A DNA stretch of 20,000 bases from an uncultured virus (IMG/VR IMGVR_UViG_3300044624_001347) (taxonomy: Duplodnaviria; Heunggongvirae; Uroviricota; Caudoviricetes): IMG/VR virus record IMGVR_UViG_3300044624_001347. One strand, given 5' to 3'. Positions 1-20,000 of the stretch are shown here, piece by piece. The number at the start of each line of letters is the position of its first letter. Position 1 is the first letter of the stretch. Under the pieces are notes generated by a model, which saw only the letters and a list, made by a program, of their open reading frames with translations, did not search any database and was not told where the DNA came from. The translations under genes were made by a program, and so were the position numbers.

Positions 1-1
1 T

Positions 2-2350
2 ATGGAGATCGCGCTCAACAACAGCGGTCGCGTTCAGATGTACCTGAACCACGGCCCACTGGCCTACGATCCGAAGACTGGCGACGTGACTGTGCGCGAT
101 GACGTGCCGGGCCTCATCGACGCCATCAAGGGTAAGCTCAACGTTGCAGACAAGAGGGAGGCGCAAGCCTATCTCGTCGCTCTTCGTGAGCGTGATCTTC
201 GTAAGGCAGGGAAGAAGGGCTTCTTCAACCTGACGGACAAGGAGATGAACTCCATCATCTCCAAGGCTGAGGCGGCGCATCCTGAGTGGAAGCAGATGGC
301 TGCTGACATTCAGCGCATCAACAAGGCGCTGCTCGACTTTGCCGTAGCCACTGGAACTCTTGATCGTGCCAAGGCTGATCAGCTTGGCAGCATGTTCTAC
401 ACGCCGTTCTACCGGCAGGCCGACGAAGATGTGAAGGACGATTCAGACGCGGTGGTTGGGCCTCGTCTGTCTCAGAGCCTCACTCGCGTTAAGAGCGCCT
501 TCGATGTCAGCGTGAAGGGCGGTGAGAATCCGCTTGGCGATCTGTTCGAGAACATGATCCGCAATGCCGACGTGATCATGAAGGCTGGCATGAAGAACGT
601 CGCCATGAGCAAGGCGGCTGAGGCATTGCAGGATGTTGGCCTTGGTCGCCCCGTGAAGACGCGCGAGACGGGCAAGACGATCACCTACCGTGTTAATGGG
701 CAGGATAAGCACTTCGAGGTTGATGACCCTGCCTTCTACATCGCTCTTGCTGGTGCGCCGCGTGAGTTCACGAACGGCATCTATCAGACGATGGCGACGA
801 TGGCGGGCTTCTTCCGCGACATGGTGACGCTGGCGCCGAGCTTCATGCTGGCGAACCTGTGGCGTGGTAAAATCATGGCGTATGTGCAGGAGGGAACTCC
901 CCTCTATGCAAATACGTTCGATGGTCTGAAGCAGGCCCTTCAGTCTAGCGCATCCTACAAGGCTATCGCCGCACAGACTGGCTTCGGCGGCTACACCTAC
1001 GGCATGGGCGAGCGTGATGCTGCTGCCGCCTTCGAGCGTGAGATTGCCGGGCTTGGCTACGGCCCTGGCGGTCTGATGCGTCGTACCTTCGATGCGCTTC
1101 AGAAGGCGAGTGAGGCCACGGAAATGGCCGAGCGCATCAAGATTTATGAGCGCATGAAAGCCCAGGGGATGAGCGACAAGGACGCTGCATTCCAGGCTTA
1201 TCTCCTTGCCCCGTTCTCTCGCAGGGGCATGGGCGGCGGCTGGATCGGCTCTACCGTCAACTGGCTCGTGCCTCTTGTGCCGTTCTTGAACGCCAAGATT
1301 CAGGGCATGTATCGCCTCATCGAAAACGAGAAGGGCGACACGCAGAAGATTTGGACGCTTGGTCTTCCCAAGCAGATGCTGCTGCGTGGCCTTGTGGTCA
1401 TGGGCCTGTCGCTGGCACTTTTTGCCAAGAACATAGGGGATGAGCCCGAGCGTTGGGACAACGAGAACCCTGATCTCAAGTTCCGATACGACATCATCTA
1501 TCTGCCAAACGACAACAGGATTCTCCTGCCCCGAGCGTTCGAGGTGGGCTCCGTCTTTGGTGCGCTGCCCGTCTTTATCCTCGACGCCATCCGTCGCAAT
1601 GACAGCAGGGACTTGAGCAAGGCGCTGGCCGATCTCGGCACCTCGACCTTCTTCTTCAATCCGATCCCCCAAGCTGCTGTGCCTATGCTGGGTGCCTTCA
1701 CGAACTACGACTTCTTCCGTAGTCGCTCGCTTGAGACGGCTGGTGATGCGAGCAAGCTCCCGCAAGAGCGCGTCAACCGCAGCACGAGCGCCGTTGCCAA
1801 GGCTATTGGTGAGACGTTCGGCGTCAGCCCGATCCGGGTTCAGTATGTGCTGGAGGGATACTCGGGCACGATTGGCTCGTCTGTTTTGGCTGGCTTCGAC
1901 AGCATCCTTGCTTCCTTCGGGATGATCCCCGGCAAGCCTGCTGGCGCCTTTGGTGATCCGATGAGCATGCCCGCCATCGCGGCTGGTCTGACTGGCGTGA
2001 GCCGCTTCTATCGGAGCGACGACCAGAGCGCGACCCGCTTCATTGGCGACTTCTACAAGATCAAGGAGATGACCGATCAGCTTGTGCGGTCTCAGAACAT
2101 GGCTATGGAGACACGCGATCTTGATCGGTTGGCAGAACTCCGTGGTGATGCGGGCCTGCCTCTGCGTCTGAGGCCGATGGTCAATCAAGCCTCGACGCAG
2201 ATCACTGAAATCAACAAGCGCATTGCCAGGATTGAACGCAGCGACCTAACCTCTGTGGAGAAGACTGAAGCCCTTCGTCCTCTGAGGGAGCAGCGTGATC
2301 GTGTGGCAAGGCGCGTTGTTGAGAGGGCAAGGGATATCGGAGCCTACTAG
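2..2350 (+). CDS. Large phage virion/ejection-type protein, C-terminal part with LPD38-like domain (probably 5'-truncated by the window)
   Basis: 782-aa ORF open from the window edge with strong coding bias. The motifs 'LVPFLNAKIQG', 'ILLPRAFEVGSVFG' and 'NYDFFRSRSL' resemble LPD38-containing large polyvalent proteins. Confidence 0.7.
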   Translation: MEIALNNSGRVQMYLNHGPLAYDPKTGDVTVRDDVPGLIDAIKGKLNVADKREAQAYLVALRERDLRKAGKKGFFNLTDKEMNSIISKAEAAHPEWKQMAADIQRINKALLDFAVATGTLDRAKADQLGSMFYTPFYRQADEDVKDDSDAVVGPRLSQSLTRVKSAFDVSVKGGENPLGDLFENMIRNADVIMKAGMKNVAMSKAAEALQDVGLGRPVKTRETGKTITYRVNGQDKHFEVDDPAFYIALAGAPREFTNGIYQTMATMAGFFRDMVTLAPSFMLANLWRGKIMAYVQEGTPLYANTFDGLKQALQSSASYKAIAAQTGFGGYTYGMGERDAAAAFEREIAGLGYGPGGLMRRTFDALQKASEATEMAERIKIYERMKAQGMSDKDAAFQAYLLAPFSRRGMGGGWIGSTVNWLVPLVPFLNAKIQGMYRLIENEKGDTQKIWTLGLPKQMLLRGLVVMGLSLALFAKNIGDEPERWDNENPDLKFRYDIIYLPNDNRILLPRAFEVGSVFGALPVFILDAIRRNDSRDLSKALADLGTSTFFFNPIPQAAVPMLGAFTNYDFFRSRSLETAGDASKLPQERVNRSTSAVAKAIGETFGVSPIRVQYVLEGYSGTIGSSVLAGFDSILASFGMIPGKPAGAFGDPMSMPAIAAGLTGVSRFYRSDDQSATRFIGDFYKIKEMTDQLVRSQNMAMETRDLDRLAELRGDAGLPLRLRPMVNQASTQITEINKRIARIERSDLTSVEKTEALRPLREQRDRVARRVVERARDIGAY

Positions 2351-2367
2351 GAAGTAGGCTCCTTGTT
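2339..2367. terminator. Hairpin spanning the overlapping stop codons of two convergent genes; possible bidirectional terminator
   Basis: GGAGCCTACT-AGGA-AGTAGGCTCC forms a perfect 10-bp stem (2339-2362), followed by TTGTT on the + strand. The two TAG stops overlap in CTAG at 2347-2350. Confidence 0.5.
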
Positions 2368-2652
2368 GGCGATCTCCTCCATAATGGAGGCATAGCCAGC
2401 GATATCAACGTGGCTGTCTTGGTGGCCCGGCGAGTGCATCAGCCGGGCTACCTTCACCAGCAGCATCATCATGGCCGCGTCGTAGGCGTTGATCTCGGGA
2501 CTGTCGTAGTTGGGGTTCTTGCGGCTCTCCACCATCCAGTAGGTCCAGAGGGCAGCAATTCTCTTGTGGTTCTCCGTCTTGTCGCCGTAGTCCTCGGCGC
2601 GCTGACCGCCAACGAGTTCGGCTGCGTGAAGCAGCATATCAGAAGCTTTCAT
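2347..2652 (-). CDS. DUF6378-like phage protein
   Basis: Start reassigned to MKASDMLL. The pattern 'GQRAEDYGD..NHKRIAALW...MMLLVKVAR...HQDSHVDIAGYA' is typical of this family. Confidence 0.75.
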   Translation of the reverse strand: MKASDMLLHAAELVGGQRAEDYGDKTENHKRIAALWTYWMVESRKNPNYDSPEINAYDAAMMMLLVKVARLMHSPGHQDSHVDIAGYASIMEEIANKEPTS

Positions 2653-3070
2653 TCTCAAACCTCTCCTTGAGTTCCTTGAAGCGTTCACGGGCCTGTCTGT
2701 TATCTTTGAGTTCTGCCCTACTCTCCACCTCACAGAATGCTTTGAGCCCTTCGGTGCATTCCTGCTCTGAGGTGCCGAAGGCATAGCCGTTGTCCATCAT
2801 CCACTTCTGGAACTTGATGTTGCGGCAGAGCATGCCTGCGGACTGAACGGCGCGCTCGCCGTCTTCCATGTCCTTGCCTTTGACGGGCCGGTCATGGTCA
2901 TCGACGGGCAGCATTCCGACCATGTATCGCGTGCCGGGCCGGGCGGCGAGAAGATCGACCGGCACTTCATCCGGGTGGATGGTCAGGGTCATGTATGTCC
3001 CTTTTCCATCCTGCCGCATGGATGTCTTGATCGCCTCGAACTTCAGCCAAGGCTGTTTGGGTTCTGCCAT
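2639..3070 (-). CDS. Conserved phage hypothetical protein
   Basis: 143-aa ORF with an AAAGG RBS that overlaps the next gene. Contains 'AGMLCRNIKFQKWM...CEVESRAEL'. Confidence 0.75.
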   Translation of the reverse strand: MAEPKQPWLKFEAIKTSMRQDGKGTYMTLTIHPDEVPVDLLAARPGTRYMVGMLPVDDHDRPVKGKDMEDGERAVQSAGMLCRNIKFQKWMMDNGYAFGTSEQECTEGLKAFCEVESRAELKDNRQARERFKELKERFENESF

Positions 3071-3094
3071 TCTAGACCTTTCGTTCGCTTTTCA

Positions 3095-4114
3095 TGGCGC
3101 TCTCGGACGTGATGCCTCTCTCAACTCCGATGGTACTCTCAAGGCACTTGGATCACTTCCTCAAATTGGAGCTCTCTGCATCAGTGGTTCACTTGTCGAT
3201 TATGGAACTCTCGTCTGCGATGGTTCACTCGTGATCGCTGGAACTCTCGGCCTCAATGGCTCACTCATTGTCTATGGAACTCTCCACTGTGATGGTTCAC
3301 TCTCAGGGTGCGGAACTCTCTACCCGGATGGTTCACTCAGGGGCCTAGGCGCTCTCGCTAGACTTGGTTCACTCCTTCGTAATGGAACTCTCCGAACCAG
3401 TGGTTCACTCACTTACGATGGAACTCTTGACGACGATGGTTCACTCCGGCGGGATGGTACTCTTACGCCTAATGGATCACTCCAGTCTTCTGGAACTCTA
3501 CCTTGGTAGTGGTTCGATCTTAGACCGTGGAACTCTCTGGTCTCATGTCTCACTCAGGAACGTTGGCGCTCTCTGTCAGTGCGGTTCACTCTCGAACGAT
3601 GGAACTCTCCCTATGGTTGGTTCACTCCCTCCTTTTGGCGCTCTCTGGTCAATTGATTCACTCCCGAAAACTGGAACTCTCGTAAGTCATGGTTCGATCC
3701 GTGCTATGGCGCTGTCGCATTCCAAGTCTCGTTCGGGCCATATGGAACTCTCCTACGGTTTGACTCGCTCGATTACCATGAAGCTATCTTAGGCACTGGC
3801 TCACTCTGCTACGGTGGCACACTTATGTAGCGTGGTTCACTCCGACGACGCGGCACTCTCGCTTTCAATGGTTCACTCTCCACACTAGGCACTCTCATGC
3901 TCAGTGGTTCACTCGCAGTGGTTGAGACTCTTTCGTACCTTGGTTCACTTTTCGTCTGTGGAACTCTCAGCCATGATGGTTCACTCACGCGAGATGGCGC
4001 TCTCTCATATGTTGGTTCGTTCGTCGCTTGTGGAACTCTCGCGCCGCCTAGACTCACTCACTCGTCCTGGGACTTTCTTTTTCGTCTGGTTCGCTTTCCG
4101 TTTCTGGTACTCTC
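3095..4114 (-). ncRNA. TIGR-like tandem interspaced guide RNA array (28 x 36-nt dual-repeat/dual-spacer units)
   Basis: On the + strand, TGGAACTCTC-type repeats (29 copies: 3095, 3131, 3167 ... 4105) alternate with TGGTTCACTC-type repeats (28 copies: 3113, 3149, 3185 ... 4087) at an 18-nt pitch. The 56 spacers are all different (8 nt, except four of 7 or 9 nt). In the sense of the adjacent gene the unit reads GAGAGUUCCA-N8-GAGUGAACCA-N8. Strand is inferred from the operon direction. Confidence 0.9.
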
Positions 4115-4126
4115 CTGAAAGTTGAC

Positions 4127-4948
4127 TTAGCTCATCGGCCAGTTAGGCGGCGCGATGTAGTGGGCATGGCCCATGTGGGTCAGCACATACGGCTTGGGCG
4201 GCTTCTCGCCCGTCTGCACTTCCCACCAGACATGGTGAAGGTGCGAGAGGAACAGCTTCACCGCGTACCGCTTGGCTCGCGCATGAATGTGGGCAGGGGG
4301 CAGCATCTGCTGCTCGTAGAACTTCTTGGCCTGGGTATCAGCGCCAAACCGCTTCTTGCCCAGGATGGCGATGGCCTGCTCCGAGAACTCAAGCTTCTCG
4401 TTGCGAGCGGCCTCGATCTCCTTCCGCTCCTTGTAGACCTTGCCGTAGATGTCCTTCTCGTTTCCAGACACCTTCACGAAGCTCTCGCCAATCTTCCAGC
4501 ACAGCGTCTTGAGGCGAGCGTTCCAAGGACGCTTCTGCCCCTTCTCCCAGGTCTGGGTCGGATCAAGACCGGCATAGCGCCAGATGTGGCCCACGGTCGG
4601 AGCCTTGGTGATGTCGATGTGAGCCAGCAGACCAGCCGAGATGACGGGGCCAATGCCGACGATGGAGCGCGCCCAGGAGCCAACCTGATTGGAGCCGCTA
4701 TACGCATCCAGCGCACGGGCCACTTGCTTCTCAAGAACCTCACGCTGATCCATCAGCCACGTCATCACATCGGCGGGCTCCCCGGATTCAGTCAGACTGC
4801 GATGCTGGTGGGCGGCGCGAATGCGGTCCTCCTGCATGGCGTAATAGGCGTCCACAAGGAAGCGCGCCTCGTCGCTCGACAGTGTGCGGGCGGCGCTCTT
4901 CAGGTCTTTGGTCAGCCGGATGACCGGCATCAGGTCTATGTCACTCAT
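4127..4948 (-). CDS. tasA: TasA-like Nop-domain (IS110-related) RNA-binding protein, nuclease-less
   Basis: Start reassigned to MSDIDL (RBS GGAGAG; 273 aa). An N-terminal coiled coil 'LVDAYYAMQEDRIRAAHQ' is followed by 'SIVGIGPVISAGLLAHID...IWRYAGLDP', 'WNARLKTLCWKIGESFVK', 'YGKVYKERK' and 'HIHARAKRYAVKLFLSHL'. No N-terminal DEDD/RuvC or HNH domain is visible, nor the IS110 'SG' catalytic serine loop. The gene abuts the 36-nt array. Confidence 0.85.
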   Translation of the reverse strand: MSDIDLMPVIRLTKDLKSAARTLSSDEARFLVDAYYAMQEDRIRAAHQHRSLTESGEPADVMTWLMDQREVLEKQVARALDAYSGSNQVGSWARSIVGIGPVISAGLLAHIDITKAPTVGHIWRYAGLDPTQTWEKGQKRPWNARLKTLCWKIGESFVKVSGNEKDIYGKVYKERKEIEAARNEKLEFSEQAIAILGKKRFGADTQAKKFYEQQMLPPAHIHARAKRYAVKLFLSHLHHVWWEVQTGEKPPKPYVLTHMGHAHYIAPPNWPMS

Positions 4949-4973
4949 TTGTTCTCTCCGTGGTTCTTGGTAT

Positions 4974-4989
4974 GGGGGCTTTCGCCCCC
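4974..4989 (-). other. GNRA-tetraloop hairpin in the leader of tasA
   Basis: Minus strand GGGGGC-GAAA-GCCCCC, with no U-tract, 25 nt upstream of the ATG. Confidence 0.55.
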
Positions 4990-4994
4990 ACCCA

Positions 4995-5225
4995 TTAGCC
5001 CACCCGCCAGACGCGGATGTGCGTGTCGCTCTCCTGGGCCGCACGGAACGAGCCGTCGATCCCACAGTTGCGGATGAAGTTACGCATAGACGGCAGCTTG
5101 TACTCAACGCGGAAGCTGTCACCCACATTCATGGCATTCATGGTGGCGATCATGGCTTCACGCTTCTTCGACTTGCGGCCCATGTAGTTACGCGGAACAG
5201 GGACGCCTTTCTCAATCTCGAACAT
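4995..5225 (-). CDS. Small conserved phage protein (possible DNA-binding)
   Basis: 'MFEIEKGVPVP...MNVGDSF...IRVWRV' pattern common in phage early regions; RBS GGAGA. Confidence 0.7.
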   Translation of the reverse strand: MFEIEKGVPVPRNYMGRKSKKREAMIATMNAMNVGDSFRVEYKLPSMRNFIRNCGIDGSFRAAQESDTHIRVWRVG

Positions 5226-5385
5226 CAACAATCTCCGTAATTACTGCATAGACCTTGGCGTCGCCGCGTTCGGTCCAAACCGCTCCATGCAGACCAACTT
5301 CGTCCCCGACCTTCCAATTCTGCCCATCAGCACGGGGCAGAACGTCAACTTCACGCATGATCTGTCCCGCATAGTGCGGGTTCAT
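5212..5385 (-). CDS. Hypothetical protein
   Basis: 57 aa from MNPHYAG; ATGA overlap with the upstream gene. Confidence 0.55.
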   Translation of the reverse strand: MNPHYAGQIMREVDVLPRADGQNWKVGDEVGLHGAVWTERGDAKVYAVITEIVDVRD

Positions 5386-5639
5386 TGCTTTGACCCGTGT
5401 CGCTTGCACCACTCCACCGGGTCCACACCCTTCAGGTCCCACCATGTCTTCTCATCCCCATAAGCATGCAGTTCTGTGTGATGGTCGGCGCACAAAGGAA
5501 CGGCCCAATCATCACCACTCTTTCTGCCCATAGCCGAAGGCTCGGCAAACATTAGGTGGTGTGCCTGTGCCCATCTTTCGCAAATCAGACAGCCTTGCGT
5601 CCTGACCCACGTCAGATGCTTTGTGTTCTTAACCCTCAT
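5382..5639 (-). CDS. DUF968-like / HNH-type zinc-binding putative nuclease
   Basis: 'HLTWVRTQGCLIC...AHHL...GRKSGDDWAVPLCADHHTELH' gives a CxxC ... H ... CxxHH arrangement. Confidence 0.75.
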   Translation of the reverse strand: MRVKNTKHLTWVRTQGCLICERWAQAHHLMFAEPSAMGRKSGDDWAVPLCADHHTELHAYGDEKTWWDLKGVDPVEWCKRHGSKQ

Positions 5640-6093
5640 TCAGCGTCTCGATAGGCTTGAGTGCATCCCTGGGGACGAAGTAGGCGGGCGGTCTGTTGTT
5701 CTTCGGATCAGTCAGCCACTTCTTTTCCTGGCCATCGTATCCCCACATCCAGCCAACGATCTCCAGTTCAGGCGCATCACCAGTCACAAGGACGTATCTG
5801 TGAAAGGGCGGGTCATCATCGGTCATGATGAGCCTGCCGTTCTTGTGTCTGGTGGTGCGAACCTGAACGTCGGGTTCGATGTCGGGGCCTTTGAATGTGT
5901 TGAGGATGAACCCCGGATAGACGTTCAGGATTCTCGCAACAGCAAGCTCTCCAAAGGCCCCGAGAGTATGGAAGTCCAGGGAATACTCAGCCGCCAGCCC
6001 GCGAGTCGTCCTGCGGTTCTGGCCGTTCTCGTGCCTCTTCAGGCCGATTGTTTGGCCTATCGCAATCTCTAACTCGTCCAGGCGGATGAGCAT
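5629..6093 (-). CDS. Hypothetical phage protein, possible PD-(D/E)XK-like fold
   Basis: 'GAFGELAVA...GPDIEPDVQVRTT' resembles a restriction-endonuclease-like motif; RBS GAGGT. Confidence 0.55.
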   Translation of the reverse strand: MLIRLDELEIAIGQTIGLKRHENGQNRRTTRGLAAEYSLDFHTLGAFGELAVARILNVYPGFILNTFKGPDIEPDVQVRTTRHKNGRLIMTDDDPPFHRYVLVTGDAPELEIVGWMWGYDGQEKKWLTDPKNNRPPAYFVPRDALKPIETLNEG

Positions 6094-6101
6094 GACCTAC
6101 C

Positions 6102-6377
6102 TCAGAAGGGGATGTCGTCGTCAAAGACGTTCTTCTGGGCGGGCTTGGCGGGCTGCTTGTTCTCGGAAAGCTGGACCGAATAGAACTTGCCGCTCTTGCC
6201 TTCCTTGACCCAGGCAGCCATCCGCAGCTTCAGCGGCTCGTTCTTCTTGGCCAGTTCGACCAGAACCTTCAGCGTCTCCATGTTGATCTCAACGTCGCCG
6301 CTGAGGTCAGGAGCCTTCTCGTTGGTCTTATTGCGGTTGATGAAGAGCGCGCCGCCGTAATACTTCTTAGTTTCCAT
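6102..6377 (-). CDS. Single-stranded DNA-binding protein-like (DUF736-type)
   Basis: 'KAPDLSG...AAWVKEGKSGKFYSVQLS' and an acidic SSB-type tail 'FDDDIPF'; adjacent to the ERF gene. Confidence 0.7.
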   Translation of the reverse strand: METKKYYGGALFINRNKTNEKAPDLSGDVEINMETLKVLVELAKKNEPLKLRMAAWVKEGKSGKFYSVQLSENKQPAKPAQKNVFDDDIPF

Positions 6378-7038
6378 CGTTGGATTCCTTCTGGAGTTCT
6401 TCCTTCCGCTTGGTGAAAGCGGCGGTGACGCGCTTCAGCGCATCGGGGTTGTGTTCCTTGAGGAGGTTGCGTGCCTTGTAGTTCTCGGACCAGAAGAGCT
6501 TCAGGTCTTCGAGGCTGGCACAGATCGGGACAAACTCCAGAAAGACCTTCTCGGCCTGCTCCGTGTTGACCTCGGGGGCAGCATCCTTCTTGGGGCTGTC
6601 CGTGCCGATCCCGATGATATCAGCCGGGTTGGTCTCGTCAGCATCGCTGTCCTTCTCGCCAGTGGCGACGGAGAACAACTGACGCATGAACACCTTGTCC
6701 AAGTAGGACATGGCAGAGCCAACGGTCTGAGCGCCCTGGATCGGATGGATGATCGTGAGGGTGCTGAACTTCGGAATGTAGTCGCCCTTCTCGTGCATCA
6801 GCGCCACGTCGTAGGTGGCCTTGATGACGCCAGTCTTCCCCACGTCAGCCATCACCTCGAAGGCAGTCTCAGAGGCGATCCAAGACAGGCCGTTCTTGGC
6901 TGCGGTCGTGGCAACCTTCTCATAGTAGGTGTCGATGGACACGTACTTGTACCGCCCGTGCGGGTTCATGGCAGACTTGCCCAGGCTGCCGACCTGTTCG
7001 CGTGTGGCGATGATCGCCTTGATCGTCTCAGGTTTCAT
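6367..7038 (-). CDS. erf: ERF-family single-strand annealing protein
   Basis: Start MKPETIK (RBS AAGGAG). ERF motifs 'KSAMNPHGRYKYVSID' and 'AQTVGSAMSY...F...GEKDSDAD'. Confidence 0.8.
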   Translation of the reverse strand: MKPETIKAIIATREQVGSLGKSAMNPHGRYKYVSIDTYYEKVATTAAKNGLSWIASETAFEVMADVGKTGVIKATYDVALMHEKGDYIPKFSTLTIIHPIQGAQTVGSAMSYLDKVFMRQLFSVATGEKDSDADETNPADIIGIGTDSPKKDAAPEVNTEQAEKVFLEFVPICASLEDLKLFWSENYKARNLLKEHNPDALKRVTAAFTKRKEELQKESNDGN

Positions 7039-7066
7039 TCGTCTCTCCTTCAGTGCGCCTAACCTA

Positions 7067-7432
7067 TCAGCTTTCGATGAGTGCCGCAAGCCTAGGAGGC
7101 GTCCATCCTTCAGGCTTCAAGATTTTTCCATCGGCGCGCTTTTTCACAAAGCCGGTCTCAGGATCAACCTTTGCCATATTAGACCGGATCACTTCTCTCC
7201 ATCCAGCCTCAAGCGGAAGACCGGCAGAGTGTCCTGCCCCAATGCACACGACGATGATGTCGAGAAGTGCGTCAAAAATCTCTGCCTTGTTTCTCTCTGC
7301 GACAGCCTCGAAGAGTTCCGTCATCTCTTCCATGATGAGACCGACATAGAGCGCGGTCTGCTCTTCGTTCATCCTGCCGACCGTCTGGCCGCAGGCCAGC
7401 ATGAACTTGGCCTGTTCTTCAAACACGTTCAT
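7067..7432 (-). CDS. MazG-like all-alpha NTP pyrophosphohydrolase
   Basis: 'LIMEEMTELFEA...EIFDALLDIIVV...VIRSNMAKVD...RADGKILKPEGW'; TAATG coupling to the upstream gene. Confidence 0.85.
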   Translation of the reverse strand: MNVFEEQAKFMLACGQTVGRMNEEQTALYVGLIMEEMTELFEAVAERNKAEIFDALLDIIVVCIGAGHSAGLPLEAGWREVIRSNMAKVDPETGFVKKRADGKILKPEGWTPPRLAALIES

Positions 7433-7680
7433 TAGGAAGTAAGCTCCTTCACCGTCCACATAATGCTCTCTTCAAGGGCAGTGATGCCAAGGGAGCGATA
7501 GCGCCCAGGCTTCACCTGTTCGATCAAAGCCTCAAGCTCGGAAGCCTTCGACTTGATGGCATCGTGCAAAGCCTTTTCGCTGTCGGTAAGCGCCCGGTAA
7601 CGGGGCCTAAAGCGGCTCACAGGCTCACTCACGTCGCTCGACTGCCGCCCATCGGGGGCGCCATCAAAGACATGGCTCAT
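7432..7680 (-). CDS. Acb2/Tad1-like anti-defence nucleotide-sponge protein (putative)
   Basis: 'YRALTDSEKALHDAIKSKASELEALIEQVKPGRYRSLGITALEESIMWTVKELT' follows the helical-hairpin pattern recalled for Acb2 (YRxLS..E.......K.......LI...PGR...IG.T) and Tad1 (A.T.LEE..MW). Confidence 0.65.
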   Translation of the reverse strand: MSHVFDGAPDGRQSSDVSEPVSRFRPRYRALTDSEKALHDAIKSKASELEALIEQVKPGRYRSLGITALEESIMWTVKELTS

Positions 7681-7682
7681 AG

Positions 7683-7907
7683 TCAAACTCCCTTCTTCCT
7701 CGTCAGCTTGCCCAGCATGATCTCCCCACCGGGCGACAGGGGAACCTTCTCCACCGACAGCACATGGTCTGGCAGGAGGTCGTCAATGTTCTGCAACTCA
7801 TGAACGGGGAGGGTGAAGGACCACCGATCCCCGATCCTCGTGGCGAACTTCTTGAAGTCCGTCTCGCTGAAGTCAGCCAAGCAGTTGGCCGTCTCGTGTT
7901 CGCTCAT
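7683..7907 (-). CDS. Hypothetical protein
   Basis: 74 aa, RBS AGGAAGAAGG, in operon. Confidence 0.6.
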   Translation of the reverse strand: MSEHETANCLADFSETDFKKFATRIGDRWSFTLPVHELQNIDDLLPDHVLSVEKVPLSPGGEIMLGKLTRKKGV

Positions 7908-8167
7908 CCTTCTTCCTTTCTCGTCGGGGCAGGAGTTTCCACCGCCCTCATCGCCTTCATCACAGACCTGTAGTCGGCCATTGCCCTCTCTGCCGCAGCC
8001 TCAAGCTGCACTCGTGCTGCCTCAAAGCCAGCGCGCCAGCCCTCAGCAAAGTCGGTAGTGATGCGCTCGTTCTTCATCGGCACTCCCCAGGGTTTCGCAC
8101 AGGGCCTGTCGCACTTGGCATTGTCGCCATGCGGATCGCACTCGCAGTGATAGACGCCATCAGTCAT
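7904..8167 (-). CDS. Hypothetical protein
   Basis: 87 aa with a Cys-rich N-terminus; overlaps both neighbours. Confidence 0.55.
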   Translation of the reverse strand: MTDGVYHCECDPHGDNAKCDRPCAKPWGVPMKNERITTDFAEGWRAGFEAARVQLEAAAERAMADYRSVMKAMRAVETPAPTRKEEG

Positions 8168-8330
8168 CGTCCCCCTCCACCACCTGCCTTGCGGTCACGA
8201 GGTGGTCGATCATCTCATCAATCAGCCTTGAGGCGTATGTCGCGCCCTTCACCTCAGCCTCGTCGGCCAGCGTCTTCAACGCGCCCATCGCCTCATCGAA
8301 CAGGCGGAAGAGCCGGTCATAGTCACTCAT
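8160..8330 (-). CDS. Hypothetical protein
   Basis: From MSDYDR; RBS AGGA; coupled to neighbours. Confidence 0.6.
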   Translation of the reverse strand: MSDYDRLFRLFDEAMGALKTLADEAEVKGATYASRLIDEMIDHLVTARQVVEGDDD

Positions 8331-8601
8331 TTCCTTTCTCCCTAAGCGCATCTAGCGCCGTCTGAATTGCCATCTCGTGCCGATCCCCATCGGGGCTGAC
8401 GATGGTGTCGTAGTCTGCTGAGTGAGCGATCTTCTCCAGTGCTGCCCGGAGACGAGCAACTTCCTTCTCTGCCTCAGCGACGGCCTTCAGTTGGAAGACG
8501 CCCTTCGACACCTCGACAAGGATGTTCTCCTTGATCGTTGGGGCAGAACCCCGAGTGACGTGGGCGCTGCGTTCGGCGGCGGCGTTGTTCTGCTCACTCA
8601 C
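8323..8601 (-). CDS. Hypothetical protein (coiled-coil 'EVARLRAALEKIA' type)
   Basis: GTG start with RBS; overlapping operon gene. Confidence 0.6.
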   Translation of the reverse strand: MSEQNNAAAERSAHVTRGSAPTIKENILVEVSKGVFQLKAVAEAEKEVARLRAALEKIAHSADYDTIVSPDGDRHEMAIQTALDALREKGNE

Positions 8602-9016
8602 CCTTCACCTCCCTCAGTTCTGCCTTCAGCTTCCAAATGTCATCCATATCCCGGAAATATCTGCGGCGTTCGGATCGGTGGACCTCACCGTTGATGACGT
8701 ACTCCGAAGCCACAAATGCCTCAGCATCCTCAAGCACGCTCTCAACCAACTCGCGGCTGACAGTCACCTTGCCATCCTGCTGTCGGAGAGCGGCAGCATG
8801 TTCCATGTTCGTGGCTGTCAGGTGCTGGACTTTCTCGATCCAGGGCAGGATGTCAGTTTGCGCCGTGCTGAGGTCACGAGCGAGACGAGCGCACACCTGA
8901 CGCAGCAGCTTGATCTCATTGGCGGCTTCATCAAGCGTGCGACCGCACTCCGGGCGCATCTCTTCTCGCCATCCTTCGGCCTCTGCCAAGAGCCGATCTA
9001 CGATATCATCAGCCAT
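8594..9016 (-). CDS. Hypothetical protein, 'DIVDRL...EAA.EI..LR' family
   Basis: N-terminal motif shared with genes at 17041-18871. Confidence 0.65.
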   Translation of the reverse strand: MADDIVDRLLAEAEGWREEMRPECGRTLDEAANEIKLLRQVCARLARDLSTAQTDILPWIEKVQHLTATNMEHAAALRQQDGKVTVSRELVESVLEDAEAFVASEYVINGEVHRSERRRYFRDMDDIWKLKAELREVKGE

Positions 9017-9018
9017 CG

Positions 9019-9264
9019 CTACTGCCCCTCAGTCCCAGGCCAAGCGCCGCCGACATGAAGCAGCGCCAGCTTCGTCTTCTCGATCCACCAGAGAATGTCA
9101 CCGCCGTCTGGTTCGCTGCTGGCGAAATACGGAGACTCGTCTTGGTTCATGCCGATGACGATGCACATCTTGAGATCGGCCTTCATGGCCTGCTCAAGGA
9201 TGCGCCCCACCGGGACGGGAAGGGTGGAGATCACGGGCAGGATGACCACGTTGTCGTCAGACAT
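9019..9264 (-). CDS. Conserved phage hypothetical protein
   Basis: 81 aa 'NVVILPVISTLPVPVGRIL...YFASS..DGGDILWWIEKTK'. Confidence 0.65.
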   Translation of the reverse strand: MSDDNVVILPVISTLPVPVGRILEQAMKADLKMCIVIGMNQDESPYFASSEPDGGDILWWIEKTKLALLHVGGAWPGTEGQ

Positions 9265-9499
9265 AGCCGGTCCTCTTCAGAGCCCTGATGGCGTCCATCA
9301 TCTCTTGATCGCGGTTCATGATCTCGGTGAACGTGAGACCGTCTTCATTCACGGGCCTGTCTGCAATGACTTCCCATGCTTCATCGAGCGCAAGGATGCG
9401 TGCGTTCAGGATCATCTTACTGATGGCGGTCGCCTGCTCGGCGTTCACCACCATGCCGGTGGCCGCGTAAATCTCGTCGGCCCATTCTTCTGCGTTCAT
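9257..9499 (-). CDS. Hypothetical protein
   Basis: 80 aa, RBS GGGAG. Confidence 0.6.
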   Translation of the reverse strand: MNAEEWADEIYAATGMVVNAEQATAISKMILNARILALDEAWEVIADRPVNEDGLTFTEIMNRDQEMMDAIRALKRTGYV

Positions 9500-9501
9500 G
9501 C

Positions 9502-9828
9502 CTAAACTCCCGAAGACGTGACGTTGACGTGAGACTTACGAGGACATGCCGGGTTCTCGCATTCCTTGTTCGCGCCCGGCGGGCAGATGCAACCAACGGG
9601 CTGCATCACGCCATGAAAGAACGGCATCTGCGGCGTCAGCATCTGCGGCACCAGCGGAAACTGGTGATTCTGAGCCGCATACTTCCACGTCGCGCTTGCG
9701 ACGCCCTGATGGTAGGCTTGCCGCACATCCTCAGCAGAAATGCCCCTCAGAAGGCAGGGCTGACGAGAGCAAGTCTGTCCGCTGTAAAGTCCGCAAGAGC
9801 AGACCGGCTTCTCATCAAGGCCCGTCAC
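9502..9828 (-). CDS. Cys-rich hypothetical protein
   Basis: GTG start overlapping the upstream stop (GTGA); CSC...C...C and CIC...C...C clusters. Confidence 0.5.
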   Translation of the reverse strand: MTGLDEKPVCSCGLYSGQTCSRQPCLLRGISAEDVRQAYHQGVASATWKYAAQNHQFPLVPQMLTPQMPFFHGVMQPVGCICPPGANKECENPACPRKSHVNVTSSGV

Positions 9829-9992
9829 TGCCGCACCGCCAGGGCGCAAGCCACGCTGTCAGGATTGACGCACGCGGCATGCCGCAGTGATGCTTTGTGG
9901 TTGCTGTCGTTCCAGATCAAAACCCCGGAGCCAACAACAAAGACTCCCACCAAGCAGATGACGGCAATCCACACCTTGTTCTCGCCGTTCAT
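9825..9992 (-). CDS. Small single-pass membrane protein (absent from the ORF track)
   Basis: Translated by hand as MNGENKVWIAVICLVGVFVVGSGVLIWNDSNHKASLRHAACVNPDSVACALAVRQ; TGATG coupling, RBS GGGGAAGAG. Confidence 0.7.
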   Translation of the reverse strand: MNGENKVWIAVICLVGVFVVGSGVLIWNDSNHKASLRHAACVNPDSVACALAVRQ

Positions 9993-10219
9993 CACTCTTC
10001 CCCCTTCTTAATAGACCTGACCCGGTATCGGACAACACGAACCAGACCAAGCGCATCCAAGATGGACTGACCCGGCTCACGTCGCGCGTTCAATACGTCG
10101 CAGACGTAGGCCGCTGACAGGCTGTGCTTCTCAGCGAAAGCTTTCTGACTCCCTGCATTCTTGCAGGCAGCAGAGAGGCGGCGACACACCTCGACCGAAT
10201 CCAGATAGATGCCGCTCAT
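9992..10219 (-). CDS. Cro/XRE-like helix-turn-helix protein
   Basis: 'GSQKAFAEKHSLSAAYVCDVLNARREPGQSILDALGL'; RBS GGAGG. Confidence 0.75.
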   Translation of the reverse strand: MSGIYLDSVEVCRRLSAACKNAGSQKAFAEKHSLSAAYVCDVLNARREPGQSILDALGLVRVVRYRVRSIKKGEE

Positions 10220-10383
10220 CGCCGTACCTCCAAAGCGCAAACCACCCTATTGGGATTGATGCACTGAATGTTTCTGAGTTCAGCCGCGTTGTAGGCTTCG
10301 TATGAAAGCAGCGCGCCGAAGATCGCGGTCAGCATGGCAACGGCCACCAGCGCCGCGATCCAAAGCTTTCTGTCGCTGCCCAT
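10216..10383 (-). CDS. Small single-pass membrane protein, paralog of 9825-9992
   Basis: MGSDRKLWIAALVAVAMLTAIFGALL...CINPNRVVCALEVRR. Confidence 0.65.
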   Translation of the reverse strand: MGSDRKLWIAALVAVAMLTAIFGALLSYEAYNAAELRNIQCINPNRVVCALEVRR

Positions 10384-10417
10384 CACCAGAAGCCCGTCAG
10401 CGCCCCAAGAACATCGC

Positions 10418-10879
10418 TCACTTGCCGGTCTCCTTCTTGGCAAACTTTTCCATACGAACTCGCCATGCGTGACGAGCGCGATCTCGTGCCGCCTCAAGGG
10501 CCTCGGCGCTCTTGTACCAATGGTGCTTAACCGGCGTCTTCTTGGTCAGGGGAGGCAGCAATCCTTCCTCAACCATCGTGGCGCGACGCAGACCAACGAT
10601 CCTGCGAGACAGACCAACCTGAAGGGCGATGTCATTCACAGGGCGACCACGAAGAAGCATGTCGTCAACCTCTTCCATCTTGGTCGGCTTGCGCCGCTTG
10701 TGTTCGATCTTCTCCTTGGCGGTCGTCAACCAAGGCTTTTCGTTTTCGCTCTTCACCCCGAGAAGGGAAGACAGCGCATCCTCGTCCACGACATAGACGT
10801 TGCCGTTCTCATGCAGGACAAGGAACTCTCCTGCCTTTGCTCGAACGTCGTTGTTCAACTTCAACATGCTCTTAATCAC
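10418..10879 (-). CDS. Hypothetical protein with possible HTH
   Basis: 'GRPVNDIALQVGLSRRIVGLRR' is an HTH-like segment; RBS AGGAGAG. Confidence 0.6.
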   Translation of the reverse strand: MIKSMLKLNNDVRAKAGEFLVLHENGNVYVVDEDALSSLLGVKSENEKPWLTTAKEKIEHKRRKPTKMEEVDDMLLRGRPVNDIALQVGLSRRIVGLRRATMVEEGLLPPLTKKTPVKHHWYKSAEALEAARDRARHAWRVRMEKFAKKETGK

Positions 10880-10888
10880 TTGTCTCTC

Positions 10889-11116
10889 CTATTCAGCCGG
10901 GACCGTTCGGCCCCTTCTTTCTGCTTGGTTGTGGAACTTGGCATCGGCCAGGGCGAGCCGCTTTCCGACATGATCGCCAAGGGATGCGTGATGCTTTGCT
11001 TCAGAGAGAGCCAAGGCGCGCATGGCGCGCTGGTTGTTTCCTTCTGATGCTGCCCGTCTCGCATAGTCAGCGAGCTTCGTTGACGTGAGAAAAAGACAGA
11101 GTTGGTGGTCTCTCAT
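10889..11116 (-). CDS. Hypothetical protein
   Basis: From MRDHQL; ATGA coupling. Confidence 0.55.
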   Translation of the reverse strand: MRDHQLCLFLTSTKLADYARRAASEGNNQRAMRALALSEAKHHASLGDHVGKRLALADAKFHNQAERRGRTVPAE

Positions 11117-11523
11117 GCCACTCTCCCAGAAACTTGGATCATCGGGCACGCCCAGTGAGGGAGCTTGATGACAAGCCAGCCGTCCTCAACAGACCAACGC
11201 ACATCTTGCGCTGGCTTGCTCTCCTTCAGATTCACGTCATCGAAGGGAGCGGCAATGCTGCATCCGCCGGTCCTCCAAGTTGCGTGCCTGCATTCATGAG
11301 CAAGCGCGTCCTCCGGAGCCATGCGAATCCGAAGCTTGCCTGCCATCCGGTTGCGCTCAACGAGAACCTTTCTGTTGCCCTTCGGGCCGAGTGCGATTTC
11401 GGCGGCGACCTTCTTGGTCATGGAGATCGCAAGAGCCGGGTTCTTCCTGCCGTTCGGCACGCGCCAAGCGACGGTCACTCCGTTGTTCCTGTTGGCTGAT
11501 GTCTCAATACGTTCCCAGGTCAT
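11113..11523 (-). CDS. Hypothetical protein
   Basis: 136 aa, ATGA coupled at both ends. Confidence 0.65.
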   Translation of the reverse strand: MTWERIETSANRNNGVTVAWRVPNGRKNPALAISMTKKVAAEIALGPKGNRKVLVERNRMAGKLRIRMAPEDALAHECRHATWRTGGCSIAAPFDDVNLKESKPAQDVRWSVEDGWLVIKLPHWACPMIQVSGRVA

Positions 11524-11747
11524 GCTGCCCTATTGCGAATGGAGTTGCGGACTTGGCTTCGGAAGTTGAGAGCGGATCGCTTATCAGACGGACTGGCTGA
11601 GACAGTCATGGTCCATCCCTTTCCATCAACTTCGTAGAGTAACTTGTGGTGCTTCCTTCCAAGCTCGATCTGCCAGGGGATTCCAGCATCATCGAGGTCT
11701 TGGACGGCAAGAGCGATGTACTCTCTGACTTGCTTGGTGATCTTCAT
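11520..11747 (-). CDS. Small basic protein, HicA-like pattern
   Basis: 'WQIELGRKHHKLLY...TVSASPSDKRSALNFRSQVR'. Confidence 0.5.
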   Translation of the reverse strand: MKITKQVREYIALAVQDLDDAGIPWQIELGRKHHKLLYEVDGKGWTMTVSASPSDKRSALNFRSQVRNSIRNRAA

Positions 11748-11840
11748 TGGAAGAGCCAGCGGATAATCACGCCAGCAGCCAAGCTGCCGAAGAAACCACC
11801 AAGGAAGATCAGGAGCAGGGCAACAGCGGCGGCTCCCCAG

Positions 11841-12725
11841 TCACGCCTTGAGCCGTGCGTATTGGTCGCACCAGCGCGCGACCTGACAGTAGCTATCGCA
11901 GCGCGTGTTCTCTCCAGGGCGCTCTTCAATGTAGCCCTTATTTTCTCTCGCATATTCTTCGGCCTCTTCTCTCTCGTGCGTGTTGAACAACCTCAGCGCC
12001 CGGACGCGGCCTTCTTTCATCACGGCCAGCTTACCGGGTCTGAACCAACGTTCTTCGTCGGTGCATTCAGGCATTGGCTCACCCCAGTCGAAGCGGCGTT
12101 CCGCATCCTGATGAAGAGCCATACGCTCAGTGACGTATCGCTCGCGTTCAGCGAACGACCAGAGTGTTTGGGGCAGAACAACAAGAGGGACGGCAGGATA
12201 ACCCTCGCGCCGCTCGGCCTCGTGCTTGTTCCAGTCGCGGACGACAGCGTTGATCGTCAGGCCAACTACCGTCCAGCCACGAAGCTTCTCAGCAAGGTAG
12301 GCATAGCAATTAAGCTGACGTTCCCAGTCGGGCTTTGGGTTCATGACAGCCCATGCCGTCGTCATCTTGTAGTCGGAGATGGCAACCTGACGTTCGCCAT
12401 CGGCGCCCGTGCCCAGGATTTGCAGATCAATGCCGCCGCTTAGGCGCCAGCCTGCAACCTCAGTGAACAGGCGCTCCTCTGCAACGTGCTGCTCATCGGC
12501 GCCCTGCTCCACGACATTGTGGAGGGCGCGACCCAGCAGCGGCCACAGGAGTTCAGAGACATCAGTGACGATCTCCTTCCGCTTCTCACTACGGAGGATG
12601 CGAATACGAGGAGAGCCGATAAGCTCGGTCACTGAGATGTTCGCATTGCCCCGGCTATAGGTGTCTCGCAGTGCGAGATTGACCAGCGTCTGCGGTAGGT
12701 TGTGGTTGTTGGTGATGTTCGCCAT
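11841..12725 (-). CDS. PD-(D/E)XK exonuclease (Cas4/RecB-like phage type)
   Basis: Start MANITN. Motifs 'ISVTELIGSPR', 'GRALH', 'EERL', 'GGIDL...ISDYKMT', 'WERQLNCY', with a C-terminal Cys cluster 'RCDSYCQVARWC'. Confidence 0.85.
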   Translation of the reverse strand: MANITNNHNLPQTLVNLALRDTYSRGNANISVTELIGSPRIRILRSEKRKEIVTDVSELLWPLLGRALHNVVEQGADEQHVAEERLFTEVAGWRLSGGIDLQILGTGADGERQVAISDYKMTTAWAVMNPKPDWERQLNCYAYLAEKLRGWTVVGLTINAVVRDWNKHEAERREGYPAVPLVVLPQTLWSFAERERYVTERMALHQDAERRFDWGEPMPECTDEERWFRPGKLAVMKEGRVRALRLFNTHEREEAEEYARENKGYIEERPGENTRCDSYCQVARWCDQYARLKA

Positions 12726-12732
12726 GCACTCT

Positions 12733-12760
12733 AAGATACATGTATTCTGCCCCAGATCAA
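12733..12760 (-). promoter_or_regulatory. Putative sigma70 promoter for the exonuclease operon
   Basis: Minus strand TTGATC-N16-TATCTT, ending 7 nt before the ATG at 12725. Confidence 0.4.
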
Positions 12761-12807
12761 CTGGGTATCGTTGACTTAGGCATAAAAAAGTTGGGCGATG
12801 AGTGCGC

Positions 12808-12836
12808 TTGATTAGGCACAATATGTTGCGCATGAT
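12808..12836 (+). promoter_or_regulatory. Putative sigma70 promoter for rusA (leaderless)
   Basis: TTGATT-N17-CATGAT; the predicted +1 falls at about the ATG (12843); no SD. Confidence 0.45.
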
Positions 12837-12842
12837 TGGGCC

Positions 12843-13238
12843 ATGAAGCCCGTGCATCTTGTGGTCTATGGCGAGCCAGCCAGTAAGGCCAACAGTCGCA
12901 AGCTTGTGCTGTTCGGCAACCGGCCTGCCTCCATCAAGTCGGACAAAGCTCGCGGCTATGCCCGTGACTTTCTGTTACAGGTGCGGCCACTCGACCCCTT
13001 GCTTGAGGGCGAGCTACGGATGGACCTCTGGATTTACTATGCCAGCCAGCGCCCCGATCTAGACGAAAGCCTTATCCTCGATCTGCTCCAGGGCAAGGTC
13101 TACAAGAATGACAGACAGGTCCGGGAGCGCCATGTCTATCACTGCATAGACAAGGCCAACCCACGGATTGAGGTCATCATCCAGCACCGCGATCCATTGT
13201 TCGCTGTGGCAGAACTTCAAAGGCTGAAGGGGAAGTAG
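12843..13238 (+). CDS. rusA: RusA-like Holliday junction resolvase
   Basis: 'GEPASKANSR...RPDLDESLILDLLQGKVYKNDRQV...NPRIEVII'. Confidence 0.8.
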   Translation: MKPVHLVVYGEPASKANSRKLVLFGNRPASIKSDKARGYARDFLLQVRPLDPLLEGELRMDLWIYYASQRPDLDESLILDLLQGKVYKNDRQVRERHVYHCIDKANPRIEVIIQHRDPLFAVAELQRLKGK

Positions 13239-13242
13239 GTCA

Positions 13243-13284
13243 AACGAAAAGCGACCCGTACACCATGAGGTGCAGAGGGGTCGC
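13243..13284 (-). terminator. Intrinsic terminator (minus strand)
   Basis: GCGACCC...GGGTCGC stem with an inner CACC/GGTG pair, followed by TTTTCGTTT. Confidence 0.55.
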
Positions 13285-13408
13285 CCGTAATGTCTGCATC
13301 GTATTCGGCTGAGGGAAGTAGGCCAAGGCTCACGCTTTGCCTTGGCTGCCTGGGATTACGAGGTCGGGGGACCTACCCAAGCTTGACGGGTCCATTGGTC
13401 CCGGAGCA
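13243..13408 (-). ncRNA. Candidate ~165-nt structured small RNA
   Basis: Lies between a promoter and a terminator in the intergenic gap. Contains hairpins GCCAAGGC/GCCTTGGC and AGGTC/GACCT. Confidence 0.4.
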
Positions 13409-13413
13409 AAGGC

Positions 13414-13442
13414 AACATAGTGTGCATCGAAGCCTAGTGCAA
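13414..13442 (-). promoter_or_regulatory. Putative sigma70 promoter
   Basis: Minus strand TTGCAC-N17-TATGTT. Confidence 0.55.
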
Positions 13443-13479
13443 CACAAAACTTTGCGGCCAACGGTGAGGCTAACCGTTG

Positions 13480-15195
13480 TCAGAAATTGTAGACCTCATC
13501 GAAACCCTTCAGCCAAAGCTTGTCATCCTGCGTCTCGCCCTGGGTTTCTGAGAAGAGGCCGGTCGCCTTGTCGTAGTAGAGGTTGGCTTCACCAATCTGC
13601 CCCTGCCATGCAAAGCGGCACTTCCACACATGGAAGATGGTCTGATCCATCTTGCGCTGGATGGTAAGCCCGAAGTCCGCACGATTGTAGTAGTGGGCAG
13701 AACCCGAGATGGAGTAGCCGGTCGGAACCCAGTCAGCCGAAACATTCATGGGCTTGGCCGGGTGGGCGATCAAGAAGAAGGTAACTTCTGCCCGTGCTGC
13801 GAACGTCTTAAACTGAGACAGCATCTCGTTAACACTTTCAGTATCAACGCCGCCGTCTTTTTTCTGACTGAGCTTGATGAAGTTCACGGGGTCCACGACT
13901 ACGGCCTTCACCCCATCCCGGCGAACCGCAGCCTCAAACCTTTCGATAAGGCTTTCGACGGTCGGCATCACGCCTTCGTTGGTGAGGAAGGTCAGATGCT
14001 CATTCACCCAGCCAAGGGCTTCAAGCATCTCGTCCTCACTCATCCGGGGCGTCGGCCCATCCCCGAAGGGCTTGCCTGCCCGGAGAGAGATGAGCTTGGC
14101 AAGGTGAAGCTCGGGCGGATTCTCAAAGCTGGCATAGGCGACACGCCAGTTATAGCGAGCCATCGCGCTGACCAGCATGTTGTCGATGATCTGGGATTTG
14201 CCTGAGCCGGGCGTGCCCGTGACGATGACGAGATTGCCAGGGTTCAGCGTGAACAGTTCGTCCACGTTGGACCAGCCAGTGCTGGCGCCTCGGGGCAGGC
14301 CATCCCGGTAAAGGGTCTGCACCTTGTCCATGAAGTCAGCCGGTGAGGCCAAGCCTTCGACCGGCCAGCGTGCCGCATCAGCCTTGCACTTGGCGAGAGC
14401 TTCCTTGCCTGCCTTCAGCAGAACGTCGTTGGCGTCCTTGCTGCCATGAGGGAAGGAGACGCGCCAGCACTTCAGCTTACCGATACGGCGAGCCAGTTCC
14501 TGTGCGGTGGTCTCGCCCGGCCCGTCCATGTCCACCGCAAGGAAGACATTGGGCGCTGCCTTGATTAGTTCGTCATGATGCGACAGCCATTTCAGACGGG
14601 CAGTATCGTCGGCGGCGCCTTCGGACAGAGCCCCGGACGGGATGGACAGGGCAGGGATGCCTGCCTCCCAGAAGGACAGGGCGTCGATCTCACCTTCGGT
14701 GATGACGATATCCTGCCCCGGCTCGATCTTGTCAGCCAGGAACAGGGTCTGTGCGCTGCCGTCCTGGGTAAACTCTTTGGTGGAGATGGACCGCCACTTG
14801 ATCGCCGTCACCCTACCTTGATGCCGGTAGGGGAAGCCGACCGCATCCAACTCGGTCGCAGATTTCTTGAAGAACTTCCTGCCTGAGCAAACGCCGAGAG
14901 ACTTAGCTGTCTCATCGGAGATGCCCCGGTCTGCCATGTAGTCCAGGCCAGCGAAATCCAGATCGCCGGTCGTGTAGGTCTTGATCGGGACAACCGCAGT
15001 CACCTTGCCACCTCTTCCCATCGAACCGTTGACGCCGCAGTGGTGGCAATTCCAGAGGATGCCCGCCGCATCCTGCTTGATGGAAAGGGTAGGATCATTC
15101 TTGGTTTTCCTGTCCGGTCCACAGGCAGGGCAGGCTACCCGAGTCTGTCCATCCTTAGCTCTTGCTAGGATGTATTCTTTTTCAATGGCTTGCAT
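13480..15195 (-). CDS. Bifunctional primase-helicase (T7 gp4/Twinkle-like)
   Basis: Zn finger CPAC...CHHC; TOPRIM 'ITEGEIDALS' and 'DMDGPG'; Walker A 'GTPGSGKS'; Walker B 'VVVDP'; 'ISGSAHYYNRADFG'. Start MQAIEK after RBS GGGGAAG. Confidence 0.92.
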   Translation of the reverse strand: MQAIEKEYILARAKDGQTRVACPACGPDRKTKNDPTLSIKQDAAGILWNCHHCGVNGSMGRGGKVTAVVPIKTYTTGDLDFAGLDYMADRGISDETAKSLGVCSGRKFFKKSATELDAVGFPYRHQGRVTAIKWRSISTKEFTQDGSAQTLFLADKIEPGQDIVITEGEIDALSFWEAGIPALSIPSGALSEGAADDTARLKWLSHHDELIKAAPNVFLAVDMDGPGETTAQELARRIGKLKCWRVSFPHGSKDANDVLLKAGKEALAKCKADAARWPVEGLASPADFMDKVQTLYRDGLPRGASTGWSNVDELFTLNPGNLVIVTGTPGSGKSQIIDNMLVSAMARYNWRVAYASFENPPELHLAKLISLRAGKPFGDGPTPRMSEDEMLEALGWVNEHLTFLTNEGVMPTVESLIERFEAAVRRDGVKAVVVDPVNFIKLSQKKDGGVDTESVNEMLSQFKTFAARAEVTFFLIAHPAKPMNVSADWVPTGYSISGSAHYYNRADFGLTIQRKMDQTIFHVWKCRFAWQGQIGEANLYYDKATGLFSETQGETQDDKLWLKGFDEVYNF

Positions 15196-15301
15196 CTTCT
15201 TCCCCCGAAGGACATGCAGGATACACAAAGAAGAACACCAACACAAGGTGTTTTAGATGTCTAAGACTACACTAGATATAGCTACAAGCTAACCTAAGAG
15301 A

Positions 15302-15331
15302 CGCAACATATCGTTGGAGCGATATGTTGCG
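15302..15331. repeat. Perfect 12-bp inverted repeat
   Basis: CGCAACATATCG-ttggag-CGATATGTTGCG. Confidence 0.85.
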
Positions 15332-15811
15332 GCATAGCTAGTAGCCTAAGCTACCAGCCTATGACTGTGTGCCTGTACCTACCTGTTCTGCTGGGTTGAG
15401 GTAGCTTGAGGACAAAGTTCCCCCTTTGCGGGGGGAAACCTGTTCCGCCGGTTCCATCTATCGGTGAGCCGTCGTCAATCTGCATCGTGCCTTTATCAGC
15501 CGGGGACATCCTGTGAGGGCGGCATCAGCACGGAGTTCTGCCTTGCGGCAATGTCGGTCAACGCGAGGCCATGCAGACAACCATCGCGCTTCGTTCGGGA
15601 CTTTCACCCGCCTTTCCACCGGACATACTTCCGGCTTCATTGTAGTGCGCCATGCCCTTGGCTATCGCGTTGCCTGCCCGGTCCCTATGGCCGACAGGTC
15701 GCCCCACACAGGGTGGGTGGCTATGAAAGCCCTTGACGCAGCCGGGTATGGTGGGGGATAGACGCACATGGCGTTTGTCGCCCACCCTGGTTCCGTCAGG
15801 GTGCATTTGAG

Positions 15812-15844
15812 AGGGCTGCCCGGCAAGGCAGCCCTTTCGCTTTT
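15812..15844 (+). terminator. Terminator-like hairpin
   Basis: AGGGCTGCC-cggcaa-GGCAGCCCT followed by TTCGCTTTT. Confidence 0.5.
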
Positions 15845-15893
15845 CGGTATATCCAGATCGCCCGACCGGACGCAAGGGCTTTTCCTGGGCGCG

Positions 15894-16253
15894 CTATCCC
15901 AGGGCAAAAAGCACAAAGGCGATGGCGCACAGGCCAATGGTCCAGCACACAGTGACGTGATCCACGGTGAAGATGGATCGGTGTTTGTAAAGCTGGCGGT
16001 TGGTGATGGCCCTGCCGTCGAGGAAGTCGAGGCTGATGAGCCTGTCTTTTTTGCGCGTCCAAATGCCGCTGCTGCCTTCGATGTACTGAAAGTTATTTTC
16101 GTGCAGCCAGACAGCCGCCTGCCTGGGAGTGTTGAAGGCCGCGACCGGGTTCCCCTGGAGGTCATCGACCTCAATGAACAGGTCGTTGTGCGGCACGTTC
16201 TGCGTCAGCCGGTGTCTGATTTGCACCTCAACCGCGTCGGTTCCGATCATCAT
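15894..16253 (-). CDS. Hypothetical protein with hydrophobic C-terminus
   Basis: From MMIGTD; RBS GGGAGAG. Confidence 0.6.
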   Translation of the reverse strand: MMIGTDAVEVQIRHRLTQNVPHNDLFIEVDDLQGNPVAAFNTPRQAAVWLHENNFQYIEGSSGIWTRKKDRLISLDFLDGRAITNRQLYKHRSIFTVDHVTVCWTIGLCAIAFVLFALG

Positions 16254-16255
16254 CT

Positions 16256-16450
16256 TCAGTCTCTCCCTAGCGTTGGGTTTGGTTGGATTCGGACGGCCTT
16301 GTTTTCCCAAGACCAGCATTCGCCCGTGTCATCTTGGAAGCACACCCAAACGAGGTGATGCTCCTGGCTGTAGTCGATGAGGACGTGCGCCCATGCCTTC
16401 CCCTTCGGCGTGATGACGGGGATCGGTGGGTCCAGGCGCAACATGCTCAT
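16256..16450 (-). CDS. Conserved phage hypothetical protein
   Basis: 'LDPPIPVITPKGKAWAHVLIDYSQEHHLVWVCFQDDTGECWSWEN'; RBS AAGGA-like, coupled. Confidence 0.7.
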   Translation of the reverse strand: MSMLRLDPPIPVITPKGKAWAHVLIDYSQEHHLVWVCFQDDTGECWSWENKAVRIQPNPTLGRD

Positions 16451-16635
16451 GATTCTTTGTCCGCATAGGGATTGCGGACGGCCCGGATCAGCGCCTCTGC
16501 CAGTTGCAGGGCCAGCGCCGGGGTCAGTGCGGCGTGCCTGTCATCTGCGAACTCATGCCCGTGCATGGCCACGATAATCTCGCCATCCCGGATGTAGGCG
16601 AATACCTCTTTCATCGGGGGCAGAAGGGCGCTCAT
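16447..16635 (-). CDS. Hypothetical protein, paralog of 16632-16808
   Basis: Shared VFAY...G.I.V...H.AL.P..AL.L.E.L..A.R pattern. Confidence 0.65.
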   Translation of the reverse strand: MSALLPPMKEVFAYIRDGEIIVAMHGHEFADDRHAALTPALALQLAEALIRAVRNPYADKES

Positions 16636-16808
16636 CGCTTTGCGTCCGTGATGTTGTCTCGGAGGGCTTTGCTCAGAGTTTCGATCAGTTTCAGGGCCAT
16701 CTCGGGATAGAGCGCGACGTGCAACTCATCCCTGACATCTACCGTCTGCAATGAGACCAAGATTTTTCCTCGGTCGGAGTAAGCAAAAACGTCTACGATT
16801 CCGCTCAT
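16632..16808 (-). CDS. Hypothetical protein, paralog of 16447-16635
   Basis: From MSGIVD; ATGA coupling. Confidence 0.65.
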   Translation of the reverse strand: MSGIVDVFAYSDRGKILVSLQTVDVRDELHVALYPEMALKLIETLSKALRDNITDAKR

Positions 16809-17044
16809 TGGTCGTCTCCCTTGAGTGCATCTTCGGCTCGGTTGCTCATCCAGGCGCACACGCCACACCCGTCATCAATATCGAACACCATAGACGGAGG
16901 GTCTTCGATCTCTTGCAGGGCCTTCTTCATCCGGTCGCGCTCGGCCCGAAGGGCACGCAGTATGGCGGCTGTTGTCTCGGGCCATTCGCCATGAAGCGCG
17001 TTCTGAATAGCGCGCTCAATGGCCTCGTTGCTGGTGTCGGTCAT
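16805..17044 (-). CDS. Hypothetical coiled-coil protein
   Basis: From MTDTSN; RBS AAGGAG. Confidence 0.65.
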   Translation of the reverse strand: MTDTSNEAIERAIQNALHGEWPETTAAILRALRAERDRMKKALQEIEDPPSMVFDIDDGCGVCAWMSNRAEDALKGDDQ

Positions 17045-17337
17045 TGGTCGTTCTCCTTGAGTTTGGCGCGAGCCTCGTAGTCTCGCCGCCACTTCACTAG
17101 CAGGCTGCTATCAGGAACATCATCGTCGTCCACATCGCCGGGTCGGCCATACTCCCAGCCCCAATACGAACGACACGCAGTGTCTGCGATCAGCAGGGCA
17201 TTCCTCAGCCGGTCACGTTCTTCCATGACAAGGCCAAGCTGATCCGACGCATCGCGGCAGACCTCAGCCAGAAGAAGATGCCCCTTTCGCTGGGCCTTCT
17301 CGGCTTCGTCTAGCAAGCGGTCGATGATGTTGGTCAT
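17041..17337 (-). CDS. Hypothetical coiled-coil protein
   Basis: MTNIIDRLLDEAE...ERDRLR; RBS GGAGAG. Confidence 0.65.
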   Translation of the reverse strand: MTNIIDRLLDEAEKAQRKGHLLLAEVCRDASDQLGLVMEERDRLRNALLIADTACRSYWGWEYGRPGDVDDDDVPDSSLLVKWRRDYEARAKLKENDQ

Positions 17338-17663
17338 TCGCCGCTCTCCATGAGAGCGGCGCGTGCGCGCTCCATCGTTTCGGCCAATTCGCGCATTGCG
17401 TTTTTAAACCCGGAAGGTGTGTCGGTGGGTCGGTATTTGTATGCGTGCGTTGCGCTGGCGTGCAGATCACGCAGCGCGCCCTTCATTCGGTCGCGCTCGA
17501 TTTCAAGCGTGCATATCCTGTTGCCCATCTGCTCACACGCGGCTGTCTTTTTGACGTTCTCGTTGCGCCACATATCGCGCTCGTTTTCGACGCGCGTAAG
17601 ACGGACGGCCTGTTTCGCCAAGACTTCCAAGAGTTCAGCCCTGGTCGCGTTGTCTTCGTTCAT
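17334..17663 (-). CDS. Hypothetical coiled-coil protein
   Basis: From MNEDNA; RBS AAGGAG. Confidence 0.65.
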   Translation of the reverse strand: MNEDNATRAELLEVLAKQAVRLTRVENERDMWRNENVKKTAACEQMGNRICTLEIERDRMKGALRDLHASATHAYKYRPTDTPSGFKNAMRELAETMERARAALMESGE

Positions 17664-17881
17664 TGATCGTTCTCCTTGAGTGCGGCACGGGCGATATCCC
17701 GTTGCGTCTCGGCCATGTCTTTGTAGTTGAGGCACATGCTCATGGTGATGCCGCCGATCTTCTTCAGCGCATCCGTCATTCTGTCGATCTGAGCCACCAG
17801 CTTATGCACGTCGGCGTCTGCAATGGTGCGGCCTTCAGCCAACCTCCATCGCACCAGAGTAAGGGTGTCCATCTCAGTCAT
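17660..17881 (-). CDS. Hypothetical protein
   Basis: From MTEMDT; RBS AAGGAG. Confidence 0.65.
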   Translation of the reverse strand: MTEMDTLTLVRWRLAEGRTIADADVHKLVAQIDRMTDALKKIGGITMSMCLNYKDMAETQRDIARAALKENDQ

Positions 17882-18428
17882 GTTCGTTCTCCTTGAGTGC
17901 ATCCTTGGCCACGTTGATGCAGCCAGCATGTCCGATCCGGCTGAGGTTCAGGCTTTCCCCATTCACTCCACTGCTGGCGATCTGCAAGAGCGCGCCCTTT
18001 AGGCGTTCGTTATCTTCCAACTGTGAGGCACAGGCATCGTGATACTCATGCCAAAGGGCATCCAGAAGCTTGACGCTCTCCAGCAGTCGGTCGCGTTCCG
18101 CCTCTGTCTTTTCAAGACTCTCGTGCAGGGCGAACAGCTTCTCATTCAGGGTTATGTTGGCGCGCTCGAACTGCTTGCACCACTCGTCTATCCCTGCCGC
18201 CGTCTTGAGTTGGTCGCGCTCGGCCTCAGCGCGCTCGGCCCGTTCGGCGTCGCGTTCGCATTGGGCGTCGGCGTTCGCGGCCTGGGCGCGTGCCGCGTCT
18301 CTCTCTTCCCTGAGCCGCACGATCTCGTCCGCTGCCATCAGCGCCACCGGGCTAACCATGATGCCGTTAATTTCCATCGGTGCGCTGAACACATCGAAGG
18401 ATCGCAGTCGCTTCACGATATCAGTCAC
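17874..18428 (-). CDS. Hypothetical coiled-coil protein, 'TDIV.RLR' family
   Basis: GTG start; 'AADEIVRLREERD'. Confidence 0.7.
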   Translation of the reverse strand: MTDIVKRLRSFDVFSAPMEINGIMVSPVALMAADEIVRLREERDAARAQAANADAQCERDAERAERAEAERDQLKTAAGIDEWCKQFERANITLNEKLFALHESLEKTEAERDRLLESVKLLDALWHEYHDACASQLEDNERLKGALLQIASSGVNGESLNLSRIGHAGCINVAKDALKENEHD

Positions 18429-18669
18429 GGTCTGATTCCTTGAGCGCGATGCGCGCGATGTTCTGCAACTCTCCGGAAAAGCTGGCCCACTTCATTGCGT
18501 ATATGTGCATCGGCCAGTTCGGCCCTTCTCCTTCCTCGTCTAGTGGTATTTGGACGCCACCTTCAGCGATCTCCCGGAGTGCATTCCTCAGCCGCTCTAT
18601 CTCGTCGGCAGCTTCTTCATGGAGAAAGTCTGCGTTGGTCAGCCGCAGTCGGTCCACGATATCAGTCAC
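18421..18669 (-). CDS. Hypothetical protein, 'TDIV.RLR' family
   Basis: GTG start; 'EAADEIERLRNAL'. Confidence 0.7.
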   Translation of the reverse strand: MTDIVDRLRLTNADFLHEEAADEIERLRNALREIAEGGVQIPLDEEGEGPNWPMHIYAMKWASFSGELQNIARIALKESDRD

Positions 18670-18890
18670 TGCTTGTCTCCCCGAGTGCGATACGAAGCTC
18701 TTGAGCGGCGTACTTCAGCGCCTTTGGTCCTCCGTCCTCAATCTCGGACAGTGCATGGCGGATGCCGTTCCGTAGCCGCTCGATCTCGTCGGCAGCTTCG
18801 GCAGCATCCTGCCGAGTCCATCCGTCGCTTCTCCACGCATGAACACGCAACCGCTCCACGATATCAGTCACTGCCTGTCTCCCCGAGTGC
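18653..18890. repeat. 36-bp direct repeat at consecutive gene junctions
   Basis: TCCACGATATCAGTCACTGC(T/C)TGTCTCCCCGAGTGC at 18653-18688 and 18855-18890 (35/36 identical). A 15-bp core recurs at 18414-18428. Confidence 0.85.
18662..18871 (-). CDS. Hypothetical protein, 'TDIV.RLR' family
   Basis: GTG start; 'EAADEIERLRNGI'. Confidence 0.7.
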   Translation of the reverse strand: MTDIVERLRVHAWRSDGWTRQDAAEAADEIERLRNGIRHALSEIEDGGPKALKYAAQELRIALGETSSD

Positions 18891-19184
18891 AGTGCGGGCG
18901 ACGGAAAAGGCATCGTGAAGTTGCTCGCCGTGCGAGTTCATCACGCCATCCAGCGCATCCCTTAGCTTGTCGCGCTCGGTCTTGATTGCAGCAACCTCAC
19001 TCGGGCTGTGGCAGGGACCAAGGTAGCCAGCCGCACGAACCTTTGCGCGCTCGGGCAGTCCGACATATCGCCAACCCTGCAAGTCTGCGATCCAGTAATC
19101 CGGTTCTGGACCCCTTTCATCGGCCAGCCAGTGCCATCCACTCTGCTTGCGGTTCTTAGGGTATCCATCCCATGCGCCGGTCAT
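18864..19184 (-). CDS. Hypothetical phage protein (Trp-rich N-terminus)
   Basis: 'WDGYPKNRKQSGWHWL...YLGPCHSPSEVA'. Confidence 0.65.
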   Translation of the reverse strand: MTGAWDGYPKNRKQSGWHWLADERGPEPDYWIADLQGWRYVGLPERAKVRAAGYLGPCHSPSEVAAIKTERDKLRDALDGVMNSHGEQLHDAFSVARTALGETGSD

Positions 19185-19267
19185 TGCACTGCCCCTGCGA
19201 TGACGTATCCGACCATCACGGCCAGCATGGCGATGGCAACCACGAGGATGGTTTGCTTCTCACTCAT
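19181..19267 (-). CDS. 28-aa membrane peptide (absent from the ORF track)
   Basis: MSEKQTILVVAIAMLAVMVGYVIAGAVQ; fills the gap exactly, with ATGA overlaps at both ends. Confidence 0.6.
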   Translation of the reverse strand: MSEKQTILVVAIAMLAVMVGYVIAGAVQ

Positions 19268-19560
19268 TGCATGCTGCCCCTGGCCTTGGCTTCCTCAGCC
19301 TCAGCCATTGCGTCACCCTGCTGCTCTTCCATCAGGTCTTGATGCATCACCCGGATGCCATTGATCGCTGTCTCAATCGCGTCCTCTTCCTGACCCGGCT
19401 TGGAATGCTTGAAGCTCAGTTCAGTCAGGGTCAGGGCGACCGCAGCAATAAGGACACGGGGGTTGGCGTTGTTCTTGATCGCCATGAACTCGGCAAAGTC
19501 CCCGAAGGCCCCCGACATATGTCGGACAAGGCCAATGGTGCGCTCGTCTAATTCTTCCAT
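19264..19560 (-). CDS. Hypothetical protein, paralog of 19572-19880
   Basis: From MEELDE; RBS AAGGGG. Confidence 0.7.
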   Translation of the reverse strand: MEELDERTIGLVRHMSGAFGDFAEFMAIKNNANPRVLIAAVALTLTELSFKHSKPGQEEDAIETAINGIRVMHQDLMEEQQGDAMAEAEEAKARGSMQ

Positions 19561-19571
19561 GTTAATCCCCT

Positions 19572-19880
19572 TCACTGGATCGTGCCCCGTTCGCGGGCCT
19601 CGTTTGCCTCGGCAATGTCCCGCTCTTTTTTCGCCTCCATCAAGTCGGCGTGCATGGCTCGGATGCCGTCAATCATCTGCTCAAGGGACCACTCCTCGTG
19701 GCCGGGCTTGGTGTGATCGAAGTTCAGTTCGGTGGCTGCCACAACAACCGCAGCCAGCATCCGGGACGGCTTGGCGCCATTGAGAACGGCGAGACCAAGA
19801 ACCGCAGCCTTGATGTGTTCGCTCATCTCGATGATCTGGGCCATTTCGCCATCGCTAATCATCTCTTTTTCGTCGGACAT
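19572..19880 (-). CDS. Hypothetical protein, paralog of 19264-19560
   Basis: RBS AGGAGAG; shared TEL.F.H.KPG.EE...I.GIR.MH.DLME. Confidence 0.7.
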   Translation of the reverse strand: MSDEKEMISDGEMAQIIEMSEHIKAAVLGLAVLNGAKPSRMLAAVVVAATELNFDHTKPGHEEWSLEQMIDGIRAMHADLMEAKKERDIAEANEARERGTIQ

Positions 19881-20000
19881 TTGGTATCTCTCCTGTCTTT
19901 TATGGTGTGAAGATTAGCACGAATGCCAGCACCATTGCCAGCACGAAGCACACATTCGTAAGGCGTTCGGCGCGCATCAGTATTCGTCCGGGGTCAGGAT

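Follow-up and report, generated by a model that had tools for sequence, protein, structure and literature searches.

The window analysed here, a stretch of 20,000 nucleotides, belongs to a virus record of 48,151 bases that carries genes for portal, terminase, tail fibre, primase/helicase, ERF and RusA as well as MazG-like and Acb2/Tad1-family genes. The 24 listed sequencing runs with this phage, with ten possible sources, are all of lake-water DNA and none is of RNA. In the early/recombination operon of this tailed phage lies a cassette of two parts: a gene for a protein of 273 amino acids, tasA, followed by a long array of short repeats on the same strand (Table 1).

Table 1. Features of the tasA cassette and its flanks (window coordinates) and related features at other loci (L numbers)
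Feature	Position	Strand	Remarks
tasA, 273 aa, solo Nop-domain protein (coiled coil and C-terminal domain), no RuvC/HNH	4127..4948	-	assigned from sequence and fold matches
Ribosome-binding site GGAGAG	4954..4959	-	5 nt before the tasA ATG
Codons of Y254 and H261	4166..4189	-	aligned with SpTasH Y289 and H296
Dual-repeat TIGR array	3082..4127	-	29 predicted 36-nt tigRNAs, first 4127-4092, last 3117-3082
5' half edge repeat	4123..4127	-	starts at the final base of the tasA stop codon
3' half edge repeat	3082..3085	-	next gene starts 11 nt further
78-aa gene, upstream flank of the slot, outside the system	4995..5231	-
143-aa gene, downstream flank of the slot, outside the system	2639..3070	-
GAAA-tetraloop hairpin, upstream slot edge	4968..4994	-	z -3.7; 0 of 200 shuffles as stable
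Unit kept in two array groups	L092 unit 15, L093 unit 18, L095 unit 21, L050 and L006 unit 13
VIPR-like genes upstream of tasA	L163:6700-10408; L168:2874-5184; L173:9300-14070		TIGR arrays in L163 and L173

The array contains 57 repeats of ten nucleotides, which lie between 4114 and 3095 on the minus strand and alternate strictly between two types (29 copies of GAGAGTTCCA and 28 of GAGTGAACCA); 56 of them match their consensus with at most three mismatches. Both the strict alternation and the start of the array 12 nt past the stop codon of the 273-aa open reading frame had been described in the initial annotation and are confirmed: with up to three mismatches allowed, the longest alternating chain has 35 repeats in the array, but at most 3 in 200 shuffled sequences and 2 elsewhere in the window. 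In this ten-nucleotide parse the 56 inter-repeat spacers are mostly 8 nt long (52, plus three of 9 nt and one of 7 nt). The first base of the ten-mer is G or A, however (46 G and 8 A in the column counts, n=54), and the published parse into a 9-nt repeat and a 9-nt spacer therefore applies: the repeat then consists of box D (AG), a 4-nt gap and box C (CCA), with the same boxes in both repeat types and the consensus AG-UG/AA-CCA for the edge and AG-AGUU-CCA for the loop repeat. AG had seemed unusual as a box D (2493 AG versus 18 TG in the clade) and turned out to be the same as the SpTIGR form.

Because half edge repeats close the array at both ends, it holds 29 units of 36 nt and 58 distinct spacers (54 of 9 nt, three of 10 nt and one of 8 nt). 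The 56 spacers of about 8 nt that had been annotated are thus correct for the intervals between the 57 repeats, to which the half edges add two, but the annotated number of 28 units has to be given up: the 28-unit reading omits the two end spacers, and if pairing began at the first full repeat, it would combine spacers that do not belong to one guide. The corrected phase decides which spacers form one guide and is needed for any target search. The spacer behind the 5' half edge differs between the window and the closely related locus L003.

In published tigRNAs, the front half of one edge repeat pairs with the back half of the preceding edge repeat, across units. When the repeats of the AGUGAACCA type were compared in this way, 53 of 58 positions were Watson-Crick pairs, compared to 34.5 on permutation, and none of 100,000 permutations reached 53. 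Control pairings gave no excess, neither within one repeat of the AGUGAACCA type (36 versus 35.0) nor with the other type (40 versus 38.9 and 38 versus 37.9); AGUGAACCA is the edge repeat. The same covariation is present across 115 distinct arrays of the clade, which are related and therefore not independent (3004 versus 2638 expected, of 3240 pairs; 45 arrays above and one below expectation). Unit 1 begins with AGUCA and ends with AGCG, exactly the ends of the synthetic SpTasH tigRNA1 (Faure et al., Table S3, PMC12045711). A terminator, typical behind dual-repeat TIGR arrays if not universal, was not found 3' of the array, and there is no stable hairpin at 3040-3100. The promoter scan returned two hits against 1.8 expected, and both matches of an Rfam search were at chance level.

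The TasA protein carries the motifs GIGP, YAGLDP and HIHARAKRY, all three as initially annotated. Its best sequence matches in the PDB (phmmer) are TaTasR (E 5e-17) and SpTasH (E 6e-12), and a profile built from 109 of the 120 homologues among the matches listed finds the same two proteins (E 2.5e-23 and 5.6e-12) and, with much lower significance, IS621 (E 4e-4). The structural model has a mean pLDDT of 90 and is all-helical from residue 7. In the fold search, a check that had been proposed with the annotation for Nop, IS110 and Tas structures, the ten best matches are all TasH or TasR chains (E 1e-7 to 2e-6) and IS110 enzymes follow from rank 12. According to the profile offsets, the N-terminal stretch of approximately 50-100 residues in which TasH, TasR and IS621 carry their nuclease is missing from TasA: profile position 39 corresponds to TaTasR 124, position 61 to SpTasH 108 and position 30 to IS621 residue 134. 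Together with the helical model this agrees with the earlier assignment to the nuclease-less TasA class. The two residues aligned with the guide-processing residues Y289 and H296 of SpTasH differ in conservation over the 109 rows of the profile: H261 is invariant, and Y254 is the majority residue in fewer than 90%. The C-terminal loop that contains them is poorly modelled (pLDDT below 50 at 255-261).

Pfam (Transposase_20, E 1e-4) and PHROGs (phrog_4285, E 1e-60) both label TasA as a transposase, the mislabelling that had been foreseen. These labels, and the profile match to IS621, are what one would expect of a truncated IS110 transposase next to an unrelated repeat. But the Tas matches are far stronger than any to IS110; the catalytic RuvC-like (DEDD) domain at the N-terminus of IS110 enzymes is absent, as seen from the alignment of profile position 30 with IS621 residue 134; and a search restricted to near-equal length found more than 7000 relatives, which among the matches listed are nearly all full-length, mostly with 265-300 amino acids (the seven closest other clusters listed have 273 as well). 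The fold ranking and the linkage to the array described below refute the transposase reading, and it is the least credible of all readings considered here. The protein is already known, since Faure et al. 2025 list a sequence identical to TasA as part of cluster node1191 (their Table S1, rows 185 and 219; PMC12045711). In the genome collection, tasA has two loci, with 60 and 67% identity; cultured phages have only distant Tas relatives (Microcystis phage Mvi-JY20, Salicola phage CGphi29), and in five sister records, all fragments that are 30-68% complete, no TasA was found.

Association of the gene with an array is the rule: a profile-based chain finder detected an array within 4 kb and on the same strand in 96 of 117 distinct tasA loci and on the opposite strand in none; in 24 loci without tasA, including the rest of the phage's own genome, it detected no array. 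Homologues that consistently lack arrays would have spoken against the annotation, and the 96 linked loci show the opposite. The 21 tasA loci with no array detected include contig ends, arrays with fewer than five repeats and a group of loci (L045-L058) with 45-52% identity to TasA. Most loci of this group gave no array with the repeat profile used; they may have different repeats or stem-loop arrays.

The array could also be read on the plus strand, where an open frame of 213 amino acids (2868-3509) would encode a protein with a 6-residue repeat and the array would be incidental. The frame has a weak match (phrog_36982, E 6e-4) and stop codons are mildly depleted, both in the window (1 versus 4.0, P 0.06) and in the clade (164 versus 188, P about 0.01). 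However, the depleted triplets are TCA, CTA and TTA on the guide strand, which may be disfavoured as spurious box C motifs; in addition, the register is lost at four spacers with a length of 8 or 10 nt, neighbouring edge repeats covary at the nucleotide level and arrays are confined to the tasA strand. We regard a repeat protein as very unlikely. With the TasR and TasH matches in sequence and fold, the missing nuclease, the array linkage and the catalogue entry all in agreement, it is close to certain that the locus is TIGR-TasA, as first proposed; family, class and exact protein are already published.

Among the known systems, the dual-repeat TIGR-TasA systems (for example FpTasA; Faure et al., Science 2025, PMC12045711) are most alike: they too have a solo Nop protein, 36-nt units, 9-nt spacers, edge repeats cut short at both array ends and a location in phages. 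With 29 units, the array of the window exceeds the published 'most often 5 to 15'; arrays of relatives reach more than 90 repeats, and a later survey counted 65,635 guides in 4,126 dual-repeat arrays. The best fold match, SpTIGR-TasH (PDB 9W03, 9W04, 21KL), comes from Salicola phage CGphi29; it has in common with our locus the box D AG, the guide ends, a purine at the ninth spacer base, 16 variable nucleotides and the aligned Y/H processing residues. However, SpTasH has an HNH nuclease and cuts DNA, whereas TasA of the window begins at the coiled coil; the two are only about 21-30% identical and the ninth spacer base is A in two SpTasH guides and mostly G here. TaTIGR-TasR (PDB 9MTY), the best sequence match, has the same unit plan and edge pairing but a RuvC nuclease and UG as box D. 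The IS110 bridge recombinases (IS621, ISCro4) have the Nop-like RNA-binding domain in common with TasA and differ by an N-terminal RuvC-like domain and a single bridge RNA; our locus has neither, and many short guides instead.

The stop codon of tasA overlaps the first half edge repeat (window 4123-4129). This arrangement is not restricted to our phage: of 55 distinct tasA loci with an array at most 60 nt from the stop codon, 26, our own included, have a box C that starts 3 or 4 nt downstream of the first stop-codon base, a count that is inflated by shared ancestry. All three stop codons, TAA, TAG and TGA, are used in overlap loci, and the repeat itself offers TGA. Published tigRNA ends place the cut two bases before box C (PMC12045711); since the half edge shares the last base of the stop, the first cut is predicted to fall inside the tasA stop codon. 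A cut at this position would leave a tasA mRNA without a stop codon, possibly creating a feedback on TasA levels. Minimal arrays in the published experiments needed full edges, and the truncated edge may not be cut.

The cassette occupies a defined slot between the two flanking genes. Of 14 loci in which the slot was inspected, four contain TIGR-TasA (two with both flanks visible), seven are empty, one (L069) contains a VIPR-like cassette and two are uninformative. In the five empty slots that were measured, 55-81 nt separate the flanks. The TIGR-TasA cassette is optional, and its boundaries enclose tasA and the array only. These boundaries bear on the proposal, found in the literature as a possibility for TasA, that the protein guides a partner enzyme to its target, for instance an integrase, a recombinase or a nearby HNH-like protein. 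The operon does have candidates (ERF, an SSB-like protein, RusA, a PD-(D/E)XK protein and an 85-aa DUF968/HNH-like gene), but none lies within the cassette and both the 85-aa gene and ERF occur in phages with an empty slot too; a partner enzyme is improbable. The GAAA-tetraloop hairpin listed in Table 1 has similar counterparts in TIGR, VIPR-like and empty alleles and could be a terminator, a stabiliser or a recombination anchor.

The VIPR-like cassette of 1.7 kb sits exactly where the window has its TIGR-TasA cassette (L067:19199-20903, equivalent to L069:8264-10000; the two loci are the same contig, so that the swap is known from one contig) and belongs to a phage that is about 89% identical to the window phage over the early region. 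It contains four tracts with 83 pentamers Y-NN-C-K, a gene for a 198-aa protein with RAMP fold and a 164-aa accessory gene. The model of the 198-aa protein (pLDDT 89) has its best fold matches among subunits of type III and type VII CRISPR complexes (E 2e-6); sequence searches against Pfam and PDB gave nothing useful and a protein atlas returned only unnamed viral clusters. The pentamer motif differs from the GGY/NN of VIPR, and we therefore call the cassette VIPR-like; period and plan fit, and other non-canonical VIPR pentamer motifs are in print. VIPR (10.64898/2026.04.26.720920) is likewise a phage-borne, nuclease-free, RNA-guided silencer and is described as acting against competing phages, but its RAMP fold is unrelated to TasA, it uses a 5-nt repeat code and it is absent from the window. 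Trees built for the two flanks from 12 selected rows place L069 together with the window and L004 (support 97/98 and 97/93); one cassette has therefore replaced the other recently.

The RAMP family has more than 2000 relatives, and the accessory gene is present in 51 of 61 RAMP loci. At three of 57 loci of this family (L165, L168, L173) a tasA gene follows downstream of the RAMP and accessory genes, immediately in two cases and after about 0.8 kb in the third; L163 and L165 are counted together as one case, beside L168 and L173. L173 has many pentamer tracts with a conserved tail behind each. A target search with the four pentamer tracts of L067 (skips of 0-2; set without the last 137 loci) found at best 23-27 matches, the same as with shuffled tracts. 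In the available literature we found no joint treatment of VIPR and TIGR: the relevant paper handles them separately, and the accessible text of two VIPR preprints does not contain the word TIGR.

Closely related strains differ in their arrays. Three loci (L001, L002, L005) have an array identical to that of the window, and four loci with 97-98% identical TasA (L003, L004, L018, L019) have a 23-unit allele; both alleles are present in runs X14, X21 and X24. The 29- and 23-unit alleles have ten units in common and in the same order (window units 9-14, 18, 19, 21 and 29), and strain-specific units are found both at the 5' end and in the interior. Four strains with 90% identity keep the first unit and differ inside, and the three complete ones also keep the last. 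Turnover restricted to the gene-proximal end had been the first impression and was rejected by the full strain comparison: the strains differ by whole internal units and not at one end only. In five strain pairs, which are not independent, spacers stay together across the loop in 51 of 74 cases and across the edge in 23 of 79. Identical spacers of the same type occur 44 times within the arrays of the clade, compared to 0.8 expected, and never in the window's array; this points to unit duplication, to which assembly error could add. Differential loss from a longer ancestor would also explain the internal differences. One unit keeps an identical spacer B across two groups of arrays (L092/L093/L095 and L050/L006; Table 1) that otherwise have hardly anything in common, and is absent from the window; it is a candidate for a conserved target.

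The published oligonucleotides of TaTasR give the target geometry: the sequence of spacer A comes first and that of spacer B follows in reverse complement. Within the phage's own 48-kb record, which is maybe incomplete, no match exceeded those of re-paired guides in two phases, four geometries and three gap settings; the best matches had 3-6 mismatches of 18, with a mean of 4.59 versus 4.71 for re-paired guides. Regulation of the phage's own genes, although listed as a possibility in the literature, is largely refuted by the lack of a clear excess in any phase or geometry, and we consider it highly improbable. Next, 1243 distinct guides (including 25 of the 29 window guides; four with an 8- or 10-nt spacer were left out) were compared with 3.7 Mb and then 6.8 Mb of fetched loci, a small slice of sequence space that is biased to relatives: on both strands none was above the null, and no geometry was above the within-array null. 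The 114 guides of the close clade, 25 of them from the window, had no perfect match and a single match with one mismatch in the 6.8 Mb (null mean 0.7). An apparent excess of 8+8 nt matches without gap (100 versus about 72) vanished with the within-array null (100 versus 89, sd 8.5).

Based on the published relatives, the system would work as follows. An operon transcript would run through tasA into the array, a TasA dimer would bind the box C/D motifs and the loop with Y254 and H261 would cut each edge repeat mid-way, leaving one 36-nt tigRNA bound to TasA. Spacers A and B would then each pair with a different strand of an 18-bp site, with no need of a PAM; as spacer position 9 is nearly always G, about 16 target positions would be free. 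The nuclease-free complex would stay bound and block transcription or replication, presumably of competing phages, satellites or resident prophages, the choice of target being the weakest step. We assign a probability of about 0.6 to this chain as a whole, that is to TIGR-TasA with guide processing and cut-free silencing of competing elements. It is supported by the TasR and TasH matches, the catalogue entry, the edge covariation, the unit ends and the Y/H dyad; counting against it are that no target was above chance, that the VIPR-like swap is on one contig and that no terminator was found. Repression has been shown for a TasA of the stem-loop type, which can silence a chromosomal gene; our locus, in contrast, is of the dual-repeat type, for which binding of 36-nt RNA and weak activator fusions are described.

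The same chemistry could instead serve to silence genes of the host chromosome, for defence or takeover. Several observations would suit such a function: related phages contain no match to the guides above chance, the gene run includes an anti-defence gene of the Acb2/Tad1 family, TasA-type proteins can act on a chromosomal gene and a unit kept across two diverged array groups would fit a slowly changing target. But with only 10 of 29 units in common at 97% TasA identity, turnover is faster than host genes would demand, and a VIPR-like cassette occupies the same slot. Rival elements are the likelier targets, because there is no self-target, guides turn over fast, the cassette is optional and it is exchanged for a VIPR-like system; host genes, the main alternative, are rather unlikely targets. 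We also tentatively suggest a broader model, which in its entirety is doubtful: the slot would hold, interchangeably, TIGR-TasA, a VIPR-like RAMP system or nothing, TasA would silence rivals as VIPR does and limit its own level by the cut in the stop codon, and arrays would be renewed as whole internal units are exchanged or duplicated, not by the CRISPR-like addition of units at one end.

In the available portions of the literature covered (PMC12045711; PMC13421893; 10.64898/2026.09.09.750476; 10.64898/2026.08.11.744272; 10.64898/2026.07.30.739390; 10.64898/2026.07.30.739400; 10.64898/2026.10.21.760802; 10.64898/2026.04.26.720920; 10.64898/2026.10.15.759431) we found neither the optional cassette with its VIPR-like swap, nor internal unit differences between strains, nor the overlap of a stop codon with a TIGR edge repeat. 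Preprint supplements or TIGRSafari may already annotate the array or some of the side results. The same literature states as open questions what the natural targets are, what TasA does without a nuclease and how arrays gain units. As material for these, the locus offers two co-occurring array alleles, a further four strains with 90% identity, alleles without any cassette and a sister phage whose slot is filled by a VIPR-like system; this set permits direct tests of unit gain and loss and of whether the two systems, TIGR-TasA and VIPR, have a common purpose.

Four minor observations concern the surroundings of the system. The Acb2/Tad1 hairpin-domain gene (window 7432-7686, minus strand; PF24729, E 1e-14) lies in the same gene run as tasA and its product is likely an anti-CBASS/Thoeris sponge; the alignment with the sister phage L067 has a gap over this gene. 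At 2-2350 on the plus strand, convergent to the early operon, the window codes for the last part of a large protein that has an LPD38 polyvalent-protein domain and whose start is found in L064. In a relative with 81% identity, about 330 nt with apparently a small open reading frame (L006:2893-3219) lie between tasA and the array. Finally, self-matches of the window revealed a direct repeat of 45 nt at the starts of small genes (18589-18694 and 18846-18890).

What the first reader, a model, noticed from the sequence alone, without database searches (positions are those of the whole stretch)
3095..4114. 28 guides with unknown targets
All 56 spacers differ (seen), so the array carries information rather than being a satellite. 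In TIGR-Tas, spacer A and spacer B pair with opposite strands of adjacent half-sites (established). A plain BLAST of a unit would therefore miss its target. The natural targets of nuclease-less TasA guides could be competing phages or mobile elements, host defence genes, or the phage itself (inference). I could not search for targets by hand.
Basis: partly seen in the sequence, partly recalled or inferred. Interest (0 to 1): 0.7.

Follow-up and report, generated by a model that had tools for sequence, protein, structure and literature searches.

The report
Phage TIGR-TasA guide array, targets unresolved
A lake-water phage carries a known kind of RNA-guided DNA-binding system (TIGR-TasA) with 29 two-part guides, and searches with proper controls found no target in the phage itself or in its relatives, so what the guides aim at stays open.

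Summary
The array is real. On the minus strand, window 4128-3080, two 10-nt repeats alternate with 8-nt spacers. It lies directly after a 273-aa nuclease-less TasA gene. That exact protein is already in the published Tas catalogue.

I correct the register. GAGUGAACCA is the edge repeat and GAGAGUUCCA the loop repeat, which gives 29 units and 58 spacers.

- Own 48-kb genome: no match with 0-1 mismatch.
- 2.03 Mb of related phage DNA: no exact match in the published geometry, and near-matches at the level of shuffled pairings.
- About 268 guides of the wider family: also no enrichment.
- Whole-collection scans: a 16-mer finds 7-9 unrelated contexts whether it is a true or a swapped pairing.

Two positive clues emerged. 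True pairs keep codon phase across the half-site junction (P 0.009), which suggests contiguous coding targets. A co-circulating strain shares only 8 of 29 units although its flanks are 93-98% identical.

This is a known system, and its targets remain unknown.

The parts
4127..4948 (-). tasA: 273-aa nuclease-less TIGR-associated Nop-domain protein. The mechanical ORF 4127-5128 carries a spurious 60-residue N-terminal extension.
   Evidence: phrog_4285 at E 1.5e-60, full length. PDB sequence hits to TaTasR 9mty (E 4.9e-17) and SpTasH 21kl (E 5.8e-12), on their Nop parts only. The AlphaFold model is all-helical (pLDDT 81.6), and its 10 best PDB fold matches are all TasH/TasR chains. The start at MSD... 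is shared by the homologues L003 and L006. The identical sequence is in the published Tas catalogue.
3080..4128 (-). Dual-repeat TIGR array: 30 edge repeats (GAGUGAACCA type, the first and last truncated), 29 loop repeats (GAGAGUUCCA type) and 58 spacers, making 29 tigRNA units.
   Evidence: Parsing. Same 10+8 architecture and repeat pattern as the SpTIGR array of Salicola phage CGphi29. No Rfam family matches.
4115..4128 (-). 5' end of the array: truncated edge repeat AAGTCA (4128-4123, overlapping the tasA stop codon TAA at 4129-4127), then the first spacer ACTTTCAG (4122-4115).
   Evidence: One search shows the sequence before the first full repeat. The L003 variant has the same AAGTCA followed by a different 8-mer. 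SpTIGR starts the same way with AGTCA.
3080..3094 (-). 3' end of the array: last spacer TGAAAAGC (3094-3087), then the 3'-truncated edge repeat GAACGAA (3086-3080). It runs straight into the ribosome-binding region of the next gene.
   Evidence: No terminator-like site was found on the minus strand between the array and the next gene.
3628..3653 (-). Unit 13 (spacers ATTGACCA / AAAGGAGG). Its rebuilt target AAAGGAGGTGGTCAAT reads like a Shine-Dalgarno site plus spacer plus AT(G). The unit is kept unchanged in the variant array.
   Evidence: It has 47 exact matches in 31 unrelated contexts in the viral collection, many of them at gene starts.
3375..3400 (-). Unit 20 (spacers CTGGTTCG / TTACGAAG), flanked by perfect repeats and kept unchanged in the variant array. 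Its rebuilt target contains a complete edge-repeat variant (AAGCGAACCA).
   Evidence: It has 16 exact matches in 7 contexts in the viral collection, which is the chance level.
2639..3070 (-). Downstream gene (143 aa, phrog_5358, function unknown) on the same strand. It starts 10 nt after the array.

Best explanation
This is a canonical dual-repeat TIGR-TasA system of the SpTIGR architecture (10-nt repeats, 8-nt spacers) in the early/replication gene block of a 48-kb lake-water podophage.

Inferred from homology and the literature:
- The array is transcribed with tasA on the minus strand.
- TasA binds the precursor and cuts it in the middle of each edge repeat with its conserved Tyr/His pair (Y254/H261). 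This gives 29 different 36-nt tigRNAs of the form AACCA-A8-GAGAGUUCCA-B8-GAGUG.
- A TasA dimer carrying one tigRNA opens a 16-bp DNA site. Spacer A pairs with one strand and spacer B with the other, so one target strand reads A + reverse complement of B.
- Having no nuclease, it stays bound and blocks transcription, and perhaps replication.

Shown here: the guides do not address the phage's own genome or the sampled genomes of its relatives.

Inferred here: they address protein-coding DNA of similar G+C from outside this phage lineage. That would be the unknown host or unrelated elements sharing that host. The repertoire is exchanged unit by unit between co-circulating strains.
For: Identity of the system:
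- TasA is homologous to solved TasR/TasH Nop domains by sequence and by fold.
- There is no nuclease domain: 273 aa, all helices, and Pfam gives only a weak Transposase_20 match.
- The processing pair Y289/H296 of SpTasH aligns with Y254/H261. The junction pair W203/K211 aligns with W151/K159. Y254, H261 and K159 are invariant and W151 nearly invariant in 10 homologues.
- The array architecture equals SpTIGR.
- The exact protein is in the published catalogue.

Function of TasA as an RNA-guided repressor: Xu 2026 preprint, sections 12-13, read.

Geometry A + rc(B):
- An 8-nt 3' overhang together with the C-5 rule (Faure 2025).
- The first paired guide base sits at the unwinding junction (Guan 2026).

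Register:
- Truncated GAGUGAACCA-type repeats lie at both ends.
- The repeats resemble the SpTIGR edge and loop repeats.
- 9 of 11 exchange breakpoints against the variant array fall in that repeat type.

Not self: 0 matches with 0-1 mismatch in the 48,151-bp genome, and 2-3-mismatch counts equal those of 756 non-cognate pairs.

Not kin:
- In 182 loci (2,028,515 bases), geometry Y gave 0 exact matches. One-mismatch hits per gap class (-1 to 2) were 0, 0, 3 and 2, against 1.0-1.9 expected.
- Family-wide, 0 exact and 60 one-mismatch hits against 1.7 and 49.1 per permutation.

Coding targets: cognate pairs in the right register keep codon phase at gap 0. z is 2.37 and P 0.009 in 228 de-duplicated units, positive in 3 of 3 lineages. 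The other two phases and the wrong register give nothing.
Against: - No target was found, so targeting of anything is inferred, not shown.
- No RNA data exist for this locus.
- The simple scan found no promoter or terminator, and the array is not followed by the terminator described as typical.
- Several units sit between degenerate repeats (for example units 1-3 and 10-11) and may be dead.
- The codon-phase signal is modest: P is about 0.03 after correcting for three phases. It cannot tell geometry Y at gap 0 from geometry X at gap -1 or +2.
- Relatives were sampled only within 10 kb of four marker genes, so parts of kin genomes were not searched.
- The mismatch tolerance of this TasA is unknown.
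Confidence: 0.6

Rival explanations
1. The guides aim at closely related phages, for superinfection exclusion or competition between kin. This was proposed for other TIGR-TasA phages in earlier notes of this scan.
For: - A kin phage at 84-90% nt identity lacks the system and carries another cassette at the same site, so carriers and non-carriers coexist.
- Two array variants coexist in the same runs.
- Earlier notes e1-6035223 and e1-6197240 report kin matches elsewhere.
Against: - In 2,028,515 bases of 182 kin loci, geometry Y gave 0 exact matches. One-mismatch hits were 5 in all, at two sites in redundant loci, against about 5 expected.
- The only near-site checked lies in AT-rich distant kin, and our own gene is unlike it there.
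- About 268 guides of the family gave 0 exact matches in 2,071,236 bases.
- The kin cassette itself is not matched.
Confidence: 0.1
2. The guides regulate the phage's own genes, acting as a self-directed repressor for timing of expression.
For: TasA is a repressor in reporter assays. The locus sits among early genes on the same strand.
Against: There are 0 matches with 0-1 mismatch anywhere in the 48,151-bp genome, in either register or geometry, with gaps 0-2. Counts at 2-3 mismatches equal the controls.
Confidence: 0.03
3. Guides are written from, or aimed at, TIGR array DNA itself (array-against-array conflict or a trace of how units arise).
For: - The target of unit 20 equals 5 nt + the full edge-repeat variant AAGCGAACCA + 1 nt. 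A 10/10 repeat match occurs in 1 of 29 cognate pairs against 1 of 812 non-cognate pairs.
- The unit is kept in both array variants.
- Earlier notes e1-6077640 and e1-6077653 describe such guides.
Against: - It is one unit only.
- The own array has 4-5 mismatches at the nearest junctions (my reading).
- None of the 16 exact hits in the viral collection looked like an array (my reading of the flanks printed).
- In 268 family units, a full repeat appears in 1 target against 0.2 expected, and 9/10 matches in 3 against 2.0.
Confidence: 0.05
4. The array no longer targets anything. It would be a decaying or neutral remnant, or it would serve a role that does not need sequence-specific targets.
For: - No target was found.
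- Some repeats are degenerate.
- Spacers shared with the variant array differ at about the rate of the flanks: 8 changes in 15 shared spacers (my count), against 96.0% nt identity in tasA.
Against: - The array is letter-identical in 3 independent contigs.
- All 24 listed lake-water runs hold 85% or more of the sampled words of window 3000-5000.
- TasA keeps all tested functional residues.
- All 58 spacers are distinct, and similar pairs are depleted (2 against 6.4 expected).
- Cognate pairs keep codon phase, which a neutral array would not.
Confidence: 0.07

Closest known systems
SpTIGR-TasH of Salicola phage CGphi29 (PDB 9W03, 9W04, 21KL; Faure 2025; NAR 2026 gkag743)
   Same: - Phage-borne array directly downstream of tas.
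- Two alternating 10-nt repeats of the same pattern ([G/A]AG..., ending CCA) with 8-nt spacers.
- A start with a truncated ...AGTCA edge.
- The Nop domain aligns (E 5.8e-12), with the Y/H processing pair and the W/K junction pair conserved.
   Different: - Ours has no HNH domain, so it binds DNA without cutting.
- Protein identity is about 30%.
- It has 29 units.
- No terminator follows the array, whereas SpTIGR ends in a hairpin and a T-run.
Dual-repeat TIGR-TasA (FpTasA of Flavonifractor plautii, Faure 2025) and the TasA repressor MbTasA (Xu 2026 preprint)
   Same: Solo coiled-coil plus Nop protein with an adjacent dual-repeat array. The expected activity is RNA-guided DNA binding and transcriptional repression.
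   Different: - FpTIGR uses 9-nt spacers (18-bp targets), ours 8-nt (16-bp).
- I made no direct sequence comparison with FpTasA or MbTasA, because their sequences were not at hand.
- The tested MbTasA came from a Minisyncoccota bacterium, not a phage.
TaTasR (PDB 9MTY)
   Same: Best solved sequence relative of the Nop part (E 4.9e-17). It has the same fold and the same tandem-spacer logic.
   Different: TaTasR carries an N-terminal RuvC nuclease and 9-nt spacers, and its repeats start with UG. Our loop repeat has AG at that place.
Nuclease-free CRISPR interference (type IV, type V-M), named by Faure 2025 as functional analogues
   Same: Element-borne arrays of guides that silence without cutting. 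This comes from the discussion of Faure 2025, read.
   Different: The proteins are unrelated, and there are no cas genes. The guide is split and reads both strands, no PAM is needed, and no adaptation genes are known.

Membership tests
TIGR-Tas (dual-repeat class) | Tas protein with a Nop domain related to TasR/TasH | tested here: met
   PDB sequence search gave 9mty E 4.9e-17 and 21kl E 5.8e-12. The 10 best fold matches are all TasH/TasR chains, TM 0.57-0.66. phrog_4285 matches at E 1.5e-60.
TIGR-Tas (dual-repeat class) | Array of two distinct alternating 8-12-nt repeats with 8-9-nt spacers, 36-nt unit, next to tas | tested here: met
   29 loop and 30 edge repeats of 10 nt. Of 58 spacers, 54 are 8 nt long. 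The array starts inside the tasA stop codon.
TIGR-Tas (dual-repeat class) | Box C (CCA) at the 3' end and box D (UG) at the start of both repeats | tested here: inconclusive
   CCA: of the 29 GAGAGUUCCA-type (loop) repeats, positions 8, 9 and 10 are C, C and A in 27, 29 and 25. Of the 28 full GAGUGAACCA-type (edge) repeats, they are C, C and A in 22, 28 and 25. UG is present in the edge repeat (U in 21 of 28, G in 28 of 28) but reads AG in the loop repeat. SpTIGR also departs from UG.
TIGR-Tas (dual-repeat class) | [quoted passage not shown] | tested here: inconclusive
   Truncated edges are present at both ends. No terminator-like site lies on the minus strand after the array, and the next gene starts 10 nt later.
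TIGR-Tas (dual-repeat class) | C-terminal Tyr/His pair that matures the pre-tigRNA (SpTasH Y289/H296); absent from stem-loop systems | tested here: met
   The pair aligns with Y254/H261, both invariant in 10 homologues. Their role is taken from passages of NAR gkag743 and from Xu 2026 section 10.
TasA subtype | No RuvC or HNH domain | tested here: met
   The protein has 273 aa. Residues before the Nop match are two long helices, and the model is all-helical. Pfam gives only Transposase_20 at E 1.3e-4.
TIGR-Tas (dual-repeat class) | Processing into 36-nt tigRNAs and RNA-guided binding of DNA that matches both spacers | not testable with these tools
   No RNA run holds the locus. This needs small-RNA sequencing and binding assays.
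TIGR-Tas published catalogue (Faure 2025, supplementary file 3) | The protein is listed | tested here: met
   Rows 185 and 219 of sheet ProteinInfo carry the identical 273-aa sequence. The variant of L003 is listed too.
CRISPR array | One repeat of about 25-36 nt, spacers of similar size, and cas genes | tested here: not met
   There are two alternating 10-nt repeats and 8-nt spacers. None of the 28 window ORFs scanned has a Cas family.

The most novel reading that the evidence does not exclude
The array is a fast-turning, modular silencing repertoire aimed at protein-coding genes of the phage's unknown high-G+C lake host, or of unrelated phages of that host.
- The half-sites of true pairs keep codon phase, so natural targets are contiguous 16-bp coding sites.
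- Co-circulating strains swap whole units at the edge repeats: only 8 of 29 units are shared although the flanks are 93-98% identical.
- This implies an unknown mechanism that writes or exchanges two-part guides without any adaptation genes.
- The unrelated 43-kb phage G005 shows a geometry-specific excess of near-matches and could be a first natural target.
Probability: 0.25. Interest if true: 0.75.

Novelty: already known. Interest (0 to 1): 0.38.

Why it matters
What TIGR guides aim at in nature, and how arrays gain guides, are the two questions that the discovery papers leave open (Faure 2025 discussion; Xu 2026 discussion). I found no paper in the library that reports natural targets.

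This locus does not answer them, but it narrows them:
- Self-regulation is excluded for this phage.
- Kin targeting is unsupported for a whole TasA family.
- Exact 16-mer hits in large collections are shown to be uninformative unless swapped-pair controls are run.
- A sequence-only statistic, codon-phase coherence of the two half-sites, points to contiguous coding targets. It also supports the published geometry for natural guides.

The phage is complete, recurs in many lake-water runs and has two array variants. It would be a good field case once its host is known.

Tried and rejected
- **Own genome.** I scanned both registers and both geometries, with gaps 0-2. Nothing matched at 0-1 mismatch.

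- **Kin loci.** I scanned 244,123 bases, then 1,043,530, then 2,028,515. There was no enrichment. One exact hit appeared in the non-published geometry X at gap 1 (unit 8, L233:3634), in a Thr/Ala/Gly-rich gene. Exact hits in geometry X were expected at about 0.08, so I read it as chance.

- **One-mismatch hits of unit 8.** Three distant AT-rich kin (L181, L190, L203) carry one shared site. Our own gene is unlike it at that position, so I rejected it.

- **Whole viral collection.** Unit 13 gave 47 hits in 31 contexts, explained by its ribosome-binding-site look. Unit 20 gave 16 hits in 7 contexts. The swapped controls gave 10 hits in 8 contexts and 9 in 9. The eight-member cluster for unit 20 is a G+C 0.42 phage family. 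No other guide matched the two records of it that I fetched whole.

- **Metagenome collection, unit 8.** The largest context (51 stretches) includes gut-labelled records, so this is noise.

- **One-base overlap of the half-sites.** No A/B position covaries in 24 units of the first-assigned register, which turned out to be the wrong one. None covaries in 268 correct-register units either.

- **Gene-start reading.** My count finds ATG or CAT in about 9 of 29 rebuilt targets, close to a rough hand estimate of 36% for random 16-mers. I made no formal test.

- **Array-directed guides.** Not recurrent in the family.

- **Host identification.**
  - The window holds no tRNA.
  - TasA relatives occur in two Acidobacteriota MAG contigs, at only 60-67% identity.
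  - The nearest cultured phages infect different hosts, at 58% TerL identity or less.
  - No host could be named, so host genomes were not searched.

- **Other blanks.** Megablast against phage records found nothing. No RNA holder was listed among the sequencing runs. The simple promoter/terminator scan found nothing on the minus strand. Rfam gave no match.
Full report
**Observation**

Window 3095-4114 holds a strictly periodic array. Read on the minus strand, which is the strand of all neighbouring genes, it has 57 ten-nt repeats of two alternating types. Their consensus sequences are GAGAGUUCCA and GAGUGAACCA. They separate 56 spacers: 52 of 8 nt, 3 of 9 nt and 1 of 7 nt. All 56 of 56 differ. 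Pairs of spacers that differ at two positions or fewer are rarer than in shuffled spacers: 2 observed against 6.4 expected. Tandem Repeats Finder reported only the best-kept stretches, and Rfam has no family for the region.

**The protein next to it**

The ORF 4127-5128 (minus) begins with 60 residues of junk. The conserved start gives a 273-aa protein, 4127-4948.
- It matches phrog_4285 over its full length (E 1.5e-60). That family is annotated as a transposase.
- It matches the Nop parts of the solved TaTasR (9mty, E 4.9e-17) and SpTasH (21kl, E 5.8e-12).
- An AlphaFold model built on 10 homologues (mean pLDDT 81.6) is all-helical. Its ten best PDB fold matches are all TasH or TasR chains, followed by IS110-family recombinases.
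- There is no room or signal for a RuvC or HNH domain, so it is a TasA.
- The Tyr/His pair that matures the precursor RNA in SpTasH (Y289/H296) aligns with Y254/H261. Its role comes from passages of NAR gkag743 and section 10 of the Xu 2026 preprint.
- The aromatic-basic pair at the DNA unwinding junction (W203/K211; Guan 2026 preprint section 5) aligns with W151/K159.
- Y254, H261 and K159 are invariant and W151 nearly invariant in the 10-sequence alignment.
- The identical 273-aa sequence stands in the Tas catalogue published with Faure et al. 2025 (supplementary file 3, rows 185 and 219). The gene is therefore already known as a tas gene.

**Register and extent**

Three lines of evidence show the opposite.
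1. A truncated AAGTCA and an 8-nt spacer precede the first full repeat, overlapping the tasA stop codon. A spacer and a truncated GAACGAA follow the last one. Faure 2025 (section read) describes this arrangement for edge repeats.
2. The experimentally studied array of Salicola phage CGphi29 has the same 10+8 build and starts with a truncated AGTCA. Its edge repeat AAGCGAGCCA resembles our GAGUGAACCA, and its loop repeat AAGACAACCA resembles our GAGAGUUCCA.
3. A variant of our array in a strain with 96.0% identical tasA DNA (L003/L004) shares colinear blocks with ours. Nine of 11 block boundaries fall in GAGUGAACCA-type repeats.

The array therefore spans 4128-3080 and holds 29 units and 58 distinct spacers. 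Mature guides would read AACCA-A8-GAGAGUUCCA-B8-GAGUG. That form is inferred.

**Geometry**

Two published statements fix how a target is built.
- Cutting leaves 8-nt 3' overhangs, with the cut 5' of the base paired to guide position 5 (Faure 2025).
- The first paired guide base sits at the outer unwinding junction (Guan 2026).

Both require that one target strand reads A followed by the reverse complement of B (geometry Y). I still scanned the other order (geometry X) and gaps of -2 to +2 as comparisons.

**Genome context**

The window is the reverse strand of positions 13559-33558 of a single 48,151-bp viral contig.
- The genome encodes large and small terminase, portal, tail proteins, a 2258-aa virion protein, a primase-helicase, ERF, RusA and an Acb2/Tad1-like protein.
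- None of the 49 ORFs I scanned (28 of the window, 21 of the rest of the genome) has an integrase family.
- Its nearest cultured relatives are aquatic podophages, at 58% TerL identity or less.
- All 24 listed public runs, all labelled lake water metagenome, hold 85% or more of the sampled words of window 3000-5000. Ten of them may be the source of this DNA.
- No host could be named.

**Target searches**

Own genome. There is no match with 0 or 1 mismatch in either register or geometry. In the correct register and geometry there are 2 matches with two mismatches and 29 with three. For 28 non-cognate pairs (scaled from 756) the expected figures are 2.2 and 28.1. The two terminal units were covered.

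Relatives.
- I fetched 17 viral and 2 MAG loci around TasA homologues.
- I fetched 80 of 581 TerL relatives, 3 primase relatives and 80 of at least 599 relatives of a virion protein. Each locus carries up to 10 kb on each side.
- In these 182 loci (2,028,515 bases), geometry Y gave no exact match. One-mismatch hits at gaps -1, 0, 1 and 2 numbered 0, 0, 3 and 2, against 1.85, 1.04, 1.04 and 1.18 expected from 784 non-cognate pairs.
- The five one-mismatch hits are two sites repeated in redundant loci. One involves the 7-nt spacer. The other lies in AT-rich distant kin, where our own gene is unlike it.
- One exact hit occurred in geometry X at gap 1, against about 0.08 expected. I read it as chance.

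Whole family. I parsed 18 further arrays of the same build from the relatives. All unique 8+8 units, 268 in the later count, were scanned against 2,071,236 bases that included our genome.
- Exact hits: 0, against 1.7 per permutation.
- One-mismatch hits: 60, against 49.1. Most are one site seen in several redundant loci.
- The controls were not de-duplicated, so they run slightly high.

Whole collections.
- The rebuilt 16-mers of two units kept in both array variants found 47 stretches in 31 contexts (unit 13) and 16 stretches in 7 contexts (unit 20) in the viral collection.
- The two swapped pairings of the same four half-sites found 10 stretches in 8 contexts and 9 in 9.
- Unit 13 reads AAAGGAGG-TGGTCA-AT, a ribosome-binding site and the beginning of a start codon. 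Many of its hits are unrelated gene starts, which explains its excess.
- Exact 16-mers are thus found by chance in about eight unrelated viral contexts each. This agrees with the remark in Xu 2026 that short spacers give many false positives.

**A weak lead**

I fetched five records holding the exact unit-20 site in full. Four show nothing. The fifth, G005, is an unrelated 43.3-kb phage of G+C 0.63.
- It has 5 gap-0 hits with two mismatches or fewer, against 0.71 in 5000 permutations (P 0.0026).
- With gaps 0-2 it has 9 hits against 2.46 (P 0.0014).
- Geometry X (3 against 2.48), the wrong register (0 against 2.35, and 1 against 2.41) and the three-mismatch threshold (7 against 9.96) show no excess.
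- After allowing for five records tested, and for the hit that selected the record, the corrected P is about 0.01-0.03. I report it as unexplained, not as a target.

**Signals inside the guides**

- No position of A covaries with any position of B. All 64 complementarity frequencies lie between 0.19 and 0.32 in 268 units (the 24-unit check used the wrong register). The half-sites therefore do not overlap in this family, unlike what earlier notes of this scan proposed for other arrays.
- Units whose two spacers are nearly reverse complements of each other are slightly more common than expected: 14 of 268 against about 8.1. In our array these are units 8, 16 and 22.
- Codon phase. I scored each rebuilt 16-mer with the codon-position base frequencies of this phage's long ORFs (G+C 65, 47.5 and 67% at positions 1-3). 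I compared true pairs with permuted pairs within each lineage.
  - True pairs in the right register are more coding-like when the halves abut: z is 2.64 and P 0.0025 in 249 units.
  - After removing similar units, z is 2.37 and P 0.009 in 228 units. The three lineages give z of 2.25, 1.53 and 0.68.
  - The other two phase relations give z of -0.85 and -1.65.
  - The wrong register gives z of 0.86, -0.61 and -0.19.
  - No strand is preferred: 126 of 228 units favour the sense reading.
  - The test cannot separate geometry Y at gap 0 from geometry X at gap -1 or +2. After correction for three phases, P is about 0.03.
  - I read it as a suggestive sign that natural targets are contiguous pieces of protein-coding DNA of similar composition.

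**Array evolution**

- Three independent contigs carry the array letter for letter.
- The L003/L004 strain has tasA 96.0%, the downstream gene 98.3% and the upstream 750 bases 93.1% identical in DNA. Yet it shares only 8 of our 29 units: 7 with two mismatches or fewer, and one with three. It has about 15 units of its own.
- No unit is shared with TasA loci at 81% protein identity or less.
- Contigs of both array forms occur in the same lake-water runs. In X24, two records cover 3680-3827, one with 13 differing letters at depth 11.6 and one with none at depth 5.3. X23 shows the same pattern.
- A joint at 3515/3618 in X22 and X24 carries 30 inserted letters. By my reading they are the reverse complement of the L003 sequence. 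These are low-depth contigs, so this shows presence only.
- A kin phage at 84-90% DNA identity has, exactly in place of tasA plus array, a 1.7-kb cassette of two unknown ORFs and four short repeat-rich non-coding blocks. The locus is therefore a swap site.

**Verdict**

The finding is a correct recognition of a TIGR-TasA guide array. The kind has been published since 2025, and this very protein is catalogued.

It came out negative for the phage itself and for its sampled relatives. Whole-collection scans of three guides were uninformative, and hosts could not be tested.

What is new here is small:
- a corrected register (29 units);
- a swapped-pair calibration of chance hits;
- the absence of half-site overlap in this family;
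- a modest codon-phase signal;
- unit-wise turnover between co-circulating strains.

Noticed in passing
L153:19200-20902 (kin phage; corresponds to window 3074-4966): A relative at 84-90% DNA identity carries a 1.7-kb cassette exactly in place of tasA plus array. It holds a 198-aa ORF (phrog_4652, unknown), a 168-aa ORF with no family, and four 100-150-nt non-coding blocks with short C/T-rich periodic repeats. Each block ends in CAACGCAAYGT plus a ribosome-binding site. The flanking genes are the same as ours.
   Followed up: partly
window 7432-7686 (-): An 84-aa protein has an Acb2/Tad1 hairpin domain (PF24729, E 9.8e-15). That family consists of phage sponges for host immune signalling nucleotides. 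It lies 2.5 kb upstream of tasA in the same gene train.
   Followed up: no
window 3375-3400 (-), unit 20: The rebuilt target TTACGAAGCGAACCAG equals 5 nt + the complete edge-repeat variant AAGCGAACCA + G. Spacer A is also complementary to the GAACCA end of the repeat just before it. A 10/10 repeat match occurs in 1 of 29 cognate pairs against 1 of 812 non-cognate pairs. It is not recurrent in 268 family units.
   Followed up: partly
window units 8, 16, 22 (spacer pairs at about 3843-3818, 3555-3530, 3338-3313): In three units, spacer A is close to the reverse complement of spacer B. The target would then be an imperfect tandem direct repeat, and the guide could fold on itself. In the family this occurs in 14 of 268 units against about 8 expected.
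   Followed up: partly
G005 (record behind L249), positions 779, 8935, 29521, 36310, 42561: There is a geometry- and register-specific excess of near-matches (two mismatches or fewer) to our guides in an unrelated 43-kb phage: 5 against 0.71, P 0.0026. Two of the hits are at gene-start-like sites ...GAAAGCCATGA.
   Followed up: partly
L011:2326-4009; L013 and L014 (five and six arrays each): Relatives of this TasA carry much larger or multiple arrays of the same 10+8 build. One has 96 repeats in a single array, and others have up to six arrays spread over 10 kb. Their repeats are lineage-specific: GAUCGAGACA/GAGAGAACCA and GAGCGAGCCG/GAGAGUGCCG.
   Followed up: partly
window 3080-4128, spacers: Spacer G+C is 52% (217 of 416 bases), while the surrounding genome runs at 55-61% per kb. 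The first spacer base after CCA is T in 22 of 52 spacers, and the third is G in 21 of 52.
   Followed up: no
window 2-2350 (+), continuing in G000 to a 2258-aa ORF: A giant virion-type protein has an LPD38 domain (PF18857, E 5.2e-22) and a weak N-terminal match to virion RNA polymerase (phrog_2206). It converges on the tasA operon.
   Followed up: no
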